IMG/VR virus record: IMGVR_UViG_3300045988_098498
Direction: 5' to 3' (one strand)
Origin: a virus
DNA length: 42,659 nucleotides
Both the position numbers and the translations under genes were made by a program. Every line of letters starts with the position of its first letter. Within the stretch, counting starts at the first letter, position 1. The notes beneath the pieces are model-generated. The model worked only from the letters and a program-made list of their open reading frames with translations, did no database searches and had not been told where the DNA came from. Shown here piece after piece: positions 1 to 42,659 of this stretch.

Positions 1-99
1 AAAAAGTCGATAAAACAATCGAAACTTTATGCGAGAGGATTCAGAAAGAAGCTGAAACTTCAATATGTATTGAAACTGTACCGGACATAGTAAAAGCCC
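1..99. repeat. Terminal overlap, copy 1 (identical to 42561-42659)
   Basis: Read directly. The first 99 nt equal the last 99 nt of the window, which implies a circular or permuted assembly with 42,560 unique bp. Confidence 0.95.
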
Positions 100-146
100 T
101 GGCAGAGCTGGTGTCTGCCAGGGAAAAACTCAAGAAAGAGTTTTAG
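1..146 (+). CDS. 3' part of the same junction-spanning hypothetical ORF
   Basis: Same frame as 42551. Stop TAG at 144-146. It is only a complete ORF once the contig is circularised. Confidence 0.6.
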   Translation, partial: KVDKTIETLCERIQKEAETSICIETVPDIVKALAELVSAREKLKKEF

Positions 147-151
147 ACTGA

Positions 152-322
152 TTATTCTTTGCTGCTTGACTTACCGAGATGTTCAACGATCGTGTTGTAA
201 AAAGAGGCTATTTCTTTAGCATTACCGGTTGAAGTTGTAGTTTTTCTGATCAGACCATTTTGGATAGCCAATTCAGTAAATGTTGCAGCAAGCTGATTTT
301 TATTGGAGTCATTAAGAGCCAT
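152..322 (-). CDS. Hypothetical small protein (56 aa)
   Basis: Frame of track ORF 152-421. The internal ATG (322) is preceded by AGGAGG (rc of 332-337). Sequence MALNDSNKNQLAATFTELAIQNG... has no recognisable family. Confidence 0.55.
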   Translation of the reverse strand: MALNDSNKNQLAATFTELAIQNGLIRKTTTSTGNAKEIASFYNTIVEHLGKSSSKE

Positions 323-486
323 AATTGCAATCCTCCTTTCATATGTACTCGGGTGTGCCAGCACCCTGTATATACAGAATAGGAGCGTACTGTTGAAAAC
401 ACAAGAAAAAGCGTTCGACAAAGTAGTAAAAATTCTATAAACACAACAAATACAATCTTCATACGATAAAACAGGAGGTGAACCAG

Positions 487-642
487 ATGGCAGTTATCAA
501 AGAAATCAAAAACGGATCCGGAGGAGTAATCCGGATCCATGACGACTACTGCAAGAACAATACTCCGGAAGACAACCAGAAGATTATAGATAACGTATCC
601 CGGATAGTGAATGATTATTACATAAGAAAATCCGTGGGGTAG
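487..642 (+). CDS. Hypothetical small protein (51 aa)
   Basis: ATG 487 follows AGGAGGTG (473-480). Sequence MAVIKEIKNGSGGVIRIHDDYCKNN...; stop TAG 640-642. It is below the ORF-track length cutoff. Confidence 0.55.
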   Translation: MAVIKEIKNGSGGVIRIHDDYCKNNTPEDNQKIIDNVSRIVNDYYIRKSVG

Positions 643-701
643 AAGGAACTTGCAGAGCTCCACCCTCTGGTGGATGAGGAACATAAGAAAAGAGGCAAGA
701 A

Positions 702-863
702 ATGAAACGAGATGCGATCATATCCCTGTGTATAGCCCTCCCGGTGGCAAATCTGCCGTTCTGGCAGTGGAGAAGCCCGGCAGAGATGATCCTGATGGCA
801 GGGCTGTTCTGGCAGGTGGCGTTTGTTGCCGTGGTCGGGACGGGATATAAGAAACGAAGATAA
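702..863 (+). CDS. Small hydrophobic (membrane) protein, 53 aa
   Basis: ATG 702 follows AGAGG (691-695). MKRDAIISLCIALPVANLPFWQWRSPAEMILMAGLFWQVAFVAVVGTGYKKRR has two hydrophobic stretches and a basic tail. A hairpin at 869-892 follows it. Confidence 0.45.
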   Translation: MKRDAIISLCIALPVANLPFWQWRSPAEMILMAGLFWQVAFVAVVGTGYKKRR

Positions 864-1048
864 AAAATGCCAGCACATAGCAGTGTGCTGGCAAAGGGAA
901 AAATCCCAGATATAAACGTTCAACATCATCATAGCATCTGGGAGGAGAACAGTCAAGCGGCACGGGTGAAAAGCCCGTATTTATTTTTGGGGTACGAGTC
1001 CCCTTGCAGGCTTGATTAAACGTATTAGAGATAGGACAAGGATTGCTT

Positions 1049-1807
1049 ATGAGGTGTGGATATATAAGATGGATCTGGGACTGTGGGAACACCAGAGAAG
1101 TAGAAGAAAAACATACAGGAAGATATGGCGCCAGGGGACAGAAACGCCAGAAAAGACAGAAAGCTACCCCGGAAGAAATTGCAAAGCAAAATCAATGGAA
1201 AAGGGAAAGGGATGTTCGCAGGCTGATCAAGTGGAATTTCGGAATAGGAGATTACTGGTTCACACTGACATACAAGAAAGGATCACGCCCACCTTGGAAA
1301 CAGATGCAGAAAGATATGTCAAAGTTTATCCGGAAGCTTCGGGACAGGTATAAAAAATATGGATGGGAGTTGAAGTACATATACCGCCTGGAGATTGGAA
1401 AGCAGGGCGGACCCCACGTACATATCCTGGTCAACCGGAAATCAAACAATGAGACAGATACAGGGCTTCTAGTGGAAATGTTATGGAACCATGGCCATGC
1501 ACAGACAAAGAGAGTGTATGACGTAGATTCCGGAGAACTGGCAGAATACATAACCAAGCCGTTGAAAGAACATGAGCCAGAGGACCTGAAACGGTACCAC
1601 CCATCCAGAAACCTGATCCGCAAGGATCCGGAGAAAGAAGAGATAAAAAAACGGAGCTTGGTGGACAGGCAGGGGATACCGAGAGATCCGAAACCACCAA
1701 AGGGATGGGCGATTGTTCCTGGTTCAGTAAAACATGGGAAAAACAAGGTGACAGGCTACGCATACCGGCATTACATACTGGTCAGAACAGGGAATAGAAG
1801 GGATTGA
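1049..1807 (+). CDS. Rolling-circle replication initiator (HUH endonuclease, Rep_1-like)
   Basis: Three ordered motifs typical of HUH Reps: FTLTY (motif I), HVHILV (HUH, motif II) and AEYITKP (catalytic Tyr, motif III). The start could be TTG 1043 or ATG 1049. Confidence 0.65.
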   Translation: MRCGYIRWIWDCGNTREVEEKHTGRYGARGQKRQKRQKATPEEIAKQNQWKRERDVRRLIKWNFGIGDYWFTLTYKKGSRPPWKQMQKDMSKFIRKLRDRYKKYGWELKYIYRLEIGKQGGPHVHILVNRKSNNETDTGLLVEMLWNHGHAQTKRVYDVDSGELAEYITKPLKEHEPEDLKRYHPSRNLIRKDPEKEEIKKRSLVDRQGIPRDPKPPKGWAIVPGSVKHGKNKVTGYAYRHYILVRTGNRRD

Positions 1808-1808
1808 C

Positions 1809-2315
1809 ATGTGGAAAGTAGACATATATCTGGAGGCAGACAGCAAGGCCCAGAAGAATACAGAGAGAAAATGTGCATATATCCTGGAAACGATTTGCGC
1901 CGGCGCAATTAAAACAGCAGAAGGGTTCCAATGTATTTCTGGAACATACCACAGTGCAACCCTTCAAAACCTGGCGACAGCATTATCGCGGATCAGAAAG
2001 ACAAGCAATGTCTGCGTCCATACAGAAGATGTTTATGTGGTATCCCGTATCCGGAAACTTCCGGAAATGGCAGCAGCCAATTGGGAAGATGCCAGAGGCA
2101 CCAGGATTGGGAATGCAGAACTCTGGAAAAGGATCTGGGAGCTGATAGAAGAGCATCACTTAACATTAACAGCAAAAGCCGGGAAGCACAGTTACTCAAA
2201 CTGGCTTCAGGAAGCTATGAAAAAAATGAAGGGAGAAGATGTAAATGTTCGAAAAATTTGGAGAGATGAGCAGCTGCAGGGAGATCAACGAGCTTGCAGA
2301 GAACCTGCTGAATGA
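1809..2315 (+). CDS. RNase H-like fold protein, active site apparently degenerate
   Basis: By-eye alignment to E. coli RNase HI: VDIYLEAD / SATLQNLATAL / VCVHTEDVYV / NWEDARGTRIGNAELWKRI. The E48, D70 and D134 equivalents look substituted (Q/N, E, Q). Confidence 0.45.
   Translation: MWKVDIYLEADSKAQKNTERKCAYILETICAGAIKTAEGFQCISGTYHSATLQNLATALSRIRKTSNVCVHTEDVYVVSRIRKLPEMAAANWEDARGTRIGNAELWKRIWELIEEHHLTLTAKAGKHSYSNWLQEAMKKMKGEDVNVRKIWRDEQLQGDQRACREPAE
1895..1908. repeat. 14-bp perfect palindrome TTGCGCCGGCGCAA, copy 1 (inside the RNase H-like gene)
   Basis: Read directly. Confidence 0.95.
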
Positions 2316-2739
2316 AGGAGATATCCAGAGCCTGAAAGTGATGGCGCAGGAGAATGGCATCCCGGAAGACTATGTTGAGATGTATCAGTCCGGCGATATC
2401 CCGTATCTTTGTGACGCTGTGACGGCCGCCATGGGGAAACTGGATGTGGAATGCGGATCTCTGAAACTGGCCGGTCTGATGAATGACTGGGTGGAGTATA
2501 TCCGGGGGCTCTGTATGGAGGATGAGATGGTCGCACACCAGGTCCGCAAGAAAGGAAAGAGCCTGAAGCAGTGCATCGCAGAGATCTTGAAGTATGCCTT
2601 TAAGAACCAGGTACCTGTGGACAAGGAGATCATAAAGGCTGCAGGAGTCAACGCCGGAAAAGTGACCTTCGGAGATCCGGACATGGGTACCGCAAAAAAA
2701 CTGATCCGTGATTACTATCTGGGAGGCAGCAGGAAATGA
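2245..2739 (+). CDS. PcfK-like protein
   Basis: N-terminus MFEKFGEMSSCREINELAENLLNEGDIQSLKVMAQENGIPEDYVE matches my recollection of the PcfK-like family (PF14058). It sits directly upstream of a PcfJ-like gene, as in pCF10-type elements. Confidence 0.6.
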   Translation: MFEKFGEMSSCREINELAENLLNEGDIQSLKVMAQENGIPEDYVEMYQSGDIPYLCDAVTAAMGKLDVECGSLKLAGLMNDWVEYIRGLCMEDEMVAHQVRKKGKSLKQCIAEILKYAFKNQVPVDKEIIKAAGVNAGKVTFGDPDMGTAKKLIRDYYLGGSRK

Positions 2740-4808
2740 AGAAAAAGGAGATAGAAAAGATTCCATTCCGGGGCGGTGTCAGGGCAGACAAACAGTATCG
2801 TAACACAGCAGTTGCATTTTTCCAGGATCTCCGTGGAGAGAGCCATCTGTTTGTTGAAGTTTACGAAAACAAAAAACGGGAGCTGCAGACCCCGTGGATC
2901 CGGATGGTGTTTACCCAGAAGGACTGGGGCTTGTATTATCCGGATGCAGGGGTCTGGTCGGCAGCAGGTCTGGATGAAGAAAGGGAAAAGATTGGCAGTA
3001 ACTGCAAAAAAAGAGACAACAAGTGTTATATGGCTAGGTCCCAGGGAGATATGGTGTGGAAGTTTACTGGAGATACGTGGGAACGGAAATACACCACCTG
3101 GGTAGGTGCCCTGCAGAGCCTGATCTATAACATCAAAGCGCAAAGAGTCCAGAAAAGGGAAGACAAACGTGCGGACAGGCTTAAAGAACGGGAACAGAAC
3201 ACCCCGCCGCTTCCGAAAGGACTGGAAGACTGGGCGAAAAAAACAGGCATCGGAACAGAACACTTCCTGTACTACAAGCGTCATGGAAGATATGCGGATA
3301 TAACCTGCTCTGCATGCGGACAGGTGACGGAGGCAGCGGTCAGAAGCAAAGACACCTACGAGGGACAGTTTGAAAAGATAATCCCGGTCCCGCAACATGA
3401 TTCGGTGGGAACGTGCCCTCATTGTGGTGCTACAGGGGTGTATAAGGCTCAGGGAAAGGCCAAAGGAGTATGGGGGCATGGGATGAACTGCTTTATTGCA
3501 CAGAGATATAAGGATGATGGAGCAGTGATCAGATATGTGGAGATAGAAAAAATATACAGACTGGATACTTCCCTGGATGAAAAAGAGATCATGATAGGCG
3601 CAGGCGAAAAGATGATCATAACTGAGATCGCAAGGACTTACCTGGAAAAAGGAAAAAGGCCACAGACAGATTATCATAAATTTAGTTCTTACTCCGGAGA
3701 ATTCTGGGATGACTGCAATTTGTGCGGAATGAACAACATTTCGATCAAAGCAGCAAAGATATATCCGGAAAGCTACAAAGAACTCCGGACCACATTTCTG
3801 AGATATTCGGCAGCAGAGATGTATGGAAAACATAAGACCATGTACAACCTGAAAGAATACCTCGAAAGATATATCCGATGGCCGCAGATAGAGATGTTTG
3901 TGAAAATGGGATTATATCATATAGCGGAATCCATAGTAGCGGGCTACTGCGGGATCATAGCAGACAAGGATGCCGTAAAGCCGGAATGCTTTCTTGGAAT
4001 CTACAAAAGAAGGCTCAGGGACCTGAAGACCTTGCAGGGGAATCTGGATTATCTGAAAATGTGGCAGATGGAGAAGCGGATGGGACTCCACCTGACAGTA
4101 CAGGAAAGCGTATTTCTTGCGGAAAGCCAGGTACGGCAGAACGATCTGAAAGAAATATTGAAATATACCACAGTAGCAAAATTCATGCACAGGATAGAGC
4201 AGTATTCCGGGTGCGAGATCCCTGATACTATGCAGGAACTCATGTGTGGAAGGGCAGCAGGTGCTGTAAGCGGCGTAACCCGCACTTATGTGGATTATCT
4301 GCATATGCGGATACAGAGGGGGTATGACCTGCATAACCAGATTTTCCTTTTTCCGAGAGACCTGAGGCTTGCCCATGACCAGATGGTCATTGAGACAAAT
4401 GCGGAAGAGATCCGCAAGAGAGAACAGGCAGTTAGCGAAAAATATCCGGACATCCGAAAGAACTACAGGGGTCTGAGAAATCAATATTTTTACGAAGACG
4501 AGGATTATCTGATACGGCCGGCAAGATCAGCAGAAGAGATCGTTGCAGAAGGAAGGATCCTCCATCATTGCGTCGGCGGGGACAGCTATCTGAATAAGCA
4601 TAACACCGGCCGGAGCACGATCCTTTTCCTGCGTTCAAAGTCAGTGCCGGAAACACCGTATATCACAATAGAGATCTGCGGGACAAAGATCCTGCAGTGG
4701 TATGGGATCCGAGATACAAAGCCAGATGAAATCAGGATAGAAAGGCATCTGAGAAGATACATAAAAGCATTAAAGGAAAAAGATCAGATAAAGTCAGTGA
4801 CCGCATAA
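2736..4808 (+). CDS. PcfJ-like domain protein (690 aa) with zinc-ribbon-like CxxC pairs
   Basis: C-terminal EGRILHHCVGGDSYLNKHNTGRSTILFLR is the signature I associate with PcfJ-like proteins (PF14284). CSACG...CPHCG motifs are present. ATGA overlap with the previous gene. Confidence 0.65.
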   Translation: MKKKEIEKIPFRGGVRADKQYRNTAVAFFQDLRGESHLFVEVYENKKRELQTPWIRMVFTQKDWGLYYPDAGVWSAAGLDEEREKIGSNCKKRDNKCYMARSQGDMVWKFTGDTWERKYTTWVGALQSLIYNIKAQRVQKREDKRADRLKEREQNTPPLPKGLEDWAKKTGIGTEHFLYYKRHGRYADITCSACGQVTEAAVRSKDTYEGQFEKIIPVPQHDSVGTCPHCGATGVYKAQGKAKGVWGHGMNCFIAQRYKDDGAVIRYVEIEKIYRLDTSLDEKEIMIGAGEKMIITEIARTYLEKGKRPQTDYHKFSSYSGEFWDDCNLCGMNNISIKAAKIYPESYKELRTTFLRYSAAEMYGKHKTMYNLKEYLERYIRWPQIEMFVKMGLYHIAESIVAGYCGIIADKDAVKPECFLGIYKRRLRDLKTLQGNLDYLKMWQMEKRMGLHLTVQESVFLAESQVRQNDLKEILKYTTVAKFMHRIEQYSGCEIPDTMQELMCGRAAGAVSGVTRTYVDYLHMRIQRGYDLHNQIFLFPRDLRLAHDQMVIETNAEEIRKREQAVSEKYPDIRKNYRGLRNQYFYEDEDYLIRPARSAEEIVAEGRILHHCVGGDSYLNKHNTGRSTILFLRSKSVPETPYITIEICGTKILQWYGIRDTKPDEIRIERHLRRYIKALKEKDQIKSVTA

Positions 4809-4818
4809 GGAGGAAAGC

Positions 4819-6075
4819 ATGGAATATGTACAGCTGAGCATGGATGAATACATCCAGAGTAAAAACGACATCAAAAATAATCTTGGGGGTATCGTAAAGA
4901 GCTTTGTCCGGATCGGATGGCAGCTGACCAGAATCGACCGGTCAGGTGCTTATAAAAATGACGGATACAGCAGCATAGCCGAATTTGCGGCAGCAGAATA
5001 TGGGATGAACAGGACCGGTGTCAGCCGTTTTATGACCGTATATGAAACATATTCTGCAGACGGGGATACACCGGAACTGAAAGAACAGTACCGGGAATTT
5101 AAGTTCTCGCAGCTGACCGAACTCCTGCAGGTCCAGGAAGCAGACCGGCAGATGTTCACGCCGGAAGTGAAAAGGGAGGATATCAGAGAATTCCAGAGGT
5201 TTGAAAAAGAAAATGAAGCAGATCCGGCCCGGCTGCTTGACTGGAAGGATGCAAAAAGCCCGGAAGAAAAGCTGAAAGCAACGATACAGGAGTTTTGCAG
5301 GGAGAATAAAGATATCCTCAACGCAGTGTACAGCTCAATTATGGAACCAAAAGACCTGGCAGAGATGATCAGCCCGTCCGGCAGCAGGAGTTACCGGAAA
5401 GGCACTGTGTATCTGATGTTTTACGAGGAAACAAAAGGGATCATGGTCAAGGTGTTCGGAGAGACGCCGGTGGATATCACATATCGATATTTCCTCGATG
5501 TTGTGCATAGCCTGTTCGATGAGTACGATGCAGGGGCCCATACCTGGGAGAAATGCTTCGGGGTACTGCCGGACGAGGGAACAACAGCCCAGAAGCAGGA
5601 AGAACCTGTGGAACCGAAAATGCCAGAGCATAGCGGTAAAAACATCGGGAATGTACATGAGGATATTTCGGCGGAGAAGGTGATGGAAAAACCAGAGATT
5701 GCGCCGGCGCAACCGGAAGAACAGATCCCTGGACAGGACAGTATCGATCAGCATCCGGAATATATGCCGGAACCGGTGCAAGAACCAGATATCCCGAAGA
5801 AACCAGAAGATTCTGTACCGGGGATCCATAAAGAAGAACAGAAGTCCGACCCAGTACCGGAAAACAATGAAACTATTCCGGAAGCTATTCCGGAAAAAGC
5901 AATAACCCGGAAAGAATATCTTGAAACGCTCACATTATACGGCTGGGCGGATTACGTGGCAGCAGCAATGCGGACCTTTGGAAGCATACCATTCTCCAGG
6001 TTACGAGAGATTGGCTTCTGGGAAGAATGGCTGTGTGGAAAAGTGGACAAAAAAGGACGTCCATGGATTGAGTAA
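4819..6075 (+). CDS. Putative HTH DNA-binding protein (DUF3102-like N-terminus) with an acidic, Pro/Glu-rich linker
   Basis: SD AGGAGG precedes ATG 4819. The N-terminal pattern GYSSIAEFAAAEYGMNRTGVSRFMTVYETYS resembles DUF3102/ParB-type HTH regions. The low-complexity P/E-rich stretch is encoded at about 5580-5900. The gene contains one copy of the 14-bp palindrome. Confidence 0.45.
   Translation: MEYVQLSMDEYIQSKNDIKNNLGGIVKSFVRIGWQLTRIDRSGAYKNDGYSSIAEFAAAEYGMNRTGVSRFMTVYETYSADGDTPELKEQYREFKFSQLTELLQVQEADRQMFTPEVKREDIREFQRFEKENEADPARLLDWKDAKSPEEKLKATIQEFCRENKDILNAVYSSIMEPKDLAEMISPSGSRSYRKGTVYLMFYEETKGIMVKVFGETPVDITYRYFLDVVHSLFDEYDAGAHTWEKCFGVLPDEGTTAQKQEEPVEPKMPEHSGKNIGNVHEDISAEKVMEKPEIAPAQPEEQIPGQDSIDQHPEYMPEPVQEPDIPKKPEDSVPGIHKEEQKSDPVPENNETIPEAIPEKAITRKEYLETLTLYGWADYVAAAMRTFGSIPFSRLREIGFWEEWLCGKVDKKGRPWIE
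5699..5712. repeat. 14-bp palindrome, copy 2 (inside the HTH-protein gene)
   Basis: Read directly. The extended 16-mer ATTGCGCCGGCGCAAC is shared with copies 3 and 4. Confidence 0.95.
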
Positions 6076-6149
6076 AGGGTGTTTTTGAAAATCCAAATAT
6101 ATCACAACTACATAAGGGGAGGCCCTGACCTCCCCGGAAAGGGGCAGAA

Positions 6150-6545
6150 ATGTTATTTCCAAAACAGAAAAGTAAGAAAAAGAGAATGCGCCATCCGGCC
6201 AGCATCCTGCACGATAAAAGCAGCAGGGCCTGTTATCTCTGCGTAACACTCCACGATAACTGGAACGAACACAGGATCCTGGATGAGCACCATATATTTG
6301 GAGGACCGAACCGGAAGAACTCCGAGGAATATGGTCTGAAAGTATACCTGTGCCACGATCATCACATCTACGGCCCGGAAGCCGTACACAATAACGCCCG
6401 GATCCGCCACGAATTACAGCGGACAGGACAGAGACTATTTGAAAAGCAGCACAGTCACAAAGAATTCATGGAGATATTCGGCCGGAATTATTTGGATTCG
6501 GTAGAGATAGGGGAAAACAATGAGAAAGAGGATGAACCTGTATAA
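6150..6545 (+). CDS. NinG/HNH-like zinc-binding nuclease-family protein
   Basis: Motif string CYLC...EHHIFGGPNRKNSEEYGLKVYLCHDHH...VHNN is typical of the small phage NinG/HNH-like recombination-associated proteins. Confidence 0.5.
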   Translation: MLFPKQKSKKKRMRHPASILHDKSSRACYLCVTLHDNWNEHRILDEHHIFGGPNRKNSEEYGLKVYLCHDHHIYGPEAVHNNARIRHELQRTGQRLFEKQHSHKEFMEIFGRNYLDSVEIGENNEKEDEPV

Positions 6546-6789
6546 GGTAGTAGACCAGAACGGGAAGCAAGTATTTGACGACTTGTTGATAGCCAGACAG
6601 GTCACAGAGAAAACCGGATGTACAAAGAATAATGTAGCCCAGGCAGCAGCCAATTTTGCTTTAGTGAACAAGAAATACCGGATCATTCCGGAGGATATCA
6701 AATTGAGCAAGGTTTTAGATGTTGAACTCCTGGCAGAATGGGACAGGTACCGGAAGTGGATGCTGAGGGCAGCAGGGAGGGGAGAATGA
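6520..6789 (+). CDS. Hypothetical protein (89 aa)
   Basis: Track ORF in the same direction as the operon. GGGGA lies upstream of ATG 6520. No recognised family. Confidence 0.5.
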   Translation: MRKRMNLYKVVDQNGKQVFDDLLIARQVTEKTGCTKNNVAQAAANFALVNKKYRIIPEDIKLSKVLDVELLAEWDRYRKWMLRAAGRGE

Positions 6790-7010
6790 AGAGGAGGCAG
6801 AAAAAGAAACTGTTCAACAGAAAATGTGGATACCGGCTTGTAAAGCTCCCACGCAACTTCCAGACGTGGGCATTCCAATATTACACCGGTATCGGAGCAG
6901 TAACATACAAACGCATTTACACAGAGAAAATCCCAGACAGAGAGAAATACTTGATAGACACCAGAAACGTAGAGAATTTCAACCGGATCATGGCAGAAAG
7001 GAGAAAATGA
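6786..7010 (+). CDS. Hypothetical basic protein (74 aa)
   Basis: ATG 6786 overlaps the stop of the previous gene (ATGA) and follows GGGAGGGGAG. Sequence MKRRQKKKLFNRKCGYRLVKLP... Confidence 0.5.
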   Translation: MKRRQKKKLFNRKCGYRLVKLPRNFQTWAFQYYTGIGAVTYKRIYTEKIPDREKYLIDTRNVENFNRIMAERRK

Positions 7011-7435
7011 TGGGAAACACATGTAAAACCTGTATCAATAACGATGATGGTCTTTGCGACCGCAAGGGGATTATTGTAGAAGACGAAGATTCCTGTGAGC
7101 ATCACTGGGCAGCAGGAAAGAAGGTCAGAATGAAGCGACATGAGAAGAAGATGGATATCACACCAGAACTGATGCTGTCAGCGTACAACACACTGATCCA
7201 GGGGTGTAAAAGCCAGCCGGCCAGTGAGGATGGAACCTGCAGCAGTTGCATCCTGTATCAGCACTGCCCTGGTGCATCAGATCTTCTTCCAGAAAACTGG
7301 AAAGAGATACACTATCCATACCTGGAAGGAAATACACTGCATTACATAAAAGCCGGTAAAGTCAAGCAGATTATATTTTCTAGCCGGGAAGATGCAGAGG
7401 AAAGGCTTGCGGAAATGAAAGAAGGTGTGAAATGA
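7007..7435 (+). CDS. Hypothetical Cys-rich protein (142 aa)
   Basis: ATG 7007 follows AAAGGAG and overlaps the previous stop. The N-terminal CKTCINNDDGLCD...C..HH looks like a zinc-binding module. Confidence 0.5.
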   Translation: MMGNTCKTCINNDDGLCDRKGIIVEDEDSCEHHWAAGKKVRMKRHEKKMDITPELMLSAYNTLIQGCKSQPASEDGTCSSCILYQHCPGASDLLPENWKEIHYPYLEGNTLHYIKAGKVKQIIFSSREDAEERLAEMKEGVK

Positions 7436-7620
7436 GTTATAAGAACAACGAAGGATATCCAGATCCTACAGCTGGAAAGGCAGTCCGGTCAGCAGGGAGG
7501 ATGCCGACGCACATCTATAATGCCTTTTGCGTTCTGAACAATACAGCAGGTCTGCTGGGATTAGAGATTACAGGACTGAGGGATAAAAAAACAGGTCGTG
7601 AATGGCCACAGAGGAGGTGA
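7432..7620 (+). CDS. Hypothetical small protein (62 aa)
   Basis: ATGA overlap with the previous gene. The N-terminal KNNEGYPDPTAGKAV motif recurs in small Firmicutes phage proteins of unknown function. Confidence 0.5.
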   Translation: MSYKNNEGYPDPTAGKAVRSAGRMPTHIYNAFCVLNNTAGLLGLEITGLRDKKTGREWPQRR

Positions 7621-7622
7621 GA

Positions 7623-7808
7623 ATGATGTGGGTAATATTTCTTGGTTCCGGTATGGTGTTCGGAATCGCAGCCCTGGTGCTGGCCTGGATTGGAAGCAGA
7701 GTGATCCTGTCGATCAGGCGGCAGCAGAAGAAATTCGAGATTGAAGATGAAACATACAACAAAGTAAAAGAAGCTATCAAAGAAAAGGAGAACAAAAATG
7801 AAAAGTAA
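7623..7808 (+). CDS. Small single-pass membrane protein (61 aa)
   Basis: ATG 7623 follows GGAGGTG (7613-7619). A hydrophobic N-terminus (MMWVIFLGSGMVFGIAALVLAWIG) is followed by a charged tail. It overlaps the start of the SPFH gene. Confidence 0.55.
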   Translation: MMWVIFLGSGMVFGIAALVLAWIGSRVILSIRRQQKKFEIEDETYNKVKEAIKEKENKNEK

Positions 7809-8721
7809 GATTATTATCGGAATCGTGGCAGCAGTAGCAGTTCTTGGCGGAGGATACACTGTATCAAGAATGGATTTTATCGGCACAGGTAAAGTTGGTA
7901 TCGTCTACAACTACAAAGATGGAGTACAGGACACAGTACTCACCCCGGGGATGCATTTTATCGCACCGATGAACAAAGTAAAGGAATTCAGTACCAGCAA
8001 TGAAATCCTCGTTCTCACAAAGGACAAGAGGGATGGCAGTAAAGAGGATGATTCCTTTAAAGTGGCCACATCAGACGATGCCAGTATTGCAGTATCTTTC
8101 CAGATGAGTTACCGATACGATCCGGACACGGTGATTGATACATATAAGCGTTTCAAAGGAATGGACGGAGAGGATATCATCGAAAACCGTGTGAAAACTG
8201 TCTTGAAATCAAAGATTTCCGAAATTACGACAGATTATTCTATGATGGATATCTATTCCGGAAACAGATCCGAACTGAACAATGCCATCACGGAATATCT
8301 TAACAAGGATTTTCACAAAAAGTATGGCATTGAAGTTCTGGATGCTTCCATCGTGGATGTGCATCCGGATAAAAAGCTAAAACAGGCCATTGATAATCGT
8401 GTTACCGCCCTGCAGGAAAAACAGCAGGCGCAGGCAGAGCAGGAAAAAGTAAAAGTCCAGAAGGAGACAGAAAAGCTTCAAGCAGAAGCGGACGCCCAGA
8501 TTGAGTTGACCAAGGCCGAAGCAGATGCAAAGAAAGCCAAGGTCAAGGCAGCAGCAGAAGCTGAGAACACAAAGATTAAAGCAAAAGCACAGGCAGAGGC
8601 GAATAACGAACTCAGTGCATCCATTACGGACGAGCTGATCAAGATGAAGGAGGCAGAAGCTCGTTATAAAAATGGCTGGGTTACAGTACAGGGAGCTGAT
8701 GCCGTGATAGCAGATAAATAA
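7798..8721 (+). CDS. SPFH/Band-7 (prohibitin/HflC-like) domain membrane protein
   Basis: An N-terminal TM segment is followed by an SPFH-like core (GKVGIVYNY..GV...VLTPGMHFIAP...) and a long Ala/Lys/Glu/Gln coiled-coil tail, which is the typical SPFH architecture. Confidence 0.7.
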   Translation: MKSKIIIGIVAAVAVLGGGYTVSRMDFIGTGKVGIVYNYKDGVQDTVLTPGMHFIAPMNKVKEFSTSNEILVLTKDKRDGSKEDDSFKVATSDDASIAVSFQMSYRYDPDTVIDTYKRFKGMDGEDIIENRVKTVLKSKISEITTDYSMMDIYSGNRSELNNAITEYLNKDFHKKYGIEVLDASIVDVHPDKKLKQAIDNRVTALQEKQQAQAEQEKVKVQKETEKLQAEADAQIELTKAEADAKKAKVKAAAEAENTKIKAKAQAEANNELSASITDELIKMKEAEARYKNGWVTVQGADAVIADK

Positions 8722-8733
8722 AAATACAGAGAA

Positions 8734-8759
8734 AGCCGGGAGCATACACGTTCCCGGCT
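8734..8759 (+). terminator. Hairpin downstream of the SPFH gene (possible terminator)
   Basis: AGCCGGGA (8734-8741) pairs with TCCCGGCT (8752-8759). There is no clear T-run after it. Confidence 0.35.
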
Positions 8760-8785
8760 AAAAGCATCAGAAGGGGAGGGTACCG

Positions 8786-9211
8786 TTGGAAACAGAAATC
8801 CAGAAAGAAAACGAAGAAAAGAAGGAATACCTGAGATCTTACCGAAGGGCAGTAAAAAGAGAAAAAGATATCCTTGACGAGATCCAGCGACTGAGGTCAG
8901 ACAAGATGTTTCCTTCCGTGGCCAATGACGGGATGCCAAAAGGCAGCAACCAGTCCGATCTGTCAGACTACATAGCTATTCTGGATGAGCAGATCGAGCT
9001 CCTGAAGGTAGAACGCCTGGAAAAAGCCAGATGTTATCAGAAAATCGAGAAACAGATCAAACAGATGGAAAACGAAGATGAACAGGAAGTGCTGAGATTG
9101 CGGTATATAACAGGTTTGAAGTGGGAGGAAGTAGCTGCACGAATGAGCTATAGCTGGAAACATATACATAGAATTCATTCATCAGCTCTTTGCAATTTCA
9201 AGATGACATAG
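8786..9211 (+). CDS. Sigma-70 region-4-like phage late transcriptional activator (DUF1492/ArpU/RinA-like position)
   Basis: TTG start follows GGGGAGGG. C-terminal EQEVLRLRYITGLKWEEVAARMSYSWKHIHRIHSSAL is a sigma region-4-type HTH. The position just upstream of terS is typical of late activators. Confidence 0.6.
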   Translation: METEIQKENEEKKEYLRSYRRAVKREKDILDEIQRLRSDKMFPSVANDGMPKGSNQSDLSDYIAILDEQIELLKVERLEKARCYQKIEKQIKQMENEDEQEVLRLRYITGLKWEEVAARMSYSWKHIHRIHSSALCNFKMT

Positions 9212-9287
9212 AATGACACACTTTATATGTGATATTATTACAATGGATTTCAGAAAAAGCAGATGGAATCCTCCTTTCAAGAATTTA

Positions 9288-9313
9288 GCTGCCAACCCAC
9301 GGGCAGCAGTTTT
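9288..9313 (+). terminator. Weak hairpin plus T-run between the late activator and the tRNA
   Basis: GCTGCC (9288-9293) pairs with GGCAGC (9302-9307) and is followed by AGTTTT. Confidence 0.3.
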
Positions 9314-9388
9314 GGAACGTAGCTCAGTGGGAGGTAGAGCAGCTGGTTTATATTCAGTATGTCGATGGTTCGAACCCATCCGTTCCAA
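9313..9388 (+). tRNA. tRNA-Ile, anticodon UAU (reads AUA); CCA not encoded
   Basis: Manual cloverleaf. Acceptor TGGAACG/CGTTCCA (7 bp). D-stem GCTC/GAGC. Anticodon stem GCTGG/TCAGT (two G-U pairs). Loop TTTATAT with TAT at 9349-9351. 5-nt variable loop. T-arm GATGG-TTCGAAC-CCATC. Discriminator A. Confidence 0.8.
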
Positions 9389-9439
9389 TTTCTCTATTGT
9401 AGAGAAATTCCTAACATCATACATTTTTTGTAAAACGTC

Positions 9440-9468
9440 TTGTAGAAATACGGGGCGTTTTATAGTAT
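9440..9468 (+). promoter_or_regulatory. Candidate promoter for the orphan gene
   Basis: TTGTAG (9440-9445), 17-nt spacer, TAGTAT (9463-9468). Moderate match to the sigma-70 consensus. Confidence 0.3.
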
Positions 9469-9499
9469 CATAAAGAAAATGTATGTGGGAGGAATAACG

Positions 9500-10699
9500 A
9501 TGATTCAGATATTAACTTTTAATAGAAACGTAGAGACTTTAAAAGGACCAAATGTCGTAATAAATAGAATACATGACGCACAATCTTTAGATGATTTTGA
9601 GATTAATATCATAAATTTGAATGATGAAAATATGTGGAAGAGACAAGGACGTACAATAAGTCTAATTGATTCCATTAACGATTTTAAAAGCTTATCAAAA
9701 ATGATTAATAATTGCAAGAAAACGAAAATCGTTATTTTATTTCCACAGAATCTGACGTATAGATATAATTATGCAGTGCACGATTATTATTCATACATAG
9801 AATTAAAAGATATAATTCCTGAACTATTGAATAATATTGGAGAAATATATTCGGAATTATCAACGACGAAACTAGTATATGAAAACACTATTTCAATTAT
9901 TGGAAAAGAAAAAATTAAAGCGAGCTTTTTCTTTGTGACAGAAAATAATGGATTAGTTACATCAAGTAGTGGGAAAAATGTAGCTTATAAATTGGGAAAA
10001 GTTTATATAAGCACATTGGACTTACGAAATTATATACAAGTTATACATTTTTTGGAAAAAATTGAACTTATTATTAATAAGACTGAAATTCCTTCATGGA
10101 TGGAGGAGGTACAAATGTTTGATGATATTCAACAGCTGGACTTAATACGAGAAAACAGAGAAAAGATACAGATGGCAGAGCAAGAAATTGATAAAGCAAA
10201 AAAAGTAATGGATCAGAATAACAGGTATAAATCCATTTTATATACGACCGGTGATGAGTTGGTAGAAGTTGTTCTTGAAATCTTAGGCCAGTTACTTGAT
10301 TATGACTTTTCTCAGTTTGAGGATAAGAAGAATGAAGACTTTTTAGCTGAAATCGGAAATGATGTATTTATTGGAGAAATCAAGGGAGTGAACCATAATG
10401 TTAAGTCTGAAAATATATCACAGTTAGATGTTCACTATCAGGGATATTTGGATAACAATGATATACAACCAGAAAACGTACATGCATTATTGATTATGAA
10501 CCATCAGAAGAATAAACCAGTTGCAGACAGAGAGCCTGTACATGAGCGGCAGGTTAATTTGGCAATCAGAAATGAAAGTTTAATTATTGACACTTATATG
10601 TTGCTAAAACTGTTTGAAAAATTCAAACGAAATGAAATTGACCAGGAAGAATGCCGGAATATTTTAAAGAATAATATCGGAATCTTAAAAACAATTTAA
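9500..10699 (+). CDS. Orphan low-GC protein (399 aa); C-terminal region resembles a PD-(D/E)xK nuclease
   Basis: ATG 9500 lies 6 nt after GGGAGGA. GC is much lower than the flanks. Central coiled coil. The C-terminal motif EDFLAEIGNDVFIGEIKG fits D...(D/E)xK. I recognised no named family. Confidence 0.7.
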   Translation: MIQILTFNRNVETLKGPNVVINRIHDAQSLDDFEINIINLNDENMWKRQGRTISLIDSINDFKSLSKMINNCKKTKIVILFPQNLTYRYNYAVHDYYSYIELKDIIPELLNNIGEIYSELSTTKLVYENTISIIGKEKIKASFFFVTENNGLVTSSSGKNVAYKLGKVYISTLDLRNYIQVIHFLEKIELIINKTEIPSWMEEVQMFDDIQQLDLIRENREKIQMAEQEIDKAKKVMDQNNRYKSILYTTGDELVEVVLEILGQLLDYDFSQFEDKKNEDFLAEIGNDVFIGEIKGVNHNVKSENISQLDVHYQGYLDNNDIQPENVHALLIMNHQKNKPVADREPVHERQVNLAIRNESLIIDTYMLLKLFEKFKRNEIDQEECRNILKNNIGILKTI

Positions 10700-10713
10700 A
10701 GACAGTGTATATA

Positions 10714-10740
10714 TAGCAGTCCTGCGGGGCTGCTTTTCTA
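10714..10740 (+). terminator. Intrinsic terminator of the orphan gene
   Basis: GCAGTCC (10716-10722), loop TGCG, GGGCTGC (10727-10733), then TTTT. Confidence 0.65.
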
Positions 10741-10920
10741 ATGCAATTTTTCCTACAGCGTGCACGGCACCAGCATATACATACTTTACGCGTGGATTTA
10801 CACTGTATGTAAGTGTTAGCGCACCTCCTTTCGGCGTGGCAGCAATCGGCTGTCACTATGGTGCCGGTAGGACTGTAATTTACAAATATCAAAAACGAAA
10901 CGAATGAGAGGTGGTGAGGC

Positions 10921-11694
10921 TTGCCAAGAGCACCAGATCAGAGAGTAGAAGAGGCCAGAAAGCTATATGCTTCTGGAGCGAAATTAATTGAAGTTTCTCA
11001 GAAGCTCGGAATCCCGGTAGGGACAATTCGAAGCTGGAAAAATAGATATAAATGGGATAATGCAACGTTGCAAAAGAATAAACGCAACGTTGCGAAAAAG
11101 AAGGGCGGACAGCCCGGAAATAAAAATGCGGAGGGACATGGAGGAACCGGCCCGCCGGGAAATAAGAATGCAGTTAGGACAGGAGAGTTTGAAACTCTCT
11201 TTTTTGATGCCCTGGAACCTGAAGAAAGAACGTTGGCAGAGATGATCAGGCCAGACAAAGAACAGCTGCTTCTCAGAGAAATCCAGCTTCTTGCAGTCAG
11301 GGAACGCCGGATGCTGAAAAGAATCCAGTCTCTTCGTGAACTGGAAGCACAGACAGGATCTGAAGAAGATTCGGTACCATGCGGAATGTCTGTAACAGAA
11401 TATACTTCCGGTATTGAAAAAGGAAAACAAACAGAACTTCGAAAGTACGAAGGCATCCTTGGCCAGATCCAGGCCATAGAGGATGCTCTGACCAGAGTGC
11501 AGGCCCGGCAGCAGAAAGCTATCGAGATGCTGCATAAGTTTGGTTATGACGATGCAAAGCTGGAACTTGCAACCATGCAGCTTGAATTTGAGATGCTGAA
11601 GCAGGATAACCAGGCAGAAGAGATCACAGATGATGGTTTCCTGGAGGCAATGAATGCAACAGCGCAAGATGTCTGGGGTGATGAGAATGTATGA
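10921..11694 (+). CDS. terS: Terminase small subunit
   Basis: TTG start follows GAGAGGTGGTGAGG. N-terminal HTH (IEVSQKLGIPVGTIRSWKNRYKW) and the repeated GGQPGNKNA / GPPGNKNA motif are typical of this TerS family. It lies directly upstream of TerL. Confidence 0.8.
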   Translation: MPRAPDQRVEEARKLYASGAKLIEVSQKLGIPVGTIRSWKNRYKWDNATLQKNKRNVAKKKGGQPGNKNAEGHGGTGPPGNKNAVRTGEFETLFFDALEPEERTLAEMIRPDKEQLLLREIQLLAVRERRMLKRIQSLRELEAQTGSEEDSVPCGMSVTEYTSGIEKGKQTELRKYEGILGQIQAIEDALTRVQARQQKAIEMLHKFGYDDAKLELATMQLEFEMLKQDNQAEEITDDGFLEAMNATAQDVWGDENV

Positions 11695-13315
11695 AAAACT
11701 CAAAACTCTGAAAGATAAGCTGCAGAAAATGAAATCCAACAGAACCAATAGACAGACAGGCCAGACGTTTCATTTTTCTCCGTTCTCAAGAAAACAGAAA
11801 CAGGTCCTGACCTGGTGGTGCAAAGAATCCCCGGTTCATAATATGGACGGAGTTATTGCCGATGGAGCAATCCGATCAGGAAAAACAATCAGCATGTCTT
11901 TATCATTCGTTATGTGGGCCATGAGTACATTCACTGGCCAGAACTTTGCCATGTGCGGAAAGACCATAGGATCCTTCCGGAGAAATGTTCTGTTCTGGTT
12001 GAAACTGATGCTTCGATCAAGAGGATATTCCATCACGGATCACAGGGCAGACAACCTTCTAACCATCCGAAAAGACGGAAAAGAAAACTACTTCTACATA
12101 TTCGGCGGCAAGGATGAAAGATCTCAGGATCTGATCCAGGGAATCACGCTGGCAGGAGTGTTCTTTGACGAAGTTGCCCTGATGCCGGAATCCTTTGTGA
12201 ACCAGGCAACAGGCCGATGCTCTGTGAAAGGTTCAAAATTCTGGTTTAACTGTAATCCGGATGGCCCGTATCACTGGTTCAAACAGAACTGGATAGATAA
12301 ATCCATCGGATATCTGGGAAAAGAAGAAACAGAGCGTATCAGGCAGCAGGCGGCCGCGGAGGGGAAAGATCCCGGTCTGAAAGATATTCTGTATCTCCAC
12401 TTCACTATGGACGATAACTTGTCCCTGGATGAAGAGATCAAAGCCAGATACAGGAGTATGTACGTTGGAGTATTCTTTAAACGTTACATTATGGGACTGT
12501 GGGCGGCAGCAGAGGGAATCATCTACGACATGTTTGATGAGGACAAACATGTCCAGGATATCAAAGATTTCTATCAGTTGTTGATCAACGGGAACCGGTA
12601 TGTTTCCTGTGATTATGGTACACAAAACGCCACAGTATTCCTACTGTGGAACAAAGGAACCAACGGAAAATGGTACTGCATCCGGGAGTATTACTATTCC
12701 GGAAGAGACAAAGGTAAACAGAAAACAGATTCTGAATATGCAGATGACCTGAAAGAGTGGCTGGATGGAACCAGGATCAAAGCAATCATCGTGGATCCGT
12801 CGGCCGCTTCTTTTATTGCAGAACTCCGGAAGCGGGGATACAAGGTTCTGAAAGCCGACAATGACGTTCTGGATGGAATCCGGCTGGTTGGAATGCTTCT
12901 GAACCTGCAGAAGATTGTCTTTGCTTCTTCCTGTAAAGAAACCATAAAAGAATTTGCTTCTTACATCTGGGATGAGAAAGCTCTGGAGAGAGGAGAAGAC
13001 AAACCGGTGAAACAGTGGGACCATTGTCTCACCGGAGATACATTGATAGATACGGTAAAAGGAAAGATTCCAATAGAAAAATTAGTTGGAAAGAAGGGAA
13101 AGGTGTACTGCTATGATGTAAAACGAAGAAAGAAGGCAATATCTACATTTTACAATGTACGAAAGACAAGAAAAAATGCAGATATTTATAAACTTACGTT
13201 GGAAGATGGGAACAGTATAAAAATGACAGCAGATCATCTTGTGTATACGCAAAGAGGTTGGGTTGCGTTAAAGCATCTTAAAGCAACGGATAAGATTTTG
13301 AAAGTTACTGCTTGA
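11681..13315 (+). CDS. terL: Terminase large subunit N-extein (ATPase and most of the nuclease) fused to the N-terminal half of a split intein
   Basis: Walker A GAIRSGKT and Walker B VFFDEV. After ...KQWDH the sequence switches to CLTGDTLIDT...TADH (Hint blocks A and B) and stops at 13313-13315. The start may be ATG 11681 or 11687 (the track gives 11654). Confidence 0.85.
   Translation: MRMYEKLKTLKDKLQKMKSNRTNRQTGQTFHFSPFSRKQKQVLTWWCKESPVHNMDGVIADGAIRSGKTISMSLSFVMWAMSTFTGQNFAMCGKTIGSFRRNVLFWLKLMLRSRGYSITDHRADNLLTIRKDGKENYFYIFGGKDERSQDLIQGITLAGVFFDEVALMPESFVNQATGRCSVKGSKFWFNCNPDGPYHWFKQNWIDKSIGYLGKEETERIRQQAAAEGKDPGLKDILYLHFTMDDNLSLDEEIKARYRSMYVGVFFKRYIMGLWAAAEGIIYDMFDEDKHVQDIKDFYQLLINGNRYVSCDYGTQNATVFLLWNKGTNGKWYCIREYYYSGRDKGKQKTDSEYADDLKEWLDGTRIKAIIVDPSAASFIAELRKRGYKVLKADNDVLDGIRLVGMLLNLQKIVFASSCKETIKEFASYIWDEKALERGEDKPVKQWDHCLTGDTLIDTVKGKIPIEKLVGKKGKVYCYDVKRRKKAISTFYNVRKTRKNADIYKLTLEDGNSIKMTADHLVYTQRGWVALKHLKATDKILKVTA
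13025..13312 (+). other. Intein N-terminal splicing half (IntN, 96 aa)
   Basis: Cys1 codon at 13025-13027. CLTGDTLI is block A and MTADH is block B (TxxH). The 96-aa length is close to natural split-intein N halves. Confidence 0.75.
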
Positions 13316-13353
13316 CTTGTTGCATGTAACATGCTAATATTGTTACATGCAAC
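13312..13353 (+). promoter_or_regulatory. Near-consensus promoter overlapped by a 12-bp inverted-repeat operator
   Basis: TTGACT (13312-13317), 17 nt, TAATAT (13335-13340). GTTGCATGTAAC (13319-13330) and GTTACATGCAAC (13342-13353) bracket the -10 box. Confidence 0.55.
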
Positions 13354-13368
13354 GAGGAGGTGGGATAA

Positions 13369-13542
13369 GTAGAAGCGAAAAGCAGAGCTGAGTATTTCAA
13401 AGAGCGCAGAGAAAAATTTAAAGCGTTTCATGTTGAGGTAGAAAAAGAGAAAATGATGCGTTTTGAAGAAAAACTTAAAGAAAAGAACACTACAAAAAAA
13501 GAATGGCTTGATGAAAAAATCAGCGAAGAATTAAAAAAATAA
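13369..13542 (+). pseudogene. Small charged helical ORF (RHH/regulator-like) with no canonical start codon
   Basis: Open frame (V)EAKSRAEYFKERREKFKAFHVEVEKEKMMRFEEKLKEKNTTKKEWLDEKISEELKK. GAGGAGGTG (13354-13362) is followed at good spacing by GTA, not ATG, GTG or TTG. The first in-frame ATG is at 13453. Confidence 0.3.
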
Positions 13543-13576
13543 GGAATTCCGCCCCGACCAAAGATTGGAATTCCTT
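13541..13576 (+). other. 10-bp perfect hairpin after the small ORF
   Basis: AAGGAATTCC (13541-13550) pairs with GGAATTCCTT (13567-13576) across a 16-nt loop. No T-run. Confidence 0.35.
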
Positions 13577-13729
13577 ATAGCATGTAGAAGTTTCCTTCTG
13601 TAAATATTATAATGCAGATGGAAGCTTCTTTCAAGAACCAAAATTTGAAAGGAGTTTTTATTATGCCTGTAAAAAATGTAATTAAAAAAAACGAAAGATA
13701 TGATAGGGAAAATTGATCCGCATTATGAT

Positions 13730-13876
13730 ATGACAAATTCAAACATGACAGAATTGTATAGTGCCTATTCAAAGTATCCGTATGAATTAATGTGTTGTAG
13801 TTTTAAATTTGGTTACCTTCAGGGAATGAAAGCTGCAAAAGCTGAAATGAAACGGAGGGAAAAAGCAAATGCCTGA
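13730..13876 (+). CDS. Hypothetical small protein (48 aa), translationally coupled to the HNH gene
   Basis: MTNSNMTELYSAYSKYPYELMCCSFKFGYLQGMKAAKAEMKRREKANA. Its stop overlaps the HNH start (ATGCCTGA at 13869-13876). Confidence 0.4.
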   Translation: MTNSNMTELYSAYSKYPYELMCCSFKFGYLQGMKAAKAEMKRREKANA

Positions 13877-14486
13877 AAAATTTCAATTCTTTGATGGAAA
13901 AAGATTTACACGTGATGATAAAACTGGATATTATTTATGTGCCACAGCGGACGAGGGAAAGAGAAAACGGATGCATGTGTATGTTTGGGAATATTTCAAT
14001 GGTCCAGTTCCCAAAGGATATCACATTCATCACATAGATGGCGATAAAAGTAATAATAATATCAAAAACCTTAAACTGTTATTGGCTACGGAGCATGAGA
14101 AACTACATGGTTCAATGTGGACAGATGAGCAGAGAAATCGGGCACGAAAAAATATAGAAAAAGCATCTATCAAAGCGAAGGAGTGGCACAGTAGTAAAGC
14201 TGGCCATGAATGGCACAAAATGCATTACGAAAAAATGAAAGAGAAACTACATCAAGTACACAAATTCAACTGCCTTATGTGCGGAAAAGAATTTCAATCA
14301 CCACAGACTGAATCAAAATTTTGCTGTAATAATTGTAAGAGTGCATATAGAAGAAAAATAGGCGTTGATAATATTACGAAAATTTGTAGTTTCTGCGGAG
14401 GTGAATATACTGCAAATAAATACAATAAAACAAAATTCTGTCCAATTTGTAGGAATAAAAAGTATAGAAAAAATAGGCAAAGCTGA
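13869..14486 (+). CDS. Free-standing HNH homing endonuclease with C-terminal CxxC zinc fingers
   Basis: GYHIHHIDGDKSNNNIKNLKLLLATEHEKLH is a classic HNH motif. Four CxxC pairs follow. It lies between the two intein halves, in a different reading frame from both. Confidence 0.85.
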   Translation: MPEKFQFFDGKRFTRDDKTGYYLCATADEGKRKRMHVYVWEYFNGPVPKGYHIHHIDGDKSNNNIKNLKLLLATEHEKLHGSMWTDEQRNRARKNIEKASIKAKEWHSSKAGHEWHKMHYEKMKEKLHQVHKFNCLMCGKEFQSPQTESKFCCNNCKSAYRRKIGVDNITKICSFCGGEYTANKYNKTKFCPICRNKKYRKNRQS

Positions 14487-14631
14487 CGTTTACAATATGG
14501 AAGTTAAGAACCACCACAACTTTAGTGTTTGTGGTGGTTTTATTGTGCATAATTGTCTTGACGCTACACGCTACCTATGCAGCACCATAATCGGCAGAAA
14601 AGCAGCACGTTTCCGAGAGATAAGGAGGTGA
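14401..14631 (+). CDS. terL: Intein C-terminal half (IntC) fused to the 25-aa TerL C-extein; start codon uncertain
   Basis: ...GKADVYNMEVKNHHNFSVCGGFIVHN (blocks F and G, terminal HN at 14548-14553) is followed by CLDATRYLCSTII..., the conserved TerL nuclease DH-x-LDA-x-RY motif. In-frame start candidates are only GTG 14401 and TTG 14365. Confidence 0.7.
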   Translation: MNILQINTIKQNSVQFVGIKSIEKIGKADVYNMEVKNHHNFSVCGGFIVHNCLDATRYLCSTIIGRKAARFREIRR

Positions 14632-16043
14632 GAAAAATATACACATTTACAATACCGAGAGAAAGTTTTGACGAGTTAAACCCAGACAAACAGATACTCC
14701 GCCAGCTGATCAGCAAACACATCAGTAAGGTGGACCGGCTGAAGAAGAATATGTCCTACTACGAAGGAAAGCACAAGATCCTGGATGAGACCAAACGGGA
14801 AAACCGCCTGGTGTGCAATCATGCAAAAGACATCTCTGATACAGCCAGCAGCTATTTCATCGGCAATCCGGTGACGTACAAATCAGAGGGAGACATCAAG
14901 GCCCTCACAGACGCACTGGAGCTGGCCGGAGCAGATGAGACAGACGGAGACAACGGTCTGGAGGCATCCATCTACGGCCTGGCTTACGAATATGTCTATG
15001 TGAAGGAAAACGAGAACAACCTGCAGACCAAGAACCTGTCTGCGGAAAATACCTTCATGGTAAAAGATGACAGCATAGAGGAAAACGAACTCTTTGCTGT
15101 CTATTATTATATCCGGGAAGATGATTCCGGGAAGCTTCCGGACCACTATATGGCCACAGTAGTGACCACAAACTATAAGTACGAGCTGGACATCGAGAAC
15201 AACAATACGATCCAGGCAACCACAGAGCCGGCGGTGCCCCATTATCTTGGTGAGATCCCGATCATTGAATACCTGAACAATAAACTGGCCATCGGAGATT
15301 TTGAACTGCAGATCCCACTGATCGATGCATACAATGCGCTGATGAGCGATCGTGTGACCGATAAGGAGCAGTTTATTGATGCGATCCTGGCTATCTATGG
15401 AACATTGCTGACCGATGAGGACGAACCGAACACTGAGGATGAAGACGAGAGCATCCGAAAGGCCAAAGCCCGTCTTAAAAAGTACAAGGTTCTTGAGATG
15501 CCGGACACAGCCAAAGCAGAGTATCTGACCAGGACTTTTGATGAAAACGGTGTGGAGATCCTTAAGAAAGCCATTGAGCAGGATATCCATAAGTTTTCCC
15601 ATATTCCCTGTATGTCAGATGAAAGCTTCGGAGGGAACGTCAGTGGTGTGGCTATGGAATTTAAGCTCCTGGGCATGGAAAATATCACAAAGATCAAGAC
15701 CAGATATTATAAAAAAGGTCTGAGAAAAAGAGTTCGGATATTCTGTAACTATCTGGCTTTGCATGGGATCAGCATCGATTCATCCGGGATCACGATGACG
15801 TTCACCAGAGCATTGCCGAAAAATCTCCTGGAGATATCCCAGATTGTGGCAAATCTGTGGGGAAAGGTAAGCCGTAAGACCTTGCTTTCCCAGGTCCCGT
15901 TTGTGGAGGATGTGGATGAGGAACTGAAAGCCCTGGAAGCAGAGGAAGAAGAGAATCTGAAGCGGCAGCAGGAAGTCTTTGGACTGCAGGACAATACGCC
16001 ACCGGAGCAGGATCCGGATGACAAGGAAAAGGTAAATGAGTAG
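14577..16043 (+). CDS. Portal protein (SPP1 gp6 family)
   Basis: MSYYEGKHKIL...NRLVCNHAKDISDTASSYFIGNPVTY matches the SPP1-type portal N-terminal pattern, and the position after TerL fits. The start is uncertain: ATG 14577 has no SD, and GGAGG (14624-14628) is followed by GTG 14628 and ATA 14637. Confidence 0.8.
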   Translation: MQHHNRQKSSTFPRDKEVRKIYTFTIPRESFDELNPDKQILRQLISKHISKVDRLKKNMSYYEGKHKILDETKRENRLVCNHAKDISDTASSYFIGNPVTYKSEGDIKALTDALELAGADETDGDNGLEASIYGLAYEYVYVKENENNLQTKNLSAENTFMVKDDSIEENELFAVYYYIREDDSGKLPDHYMATVVTTNYKYELDIENNNTIQATTEPAVPHYLGEIPIIEYLNNKLAIGDFELQIPLIDAYNALMSDRVTDKEQFIDAILAIYGTLLTDEDEPNTEDEDESIRKAKARLKKYKVLEMPDTAKAEYLTRTFDENGVEILKKAIEQDIHKFSHIPCMSDESFGGNVSGVAMEFKLLGMENITKIKTRYYKKGLRKRVRIFCNYLALHGISIDSSGITMTFTRALPKNLLEISQIVANLWGKVSRKTLLSQVPFVEDVDEELKALEAEEEENLKRQQEVFGLQDNTPPEQDPDDKEKVNE

Positions 16044-17628
16044 GAAATACTGGGAACAGAGATCTGCCTGGGATATGTATCAGTTTATGGAGGATGCAGA
16101 AGAAACAGCAGATTTCATTGCCAAAGTATACCGGAAAGCCTCTCTCCAACTGGAATATGCCGCAAGAGATATCTTTGAAAAGTTCATGACAAAATATGGT
16201 CTGTCAGAAACAGAAGCCTGGCAGATTATAAATTCCATCCAGGATAAAAACTCCATTGATCAGCTGAAACAGGAACTCCAGAACAGGAAAAGGGACAGTG
16301 AGATCCTGAAACAGCTGGAAGCTCCGGCGTACCGTGCAAGACTGGAGCACTTGCAGGATCTTATGACACAGGTAGATGCAGTGATGCAGCAGGTGTATCA
16401 GCAGGAGAAACAGTTCGATACCAAACTTCTGGAGCAGCTTGGAGAAAAAGCGTATTATCATTCCATCTACAATATGCAGAAAGAAACTGGCCTGGTATTC
16501 AGTTTCTCTCATGTAAGCAGGAAGCAGATCGACCAGGCTCTGCAGATGAAATGGTCCGGAAAACATTTTTCAGACCGTATCTGGCAGAACACACAGCAGC
16601 TTGCAGATTCCTTGAAGGATGAATTGCTGATCAGCCTCCTTACCGGCCGGACAGACCGGGAAACAGCGGAATCCATCCAGGCCCAGTGCGGAGGGGGAGC
16701 AAAGCAGGCCAGGCGATTGGTAAGAACAGAATCCTGTTACATGGCAGGAGAATTGACTGCACAGAGTTATATTGACTGCGGGATCAAGAATTATCGCTAT
16801 GTGGCAGTGCTGGATCTTCGTACCAGTGAGATCTGTCGGGAACTGGATGGAAAGGTTTTTCCGGTGAAAGACCGGAAAGCCGGAGTGAACTATCCGCCCA
16901 TGCATCCATATTGCCGCTCCACAACGATTTCTGTCATAGATGATAAAATCCTCAGAAACATGAAAAGAAGCGCCTACAACCCGGAAACAGGGCGTACAGA
17001 GATGGTTCCTGCGGATATGACCTATAAACAGTGGTATGAGAAATACGTCAAAGGAAATCCAAAAGCAGAAGCCCAGGAAAAGGCAGTCAAGAACGTTGCA
17101 TCAGACAGGAAACAGTATGATCAGTACCGGGAACTCCTTGGAAAAGACATGCCGAAACATTTTGCAGACTTCCAGGAAATGAAGTATAATGAACCTGAGA
17201 AGTGGGAATTGCTCAGGACTTATGCTCGTTCGGTGAAGAATGGAATGATATCTCCACTATCTGGTTTTAAGAATTATCAGAAGATCTATGATGAAATCAA
17301 TGAAAAAGTTGTTGGAGCCAAAACTTCTGAGGGAACGGCAGTAACCAGACAGAGTAAACATTTCATGGAGAGAGTGATCGGAACCATGAAAGATCCTAAA
17401 ACTGGACGACCACGATCGGGAGTATCGGTGGAAGGAATAAAGGATGCGCTGGAGAAACCGGCGAAGGTATTTCCTGTGAGAACGGATCCTGGTGGAGAAA
17501 AAAGTCAGAAATATATGGGCAGAAACGGAACAGTTTCAGTAGATCCAGATACGGGAGTTCTGATTCAATGTAATCCAACAGATTCAGATTATGTGAGGAG
17601 AATAAGAAATGGAAATGCGAAGATTTGA
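16036..17628 (+). CDS. MuF/SPP1 gp7-family head morphogenesis protein with a C-terminal toxin-like extension
   Basis: MuF core: WSGKHFSDRIW...RLVRTE...YVAVLDLRTSEICRELDGKVF...PPMHPYCRST. An extra roughly 200 aa ends in a compact domain, QSKHFMERVIGTM...GVSVEGIKDAL...VSVDPDTGVLIQCNP. Confidence 0.8.
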   Translation: MSRKYWEQRSAWDMYQFMEDAEETADFIAKVYRKASLQLEYAARDIFEKFMTKYGLSETEAWQIINSIQDKNSIDQLKQELQNRKRDSEILKQLEAPAYRARLEHLQDLMTQVDAVMQQVYQQEKQFDTKLLEQLGEKAYYHSIYNMQKETGLVFSFSHVSRKQIDQALQMKWSGKHFSDRIWQNTQQLADSLKDELLISLLTGRTDRETAESIQAQCGGGAKQARRLVRTESCYMAGELTAQSYIDCGIKNYRYVAVLDLRTSEICRELDGKVFPVKDRKAGVNYPPMHPYCRSTTISVIDDKILRNMKRSAYNPETGRTEMVPADMTYKQWYEKYVKGNPKAEAQEKAVKNVASDRKQYDQYRELLGKDMPKHFADFQEMKYNEPEKWELLRTYARSVKNGMISPLSGFKNYQKIYDEINEKVVGAKTSEGTAVTRQSKHFMERVIGTMKDPKTGRPRSGVSVEGIKDALEKPAKVFPVRTDPGGEKSQKYMGRNGTVSVDPDTGVLIQCNPTDSDYVRRIRNGNAKI

Positions 17629-17866
17629 ACTGACGAATGAACAAATTGAATTTCTTAAAGAAATGTATCCTGACAATGAACTTGTTCAGAGAGTACTGAG
17701 TCATGAAAACAATGGAGTATTTGAAGTAGATGTGGATACCAAAATTGATTTTATGGAGTACGTGGAAGATGAGTCGGTATATTGGATGAATCCACATCAT
17801 GAGCCATCAGCAAAAACATATATGCTTGAATCAATAAGGGATGATATTTATTATCAGACCAACTGA
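17609..17866 (+). CDS. Small acidic protein, putative immunity partner of the MuF toxin domain
   Basis: 85 aa and rich in D/E. Its start overlaps the end of the MuF gene by 20 nt, and a terminator follows it. Confidence 0.5.
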   Translation: MEMRRFELTNEQIEFLKEMYPDNELVQRVLSHENNGVFEVDVDTKIDFMEYVEDESVYWMNPHHEPSAKTYMLESIRDDIYYQTN

Positions 17867-17867
17867 T

Positions 17868-17899
17868 ACCACCAGTCAGAAATGGCAGGTGGTCTTTTT
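17868..17899 (+). terminator. Intrinsic terminator (weak stem)
   Basis: ACCACC (17868-17873) pairs with GGTGGT (17888-17893), then CTTTTT. Confidence 0.4.
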
Positions 17900-17932
17900 A
17901 TACCCATTTTTAAGAAAGAGAGGGCGAAGAAC

Positions 17933-18235
17933 ATGAAGAAATTATTTATCAGTCAGCCAATGAATGGCAAAGCAGACGAGGAGATTCTTGCAGAGCGAAA
18001 GGTGGCAATCAAAGCAGCAGAAGAGTTGTTGAGAGAACCTGTAGAGGTTATTGATTCTTTCTTCCAGTCAGCACCGGTAGGAGCAAAACCTCTGTGGTTC
18101 CTTGGAAAATCGTTGGAGCTTTTGTCTGGTGCTGATATTGCCTATTTTGCAAAAGACTGGCAGAAAGCAAGAGGATGTAAGATCGAACATGAGTGTGCGG
18201 TTGAGTATGGAATTTCGAGAATTGAACATGCGTAG
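17933..18235 (+). CDS. DUF4406 / nucleoside 2-deoxyribosyltransferase-like protein
   Basis: MKKLFISQPMNGKADEEI... at the N-terminus and ...DWQKARGCKIEHECAVEYGI at the C-terminus resemble the DUF4406 pattern (xISGPMxG ... GWexSrGaxxE). ATG follows GAGAGGG. Confidence 0.4.
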   Translation: MKKLFISQPMNGKADEEILAERKVAIKAAEELLREPVEVIDSFFQSAPVGAKPLWFLGKSLELLSGADIAYFAKDWQKARGCKIEHECAVEYGISRIEHA

Positions 18236-18245
18236 GAGGTAAGGG

Positions 18246-18509
18246 ATGGAAAACGAAGAATTTTTAAGGCTTTGTAAGGCAAAAGTAGCTGAATATACAA
18301 ATTCACACATGGATAAGACCGATGGAAAACAGATTACAGTACAGGATGTGTGCGTGGTATGGAGTTGTAAGACATTACAGAACAGTAAAGCACTTCTGAG
18401 CACGACTGTGCCGGATGGAATGTATTATGAGCTGACATATAACGGAGATAAGCACGAGTTATACCTTGATGCTTATAAGAAGTTTCAGAACATGTGCTTT
18501 AAACTGTAA
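18246..18509 (+). CDS. Hypothetical phage protein (87 aa)
   Basis: SD GGAGGTAAGGG precedes the ATG. The motif VVWSCKTLQNSKALL...DGMYYELTYNGDK recurs in Firmicutes phages. Function unknown. Confidence 0.55.
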   Translation: MENEEFLRLCKAKVAEYTNSHMDKTDGKQITVQDVCVVWSCKTLQNSKALLSTTVPDGMYYELTYNGDKHELYLDAYKKFQNMCFKL

Positions 18510-18523
18510 TTGCGCCGGCGCAA
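18510..18523. repeat. 14-bp palindrome, copy 3 (intergenic, just before the SD of 18543)
   Basis: Read directly. The 17-mer AATTGCGCCGGCGCAAC is identical to copy 4. Confidence 0.95.
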
Positions 18524-18542
18524 CGGAGGGGAGGTGAAGAGA

Positions 18543-18707
18543 ATGAAAGTGAAATGCATCAAAAGATACAGCGACATCTGCTTAAAAGAAGTAGTTGAGA
18601 AGGGAACTGTTCTGGAAGTAACAGAAAACAGAGGGGCACATCTGATCAGTGAGGGTGTTGCTGAGGCAGTGAGAGAAGCAAAGGCAGCAGTCAAAGGGAA
18701 GGAATAG
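18543..18707 (+). CDS. Hypothetical small protein (54 aa)
   Basis: ATG 18543 follows GGAGGGGAGGTG. Sequence MKVKCIKRYSDICLKEVVEKGTVLEV... Confidence 0.5.
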   Translation: MKVKCIKRYSDICLKEVVEKGTVLEVTENRGAHLISEGVAEAVREAKAAVKGKE

Positions 18708-18728
18708 GTGATCCAATTATCTCCCGGT

Positions 18729-18757
18729 GAGACGCAGGGTGAAGCGTCTTATTTTTT
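18729..18757 (+). terminator. Intrinsic terminator
   Basis: GAGACGC (18729-18735), 8-nt loop, GCGTCTT (18744-18750), then ATTTTTT. Confidence 0.65.
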
Positions 18758-18849
18758 ATGCCTTTTTCCGCCAGGCGTTAAAGAAGCGGATTCCACAAAC
18801 TGAATGGCCCGGGCGCGAGAACGAATAGGCTGGGCAGAAAGGAAAAGAT

Positions 18850-19485
18850 ATGAGAAACAGAGTATTCAAAGCAATGTGTAAAGTTCCGATGAACCTGCAG
18901 TTATTCGCAGAAGGCGGAGACGGTGCTGGGGCCGGTGAGGGCAATGGCGGCGGATCTGGCGAAGGTACAGGCGGTGAGGGTGGAGATAATCCTCCATCTT
19001 TTGATGACTTCCTGAAAACAGGCGGTAATCAGGCGGAGTTTGACAGACGTGTCCAGAAGGCAGTCAATACGGCAGTGACAAACGCACAGGAGAAGTGGCA
19101 GGCACTGACGGATGATAAGCTTTCCGAGGCTGAGAAGCTGGCCAAGATGACCAAGGAAGAAAAAGCACAGTACATGCAGAAGAAAAAAGAAAAGGAACTT
19201 TCCGACAGGGAGGCAGCAGTAACCAGAAGTGAGCTCATGGCAGAAGCAAAGAACAACCTGTCAGACGAAGGACTTCCGGTGGAGCTTGCAGAAGTACTGA
19301 ATTATACAGATGCAGATGCCTGCAAGAAATCCATGGAAACCGTCAAAAAAGCGTTCCAGACTGCAGTTGAGAAAGCAGTCGATGAGAAGCTGAAGGGCGG
19401 CAAGCCTCCGAAAAAAGCACCAGGAACAAACACACAGGAAGCCCTTGAAAAGCAGGTATACAATGCGATGATGGGTATTTTTTAA
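18850..19485 (+). CDS. Capsid scaffolding protein (DUF4355-like)
   Basis: N-terminal MNLQLFAEG motif, a Gly-rich stretch, then a charged helical body. It lies immediately upstream of the major capsid gene. The start may be ATG 18850, 18874 or 18889. Confidence 0.75.
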   Translation: MRNRVFKAMCKVPMNLQLFAEGGDGAGAGEGNGGGSGEGTGGEGGDNPPSFDDFLKTGGNQAEFDRRVQKAVNTAVTNAQEKWQALTDDKLSEAEKLAKMTKEEKAQYMQKKKEKELSDREAAVTRSELMAEAKNNLSDEGLPVELAEVLNYTDADACKKSMETVKKAFQTAVEKAVDEKLKGGKPPKKAPGTNTQEALEKQVYNAMMGIF

Positions 19486-19502
19486 AGGAGAGTGAATAAA
19501 CA

Positions 19503-20435
19503 ATGGCAATCAATACTTTAGCAACAGCAACCTTATTTATGACACAGCTTGATAAGACTGCAATTCAGGAAGCAGCCACTGGCTGGATGGATGCCAATGC
19601 CGGTCAGGTGATCTATAACGGTGGATCTGAAGTAAAGATCCCGAAAATGAACGTTCAGGGAATGGGCGACTATGACCGTGAGACTGGATACCAGCGCGGC
19701 TCCGTTACCCTGGAGTACGAGACCAGAAAAATGACACAGGACCGTGGCCGTCTCTTTCAGCTGGATCCGATGGATATCAATGAGGCAAACTTTATCCCGA
19801 CTGCCGGTGCAGTTATGGGAGAGTTCCAGAGGACACAGGTAGTTCCGGAGATCGATGCGTACCGTATCAGCAAGCTGGCCACAGAAACACTTACTGCAGA
19901 TAAGGCAGGAATGATCGGAGAATCTTACGTGCCAGGAGCAACAGGAACATCTGCCCTGCGTAAGCTGAAAGAAGGAATCAAGGCGGTAAGAGAAAACTAT
20001 AACGGAGCGCTTATCTGCCAGGCAACACCGGACTTTATTATGGAACTGGAGCTGGAACTTGCAGGCAAGATCACTGCAGTGACTTTCTCTAAAGGCGGAA
20101 TTCAGACACAGGTTCCTTCTGTAGATGGTGTACCGCTGGTTTCCACGCCTTCCAACCGTATGTACACAGCTATCAAGATCAATAACGGTAAAGATAGTGG
20201 CCAGGAAAAAGGCGGATATGAAAAAGGAACATCCGCAAAGAACCTGAACTTCTTCATCTGCCCTGTAACCACGCCGATCGCTGTCACAAAACAGGATATC
20301 ATGCGTATCTTCGACCCGACAACAAACCAGAAATTGAACGCATGGCAGATGGATTACCGCCGTTTCCATGATATGTGGATTCTGGATAATAAACTGGATT
20401 CCATCTATCTGAGCATCCAGGAGGCGAAAGCATGA
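19503..20435 (+). CDS. Major capsid protein
   Basis: 310 aa. AGGAGAG SD. The position after the scaffold and the N-terminal MAINTLATATLFMTQLDKTAIQEA...IPKM pattern are typical of this capsid family. Confidence 0.8.
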   Translation: MAINTLATATLFMTQLDKTAIQEAATGWMDANAGQVIYNGGSEVKIPKMNVQGMGDYDRETGYQRGSVTLEYETRKMTQDRGRLFQLDPMDINEANFIPTAGAVMGEFQRTQVVPEIDAYRISKLATETLTADKAGMIGESYVPGATGTSALRKLKEGIKAVRENYNGALICQATPDFIMELELELAGKITAVTFSKGGIQTQVPSVDGVPLVSTPSNRMYTAIKINNGKDSGQEKGGYEKGTSAKNLNFFICPVTTPIAVTKQDIMRIFDPTTNQKLNAWQMDYRRFHDMWILDNKLDSIYLSIQEAKA

Positions 20436-20671
20436 GACTGATCCGTAAAAATGTGGAAAGAGAAGCTGATGGGACAACAGCAGAAAAGCTGATCAGCGAT
20501 GGATTTACGCCAATGGGAGAAAAAAAGCCAGATACAGTACCAGAAGAGAAAGCCGGCAAGAATATTGAAGATATGACAGTCGAGGAACTGAAAGCTCTTG
20601 CAAAGGAGAAAGGCCTGACTGGTGTATCTTCCCTTGCCAAGGCAGATCTGCTTGCTATTTTGAAAGGATGA
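20432..20671 (+). CDS. Small head-module protein with a Rho_N/HeH (SAP-like) motif
   Basis: C-terminal MTVEELKALAKEKGLTGVSSLAKADLLAILKG is a typical Rho N-terminal-type HeH motif. Confidence 0.6.
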   Translation: MRLIRKNVEREADGTTAEKLISDGFTPMGEKKPDTVPEEKAGKNIEDMTVEELKALAKEKGLTGVSSLAKADLLAILKG

Positions 20672-20675
20672 TCCT

Positions 20676-21005
20676 GTGGCGAAAAGTAAAGACATAGAAA
20701 GAGTTCAGACCTTGACAGGAGAAAAAGATGAGGATCTCATAGAGATTCTTCTTGATGATGCAGAAGCTTTCGTACTGTCTTACACAAACCGGACACGATT
20801 AAAAACTGGACTTGAAAAAGCAGTCAGGGATCTTGCCGTGATCGCTTTGAACCGGATGGGAACGGAGGGGGAAAAGTCCAGAAGTGAGGGCGGAGAGAGT
20901 TACACTTTTGATGATGCGCCGAAGCAGATCTATGACACACTGAACCGGTATCGCCTGGCCAGAGTGGGAGGTAAGACTTATGAGGCTGAGAAGAAACAGG
21001 CTTGA
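20676..21005 (+). CDS. Head-tail connector (gp6-like) protein
   Basis: GTG start. DEDLIEILLDDAEAFVLSYTNRT is characteristic of Phage_connect_1-type proteins. Confidence 0.65.
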   Translation: MAKSKDIERVQTLTGEKDEDLIEILLDDAEAFVLSYTNRTRLKTGLEKAVRDLAVIALNRMGTEGEKSRSEGGESYTFDDAPKQIYDTLNRYRLARVGGKTYEAEKKQA

Positions 21006-21354
21006 GGAATTTTTCCATAAGAAAATGACGGTAAAGAAAGACAAGGAAGGCAGTACCAGTGAAGAATATGGTGCTGCCTCTTCTGTTACCGGAGAAAGCT
21101 GGCCGGCATCCGGAAAAGTACAGGCTGAGCAGTACGGCCAGAGACTGAATTATATCCGGAATATCCGGATACAGGGAAGCTATAAGATCCAGACGGATGA
21201 AAAAGGCCGGCTGCATTATATCCTGGAAGATGGAACGGATATAGAGGAACGGGACGGGATTTGTCTATATGTGGCAGCAGATCAGCTTCCAGACTATCGG
21301 ATCATATCCATCAAACTATATCGTTTCCTTACCATGGAGGTGGAAAAGATATGA
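20980..21354 (+). CDS. Head closure / head-tail adaptor protein
   Basis: ATG follows GGGAGG. Size and position match SPP1 gp16-like head closure proteins. Confidence 0.5.
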   Translation: MRLRRNRLEEFFHKKMTVKKDKEGSTSEEYGAASSVTGESWPASGKVQAEQYGQRLNYIRNIRIQGSYKIQTDEKGRLHYILEDGTDIEERDGICLYVAADQLPDYRIISIKLYRFLTMEVEKI

Positions 21355-21860
21355 GTGTAAATGGATTTGATGAAGTGGAGAAAGTTTTGCAAGAGGTGTC
21401 CGAGTTGGACACCCGGCAGGCAGTTGGAGAAGCAATCCAGTTTGTACGATCAGCAGCAGTTGAGAATTGCCATGCAGATACCGGAGAACTCCGGCAGAGC
21501 ATTTTTGCCGAAACCGCAGAGGAAGAAAACACTGTCACAGGGATCTGCTGGACAGACAAAGCTTATGCTCCATACATAGAGTTAGGAACAGGACCGAAAG
21601 GCCAGGAGAAACATGCCGGCATCTCTCCGGAAGTAACTCCGGTCTATACTCAACAGCCATGGTGGATCCATGAAAGCCAGATAGACAGAAGAGTGGCTGA
21701 AAAGTACCGTTGGCCATATATAGACACGCCGGATGGAAGATTCTATAGATGCAGCGGAAATCCGGCCTATCCGTTCCTGTATCCGGCTATGAAGGATAAC
21801 GAAGAACAGATCTTAAAGATGCTGGGCGGAAGCCTTGCGTCAGATTTGGAGGATATATGA
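21351..21860 (+). CDS. HK97 gp10-family tail-attachment protein
   Basis: ATGA overlap at 21351. The motif AVENCHADTGELRQSIFAE matches the gp10-like xDTGxLRxSI signature. Confidence 0.65.
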   Translation: MSVNGFDEVEKVLQEVSELDTRQAVGEAIQFVRSAAVENCHADTGELRQSIFAETAEEENTVTGICWTDKAYAPYIELGTGPKGQEKHAGISPEVTPVYTQQPWWIHESQIDRRVAEKYRWPYIDTPDGRFYRCSGNPAYPFLYPAMKDNEEQILKMLGGSLASDLEDI

Positions 21861-22225
21861 AGAATGTAAAAGATCAGGTGTACGCGGCACTGTGCACGGT
21901 GTTCGAAAATGTTTCAGATGCCTATCCTCGTTCCTGGGCGGAGGGTTCAACGATCCAGTATACCGAAGAGCAGAACGATGTATACGAAGCCAGCTCCGAG
22001 GCTGAAGGAATGAGAGAGGATAAAGCCCTTGTAAGATACCGGATCGATATCTGGAACAATCACAGCACTTCAGAAGCAGCTCTGCAGGTAGATGAAGCGA
22101 TGAAAGTGACAGGCCTGAAACGGATCGCATGTGCAGATGTGCCGGATCCGTCAGGGATGAAACATAAACAGATGCGCTACGAAGGGATCATTGATATGGA
22201 TTCTGACAGCGTGTACTGGAGATAA
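21857..22225 (+). CDS. Tail terminator / tail completion protein
   Basis: ATGA overlap. 122 aa. It lies directly before the major tail protein gene. Confidence 0.5.
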   Translation: MKNVKDQVYAALCTVFENVSDAYPRSWAEGSTIQYTEEQNDVYEASSEAEGMREDKALVRYRIDIWNNHSTSEAALQVDEAMKVTGLKRIACADVPDPSGMKHKQMRYEGIIDMDSDSVYWR

Positions 22226-22237
22226 GGAGGAATAGAG

Positions 22238-22660
22238 ATGTTAGCAAATGGAGCAACATTAGGTTACAGAAAACACACAGCTGGAGAAAACTCTGCAGCT
22301 TACACAGATCTTCCAGGACTGAAAGAGATCCCGGAAGTCGGAGTGGAACTGGATAAGGAGGAAAATACCTGCCTTACAGATCCGCACAAGATGTACGAGG
22401 AAGGTATTGGAGACCTTCCGGATATGAAGTACAAATGGAGGTACGACAACAGCAAAGCCGGAAGCCCGTACAGGCTTATGAGAGATGCAGCAGATAAAAA
22501 AGAAATCTGGGATTTCCAGGAAAAAACAAAAGATGGAACAGTTACCGAGTTTACTGCACAGTTTTCCGTAAAACGTACAGGCGGTGGAGTAAATGGTGTG
22601 ATCGAGTTTGAGGTGACCATGGCCGTACAGTCTGAGATCAAACAGACAGATCCGGCGTAA
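22238..22660 (+). CDS. Major tail protein
   Basis: GATLGY...YTDLPGLKEIPEVGVELDKEENTCLTD...GIGDLPDMKYKWRYD matches the TP901-1/phi13-type major tail pattern. Confidence 0.75.
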   Translation: MLANGATLGYRKHTAGENSAAYTDLPGLKEIPEVGVELDKEENTCLTDPHKMYEEGIGDLPDMKYKWRYDNSKAGSPYRLMRDAADKKEIWDFQEKTKDGTVTEFTAQFSVKRTGGGVNGVIEFEVTMAVQSEIKQTDPA

Positions 22661-22673
22661 GGAGGAATAAAAG

Positions 22674-23123
22674 ATGATGAATTTTGAAGGCATTCAGGAT
22701 CTGGGCGGAGCTTCTGCCCAGAATGAGACACAGGCTCCGGAGGAAAAAGTAGTCAATCTGGAGGAACAGAAGAAAAAGAGACAGCCCTTTGCTTATTGGA
22801 ATGTAGGCGGCAGGAGCTTCAAGATGAAACTGAAAGCTTCCGGAATCGGACGCCTGGAAAATAAGTACAGACAGAATCTCATGAATATGATCGATGATAT
22901 TCCGCCGCTTTCCGTGATGCTGACGATCATCCAGGAAGCAATGTCACCGTGGGAGCATGGGATTGATTATCAGGATGTGCAGAAGCTGTATGACGCATGG
23001 ATCGATGAAGGGAACAGTCAGCTGGAACTCTATCAGAAGATTTTGATCCCGCTCATGGTGGTATCGGGTTTTTTACCGGAGAAAACAGCGGCATCCCTTC
23101 TGGAGGAAATCGAGAACGCCTGA
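22674..23123 (+). CDS. Tail assembly chaperone (gpG-like)
   Basis: It sits between the major tail protein and the tape measure. It contains the slippery site near its 3' end. Confidence 0.7.
   Translation: MMNFEGIQDLGGASAQNETQAPEEKVVNLEEQKKKRQPFAYWNVGGRSFKMKLKASGIGRLENKYRQNLMNMIDDIPPLSVMLTIIQEAMSPWEHGIDYQDVQKLYDAWIDEGNSQLELYQKILIPLMVVSGFLPEKTAASLLEEIENA
23069..23075 (+). promoter_or_regulatory. -1 programmed ribosomal frameshift slippery heptamer T_TTT_TTA
   Basis: The zero-frame codons are GGT TTT TTA. The -1 frame is open from here into the 23123-23485 ORF, which lies in the -1 frame relative to 22674. Confidence 0.65.
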
Positions 23124-23485
23124 TGTCAGAACAGCTCTCAGAACTGTATCCGGTAGCTCTTGAGATGGGGATCCTGGCGGAAACATTCTGGAACCTTTCT
23201 GTAAATGAGATATTTGATACTTTGGCAAATATAAGAAAGCGGCTGCTAAGAGAAGAAAAGCAGCGGATCATGGATAATTTCATCCAGGCCCAGGCCATAG
23301 CAGTAGATATCTCAGCGTTATTTGCCAAAGATGGCAAGATAGCTCATCCCTGGGATTATTATCCGGAATTGTTTGAAAAAGAACAGAAGGCATACGAAGA
23401 AGCAGAGGAAGCCCGCCAGTGGGAAGAGTACATGGAAAAAAGAAGGGCGTACAACGCCGAATGGAACTATAGACATAATCATTAA
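23123..23485 (+). CDS. gpT-like extension of the tail assembly chaperone (probably made as a G-T fusion by -1 frameshift)
   Basis: It is in the -1 frame relative to the gpG-like ORF, with no stop between the slippery site and this ORF. This is the conserved arrangement in long-tailed phages. Confidence 0.65.
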   Translation: MSEQLSELYPVALEMGILAETFWNLSVNEIFDTLANIRKRLLREEKQRIMDNFIQAQAIAVDISALFAKDGKIAHPWDYYPELFEKEQKAYEEAEEARQWEEYMEKRRAYNAEWNYRHNH

Positions 23486-23515
23486 TTTGTTGAGAAAAAG
23501 AGAGGAGGTGAGACC

Positions 23516-26500
23516 ATGGGAGACACACTTCATAAGATGCAGGTGATAATTGAAGCTACAACAAAACCTTTGAAGAAAGAAATGGAAGAAGGTCAGCGGG
23601 AAGTAAAGAAAACCGTTAATGAGATCCAAAAAGAAACAGAAAAAATAAAAAACCCGTTTCGAGGAGTGGAAAGTAAAGCATTGCAGCCGGTAAGAAATAC
23701 TCTGAACAAGATCAGAGAGATGATCGGAAAGAATCCTGTGAAGAATTTCCAGATCAAGGCAGGCATCAAAGTTCCAACGGAAGAATACGCTGAACTGCAG
23801 GAAAATTTATCAAAAGAGCAGCAATCATTGGAAAAGTTACAAGAAAAACAGCGGAAATTTGAAAACACGGGTAAATCTAAAGAGAACCAGCAATGGAAAA
23901 GCCTTGTAGTTGACATTACTCGAGCTGAAAAAAAACTCAGTGAATACAAAGATACTGCAGCCAAAATGGAAACGTCAGGAACTGCTTTTAAACAAACCCC
24001 TACAAACGAATATCGTGAAATCAGAAATTCTGTAAAAACCTTGAATGAGGAAATAGAAAAGTATGAGAAAAAAGGCGAAAAACTTGAGGCGATGGGCGTA
24101 AAAAAAGAAAGCAAGCAATGGAGAAGTCTCATATACGATATTGACCAAGCTCGTACGCAGTTGTATGAGTATGAAGAAACGCTGGAATTGTTAGAAAAAT
24201 CAGGGAAATCAACTCAGACAGTGCCAACAGAAGATTATCAAAAATTACAAAACGATATTTTAAAAGTAAATAAAGAACTTGATGCTTATCACGAAAAAGA
24301 AAATAAGCTCCAAGCTTTGGGCGTATCAAAAGAAAGCCAGGAATGGAAAAGCCTTACATATGATATTGATCAAGCAAAGATAGCTGTAGAGGAGTATAAA
24401 ACAAAAGCAAGACAGATGGAATCCTCAAACACGGATGTAAAGCGGCCGGTATCTCTTCCGAAACAGGCATTGAACTTTGTCAAAGGAATAGGAACAACTG
24501 TTTCGAAGGGATGGGGAGGTTTTACAAAGTTTCTGGGAGGCGTTGGAAACATTGCATCTTCTTTCACTGGCGTAATCCGGAAATGTTCCGGTGCTTACGC
24601 TGCACTGATCCAGAAGTTTACATCCGGCATCCCGTTCCTGAACCGGACAAAATCTTCGTTCAATGGTCTGGGAACATCCGGACGAGGCTTGACAGGTATA
24701 CTGAAGACGATCGGAATGACTGCAAAATTTATGTTTGCAAGTTTTGTGATCCGTGGAGCTGTAGATGGCGCAAAGCAGGGATTTCAGAACCTTGCACAGT
24801 ACAGTGGAGAAACAAACAGAAGTCTTTCTCTGCTGATGTCTTCTCTGACACAGCTCAAAAATTCACTGGCCACAGCCTTTGCACCAATCCTGAATGTTGT
24901 AGCACCAATTCTGAACAGTTTCATTCAGACGGTTATCAACGTGGTAAATTCCATAGGCCAGCTGATGGGAGCCCTCACAGGCAAAACCACCATGGTCACG
25001 GCCAAAAAAGTCAATCAGGATTATGCTGCAAGTCTTAACAGTACCTCAACGGGTCTGAAGAATAATGCAAAGAACGCGGATACGGCATCAAAAGCGGCAA
25101 AACAATATCAGCGCACTCTTCTGGGATTCGACCAGATCAACAAGCTGAACGATGATTCAGACAGCTCCGGATCAGGAGGAACAGGAAGCGGAACGGATAC
25201 AGCACCGCTTGGTGGTGTTAATGATATGTTCCAGACAACGGCCATCAAGAGCCGTTTCAAAGATCTCGCAAAACTGATTAAAGATTCTTGGAAGTCCGGC
25301 GATTTTACAGAACTTGGTGCCATGGTCGGCAATAAGCTCAACGAAGCACTGGAACGTATTCCGTGGGGTAAAATCCAGAATACCTGTAACAAGATTGCAA
25401 AAAGCATTGCCACTTTTCTGAATGGCTTTATTGAAGCTGCGGATTGGAAATTAGTTGGTAATACATTCTCTAAGGGACTGAACACAGCCTTTGGATTTGT
25501 AGATACCTTTGCAAAGAATTTCCACTGGAACAGTCTTGGGAAAGCTATCGGAGATGGAATCAATGGTGCTCTTGAAGGCCTTGACTGGAATCTGATCAAA
25601 GGAACCGTACATGATACCGTATTTGGCCTGGTAAGCACACTGAATACAGCGATTGCGACAACCAATTGGAGTGTAGTTGGAAAAACAGTTGGAGAGTGCT
25701 TTAACACACGACTGGAAGCACTTTATACCACAGTTCATAACTTTAACTGGAGAGGCTTGGGCACTGCGCTGGCTGATCTCGTAACCAACACGGTCAAAAC
25801 CATTGATACAGGAAAAATAGGACAGACCTTATCCGATGGGATAAAAGGCTTTTTTGATTTTGCAATCTCAGCGATTGAACACATGGATTGGTGGTCCATG
25901 GGGGACACCATCTATAACAAAGCAAAAGATCTGCTGGTAAACATTGACTGGAGCGGAATTGCTGACAGAGTTTTTGAAACGATTGGAGCTGCATTTGGAG
26001 GTTTTGCCGCATTTATTGGCGGTATCTTTAAAAATGCAGTTGCAGATGCAAGGAAGTATATTATAAAGCATTTCACAGAAGCTGGAAAATTCACCTGGGA
26101 AGGCTTTAAAAATGGTGTTGTGCAGTCATTTAAAGATATAGGAACCTGGATCAAGGCACACATTTTTAAACCATTCATAAACGGATTCAAAAAAGCTTTC
26201 GGAATCCATTCACCATCAACAGTCATGCGTACGCAGGGCGGATATGTTATATCTGGCCTGTTCAATGGTATGAAAGCAGGATTGCCAGCTGTACTGTCTT
26301 GGATTGCTAAACTCCCAGGGCAGACAAAAGAGAAACTTGGAAATGCCAAAACATGGCTACGTGGGAAAGGAAATGATGCGATCACCGGTCTGAAAAATGG
26401 CTGGGAAGCTGTAAGGGAATCAACATTCCTGAGCAGAGTAAAGAAAATCGGTTCTCAATCTTTCAACGCTATCGGAGATATCAAAAGCAAAGTAACGCCG

Positions 26501-27064
26501 AAAGGCAGGGATATCATAAGCGGAATGAGAACCGGCCTGAATAATAACTGGAGCTCTCTGTCTGGAATATTAAGTAATATACCAGGCAAGGTGGCAAACG
26601 CAATTCCAAGCTTATACACAGTTGGCCAGAATGTTATTCAGACTTTTGCAAATGGATTTTCAAGCATCCATATCCCTATGCCACATATCGGCTGGGATTG
26701 GGAAGGTGGATCTATAAAAATCGGTAACTTCAAATTTTCATTGCCACGTTTCAATCTGAGCTGGTACGCAAATGGCGGATTCCCTGGTATGGGAGAAATG
26801 TTCGTGGCAAGAGAGTCCGGACCGGAGCTTGTCGGAAGAATGGGAAACCGTTCTGCGGTGGCAAACAATAATCAGATCATTGCCGGAATCCGGGCAGGTG
26901 TATTTGAAGCGGTTGTGAATGCTTTTGAAAGCATGCAGGGCAGAAATGATCGTGGACAGGAACTCCACATCTATCTGGAAGGCGATGCAAAGAAATTGTT
27001 TAAGGTGATCCGCCAGGAAGGAAACAACTATCAGAAACAGACCGGAAATCCGGTATTTGGATAA
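23516..27064 (+). CDS. Tape measure protein (1182 aa)
   Basis: Size and position fit. It has coiled-coil N-terminal repeats, a hydrophobic/Gly-rich centre and a typical C-terminal ...GFPGMGEMFVARESGPELVGRMG... Confidence 0.85.
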   Translation: MGDTLHKMQVIIEATTKPLKKEMEEGQREVKKTVNEIQKETEKIKNPFRGVESKALQPVRNTLNKIREMIGKNPVKNFQIKAGIKVPTEEYAELQENLSKEQQSLEKLQEKQRKFENTGKSKENQQWKSLVVDITRAEKKLSEYKDTAAKMETSGTAFKQTPTNEYREIRNSVKTLNEEIEKYEKKGEKLEAMGVKKESKQWRSLIYDIDQARTQLYEYEETLELLEKSGKSTQTVPTEDYQKLQNDILKVNKELDAYHEKENKLQALGVSKESQEWKSLTYDIDQAKIAVEEYKTKARQMESSNTDVKRPVSLPKQALNFVKGIGTTVSKGWGGFTKFLGGVGNIASSFTGVIRKCSGAYAALIQKFTSGIPFLNRTKSSFNGLGTSGRGLTGILKTIGMTAKFMFASFVIRGAVDGAKQGFQNLAQYSGETNRSLSLLMSSLTQLKNSLATAFAPILNVVAPILNSFIQTVINVVNSIGQLMGALTGKTTMVTAKKVNQDYAASLNSTSTGLKNNAKNADTASKAAKQYQRTLLGFDQINKLNDDSDSSGSGGTGSGTDTAPLGGVNDMFQTTAIKSRFKDLAKLIKDSWKSGDFTELGAMVGNKLNEALERIPWGKIQNTCNKIAKSIATFLNGFIEAADWKLVGNTFSKGLNTAFGFVDTFAKNFHWNSLGKAIGDGINGALEGLDWNLIKGTVHDTVFGLVSTLNTAIATTNWSVVGKTVGECFNTRLEALYTTVHNFNWRGLGTALADLVTNTVKTIDTGKIGQTLSDGIKGFFDFAISAIEHMDWWSMGDTIYNKAKDLLVNIDWSGIADRVFETIGAAFGGFAAFIGGIFKNAVADARKYIIKHFTEAGKFTWEGFKNGVVQSFKDIGTWIKAHIFKPFINGFKKAFGIHSPSTVMRTQGGYVISGLFNGMKAGLPAVLSWIAKLPGQTKEKLGNAKTWLRGKGNDAITGLKNGWEAVRESTFLSRVKKIGSQSFNAIGDIKSKVTPKGRDIISGMRTGLNNNWSSLSGILSNIPGKVANAIPSLYTVGQNVIQTFANGFSSIHIPMPHIGWDWEGGSIKIGNFKFSLPRFNLSWYANGGFPGMGEMFVARESGPELVGRMGNRSAVANNNQIIAGIRAGVFEAVVNAFESMQGRNDRGQELHIYLEGDAKKLFKVIRQEGNNYQKQTGNPVFG
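23771..24445 (+). repeat. Three tandem ~75-aa coiled-coil repeats inside the tape measure gene
   Basis: The units start VPTEEYAELQ..., TPTNEYREIR... and VPTEDYQKLQ... Each contains (K/S)KE(N/S)QxW(K/R)SL..DI..A. Confidence 0.7.
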
Positions 27065-27076
27065 GGAGGCGGTAAA

Positions 27077-27442
27077 GTGACAGATGATATCATTATTGAC
27101 GGAGTTACGATGCCGACTCCGGCCCTCGGGGGCTTGACCATTAAAAAAGAAAAAGTGTGGTCAAATAATACAGGGCGTGCTGCAAACGCAGAAATGATTG
27201 GTGATGTGATTGCTATCAAGTATACACTTGAGTGTACATGGACGATGCTTAGTAGGGCTGATGTCGCAAAAATTGATGCGGCAATAAGTCCTGCTTTTTT
27301 TAGTGTAACATTTACAGATCCTGGAACAAACACAAGAACAACGAAAAAATTCTATTCAAATACACCATCTTATCCCGTATACAGTTATGTTAATGGCATA
27401 AAAACATATAAGGGAGTAGGAGCAACACTAATTCAGAAATAG
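27077..27442 (+). CDS. Small tail component (DUF6711-like; occupies the distal-tail-protein position)
   Basis: GTG start follows AAGGAGG. 121 aa. It lies directly after the tape measure gene. Confidence 0.45.
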   Translation: MTDDIIIDGVTMPTPALGGLTIKKEKVWSNNTGRAANAEMIGDVIAIKYTLECTWTMLSRADVAKIDAAISPAFFSVTFTDPGTNTRTTKKFYSNTPSYPVYSYVNGIKTYKGVGATLIQK

Positions 27443-27454
27443 GAGGAAACAAAC

Positions 27455-27715
27455 ATGTTAAAAGGTACAAAATCAATGAATCTCAGTTACAGCTCCATCA
27501 TCGATGGAAAAAGTGTGGTATACATGTCTGCACAGGTTCCGGAAACCGGAAAGAGCAACTGCACAAAGACCATTCAGGACCAGGAGATGTATGAGGCAAA
27601 CAAAGCAGAATGTAGAAAAGACATGGCTGCATTTGACGAGCTCCTGTGGAAACTGGAGGATCAGGGAACAGTAGATAATGCCAAAAATACTGATACGGAG
27701 GAACAGGGAGCATGA
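27455..27715 (+). CDS. Hypothetical protein (86 aa)
   Basis: ATG follows TAGGAGG. No recognised family. Confidence 0.5.
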   Translation: MLKGTKSMNLSYSSIIDGKSVVYMSAQVPETGKSNCTKTIQDQEMYEANKAECRKDMAAFDELLWKLEDQGTVDNAKNTDTEEQGA

Positions 27716-28104
27716 AGATGAAGAATAGTGAGATCGTAACATTCCTTAACACATGCACAGACCTGAGACAGAAACGCCTGCCGGTCCGTCTAGCATATGC
27801 GATCAAGAAGAACATGGCAGCAGTCCAGGAAGCAGCAACTGCATACATGGAAGAAAGAGAAGAACTTATAGCCAGATATGCGAAAAAGGACAAAAAGGGA
27901 GAATATCTTGTCAAGGATAATTGCTATGTGTTCGAAAACAAAGATGAGTTTGAGAAGGATATGAGCGAACTTTTATCGATTGAAACTGCAGTGAAAATCC
28001 ACACGGTATCAATTGATGTAGTTGAAAAATGCGATGACGATCCAAAGTATGATTCACTGACCATGGAAGAACTGGATGTCATTGATTTCATGCTGACAGA
28101 GTAA
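27712..28104 (+). CDS. Hypothetical protein (130 aa)
   Basis: ATGA overlap with the previous gene. No confident family assignment. Confidence 0.5.
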   Translation: MKMKNSEIVTFLNTCTDLRQKRLPVRLAYAIKKNMAAVQEAATAYMEEREELIARYAKKDKKGEYLVKDNCYVFENKDEFEKDMSELLSIETAVKIHTVSIDVVEKCDDDPKYDSLTMEELDVIDFMLTE

Positions 28105-28116
28105 GGAGGCGGTCCT

Positions 28117-31100
28117 GTGTATCAGTCAACAACTGCATTTGGAACCTTGGTACAGCAGGATTCCAGAACATTTAAATGTTTACTTACCTATGGAGAAACA
28201 TCCATCACAACCGTACGAAGTATCAAATTCACCGGAGGTTCTGAAGGAGACGACGATTTTTCTCTGGGTTCTACCATGTCACAGTACATAGAAGTGACAA
28301 TTCCTGGCAAAGGACTGGTAGTTGAAGGAACAGAAATGCTCCTTCAGATTGGTATGGACGTGAACGGAAAAACAGAATATATCCCCATGGGATATTTTAC
28401 AGCAGGAAAGCCCCAAAAAGCGGATGATCAGATCACGTTCACCGCATATGACCGCATGATGAAGACAGAAAGAACGTTTTCCATGAGCGGATCTAACACA
28501 GATACTGTGAGTGTGCTGAAAAAGATAGCAGAGATCACAGGGGTTTCGGTCACAACGGCCGGGCTTACGGCGATATCTATGAAAGTCCCGAAAGGGTATA
28601 GCTGCAGGGAAGTTCTTTCCTACGTGGCACAGCTTCATGGAAGCTTTGCCGTGTGCAACCGCAAAGGTCAGATTGAACTGCATACATATGCAGATTCCGG
28701 ATACAAAGTGAAGCCGGGACGGTACTGGGGAAACTTTGAACATAACGATTATGCTTTTAATGTGACTAGAATGGTGTGTGCCACCGGAGAGGATAAGAAC
28801 GGAGCAAGTATTTCGATAACTGCAGGTTCTGGAACAAGGAGCATATCACTGTCAAATCCGTTTATGACACAGACAGTACTCAACAAGATTCTGGCATCTT
28901 TCAAAAATTTCTCCTATATGCCGGGTACTTTGAAAATGCTGGGAGATCCCCGACTGGATCCTTGGGATATCCTGACCGTAGCAGATCTGTCTGGAAACAC
29001 ATATAAGGTTCCTATCATGAAACTGGATTGGGAATACGATGGCGGTCTTACATATTCAGTTGAAGCTGTCGGCCTGTCAGAAGAAGAAACCAATGTAGAT
29101 TATAAAGGCCCACAGACAAAAGAAATGGAACGGTATTACGCACAGTTGGTAATGATTGACAGAGCGATGATTAACAAACTGGATGTGGAGACTGCAAAAA
29201 TCACGTATGCATCTATTAAGGAACTGGATGTAGTTAAAGAAAATGCTGAGGAAATTAATGCTAAAAAAGCAAATATCGATCTCGCAAATGTAAATAACGC
29301 CTGGATTGAAAAAGGCGTCCTAAAGGACGGGTCCATTGGCTCAGCAGCAATCCATGAAGGCGCTGTAACGAACGCTAAGATTGCTGATGCGACGATTGAA
29401 GCAGCGAAGATCAAGTCTATCAATGCAGATTCTATTGTAGCCGGTACGATTAAGACAGAGCGCCTTATCATCACCGGTCCGGATGGTCAGGACTCTATTG
29501 TCAAAGCAATCAACATCGCAAATGGCGTATCTGAGGCAGAAGTGAATGGTCAGAAGATCCAGGCCGCTTCTATAGATGTCGTTGACCTGTCTGCATTCCA
29601 GGCTAAGATTGCCCAGTTTGATATGAGTCAAAATGCCATCTATAGTGGCAAGCTGGCTATTAATGATCCAACAAGCGGTGTTTATATTTCCACCACCGGT
29701 CTTGGGCTTGGCGACGGGGCTCTTACAAGTAAGAAAGAATCGCCAATTCAGATGTATGCTGATGGTGTATTTAAACTTAAAGGCAAAAATTCATCGTTGG
29801 AATTTAATCCAGTGACGGATATGTTGGACATCAATGTCAGCAATTTCCGGATTGGTTCAAAAGAAGCAGCCACAGTAGATAACACAATCAAATCAACACT
29901 CGAACAGTTTTATTTATCCACATCTCCAACATCATTAGTTGGTGGTTCATGGAGTAATAACCAGCCCGCATGGACAGAAGGCAAGTATATTTGGAGACGA
30001 AATTTCGTAACCTACGGAGATGATCGTACTGAATTCACGCCTTCTGAAAACGGAGTATGTATAACAGGTAATACCGGGGCTCAGGGTGCTCAGGGTGCTC
30101 GTGGTCCACAAGGTGCCGCCGGACCCAAAGGTGAAACTGGACCGCAGGGACCGAAAGGTGCTACTGGACCTCAGGGACCACAGGGCATCCAAGGAGTGAA
30201 AGGCGCTGATGGTAAAACATATTATACATGGGTCAAATATGCTGATTCACCTACTTCTGGTATGTCCGATAATCCAAGCGGCAAGAAGTATATTGGTTTT
30301 GCGTATAATAAAACAACAGGAACTGAAAGCACGTCTTACTCAGACTATTCTTGGTCGCTGATCAAGGGTGAAAAAGGAGATAAAGGATCGACTGGTGACA
30401 CCGGAGCTCAGGGTGCTACAGGTAACGGTATCAAGTCGATAACTTATTATTATGCCAGGACAACATCTCAGACAGCGCCTAGTGCAGGAAACATCACATC
30501 GACTACGATGCCCACTCTTGACGCTACGAATAAGTATTTATGGCAGAAAGAAGTAATCAACTATACGAATAACACGAATCAGACGACAGTGTTATTGCTG
30601 GCTGTATATGGAAACACGGGCGCTCAGGGACCCAAAGGTGACAAAGGAGCTACCGGACCTCAGGGACCAACTGGACCTAAAGGAGAGACAGGTGCTCAAG
30701 GACCACAGGGAAACCCTGGATCTACTGGTCCTCAGGGTGTGAGCGTTACCGCCATCAAAGATCAGTGGTATAAATCAACATCAAATACTGCTCAGGCCGG
30801 TGGTTCATGGTCCGATACTCAGCCCAACTGGGAGTCCGGAAAATATATCTGGACAAGATCACACATCACATTCAGCAATGGAAACACAACCACAACAAAT
30901 CCCGTCTTGGCAAACGCAATCAATAACGCAAACGCCAACGCAGTAAGTGCAGTAAGCAAAGTAAATAACCTTTCAGTTGGTGGAAGAAACCTGGTTCTTA
31001 ATTCACATAAACTGGATGATAAATTTTACGGCGCAGGAGGATATCTCGGCACGTTTACTGTAGTTTCTGATTCGGAAGCTCTTAGCAAATATCACATCGA

Positions 31101-34050
31101 GACAAAATGTACTACTGCAGGATCTGGTCCACATTATCCAGTATTTCAGAAAACTGCGGATAAGATAGGCAAAACATATACCTGGTCTTTCTGGGCAAAA
31201 TGCAGTGTTGCTAAAACAGGAACTGTTGGACATGAGTGTAATGGATATAAACATATTTCACTCACTACATCATGGCAGAAATTCACACAGACTTGGACAT
31301 ATACAGATTCCGAGTATTATTCCTTTACGTTCTATCTGGATTTCAAAGTAGGCGAAATCCTGTACATTCGAGACTTCAAAATCGAAGAAGGAACGCAGGC
31401 CACAACCTGGACACCAGCTCCAGAGGATGTGGACAGTAAAGTATCTACCGCGAATACGAACGCTAGTAATGCTTTATCTACAGCTAATACTGCTAATGGT
31501 ACGGCCAACATTGCTAAAAGCAAAATTGATAACCTGAAGGTTGGCGGGAGAAATCTTTGGAAAAAAACGAAAGAATATGATGCTCTAAATGATACATTCT
31601 GGGTCGATAATAATGTCGGGGTTCGAGGGCTGACTTCCTTTCCATATACTATAGTAAATGGATTCGGGGTCCAACGAATAGACAAGTCGTTTATGGATAT
31701 TAGCCAAAGAGTTACTATTAAACCCAACACGTATTATACGTTGTCTGCTTACATAAAATGGGAAGATTCCACAAAAACAAGCACCCTTCGTTTCTATGAC
31801 AATGCTTCTCCACAGACAGGTAGTATACTAAACTCTCAAGTAGGCACTACCGATTATAAAAGAGTTTCAGTAACTTTCAATAGCGGAAATGCAACGATAT
31901 CCACATGTCGATTCGAATGCGATACGGATACGGCCTTTTTGATATATGGACTGAAACTTGAAGAAGGTAATATTGCCACAGATTGGACACCAGCTCCAGA
32001 AGATGCTGAGAGTATGATTGGTAATATAAAAATCGGTGGAAGAAACTTAATTCCGGTAGGGATGATCAAAAACTGTAATGGATTATCAACATTCTCTTAT
32101 GATAAAGCATCAAACACCTGGACGTGTGTGGCTCCGATCGGTTCCAATTCATGGGGGCGAGGAATTTATTTCGACCCTGGCGTGAAGAAAATCTATATTC
32201 CGCGAGGATACACATATATAATCAGTCTGGAAGTGAATCCTGAAGTTGCCTGTATTTGGAGTGCTGATGTAAATAACGGTTTCGACGGAATGCCGAGTGG
32301 AACCGGTAATGACAATGATAATACGTCCTTGCGTAAGGCTTCAGACCATTCATTGGTAGCCAATAAATGGCAAAGAGTATGGTTCTCGTACACGCCTAGA
32401 ACAGATGTTTTGTATGATATATTTGACGCTTCATCGAACTGGGGTATCGTTACTACAGACGCTACATCTCCGATTAAATTCAAGATTCGAAATGTAAAAG
32501 GAGAATTCGGAACCGTTCCGACAGACTGGACGCCTGCGCCTGAAGACGTAGATAATAAAATCGACACGGCACAGAAATCAGCAGATAATGCTAATTCTTC
32601 AGTAAGTGCTTTGAACAAGATTGCCACAAAGAGCTATTCCATTAGTGGCGCAAATGGTAAAGCGCAATGGGTTCGACTTGGGACACTCACATCCGCTGGT
32701 GATTCTTCAGTTGTTGTTATTTCTTTACAGACTGGAGATGGGTTCAACGGGGTAGAGTATCAAAATTCCCAGGCCGAAATCATAATAAAAGATGGGTGGC
32801 AGGACAAAGCAAGTACGACGGCGGCATTCGGAGCAAGCGTTACACGACAGAACACCAAAGACCTTCTGGTTAGTGTACGAGCAACCGCATCGAACGTGTG
32901 TGAAATCTGGACATATCTTCCATGGAACTACTGGAGTGGAAATTACACCATATCTGGTATTTACAGTGGATGGAATCCAAATTTTACAAAACAAGACGCA
33001 AAACCAACGAATGGTGTTGAGCAGTCACTGGCGTATCGAACTACAGCAGAAGATGCTTACACATTAGCTTCTGGTCTGAAAAAAGATGTGGACATAAGCT
33101 CCGAATTTGTGAAAACATACAACGATTGGGCGTTTAAATGGAAAACAGCCACAATGGTCGATGGTGCCGAAGTTGGAACTTATCAGAAATATATCACTCT
33201 CGAAAGTGGTAATATTTTACTTGGTCATTCCAATTCCAAAAATAAATTGAAGATCACCAATGATTCCATCCAGTTTAAAGGCACCAGCGACACCGCCATA
33301 AAACCAGATTCCGACGCAACTGCCTGGATCACAGGAAAGGTATTCCATATCAACTCCGGAGAGATTGAGAGCAGCTTGAAGTTTGGAAAAGTTTTAATGA
33401 AACCTACTAAAAATGGAATTCAAATCGGAAATAAGGCTGAATTTGGCGAACGAGTACGAATAGGATATCCATTAAGCAGTAATATGCAATATACTTATTC
33501 AGATTGCCCGCTTGTGGTTGGAAGTAATACAAATACTATTGGGGATTATCCCTGGTTCGCAGTTGATGATGGCTATGCATTTGTTAGAAACGGAATAATA
33601 ACGCCAGGGGATTTTATTATTAAATTCGGCGAATATACACTGGATCGTCCCAACGGCGGTAAGTTTAGCGGTACGTTAAGACCATATTACCGCGCTGACG
33701 ACGTAATAAATATGGAGTTTTATGTAAATGGATATGTTACATCAAATAAACAGGAAGTCATATTTCTTATTCCATTATCCCGACCAATTATGTCCACCCC
33801 AGTTTCGATATCAAGCATAAATGGGCTCACGATTCGGCAAAATGGAAAATATATATATGGCTCGACTGCTTCAAAACCTATAAAACCGTCATCGTATACA
33901 GCTACAGTTATAGGAGGGCGTAACGGATTGAATGTTAGAGCTAAAATAGTAATGGGTAGTAATGAAGGTTTTACTGACAATGAAATTTCAAAAATTGTAA
34001 ATAATGATACTTGCGCTATTACAGCCAGTATAAAGATAAGCTTCGATTAA
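28117..34050 (+). CDS. Giant tail protein (1977 aa): Tal-like N-terminus, coiled coil, collagen-like segments and three tandem receptor-binding-like modules
   Basis: GTG start follows AAGGAGG. The N-terminal ~330 aa resemble prophage tail-tip (Tal) proteins. There are three Gly-X-Y runs. Three modules each begin (S/K)(V/I)GGRNL and end (D/T)WTPAPED(V/A). Confidence 0.8.
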   Translation: MYQSTTAFGTLVQQDSRTFKCLLTYGETSITTVRSIKFTGGSEGDDDFSLGSTMSQYIEVTIPGKGLVVEGTEMLLQIGMDVNGKTEYIPMGYFTAGKPQKADDQITFTAYDRMMKTERTFSMSGSNTDTVSVLKKIAEITGVSVTTAGLTAISMKVPKGYSCREVLSYVAQLHGSFAVCNRKGQIELHTYADSGYKVKPGRYWGNFEHNDYAFNVTRMVCATGEDKNGASISITAGSGTRSISLSNPFMTQTVLNKILASFKNFSYMPGTLKMLGDPRLDPWDILTVADLSGNTYKVPIMKLDWEYDGGLTYSVEAVGLSEEETNVDYKGPQTKEMERYYAQLVMIDRAMINKLDVETAKITYASIKELDVVKENAEEINAKKANIDLANVNNAWIEKGVLKDGSIGSAAIHEGAVTNAKIADATIEAAKIKSINADSIVAGTIKTERLIITGPDGQDSIVKAINIANGVSEAEVNGQKIQAASIDVVDLSAFQAKIAQFDMSQNAIYSGKLAINDPTSGVYISTTGLGLGDGALTSKKESPIQMYADGVFKLKGKNSSLEFNPVTDMLDINVSNFRIGSKEAATVDNTIKSTLEQFYLSTSPTSLVGGSWSNNQPAWTEGKYIWRRNFVTYGDDRTEFTPSENGVCITGNTGAQGAQGARGPQGAAGPKGETGPQGPKGATGPQGPQGIQGVKGADGKTYYTWVKYADSPTSGMSDNPSGKKYIGFAYNKTTGTESTSYSDYSWSLIKGEKGDKGSTGDTGAQGATGNGIKSITYYYARTTSQTAPSAGNITSTTMPTLDATNKYLWQKEVINYTNNTNQTTVLLLAVYGNTGAQGPKGDKGATGPQGPTGPKGETGAQGPQGNPGSTGPQGVSVTAIKDQWYKSTSNTAQAGGSWSDTQPNWESGKYIWTRSHITFSNGNTTTTNPVLANAINNANANAVSAVSKVNNLSVGGRNLVLNSHKLDDKFYGAGGYLGTFTVVSDSEALSKYHIETKCTTAGSGPHYPVFQKTADKIGKTYTWSFWAKCSVAKTGTVGHECNGYKHISLTTSWQKFTQTWTYTDSEYYSFTFYLDFKVGEILYIRDFKIEEGTQATTWTPAPEDVDSKVSTANTNASNALSTANTANGTANIAKSKIDNLKVGGRNLWKKTKEYDALNDTFWVDNNVGVRGLTSFPYTIVNGFGVQRIDKSFMDISQRVTIKPNTYYTLSAYIKWEDSTKTSTLRFYDNASPQTGSILNSQVGTTDYKRVSVTFNSGNATISTCRFECDTDTAFLIYGLKLEEGNIATDWTPAPEDAESMIGNIKIGGRNLIPVGMIKNCNGLSTFSYDKASNTWTCVAPIGSNSWGRGIYFDPGVKKIYIPRGYTYIISLEVNPEVACIWSADVNNGFDGMPSGTGNDNDNTSLRKASDHSLVANKWQRVWFSYTPRTDVLYDIFDASSNWGIVTTDATSPIKFKIRNVKGEFGTVPTDWTPAPEDVDNKIDTAQKSADNANSSVSALNKIATKSYSISGANGKAQWVRLGTLTSAGDSSVVVISLQTGDGFNGVEYQNSQAEIIIKDGWQDKASTTAAFGASVTRQNTKDLLVSVRATASNVCEIWTYLPWNYWSGNYTISGIYSGWNPNFTKQDAKPTNGVEQSLAYRTTAEDAYTLASGLKKDVDISSEFVKTYNDWAFKWKTATMVDGAEVGTYQKYITLESGNILLGHSNSKNKLKITNDSIQFKGTSDTAIKPDSDATAWITGKVFHINSGEIESSLKFGKVLMKPTKNGIQIGNKAEFGERVRIGYPLSSNMQYTYSDCPLVVGSNTNTIGDYPWFAVDDGYAFVRNGIITPGDFIIKFGEYTLDRPNGGKFSGTLRPYYRADDVINMEFYVNGYVTSNKQEVIFLIPLSRPIMSTPVSISSINGLTIRQNGKYIYGSTASKPIKPSSYTATVIGGRNGLNVRAKIVMGSNEGFTDNEISKIVNNDTCAITASIKISFD
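30067..30744 (+). repeat. Collagen-like Gly-X-Y coding repeats (30067-30219, 30367-30429, 30610-30744)
   Basis: 17, 7 and 15 consecutive G-X-Y triplets, read from the translation. Confidence 0.85.
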
Positions 34051-34065
34051 AAAAGGAGAATCAAA

Positions 34066-34365
34066 ATGGCGTTAAAAAAGAAAGTAATCCAGGACGATGG
34101 TGTAACTACTGAATATCATCGCATCCTGTATGTATCCAATACTGTAAACAGTCATTGCTCTATTTCCGTGATTTCTCTGATTTCAGAAAAAATCAGGAAG
34201 AAACAACTTGCTGGAGAGATTCAGCAACCTTATCAGAAAATTGTCACCTATGAAACTGAGAAATTTAGCGATCTGAGTATCAAGGAAGCATATGAATATC
34301 TCAAAACCCTTCCGGAGTTCGAAGGAGCGGAAGATGTTTTCGAAGATAAGAATAACAGTGTTTGA
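34066..34365 (+). CDS. Hypothetical protein downstream of the tail fibre (99 aa)
   Basis: ATG follows AAAGGAG. A terminator follows the gene. Confidence 0.55.
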   Translation: MALKKKVIQDDGVTTEYHRILYVSNTVNSHCSISVISLISEKIRKKQLAGEIQQPYQKIVTYETEKFSDLSIKEAYEYLKTLPEFEGAEDVFEDKNNSV

Positions 34366-34399
34366 TTGAAAGGATAGAAAAGATTTATTTATGAAGATC

Positions 34400-34430
34400 A
34401 GAGCCGAGCCGTAACAGGCTCTTATTTTTA
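34400..34430 (+). terminator. Intrinsic terminator ending the tail operon
   Basis: AGAGCC (34400-34405) pairs with GGCTCT (34417-34422), then TATTTTT. Confidence 0.6.
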
Positions 34431-34437
34431 TACAAAA

Positions 34438-34451
34438 TTGCGCCGGCGCAA
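34438..34451. repeat. 14-bp palindrome, copy 4 (intergenic, between the tail terminator and the lysis cassette)
   Basis: Read directly. Confidence 0.95.
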
Positions 34452-34472
34452 CACCGGAGAAAGCGTGAATAA

Positions 34473-34775
34473 TTGAAAGAAATACTCACACAAACATATC
34501 TTATCGCATTGCCGATTTTGCTTGGTTATATCGTTTGGCTTCTGAAAAATCAGAAGAAAGATCGAGACGCAAACAGTAAGGGAACTATGCTCTTGCTTCG
34601 CGTCCAGATGATTGAGTATCACTCAAAGTATACGAAGATGGGAGATATTCCGTCATACGCATATCAGAATTTCTGCGAAATGTACGAAGCTTACCACAGA
34701 CTTGGCGGAAATGGCATGGTAACAAAAATGAAACAGGAAATTGAAGAACTGCATATCAAAAGAAAGGGAGAATGA
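34473..34775 (+). CDS. Single-TM lysis-cassette protein (holin-like or accessory)
   Basis: TTG start. N-terminal TM segment (YLIALPILLGYIVWLL) followed by a charged helical tail. It lies directly upstream of the holin and endolysin genes. Confidence 0.45.
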   Translation: MKEILTQTYLIALPILLGYIVWLLKNQKKDRDANSKGTMLLLRVQMIEYHSKYTKMGDIPSYAYQNFCEMYEAYHRLGGNGMVTKMKQEIEELHIKRKGE

Positions 34776-35110
34776 CTATGAATATTAACACTATCACACA
34801 GTATGTAACTTACGCCCTGGCCCTGATCGGAATCCTGGCATTTATCGTTTCAGCAATCGTGCAGGTGATCAAAGATCTTCCAGGTCTGAAGAACATTCAG
34901 ACCAGTATTGTTGTCCTTGTAGCATCCCTGATTCTGTGCCCGGTAGCATTACTGATTCTGTGCACATATTATAAAGCTGCAATAACCTGGTATTACATTG
35001 TAGCATCTGTGATTGCAGCATTTATCGTGTATCTGGTTGCAACCGGAGGCTGGGAGAAAGTCAAGGAGATCTGGGAAAGAACAAAATATAAAAATTCAGA
35101 GGGTGAGTGA
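34772..35110 (+). CDS. Holin (multi-TM)
   Basis: 112 aa with 3 predicted hydrophobic helices and a charged C-terminus. It immediately precedes the endolysin gene. Confidence 0.7.
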   Translation: MTMNINTITQYVTYALALIGILAFIVSAIVQVIKDLPGLKNIQTSIVVLVASLILCPVALLILCTYYKAAITWYYIVASVIAAFIVYLVATGGWEKVKEIWERTKYKNSEGE

Positions 35111-35131
35111 TCACCCTCACAGGAGGAAAAT

Positions 35132-36565
35132 ATGATAAAGATCATGGGAACCCCACAGGCCAGCGTTGAACAGATGAAGGTTTACATCAAAAAAGTAAAT
35201 CCACAGGTGTCCGATTCGGTCACAAAGATGATTCCTCTGTATATCACGGAAGGCACGGAAGAGGGCGTGCGTGGTGACATTGCTTTTGCCCAGTCCTGTT
35301 TGGAAACAGGAAACTTCACGTTTTCGGGATCAGCAGTAACACTTGATCAGAATAATTTCTGCGGATTAGGTGTGAACGTCACAGGAAAGAAAGGCTGCAG
35401 CTTCAAAACTGCGAAAGAAGGAATCAGGGCGCAGATCCAGCATCTGCAGGCTTACGCTTGTACAGACGGACTGAAACAGAAATGTATTGACCCGCGATAT
35501 ACATACGTATCAAGAGGCTGCGCTGAGTATGTTGAGCATCTCGGCATCCAGGAAAATCCCAAAGGACAGGGCTGGGCATCCGGAAAGAACTACGGACAGA
35601 AAATCATCAACATCCTGAACGGTATATTATCTATCAAGACATCAAAAACAGAAAAGGAGAGTAATACCATGAATATCAACACAAGCCTTATCAGTAACAA
35701 CAATAGCTATGCGGGTCAGAAACCGGCATATATCGTAATTCACAACACGGATAACTATGCCAAGGGTGCAAATGCGAAAGCGCATGCAAAAGCACAGCAT
35801 GATGGCAACTTTAAGGGATATTCTGCACATGTATATGTGGACGACACAGAAGCGTATCAGGCGCTTCCATACAACCGTGGAGCATGGCACGTGGGCGTCA
35901 ACTACGGCGGTCGGCTGTTCGGTACTGTCAACAACAGAAATTCAGTAGGAATCGAGATGTGCGTTCAGGCGGGCTATAACTACGAGAAAGCTTTCCAGAA
36001 TACAGTCCAGGTGTGCAAACAGCTTATGAAACAGCTGGGAATCCCGGCAGACAGAGTTGTGCAGCATTATGATGTATGTGCAAAGAACTGCCCGTCAGCA
36101 ATCCGTGCAAAAGGTGACTGGAACCGGTTCAAGCAGCTGATCGGAGCTAAGACCGACACACCGACGGTAGATAAGTATTATCGCACAAGAAAGTCCTGGG
36201 CTGACAGCAAGAGCCAGATCGGAGCATACAAGAGCCTTGAGAATGCAAAGAAAGAGTGGAAACAGGGATACACCATCTATGACTGGAACGGAAAAGCAGT
36301 GTATCCGGTACAAACTTCAAAAAAGGCAGTAGTTCTGACAGGAAAGTTTGAGGCACAGCTTCCGATCATCCGAAAAGGGAATTCCGGCGTTGCAGTTTCC
36401 GTGCTGCAGTCTGTACTTGGTGTTACCGTGGATGGCCGTTTCGGAGATGATACAGAAACATCCCTGAAAGTTTTCCAGAAAAACACAGGCGTAAAGGCAA
36501 ATGGAACCTGCGGTATTGATTCCTGGAAAAAGGTGATCGAACATGTGAAGGCAAACACAAAATAA
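35132..36565 (+). CDS. Multidomain endolysin: glucosaminidase, Amidase_2 (PGRP), a wall-binding repeat and PG_binding_1
   Basis: AFAQSCLETGNF...NNFCGLG indicates glucosaminidase. IVIHNTDNY...AHVYVDD...GAWHVG...VGIEMC...NCPS indicates Amidase_2. C-terminal LRKGNSGVAVSVLQSVLGVTVDGRFGDDTETSLKVFQK indicates PG_binding_1. Confidence 0.85.
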   Translation: MIKIMGTPQASVEQMKVYIKKVNPQVSDSVTKMIPLYITEGTEEGVRGDIAFAQSCLETGNFTFSGSAVTLDQNNFCGLGVNVTGKKGCSFKTAKEGIRAQIQHLQAYACTDGLKQKCIDPRYTYVSRGCAEYVEHLGIQENPKGQGWASGKNYGQKIINILNGILSIKTSKTEKESNTMNINTSLISNNNSYAGQKPAYIVIHNTDNYAKGANAKAHAKAQHDGNFKGYSAHVYVDDTEAYQALPYNRGAWHVGVNYGGRLFGTVNNRNSVGIEMCVQAGYNYEKAFQNTVQVCKQLMKQLGIPADRVVQHYDVCAKNCPSAIRAKGDWNRFKQLIGAKTDTPTVDKYYRTRKSWADSKSQIGAYKSLENAKKEWKQGYTIYDWNGKAVYPVQTSKKAVVLTGKFEAQLPIIRKGNSGVAVSVLQSVLGVTVDGRFGDDTETSLKVFQKNTGVKANGTCGIDSWKKVIEHVKANTK

Positions 36566-36582
36566 CTTCCTATTATAAAAAA

Positions 36583-36607
36583 GTCCGGCAGGTACCCACT
36601 GCCGGAC
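36583..36607 (-). terminator. Strong hairpin; acts as a terminator for the integrase gene (T-run on the minus strand) and may be bidirectional
   Basis: GTCCGGCAG (36583-36591) pairs with CTGCCGGAC (36599-36607). An A-run on the plus-strand 5' side gives a T-run for minus-strand transcripts. Confidence 0.65.
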
Positions 36608-36663
36608 GGATATTGTATCATCATTTATGTGCCAATGTGTGGGTGCATAAAGGCTACCCACAC

Positions 36664-38232
36664 TTACTTTTGCTGGATTTTCGGATAAATATCTAAAGTA
36701 AAAGAGATGTCATCGCCATTTTTCCATGTATTTTTTGCGTTTTTAGTATAAACAGCCTTTTCTATCAATTCACGGAGAAATCGATTCTTTGTAGAGGTAT
36801 CCCACGTCCAGTAATTTGCGAGAAGATCCTCGCACTTGGGAATAAAAGAGGAACGTTGAAACTGAAGTTCCTGTTCATGTTCAATTTCTTGCTTCAGAGA
36901 AAGAATTACTGCATCGCAGGCAGACAGCTCGGCAGCAGTAGCACGGGAGCGTTCAAGAAATTCTTCCGTGGAGTAAATTCCCTGTTCAAGAAGATCATAT
37001 TGCTTTTCTTTTTTCTTCCTCAAAACATCAATTTCTTTTAATTTTCCCCGGATCATTTCTTCTTTCTCGGAAATAGAAAGAGAATATTCCTGATCAGAAA
37101 AATTGCTATTTAACTTGTAGCCATCTACAAGTTCCTGGATTCCGTCAAGAAGAGCTTTTTCAACAAGAGGGAGCTTACTACTTACATTGTTGCAGGAACT
37201 GTATGGACATCGAAGCAGATCAACCTGTCTGCCGCTTGGTGCTTTACGGGTCATAACATAGCCACATTTTCCACAACGAATAATACCGGCAAGTGGATTG
37301 CGGAGTACATGCAGAGAATTGAGCGGTCGTGCAGGATTTTGATTCACGATATCTTGGGCTTGCTGAAAAAGTTCCTTTGATACAATAGCAGGATGTCTGC
37401 CTTCAACAAGAATATAATCCTTAGCAAAAGGGCGAGAGATGGTTATTTGCCCATCTTGTATATGCTTTACAGCCTTTCGGCTGTTCCAGCGTATCATTCC
37501 TGCATACACTGGATTTCTAAGAATTGCCTGCACACGAGGGACGGTCCATAAACCACCATCCATGGTTTTAATTCCGGAATCATTTAATTTACGGCAGATC
37601 TTAGCCATTCCAATTCGCTCACCTGCCACTCCGTGGACATACAAATTGAATATGAGCTTAACGATCTCTGCCTGATCAGGAACAGGCTGCAGTGTCCATC
37701 CTTTTTCACTAACAAGTTTTACACGGGAATATCCGTAAGGCGGTTTACTGCCACAATATTTCCCCTCTTTTGCAGAAGATTCACGACCTGCAGTAAGACG
37801 GCGGCGAATGGTTTTATATTCTCGCCGAGACATAAAAAGGCCAAATTCGAAATATTCTTCGTCATATTCATTGTTTGGATCATAAGTTTTGAGCGGAGTA
37901 ATAATCAGTGTTTCAGAATATCGGAAGGCTCTGGCAACAACACCCTGATCTATAGTATCGCCCCTGGCCAGACGCTCTACTTCAACGACCAGAACACCAT
38001 CCCACATACCAGATTCAACTTCGCGGAGAACCTGTTGCATAACAGGTCGGGCAGAAATTGTCTCACCGGAAACAATCTCTTTATAAATTGCGCCTACATT
38101 ATAGCCACGTTTTTTAGCAAGATCCAACAGGATTCGCTCATGGCGTGCAAGAGTTTCACCTTCGCCCCTGGCTTCAGCCTCCCGATCAGCACGGGACTTA
38201 CGCAGGTAGATACATACATTTAAAAGTTCCAT
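36664..38232 (-). CDS. int: Large serine recombinase (phage integrase)
   Basis: ATG 38232 follows GAGGTGAT. The N-terminal resolvase domain has catalytic Ser in YLRKSRAD. A recombinase domain, a zinc-ribbon (CGKCG...C..C) and a C-terminal coiled coil follow. Confidence 0.9.
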   Translation of the reverse strand: MELLNVCIYLRKSRADREAEARGEGETLARHERILLDLAKKRGYNVGAIYKEIVSGETISARPVMQQVLREVESGMWDGVLVVEVERLARGDTIDQGVVARAFRYSETLIITPLKTYDPNNEYDEEYFEFGLFMSRREYKTIRRRLTAGRESSAKEGKYCGSKPPYGYSRVKLVSEKGWTLQPVPDQAEIVKLIFNLYVHGVAGERIGMAKICRKLNDSGIKTMDGGLWTVPRVQAILRNPVYAGMIRWNSRKAVKHIQDGQITISRPFAKDYILVEGRHPAIVSKELFQQAQDIVNQNPARPLNSLHVLRNPLAGIIRCGKCGYVMTRKAPSGRQVDLLRCPYSSCNNVSSKLPLVEKALLDGIQELVDGYKLNSNFSDQEYSLSISEKEEMIRGKLKEIDVLRKKKEKQYDLLEQGIYSTEEFLERSRATAAELSACDAVILSLKQEIEHEQELQFQRSSFIPKCEDLLANYWTWDTSTKNRFLRELIEKAVYTKNAKNTWKNGDDISFTLDIYPKIQQK

Positions 38233-38297
38233 AATATCACCTCGGTTTAAAATATGTAAAAATGGGTACAAAAATAACGACCACACAAATGTTCTGA

Positions 38298-38326
38298 TTG
38301 TGCAGCCGCTCCGAAGATGATACAAT
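38298..38326 (+). promoter_or_regulatory. Candidate promoter divergent from int
   Basis: TTGTGC (38298-38303), 17 nt, TACAAT (38321-38326), with TGA immediately upstream (extended -10). Confidence 0.45.
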
Positions 38327-38332
38327 ATTATA

Positions 38333-38488
38333 TGAGCGTATTACTGTATTCTTCGGAGCAGTAGTCTTGAAATGAGTGTCCGTATTGATTACGGGCGCAA
38401 GGTTCGTTGGTAGCGAGTCTTGCAATATGGAGAGGGGTGTAAAAACCCTCATGATCGTCCTTGTGTTGGTAGCACAAGGGCGGTTTTT
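38333..38488 (+). ncRNA. Candidate structured small RNA (~155 nt), unknown family
   Basis: No ORF. Four hairpins: 38340-38365 with a C(UUCG)G loop, 38378-38396, 38397-38423 and 38432-38450. A strong terminator follows (10-bp stem 38456-38482 plus TTTTT 38484-38488). Confidence 0.4.
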
Positions 38489-38530
38489 CATTAATCAAAT
38501 TTTTGAGTAATTAGTTTATCTAAACAAAGA

Positions 38531-38569
38531 AAAAATCCCTCCTTCCGAATAACGGTAAGAGGGATTTTC
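38531..38569 (-). terminator. Intrinsic terminator for the immA/abi transcript (bidirectional shape)
   Basis: ATCCCTC (38535-38541) pairs with GAGGGAT (38559-38565). An A-run lies at 38531-38534 and a T-run at 38566-38568. On the minus strand the stem is followed by TTTTTTCTTT. Confidence 0.65.
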
Positions 38570-38607
38570 GCTAGTCATCTCTACAACGACCATTTCTGCT
38601 GGAATTC

Positions 38608-38636
38608 ATCTTACCATTATTAGTTTATTGTGTCAA
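38608..38636 (-). promoter_or_regulatory. Candidate minus-strand promoter between immA and the terminator
   Basis: rc TTGACA (38631-38636), 17 nt, rc TAAGAT (38608-38613). Confidence 0.35.
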
Positions 38637-38665
38637 GCAAATTTAATCAAATATATAAACCTCCT

Positions 38666-39139
38666 TTATAAATTGTTGATTTTCATCACAGCCAGCTGCG
38701 GAATAAAATAGATCATATAATTATCCACAGCAACATACTGCCCGTATTTGGAACGGTAGCAGTCGATCACGTCTGCCAGATAATCATCCGGTACATCCAG
38801 ATGCTCAGCCATCTCATGTAGATTCCGGCAGCAGGCTTTGTAGGCTTCAATGATACCGATCAGCCCCACGCGGAGATTATAGCCATAGAGCCGGGCGCGG
38901 TATTCCTGTTTCCGGTTCATGGTGTCGCTCTGATCCAGGATGTTTCCGGTAGTGGTGCAGTGATGCCCGATCTCTTCGGCCAGCACACAGGACTTCTCGG
39001 CCTGGGTAGGAAGAGAACGATTGATAGCAATTCGGTTTTTATATAACCGGCCGCCGTAACCAGGAATATTTTTTTCTTTAACAACTAGATTTTTTGAGTC
39101 GGATAAAGTCAATAATTCTTCGTAAGTCAACAGGATCAC
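38666..39139 (-). CDS. ImmA/IrrE-family metallopeptidase-like protein (variant motif EEIGHH)
   Basis: VLAEEIGHH sits where the family has HExxH, so the first His appears replaced by Glu. The lysogeny-module context fits. The start is either GTG 39139 (adjacent to AAAGGAG) or TTG 39130. Confidence 0.6.
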   Translation of the reverse strand: MILLTYEELLTLSDSKNLVVKEKNIPGYGGRLYKNRIAINRSLPTQAEKSCVLAEEIGHHCTTTGNILDQSDTMNRKQEYRARLYGYNLRVGLIGIIEAYKACCRNLHEMAEHLDVPDDYLADVIDCYRSKYGQYVAVDNYMIYFIPQLAVMKINNL

Positions 39140-39175
39140 TCCTTTACGAATTTTTAGTAAGAAGTTTATGTAAAC

Positions 39176-40231
39176 TTAAATATCTTTATGGCAACATTTT
39201 TTACAAGGTTGCAATCCTTGTTTTTGAGCATCGGAAAGTTCCAACTCAATAGGATTTTTTATGCCACAACAATGTTGATCCATATGATATTTATTGCTTT
39301 GGGACGAAATCCAGACAGGAGTTCGTTGAATTATATTTATGTTTAATATCTGACCAAGATAAGTTATATCTTCGGGATACATAGAACAGTGGCGACTTAG
39401 TTGCAGATTTAGAGCTTCACTTAAATGTTCAAATGGTTGCCGGTATCTTAACATATTTAACAGAAATAGTAATTGACTAAAACCATGAAGATTGTTTGTC
39501 TCGGCAGGAGGACGTAGCCTGCTACTGCATTCATGATTATATATTCGACCACCATGTGCTGACAAATTTCGATATTCAATACAGATAAACAAGGTGTCCA
39601 TCATTAAGGAAATAAGTGCAGTATCAGGAATGTTAAAAGTATTGGTATCATACATTTTCTGTGCAAGGGCGAGCTGTTCTTCGTGTTTAAATAAATTTAT
39701 AAAATTTACAATAGTGCTAAAATACACGCTTTTAAATAGAATCCAGGGCGGTACTACACCATATTTTTGAGAGTAATGTGCAATAGGATTCTTGTCAGTG
39801 TTTAAAGTTTTTTTCAATGTATCAAGGATTGCAGGTAAAGTAAAACGTTGCTTTCTTTTCTTTTTGTTGACGTAATTACGGTATTGAAGATAATTGTCTT
39901 GATTTGTTCCGTATTTATAAGCGATAACATCGGCAGCGGCCTCTTTAACGTATTCTTCTAAGTCGAGCATGGAAGCCATAACTGCATTTCTAAGGTTTTT
40001 GTCCAGTATATATAAAGACTGAATCTGTTCAAAAGTAACACCTGATCGATATCTTTTAGAACCTTCAGACATAATCGTGTAAGGATCACGATAACTTTTA
40101 ATTAAATTTGAATAGCCATATAATGCAAGTTCAGAACGGGCAAAATCGAGACTATTAATAATCAGTCCTTGCTTTTTTAATTTTTCAATCTGTTCATCTA
40201 CTGTTGCGTAGAAAATGGTATCTTTATCCAT
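39176..40231 (-). CDS. Abi_2-family (AbiD/AbiF-like) abortive infection protein with a C-terminal Cys/His-rich tail
   Basis: ATG 40231 follows GGAGGA. The pattern QIEKLKKQGLII...ARSELALYGYSNLIKSY...TFEQIQSLYILDKNLRNAV...PPWILFKSVYFSTIVNF...IEYRNLSAHGGRIYN follows the Abi_2 (PF07751) pattern. The tail is KYHMDQHCCGIKNP...QPCKKCCH. Confidence 0.8.
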   Translation of the reverse strand: MDKDTIFYATVDEQIEKLKKQGLIINSLDFARSELALYGYSNLIKSYRDPYTIMSEGSKRYRSGVTFEQIQSLYILDKNLRNAVMASMLDLEEYVKEAAADVIAYKYGTNQDNYLQYRNYVNKKKRKQRFTLPAILDTLKKTLNTDKNPIAHYSQKYGVVPPWILFKSVYFSTIVNFINLFKHEEQLALAQKMYDTNTFNIPDTALISLMMDTLFICIEYRNLSAHGGRIYNHECSSRLRPPAETNNLHGFSQLLFLLNMLRYRQPFEHLSEALNLQLSRHCSMYPEDITYLGQILNINIIQRTPVWISSQSNKYHMDQHCCGIKNPIELELSDAQKQGLQPCKKCCHKDI

Positions 40232-40254
40232 AAGTATCCTCCAAAATAATGCAA

Positions 40255-40287
40255 AAAGAGCTCTGGAATACAATTCCAAAGCTCTTT
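40255..40287 (-). terminator. Intrinsic terminator lying between the abi promoter and the abi RBS
   Basis: 14-bp stem (40255-40268 / 40274-40287). The single plus-strand mismatch becomes a G-U pair in the minus-strand RNA. A U-run leads into the GGAGGA of abi. Confidence 0.6.
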
Positions 40288-40307
40288 CGCGACCGCCCAG
40301 CAGTCAT

Positions 40308-40350
40308 TCACTAATTAGTGACATTATAACATATGCAAAAGCTTTGTCAA
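40308..40350 (-). promoter_or_regulatory. Consensus promoter plus 14-bp palindromic operator for abi
   Basis: rc TTGACA (40345-40350), 16 nt, rc TGTTATAAT (40323-40331). The perfect palindrome TCACTAATTAGTGA (40308-40321) sits at the predicted transcription start. Confidence 0.6.
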
Positions 40351-40395
40351 GTATTCAATACTAAAAAAATATTGATATATTTTATTTAAGAATGT

Positions 40396-40707
40396 TTACG
40401 TCCATTCTTTATCGTCCATCATAATATCATCCGCATGTTTCTTTTCTTCCTCAGTCGGGTTAAAAGCATGAGCGGCGTTGGGGATGAGAGCTTCCTCCAT
40501 CTGCTGGGGGGAGAGTGGATTTACAGTGATGATATTATCAGGGGCTTTGGACGGTTCTTCTGATACAGAATCATGCAATTCAATAATGCGGTCATATTCT
40601 TTCTGGAGGACAGTATCGACCATATCTTTACCGTGAGTGTCGAGCTCACGGTATTTTTTTATAAAATCACGATTATCATTAGAAATGAAATCTTCTTTTA
40701 TTGACAT
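40396..40707 (-). CDS. Repressor C-terminal-domain-like protein (103 aa) encoded as a separate ORF
   Basis: FIKKYRELDTHGKDMVDTVLQKEYDR resembles the region that follows the HTH in many Firmicutes XRE/CI-like repressors. Its ATG (40705-40707) lies inside the left 72-bp repeat, in the -1 frame relative to the HTH ORF and overlapping it. Confidence 0.55.
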   Translation of the reverse strand: MSIKEDFISNDNRDFIKKYRELDTHGKDMVDTVLQKEYDRIIELHDSVSEEPSKAPDNIITVNPLSPQQMEEALIPNAAHAFNPTEEEKKHADDIMMDDKEWT

Positions 40708-40767
40708 GTTAAAAACTTAATGGTATATTCGAGATATAAATAGAAGTGAGAGGAGCATCCATGAAAG
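40696..40767. repeat. Left arm of the perfect 72-bp inverted repeat (promoter, SD and ATG facing right)
   Basis: The reverse complement of 40997-41068 is identical base for base. The arm holds TTGACA (40701-40706), 17 nt, TATATT (40724-40729), GAGAGGAG and ATGAAAG. Confidence 0.95.
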
Positions 40768-41003
40768 TTGTGTGCTGGAGAATTAACGTATCCAAAAGTT
40801 TTTAATATATCAGATATATTATAAGCTTTACACATAATGAGAAAAGCATCAGGGCTTGGCTGACTGTTCCCACTTTCCCAGCTGTAAATAGTTTTTTCGG
40901 ATGCTTTAAAGCCTTTGGATTTTAATAAATCAGAAATTTCTTTTACCGACTTTTTGGCATCAACTCTACATTTTTTTAAATTTTCACCAATAGAACCTTT
41001 CAT
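40698..41003 (-). CDS. XRE-family HTH repressor (CI-like), 101 aa; the last ~22 aa are encoded by the inverted repeat
   Basis: ATG 41003 follows GAGGAG. MKGSIGENLKKCRVDAKKSVKEISDLLKSKGFKASEKTIYSWESGNSQPSPDAFLIMCKAYNISDIL is a canonical HTH_XRE domain. Confidence 0.8.
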   Translation of the reverse strand: MKGSIGENLKKCRVDAKKSVKEISDLLKSKGFKASEKTIYSWESGNSQPSPDAFLIMCKAYNISDILKTFGYVNSPAHNFHGCSSHFYLYLEYTIKFLTCQ

Positions 41004-41068
41004 GGATGCTCCTCTCACTTCTATTTATATCTCGAATATACCATTAAGTTTTTAACATGTCAATAAAA
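40997..41068. repeat. Right arm of the perfect 72-bp inverted repeat (promoter, SD and ATG of the repressor, facing left)
   Basis: Identical to the reverse complement of 40696-40767. It drives the XRE ORF. Confidence 0.95.
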
Positions 41069-41069
41069 T

Positions 41070-41148
41070 TTCTAAGAATATTAGAAAAAAGCATTGACAT
41101 TCTGAGAAAAATAGAATATCATACAAACAAGTTCTTAGAAACTTAGAA
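41070..41148 (+). promoter_or_regulatory. cro-side promoter with flanking TTAGAA/TTCTAA operator-like half-sites
   Basis: TTGACA (41094-41099), 17 nt, TATCAT (41117-41122). TTCTAAGAA (41070-41078) and TTCTTAGAA (41132-41140) are reverse complements of each other. Extra TTAGAA copies lie at 41081 and 41143. Confidence 0.5.
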
Positions 41149-41161
41149 AAGAGGTGGAAAA

Positions 41162-41383
41162 ATGGATGGAGCAACAAAAAGAGTTTCTGAGTATATCAGA
41201 CATAAAGGCTTTAACCTGTCAGATATATCAAGAAAAACTCATATTCCGTACATGGCATTGTACGACAGTCTTTTCAATGAAAAAAGAAATCGAGATTTGC
41301 GGGTAGATGAATTTCTGATCCTGTGCAATCACCTTGGTGTTAATCCGATTATTTTTTCAGACGATCAGAGAAAGGCGGTTTAG
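41162..41383 (+). CDS. Cro-like HTH regulator (73 aa)
   Basis: ATG follows AAGAGGTGG. It is divergent from the repressor. HTH-like segment FNLSDISRKTHIPYMALYDSL. Confidence 0.65.
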   Translation: MDGATKRVSEYIRHKGFNLSDISRKTHIPYMALYDSLFNEKRNRDLRVDEFLILCNHLGVNPIIFSDDQRKAV

Positions 41384-41398
41384 ATGGAACGAATAACA

Positions 41399-41436
41399 AA
41401 AAGCTGACAGGAGCGCCGTCCCATCAGCTTTTGCCT
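41399..41436 (+). terminator. Intrinsic terminator after the cro-like gene
   Basis: AAAAGCTGA (41399-41407) pairs with TCAGCTTTT (41424-41432). The T-run continues. Confidence 0.55.
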
Positions 41437-41475
41437 AAATTTGTTCACCCTATGTATTTTGCAGACTGTTCACTT

Positions 41476-41509
41476 AAGCCCCAGTCCATTGCAGAAGCCC
41501 CAGACCATT
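41476..41509. repeat. Two tandem 19-bp-spaced copies of AAGCCCCAG(T/A)CCATT
   Basis: Copies at 41476-41490 and 41495-41509 differ at one base. They lie in a ~440-bp non-coding gap. Confidence 0.7.
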
Positions 41510-41886
41510 ACATACATGTTCAGTCACACCTGCGGCGCCAAGCGTTTCTATGAAATACTTCGCCACTTATGCAGTTTTAGTTCTGCAATTAAGTAAAAAA
41601 GATTAGCAGCCCATTAGTTGACGAATATAAGGGATTTTTTATAAGTATCACGGTTTTTATAGTAGTGTCTCTACTTAATACCTATAAAAAACACTTACCC
41701 AGTTTAAAGTGTCTTGGGAACCACTACGGCAAACCTTATAAAGGGAACAGGGCAAAGTCAAAAGTTTGGCCAAAATAAACCGCTCCTTTCATTGCCCGTA
41801 TTTGGGTTTATGAAAATATTTTAACATTATGTGAAAAATATTTCAATAATCCAGAACATAAAGAATCAGCTTAGGAGGTGAGAGAA

Positions 41887-42063
41887 GTGATAACAGCAGT
41901 TTTTGTTATATCAACAGCGATATGCGCCGTAGGGTGGCTGACTCGAAGCATTTCTTGTGCAGCACTTATCTATTATATTGAAAAAAACGGATACAGACTT
42001 CCGGATAATCAGGATCTGGAAGAATGCACCCGTTTCGCAGCAAAAAAGCTTTTTAAATTATAA
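41887..42063 (+). CDS. Small membrane protein (58 aa)
   Basis: GTG 41887 lies 6 nt after AGGAGGTG (41873-41880). Hydrophobic N-terminus ITAVFVISTAICAVGWL. Confidence 0.5.
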   Translation: MITAVFVISTAICAVGWLTRSISCAALIYYIEKNGYRLPDNQDLEECTRFAAKKLFKL

Positions 42064-42441
42064 GTTCAACTTTTTTAAAACGAGGGATGTTATGACACTA
42101 TTTGCTACATTGGATATTACATCCAAAGACATGGAGCCGATGGTTGTAAAAACAGGTTTTAATTTTTGATTCCATACGGTATCTGACCGAATTTTTTCAA
42201 GAAACTCATGTCCTTGAAAAGTCATATCATAAACTCGAAATGTAATCAACTGGCCAGTAGGTGATCGTTCGTATTGAGCGTTGATATAGCCACCCTCAAA
42301 CAATTTAATGAGGGTATACAAAACTTGTTCACGATCATGTGATGATATAGAGTTTTGAAATTCATCAGCTTTGTACGCACCCATATGAAATGTTTCAAGT
42401 TCAAGTAAAACATCACGTATACAGTCAGGCGTTAATTGCAT
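42058..42441 (-). CDS. DUF2513/YjcQ-like winged-helix protein (127 aa)
   Basis: ATG 42441 follows AAAGGAGAA. The N-terminus MQLTPDCIRDVLLELE matches the DUF2513 pattern as I recall it. Confidence 0.6.
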   Translation of the reverse strand: MQLTPDCIRDVLLELETFHMGAYKADEFQNSISSHDREQVLYTLIKLFEGGYINAQYERSPTGQLITFRVYDMTFQGHEFLEKIRSDTVWNQKLKPVFTTIGSMSLDVISNVANSVITSLVLKKLNL

Positions 42442-42550
42442 GATATTTTCTCCTTTTTGAGATACTCGGGCATGCCAGTGCCCTGTAAGAAAAGAATAGG
42501 AGAGAAACAATAGAAAGTCAATATTTATGTCAGAGCAGGAGGTGAGCGAG

Positions 42551-42659
42551 ATGGTAATAGAAAAAGTCGATAAAACAATCGAAACTTTATGCGAGAGGAT
42601 TCAGAAAGAAGCTGAAACTTCAATATGTATTGAAACTGTACCGGACATAGTAAAAGCCC
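42551..42659 (+). CDS. 5' part of a 51-aa hypothetical ORF that spans the circular junction
   Basis: ATG at 42551 lies 7 nt after AGGAGGTG (42536-42543). The frame continues through the repeat to TAG at 144-146 (MVIEKVDKTIETLCERIQKEAETS...LKKEF). Confidence 0.6.
   Translation, partial: MVIEKVDKTIETLCERIQKEAETSICIETVPDIVKA
42561..42659. repeat. Terminal overlap, copy 2 (identical to 1-99)
   Basis: Read directly, base for base. Confidence 0.95.

What the first reader, a model, noticed from the sequence alone, without database searches (positions are those of the whole stretch)
39176..40350. Abi_2 (AbiD/F-like) abortive-infection gene between repressor and ImmA, with consensus promoter, palindromic operator, leader terminator and an extra Cys/His tail
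The protein matches the Abi_2 pattern along most of its length. Three points stand out. (1) It splits the usual repressor-ImmA pair. (2) It has a near-perfect promoter (TTGACA-16-TGTTATAAT, 40323-40350, minus strand) with a perfect 14-bp palindrome, TCACTAATTAGTGA, at the predicted transcription start. A 14-bp-stem intrinsic terminator (40255-40287) then ends only a few nt before the abi SD. The order is therefore promoter, operator, terminator, gene, which suggests tight control by repression plus attenuation or antitermination. From memory, lactococcal abiD1 is also kept silent by a terminator and structure in its leader and is activated by a phage product. (3) The C-terminal ~35 aa (KYHMDQHCCGIKNPIELELSDAQKQGLQPCKKCCH) resemble the short Ada-type/'sunset' zinc-binding motif YHxxxC...A...G..PCxxC, which is not part of the canonical Abi_2 domain.
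Basis: partly seen in the sequence, partly recalled or inferred. Interest (0 to 1): 0.65.

Follow-up and report, generated by a model that had tools for sequence, protein, structure and literature searches.

The report
Abi toxin gene with RNA antitoxin leader
A prophage anti-phage toxin gene (AbiD/F type) is preceded by its own small structured RNA gene, most likely an RNA antitoxin of a recently described kind, and a piece of that RNA also turns up inside the tRNA gene clusters of large phages, which may be a counter-defence.

Summary
The interpretation needs revising.

- **Protein:** It is a true Abi_2/AbiD-F HEPN protein. Its only solved relative is PbAbiF bound to its ncRNA (8VZ6).
- **Leader:** The "promoter, operator, terminator" stretch is a self-contained small-RNA gene. 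It is 81% conserved across loci whose Abi proteins are only 40-67% identical. Two of its helices covary.
- **Distribution:** The RNA lies upstream of abi in 45 of 46 genome loci with upstream DNA, in 48 of 80 listed viral contigs, and in Streptococcus phages.
- **Known kind:** The layout matches AbiF/ncRNA type III toxin-antitoxin systems published in 2025. The RNA is not Rfam abiF (RF03085), nor any other Rfam family.
- **Palindrome:** It is not a prophage operator. It occurs once in the window, its arm spacing varies, and it travels with the cassette. It straddles the predicted start site and remains unexplained.
- **Tail:** The Cys/His tail is conserved and Ada-like. It is a widespread repeat module, and tail-less relatives keep the same RNA.
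- **Unexpected:** The RNA's 26-nt core also occurs without abi, inside co-oriented tRNA arrays of 78-216 kb phage contigs. This may be an antitoxin decoy.

Verdict: a new variant of a known kind, of moderate interest.

The parts
40345..40350 (-). -35 hexamer TTGACA of the cassette's own promoter. The flanking GAATAC...AAG is also conserved across loci.
40323..40331 (-). Extended -10 element TGTTATAAT, 16-nt spacer from the -35.
   Evidence: One search gives a 12/12 match plus TG. It is conserved in about 70 distinct leaders.
40308..40321 (.). 14-bp palindrome TCACTAATTAGTGA straddling the predicted transcription start (A40316/A40315). Its 3' half, UUAGUG, is the conserved 5' end of the RNA. 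Its 5' half lies upstream of the canonical start.
   Evidence: Function unexplained.
40291..40316 (-). RNA core: single-stranded 5' AAUUAGUGAAU, then helix P2 (GACUGC-UGG-GCGGUC, 40305-40291) with a conserved U.G wobble.
   Evidence: P2 is 99.6% paired, with CG/GC swaps 20:17. It is fully compensatory in Streptococcus phages. The same core is found in phage tRNA arrays.
40251..40290 (-). P3: intrinsic-terminator hairpin. It has a 12-bp stem (40284-40273 with 40269-40258), loop UGU and U-run 40257-40253. It is extended by A-tract:U-tract pairing and a closing pair beyond the U-run.
40238..40242 (-). Shine-Dalgarno GGAGG, 6 nt before the ATG.
39176..40231 (-). abi gene, 351 aa: Abi_2/AbiD-F HEPN protein, the predicted toxin.
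39554..39571 (-). HEPN catalytic motif R221-N-L-S-A-H226.
   Evidence: R221, N222, A225 and H226 are invariant in 112 homologues. The motif corresponds to R202/H207 of AbiFCd and R210/H215 of PbAbiF (PMC12373285).
39179..39328 (-). C-terminal Ada-like Zn-binding module (aa 302-351). Predicted ligands are H316, C321, C343 and C346.
38666..39139 (-). ImmA-like metalloprotease gene, 36 nt downstream of abi with no terminator between them.
   Evidence: phrog_87 gives 3e-33. Pfam Peptidase_M78 scores 19.1 bits, below its cut-off of 22.
40396..41003 (-). Prophage repressor gene: an HTH_3 N-terminus plus a C-terminal domain, 178 aa in intact copies. Here it is split by a 72-bp inverted duplicate of its own promoter and start (40696-40767).
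36664..38232 (-). Large serine recombinase (integrase) at the end of the lysogeny module.

Best explanation
Window 40350-39176 (-) is a self-contained defence cassette of the AbiD/F type, inserted as a moron in the lysogeny module of a gut Lachnospiraceae prophage. It works like a type III toxin-antitoxin pair.

1. A strong constitutive sigma-A promoter starts transcription at about A40316.
2. It makes a roughly 60-65-nt RNA with three parts: a single-stranded 5' UUAGUGAAU, hairpin P2, and hairpin P3, which is an intrinsic terminator.
3. Most transcripts stop at the U-run (40257-40253) and accumulate as a small RNA.
4. A minority read through into abi, and on into immA.
5. The Abi protein is a HEPN RNase that is toxic or bacteriostatic when free. 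The small RNA binds the Abi dimer, with the conserved single-stranded GAAUG and P2 as the likely contact, and blocks the Rx4H active site.
6. Phage infection upsets the RNA:protein balance, through RNA turnover, transcription shut-off or a phage trigger. This frees the RNase and aborts infection.

**Shown here:** the family and fold of the protein; the existence, conservation, covariation and strict linkage of the RNA element; and the predicted promoter and terminator.

**Inferred from homologous systems (RCd22/AbiFCd and PbAbiF/AbiFr):** RNA-protein binding, neutralisation, toxicity and RNase activity.

The Ada-like zinc tail is an accessory nucleic-acid-binding module whose role is unknown.
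For: **Protein.**
- Abi_2, AbiD and phrog_2158 all match, and the RNLSAH motif is invariant.
- The only PDB relative by sequence is 8VZ6_A, E=1.3e-8.
- By fold, the AF2 model (pLDDT 92.6) matches 8VZ6_A at Foldseek E=9e-10, TM 0.73.

**RNA conservation and structure.**
- The leader is 81% identical (median) to the window in 36 loci. The abi CDS is 63%, the protein 56% and flanking DNA 53%.
- 97.1% of cells are paired, against 37-60% in slid controls.
- 47 cells show a change on both sides, against 17 in shuffles, with 0 of 500 shuffles reaching the observed value.
- At the top pair of P2, CG:GC is 20:17.
- P2 is fully compensatory (CUCCC/GGGAG) in Streptococcus phages Javan597 and MissG1, where model R1 still finds the RNA directly upstream of abi.

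**Linkage.**
- R1 hits sit immediately upstream of abi, on the same strand, in 45 of 46 genome loci with upstream DNA.
- The one exception has a transposase gene abutting the abi start codon.
- 48 of the 80 listed viral loci carry the full leader.
- Seven viral loci, about five lineages, have lost abi but kept the RNA: L083, L089, L114, L115/L116/L152 and L137. No locus has an expressed abi without the RNA. This is the decay pattern expected of a toxin-antitoxin pair.

**Same architecture in other clades.** Other Abi_2 clades show promoter, (A/G)AAUG/C plus hairpin, terminator, then SD-ATG.

**Literature.**
- C. difficile prophage AbiF has a SigA promoter, the ~100-nt RCd22 RNA, a Rho-independent terminator and rare read-through. 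The RNA neutralises the toxin in cis and in trans by direct binding (PMC12373285).
- PbAbiF/AbiFr has been solved by cryo-EM and AbiF is classed as type III TA (PMC12737573).
- In lactococcal AbiD/D1/F the upstream regions are more conserved than the genes and are needed to clone them (PMC13064643).
Against: - There is no experimental datum for this RNA class. No transcription start, 3' end, binding or toxicity has been measured.
- The RNA does not match Rfam abiF RF03085 at E<=10, although the positive control works on phiC2 at 37.6 bits. Homology of the RNAs is therefore not shown. Only the architecture is shared.
- The same full leader precedes non-Abi cargo in a few prophages: a PemK/MazF-like protein in L083, a PDC-S02 candidate in L137 and a 106-aa membrane ORF in L115. 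A toxin-specific antitoxin does not predict this unless these are recent cargo replacements.
- P3 sequence conservation, and pairing that extends beyond the U-run, suggest a role in read-through or processed transcripts that the simple model does not explain.
- The palindrome at the start site is unexplained.
Confidence: 0.6

Rival explanations
1. The leader is a cis-acting regulatory platform, not a toxin-specific antitoxin. The core (single-stranded UUAGYGAAUG plus a small hairpin) would be a nut-like or sensor RNA. A phage or host factor would recognise it, and terminator P3 would be read through only on that signal. In this way an infecting phage's own antitermination machinery would switch on whatever toxic cargo lies downstream. 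In large phages the same core would serve antitermination or processing at the head of tRNA operons.
For: - The same promoter-RNA-terminator unit precedes unrelated defence-like cargo: PemK_toxin in L083 (1.5e-16), PADLOC PDC-S02 in L137 (2.4e-20) and a membrane ORF in L115/116/152.
- In L083 the swap starts exactly at the abi start codon, while near-identical prophages (L087, L104) carry abi.
- The core sits at or near the 5' side of co-oriented tRNA arrays in large phage contigs.
- A single-stranded box plus a short hairpin resembles the lambda boxA/boxB layout (own knowledge).
- Saunier et al. themselves speculate that the RNA could sense a signal and favour read-through (PMC12373285).
Against: - No alternative or antiterminator fold is predicted.
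- Non-Abi cargo is rare, about 5 lineages, and fits toxin loss with antitoxin retention.
- Two experimentally studied AbiF systems work by RNA-protein binding (PMC12373285, PMC12737573).
- The window prophage has no second copy of the core.
- No N-like factor has been identified.
Confidence: 0.2
2. One reading: the palindrome at the start site is an operator for a DNA-binding repressor (XRE, Cro or another). The hairpin is an attenuator. abi would then be doubly controlled, by repression and by antitermination.
For: - A perfect 14-bp palindrome lies exactly over the predicted start site.
- A palindrome is kept in 65 of 70 distinct leaders.
- Its 5' arm lies upstream of the canonical start, and large-phage copies of the core lack it. 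It therefore looks like a DNA-level feature rather than an RNA one.
Against: - It is the only copy in the window at up to 3 mismatches, and none lies in the repressor/cro intergenic region.
- It travels with the cassette into prophages with different repressors.
- Arm spacing varies from 1 to 7 nt and arm length from 4 to 7 bp, which is unlike a dimer operator.
- Streptococcal members of the RNA class lack it.
- Tail-less Abi variants keep it, so the Zn tail is not its obvious partner.
Confidence: 0.08
3. Nothing special: a plain strong promoter for abi, plus the terminator of the upstream repressor operon. The apparent conservation would come from recent horizontal spread of one cassette.
For: - The exact protein occurs in 488 blocks of the metagenome collection.
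- The hairpin has an A-tract upstream and so looks bidirectional.
Against: - The leader stays about 70-85% identical where proteins have diverged to 40-45% identity and flanks are unrelated.
- Compensatory changes occur in both helices.
- The promoter lies upstream of the terminator in every locus.
- The unit is found behind unrelated upstream genes.
Confidence: 0.04

Closest known systems
AbiFCd / RCd22 of the Clostridioides difficile phi027 prophage and phage phiC2 (Saunier et al. 2025, PMC12373285)
   Same: - A prophage-borne Abi_2 HEPN protein.
- Its own SigA promoter, a ~100-nt structured ncRNA, a Rho-independent terminator, then SD and abi on the same transcript.
- An Rx4H motif required for toxicity.
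- An RNA that neutralises the toxin in cis and in trans.
   Different: - The protein is only 28.5% identical over 64% of its length.
- RCd22 has two RF03085 hairpins. This RNA has a different sequence and fold and gives no RF03085 hit.
- phiC2 abi sits in the lysis module, whereas this one sits in the lysogeny module.
- AbiFCd has no C-terminal Zn module.
PbAbiF-AbiFr ribonucleoprotein, PDB 8VZ6 (Zilberzwige-Tal et al. 2025, as summarised in PMC12737573 and PMC12373285)
   Same: - It is the only solved relative, by sequence (E=1.3e-8) and by fold (E=9e-10, TM 0.73).
- It is a HEPN dimer, with each monomer bound to one cis-encoded ncRNA that blocks the active site.
   Different: - It is 300 aa against 351 aa, about 20% identical, and has no Zn tail.
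- The RNA could not be compared, because no RNA chain is available in these tools.
[quoted passage not shown]
   Same: - The same Pfam/PADLOC family.
- An upstream region more conserved than the gene.
- Weak expression, and genes that can be cloned only with the native leader.
- Now regarded as protein plus RNA.
   Different: - They are plasmid-borne.
- abiD1 is reported to be activated at the level of translation by phage Orf1 and by cold (PMC2661086).
- Their leader sequences were not compared here.
ToxIN / AbiQ-antiQ, the classical type III toxin-antitoxin systems
   Same: The order is promoter, RNA antitoxin, terminator, toxin. The terminator sets the RNA:toxin ratio. The phenotype is abortive infection (PMC13064643).
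   Different: - The toxins have a Kid/MazF-like fold, not HEPN.
- The antitoxin is a tandem array of 2.8-5.5 repeats processed by the toxin. Here there is a single-copy RNA with no repeats.
N-terminal zinc domain of E. coli Ada (Pfam Ada_Zn_binding PF02805; PDB 1ADN, 1U8B, 1ZGW, 1WPK)
   Same: - The tail shares the ...EAxxxG(F/Y)xPCK(R/K)C half-site and the beta-beta-beta-alpha topology.
- Ada is the best PDB hit to the tail profile (E=0.02-0.04).
- hhalign gives 94% probability.
- The top 3 Foldseek hits for the tail model are all Ada (TMq 0.5-0.6).
   Different: - The ligand set is His-Cys-Cys-Cys, not Cys4. The methyl-accepting Cys38 position is His316.
- There is no Pfam hit on this tail itself.
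- The module is shorter and occurs as a promiscuous tandem repeat in thousands of proteins.
Pseudo-ToxI of phage PhiTE: a phage-encoded RNA mimic of a type III antitoxin (Blower et al. 2012; cited as bib14 in PMC13064643; details from own knowledge)
   Same: Phage genomes carry a copy of the antitoxin RNA's core without the toxin. This is what the abi-less core copies in large phage tRNA arrays look like.
   Different: - No functional evidence exists here.
- The phage copies share only the 26-nt core, are embedded in tRNA operons, and are conserved features of several phage lineages rather than escape mutants.

Membership tests
Pfam Abi_2 (PF07751) / PADLOC AbiD / AbiD-F HEPN group | Profile match above the curated cut-off | tested here: met
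   Abi_2 scores 101.2 bits against a cut-off of 25.6, E=1.1e-28. AbiD gives 1.5e-35. phrog_2158 gives 1.8e-45.
Pfam Abi_2 (PF07751) / PADLOC AbiD / AbiD-F HEPN group | HEPN R-(N/H/D)-x3-H catalytic motif | tested here: met
   R221-N-L-S-A-H226. R221, N222, A225 and H226 are invariant in 112 homologues.
Pfam Abi_2 (PF07751) / PADLOC AbiD / AbiD-F HEPN group | Fold like a solved AbiF | tested here: met
   The AF2 model has pLDDT 92.6. Foldseek finds 8VZ6_A at E=9e-10, TMt 0.73, and no other hit below E=0.1.
AbiF-type type III toxin-antitoxin (protein toxin plus cis-encoded ncRNA antitoxin) | A conserved structured ncRNA immediately upstream of the toxin gene, on the same strand, with its own promoter | tested here: met
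   The RNA is present in 45 of 46 genome loci with upstream DNA, is more conserved than the CDS, and covaries.
AbiF-type type III toxin-antitoxin (protein toxin plus cis-encoded ncRNA antitoxin) | An intrinsic terminator between the RNA and the toxin ORF, with the toxin made by read-through | tested here: inconclusive
   The terminator is predicted and conserved, and no promoter lies between it and the SD. Termination and read-through have not been measured.
AbiF-type type III toxin-antitoxin (protein toxin plus cis-encoded ncRNA antitoxin) | The RNA binds the toxin and neutralises it; the toxin is a growth-inhibiting RNase | not testable with these tools
   This needs toxicity, co-purification and EMSA assays. 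It is inferred only from PMC12373285 and PMC12737573.
Rfam abiF RNA (RF03085) | Covariance-model match (consensus CCCGCC-A-AGC...GCU-CAAAUC-GGCGGG) | tested here: not met
   There is no hit at gathering score on the window or at E<=10 on 40180-40420. The positive control on phiC2 gives 37.6 and 19.5 bits. The best Rfam match to the leader is SpF01 at 27.5 bits, below its gathering score of 55.
ToxI/antiQ-like repeat antitoxin | A tandem array of short RNA repeats | tested here: not met
   There are no direct repeats in the leader and only one R1 hit per locus.
Ada_Zn_binding (PF02805), for the C-terminal tail | Pfam profile match on this protein | tested here: not met
   The tail alone gives no hit at E<=10. 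Homologous modules in other proteins reach 16.8-25.0 bits against a gathering score of 23.
Ada_Zn_binding (PF02805), for the C-terminal tail | Four Zn ligands in the Cx3C...Cx2C pattern and the Ada N-domain fold | tested here: inconclusive
   The pattern is H316-x4-C321...C343-x2-C346, with His in place of Ada Cys38. Profile against PDB gives E=0.02 over 16 aa. hhalign gives 94%. The Foldseek top 3 are all Ada, but at E about 0.7-0.9.
   There is no NCBIfam hit on the tail or on multi-copy proteins carrying the module.
   It is the single copy in the window at up to 3 mismatches. The centre varies from 1 to 7 nt among leaders. It is conserved across prophages with different repressors.
Transcription attenuator or riboswitch-like leader | Mutually exclusive terminator and antiterminator folds | tested here: not met
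   The RNAalifold consensus and the MFE fold give only P2 plus P3. No conserved alternative pairing was seen.
ImmR/ImmA-type lysogeny module | An HTH repressor gene adjacent to an M78 anti-repressor protease gene and an integrase | tested here: met
   The order is repressor (HTH_3), then [RNA-abi], then the ImmA-like gene (phrog_87 3e-33), then the serine integrase. The cassette is inserted between repressor and ImmA only in this lineage.

The most novel reading that the evidence does not exclude
The 26-nt core of the Abi leader RNA, UUAG(U/C)(G/A)AAUG plus hairpin P2, is carried without abi by several lineages of large phages (78-216 kb contigs). There it lies inside co-oriented tRNA arrays, next to drum and ROOL RNAs. 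The most novel reading is that these are phage-encoded mimics of the AbiD/F RNA antitoxin. They would be co-expressed with spare tRNAs and would neutralise the prophage-encoded HEPN RNase. That would make this an RNA decoy against an AbiF-type system, and a hint that tRNAs are this RNase's targets. Orphan full leaders in prophages that have lost abi would be the same idea in temperate form.
Probability: 0.3. Interest if true: 0.8.

Novelty: new variant of a known kind. Interest (0 to 1): 0.5.

Why it matters
AbiD/F proteins are the proposed ancestors of Cas13, and their RNA partners were recognised only in 2025 from two examples. Four things follow from this locus.

- **A third RNA class.** It defines a structurally different and very widespread RNA class for the family. 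The class occurs in gut Lachnospiraceae prophages and in cultured Streptococcus phages, and it is missing from Rfam. A covariance model (R1) is ready for annotation.
- **A likely contact element.** It points to a common "AAUG plus hairpin" element across Abi_2 clades as the probable protein-contact site.
- **A new fusion.** It shows a HEPN toxin fused to an Ada-like zinc module. That module is itself an unannotated repeat domain found in thousands of proteins.
- **A testable counter-defence.** If the abi-less core copies in phage tRNA arrays are antitoxin decoys, they would link phage tRNA arrays, structured phage ncRNAs and AbiF-type defence in one arms race. They would also suggest what the RNase cleaves.

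Tried and rejected
- **Rfam identity.** The whole window at gathering score and the leader at E<=10 give no family. FuFi-1 and a tRNA lie elsewhere. RF03085 is rejected after the positive control on phiC2.
- **Sub-threshold SpF01 lead.** I followed it into Streptococcus phage abi loci. No SpF01 or abiF hit appeared there, only an unrelated antisense sRNA, Spy779816, near the integrase.
- **RF03085 in distant Abi_2 loci.** A scan of 18 such loci found none at gathering score, so it gave no extra control.
- **Palindrome as an RNA hairpin (P1).** I first read it this way because of its covariation and variable loop. I set that aside because its 5' arm begins 1-5 nt after the -10 box and the large-phage copies of the core have no such pairing.
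- **Palindrome as the prophage operator.** Rejected.
- **The 72-bp inverted repeat as an invertible switch.** Rejected in favour of an inverted duplication that disrupts the gene, because otherwise 100%-identical contigs lack the second copy.
- **Word-indexed search with the tail profile.** It returned only 7 fragments. The exhaustive search was needed.
- **NCBIfam 'sunset' model.** None was found.
- **Close homologues in cultured phages.** There are none above 35% identity.
- **Abi-less copies of the streptococcal-type core.** None were found in viral contigs.
Full report
**1. Observation**

The minus-strand ORF 40231-39176 encodes a 351-aa protein, with SD GGAGG at 40242-40238.
- It matches Pfam Abi_2 (E=1.1e-28, aa 37-232), PADLOC AbiD (1.5e-35, aa 9-280) and phrog_2158.
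- Upstream lies a 12/12 sigma-70-type promoter with the TG extension (40350-40323). It is the best site in the 3.3 kb scanned.
- A 16-pair hairpin followed by a T-run lies at 40288-40254.
- The 14-bp palindrome TCACTAATTAGTGA (40308-40321) is unique in the window, even with 3 mismatches.
- The 73-nt leader folds at -34.9 kcal/mol, z = -6.3.

**2. The protein**

About 695 homologues were found, nearly all about 350 aa and full-length.
- In 112 of them the HEPN motif R221-N-L-S-A-H226 is invariant.
- The only solved relative is 8VZ6_A, "PbAbiF dimer bound to ncRNA". It is found by sequence (E=1.3e-8) and by fold (AF2 model pLDDT 92.6; Foldseek E=9e-10, TM 0.73).
- No cultured phage has a homologue above 35% identity.
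- The exact protein is nevertheless encoded in 488 blocks of the metagenome assembly collection.
- A 77%-identical relative is named from Blautia faecis.

**3. The leader is an RNA gene**

I compared the 200 nt upstream of abi in 41 genome loci whose proteins are 40-67% identical to the window protein. Forty of them show the same unit almost base for base. L017 lacks it (see section 9). The unit reads:

GAATAC-TTGACA-N16-18-TATAAT, then (N)UUAGYG-AAUG, then hairpin P2, then GCAAAAGAG, then hairpin P3 with a U-run, then SD and ATG.

- Median identity to the window is 81% for the leader, 63% for the abi CDS, 56% for the protein and 53% for the next 100 nt upstream.
- RNAalifold predicts P2 and P3.
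- On the MAFFT alignment, 97.1% of cells are paired, against 37-60% when partners are slid.
- 47 cells show changes on both sides, against 17±3.5 in shuffles, and 0 of 500 shuffles reach the observed value.
- The top pair of P2 is CG in 20 sequences and GC in 17. A U.G wobble in P2 is kept in 36 of 38.
- A covariance model (R1) finds one copy immediately upstream of abi in every genome locus with a protein of at least 37% identity and available upstream DNA. It also gives weak hits in L049 and L055.
- R1 finds the full leader in 48 of the 80 listed viral loci.
- It also finds the RNA upstream of abi in the cultured Streptococcus phages MissG1 and Javan597 (E=6e-6 and 3e-3). There P2 is completely different in sequence (CUCCC/GGGAG) while AGUGAAUG and the P3 base are kept. 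Twelve further IMG/VR contigs carry this streptococcal form.

**4. What is known**

- Saunier et al. 2025 (PMC12373285) showed that the C. difficile prophage AbiF is preceded by a SigA promoter, the ~100-nt ncRNA RCd22 and a Rho-independent terminator.
  - Most transcripts stop there and rare read-through makes abiF mRNA.
  - RCd22 neutralises the toxic HEPN protein in cis and in trans by direct binding.
- Zilberzwige-Tal et al. 2025 solved PbAbiF with its ncRNA (8VZ6) and placed AbiF at the root of Cas13 (summarised in PMC12737573 and PMC12373285).
[quoted passage not shown] It notes that the upstream regions are more conserved than the genes (PMC13064643).

The window cassette has this same architecture. 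So do other Abi_2 clades in my loci (Veillonella, Limosilactobacillus, Salinicoccus, Trichococcus, Gemella). Each has a promoter, an (A/G)AAUG/C element followed by a hairpin, a terminator, then SD-ATG.

**5. Not the known RNA family**

- Rfam 15 has the abiF motif (RF03085). It detects phiC2/RCd22 at 37.6 and 19.5 bits.
- It gives nothing on this leader, even at E<=10.
- Its consensus, a GC-rich hairpin with a CAAAUC internal loop, is unlike P2/P3.
- No other Rfam family reaches threshold. The best is SpF01 at 27.5 bits against a gathering score of 55.

The RNA is therefore a distinct, uncatalogued class attached to a known kind of system.

**6. Context**

- The cassette sits in the lysogeny module. 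The order is repressor, [RNA-abi], ImmA-like protease (phrog_87, 3e-33), then large serine integrase.
- G+C drops from 42-48% in the phage body to 35-39% in this region.
- Relatives share only the block 40516-38873, at about 88% identity.
- L198 has a different HTH repressor with the same last 43 residues.
- In most other prophages the order is ImmA, RNA-abi, integrase. In streptococcal phages it is CI-like repressor, abi, integrase.

So "splitting repressor and ImmA" is a lineage-specific insertion point of a mobile moron, not a functional design.

There is no terminator between abi and immA (36 nt apart). Read-through transcripts therefore probably continue into immA.

**7. The palindrome**

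- A palindrome with 4-7-bp arms lies between the -10 box and AAUG in 65 of 70 distinct leaders. Its centre varies from 1 to 7 nt, unlike a dimer operator.
- It is not repeated in the immunity region.
- It accompanies the cassette into prophages with other repressors.
- I first took it for an RNA hairpin.
- However, its 5' arm starts 1-5 nt after TATAAT, upstream of the canonical start about 7 nt after the -10.
- Streptococcal leaders lack it.
- Large-phage copies of the core leave UUAGYGAAUG single-stranded.

It therefore remains unexplained. TSS mapping would settle it.

A second oddity concerns P3. Its pairing continues past the U-run, with a covarying closing pair (GC 20, AU 12, GU 6). This points to a role in read-through or processed RNA.

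**8. The tail**

- Residues ~305-348 are predicted with confidence as beta-beta-beta-alpha (pLDDT 86-91 in the full model and 88 alone).
- H316, G323, C343 and C346 are invariant. C321, A335, G339 and P342 are at least 90% conserved.
- Pfam and NCBIfam do not hit the tail.
- Four weak but concordant lines point to the Ada N-terminal zinc domain:
  - profile against PDB, E=0.02-0.04;
  - hhalign, 94%;
  - the Foldseek top three are all Ada, TMq 0.5-0.6;
  - Ada_Zn_binding hits on homologous modules, up to 25 bits against a gathering score of 23.
- The ligand set would be His-Cys3.
- An exhaustive profile search shows that the module is promiscuous. It hits 6357 cluster representatives at E<=1e-3, with up to 16 tandem copies per protein, some alongside peptidoglycan-binding domains.
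- Tail-less relatives (L042, L043, L045, L046, L050) and relatives with a different tail (L040) keep the same RNA.

So the tail is an accessory, probably nucleic-acid-binding, and is not needed for the RNA partnership.

**9. Copies without abi**

A pattern for the core, AATGACTGSTGKSCGGTC, hits at least 119 viral contigs.

- *Orphan leaders in prophages.* Seven of the 48 full leaders, about five lineages, have no abi behind them.
  - L083 has a PemK/MazF-like protein that begins exactly at the former abi start.
  - L137 has a PADLOC PDC-S02 candidate.
  - L115/116/152 have a 106-aa membrane ORF.
  - In L089 the integrase follows directly, and L114 has nothing recognisable.
- *abi without a leader.* Only L017 shows this, and there a transposase gene abuts the abi start codon.
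- *Core copies in large phages.* Of 31 abi-less matches examined, 27 keep the extra 5' TTAG(T/C)G or (A/C)TAGC(G/A) prefix, which is expected by chance in about 1 in 256. These 27:
  - lie in contigs of 78-216 kb;
  - are followed by different, internally covarying hairpins;
  - sit in tRNA arrays whose tRNAs are all on the same strand as the motif;
  - usually have the next tRNA 44-420 nt downstream, with drum RNA or ROOL nearby.
- Three matches (L085, L127, L147) look like chance, and L119 keeps only a degenerate prefix (GTTGCG).

**10. Mechanism and rivals**

- *Best reading (0.6):* an AbiF-type type III toxin-antitoxin cassette. The short terminated RNA inhibits the HEPN RNase and the terminator sets the ratio. 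Infection releases the toxin.
- *Main rival (0.2):* a cis-acting sensor or nut-like leader that gates read-through into interchangeable toxic cargo. The cargo swaps and the tRNA-operon copies favour it. The absence of an alternative fold and the two experimentally studied AbiF systems argue against it.
- *"Plain promoter plus upstream terminator":* 0.04.

**11. Verdict**

- The finding is real.
- The protein is an ordinary member of a known family.
- The regulatory leader is a new RNA variant of a recently established protein-RNA system.
- The Ada-like tail is a new fusion.
- The most interesting lead is the abi-less core in large-phage tRNA arrays, which may be an RNA decoy against AbiD/F defence.
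- Interest is 0.5, and the novelty rating is "new variant of a known kind".

Noticed in passing
window 40696-40767 and 40997-41068: These are perfect 72-nt inverted repeats, 229 nt apart. Each holds a TTGACA-17-TATATT promoter, an SD and ATG AAA. Otherwise 100%-identical metagenome contigs (L194, L195) have only the right-hand copy and one intact 178-aa repressor ORF. In this window the left copy is an inverted duplication that splits the repressor into an HTH half (the 'XRE' gene) and a 103-aa C-terminal ORF. It also adds a convergent promoter. It could be a real mutation or an assembly artefact.
   Followed up: partly
window 41398-41625 (-): FuFi-1 RNA (Rfam RF02986) scores 129 bits against a gathering score of 59.6. 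It lies just downstream of the Cro-like gene on the opposite strand and includes a terminator at 41432-41399. Its function is unknown in the literature (PMC5737381).
   Followed up: no
L075-L154, e.g. L149 1364-1412, L078 24-110, L108 1617-1660: The 26-nt core of the abi leader RNA occurs without abi in 78-216 kb phage contigs. It lies inside co-oriented tRNA arrays, next to drum RNA (RF02958) and once near ROOL (RF03087). At least two different conserved 3' extensions follow it, and no Rfam family covers it.
   Followed up: partly
L083 (about 4735-5700), L137, L115/L116/L152, L089, L114: A full leader (promoter, RNA, terminator) is followed by other cargo or by none. L083 has a PemK_toxin-like 277-aa protein, L137 a PADLOC PDC-S02 candidate, and L115/116/152 a 106-aa membrane ORF. 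In L089 the integrase follows directly.
   Followed up: partly
window 39179-39328 (Abi aa 302-351); proteins P0128-P0277: The Ada-like His-Cys3 module of the tail is a widespread repeat unit of about 45 aa with no annotation of its own. It hits 6357 cluster representatives at E<=1e-3, with up to 16 tandem copies in proteins of 600-1260 aa, some with PG_binding_1. It has no Pfam or NCBIfam model.
   Followed up: partly
L200 1401-1473, L201 1416-1488 (Streptococcus phages Javan597 and MissG1): The same RNA class lies upstream of the annotated 'Abi family protein' genes of cultured streptococcal phages. It is unannotated there and has a fully compensatory P2.
   Followed up: yes
L053, L056-L072 (upstream 170 nt of abi): Other Abi_2 clades (Limosilactobacillus, Veillonella, Salinicoccus, Trichococcus) each have their own conserved unit of promoter, small hairpin RNA and terminator abutting the SD. 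All contain an (A/G)AAUG/C element just before a hairpin. None is in Rfam at gathering score.
   Followed up: partly
window 38666-39139 (-): The ImmA-like protein has AEEIGHH where M78 peptidases usually have HExxH (my reading of the translation). Pfam Peptidase_M78 is below its cut-off (19.1 against 22), although phrog_87 is strong. A promoter-like site lies inside abi on the same strand (39565-39536, 11/12) and could drive immA.
   Followed up: no
window 9312-9389 (+): A phage-borne tRNA-Ile with anticodon TAT.
   Followed up: no
L199-L201, between abi and the integrase, opposite strand: Matches to S. pyogenes sRNA Spy779816 (RF02589) lie antisense between abi and the integrase in three Streptococcus phages. 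One is above the gathering score, at 75.9 bits.
   Followed up: no
L017 about 3100-4000: A transposase gene on the opposite strand abuts the abi start codon and replaces the leader. This Abi also carries G227R next to the HEPN motif and an alternative C-terminal tail shared with L040.
   Followed up: partly
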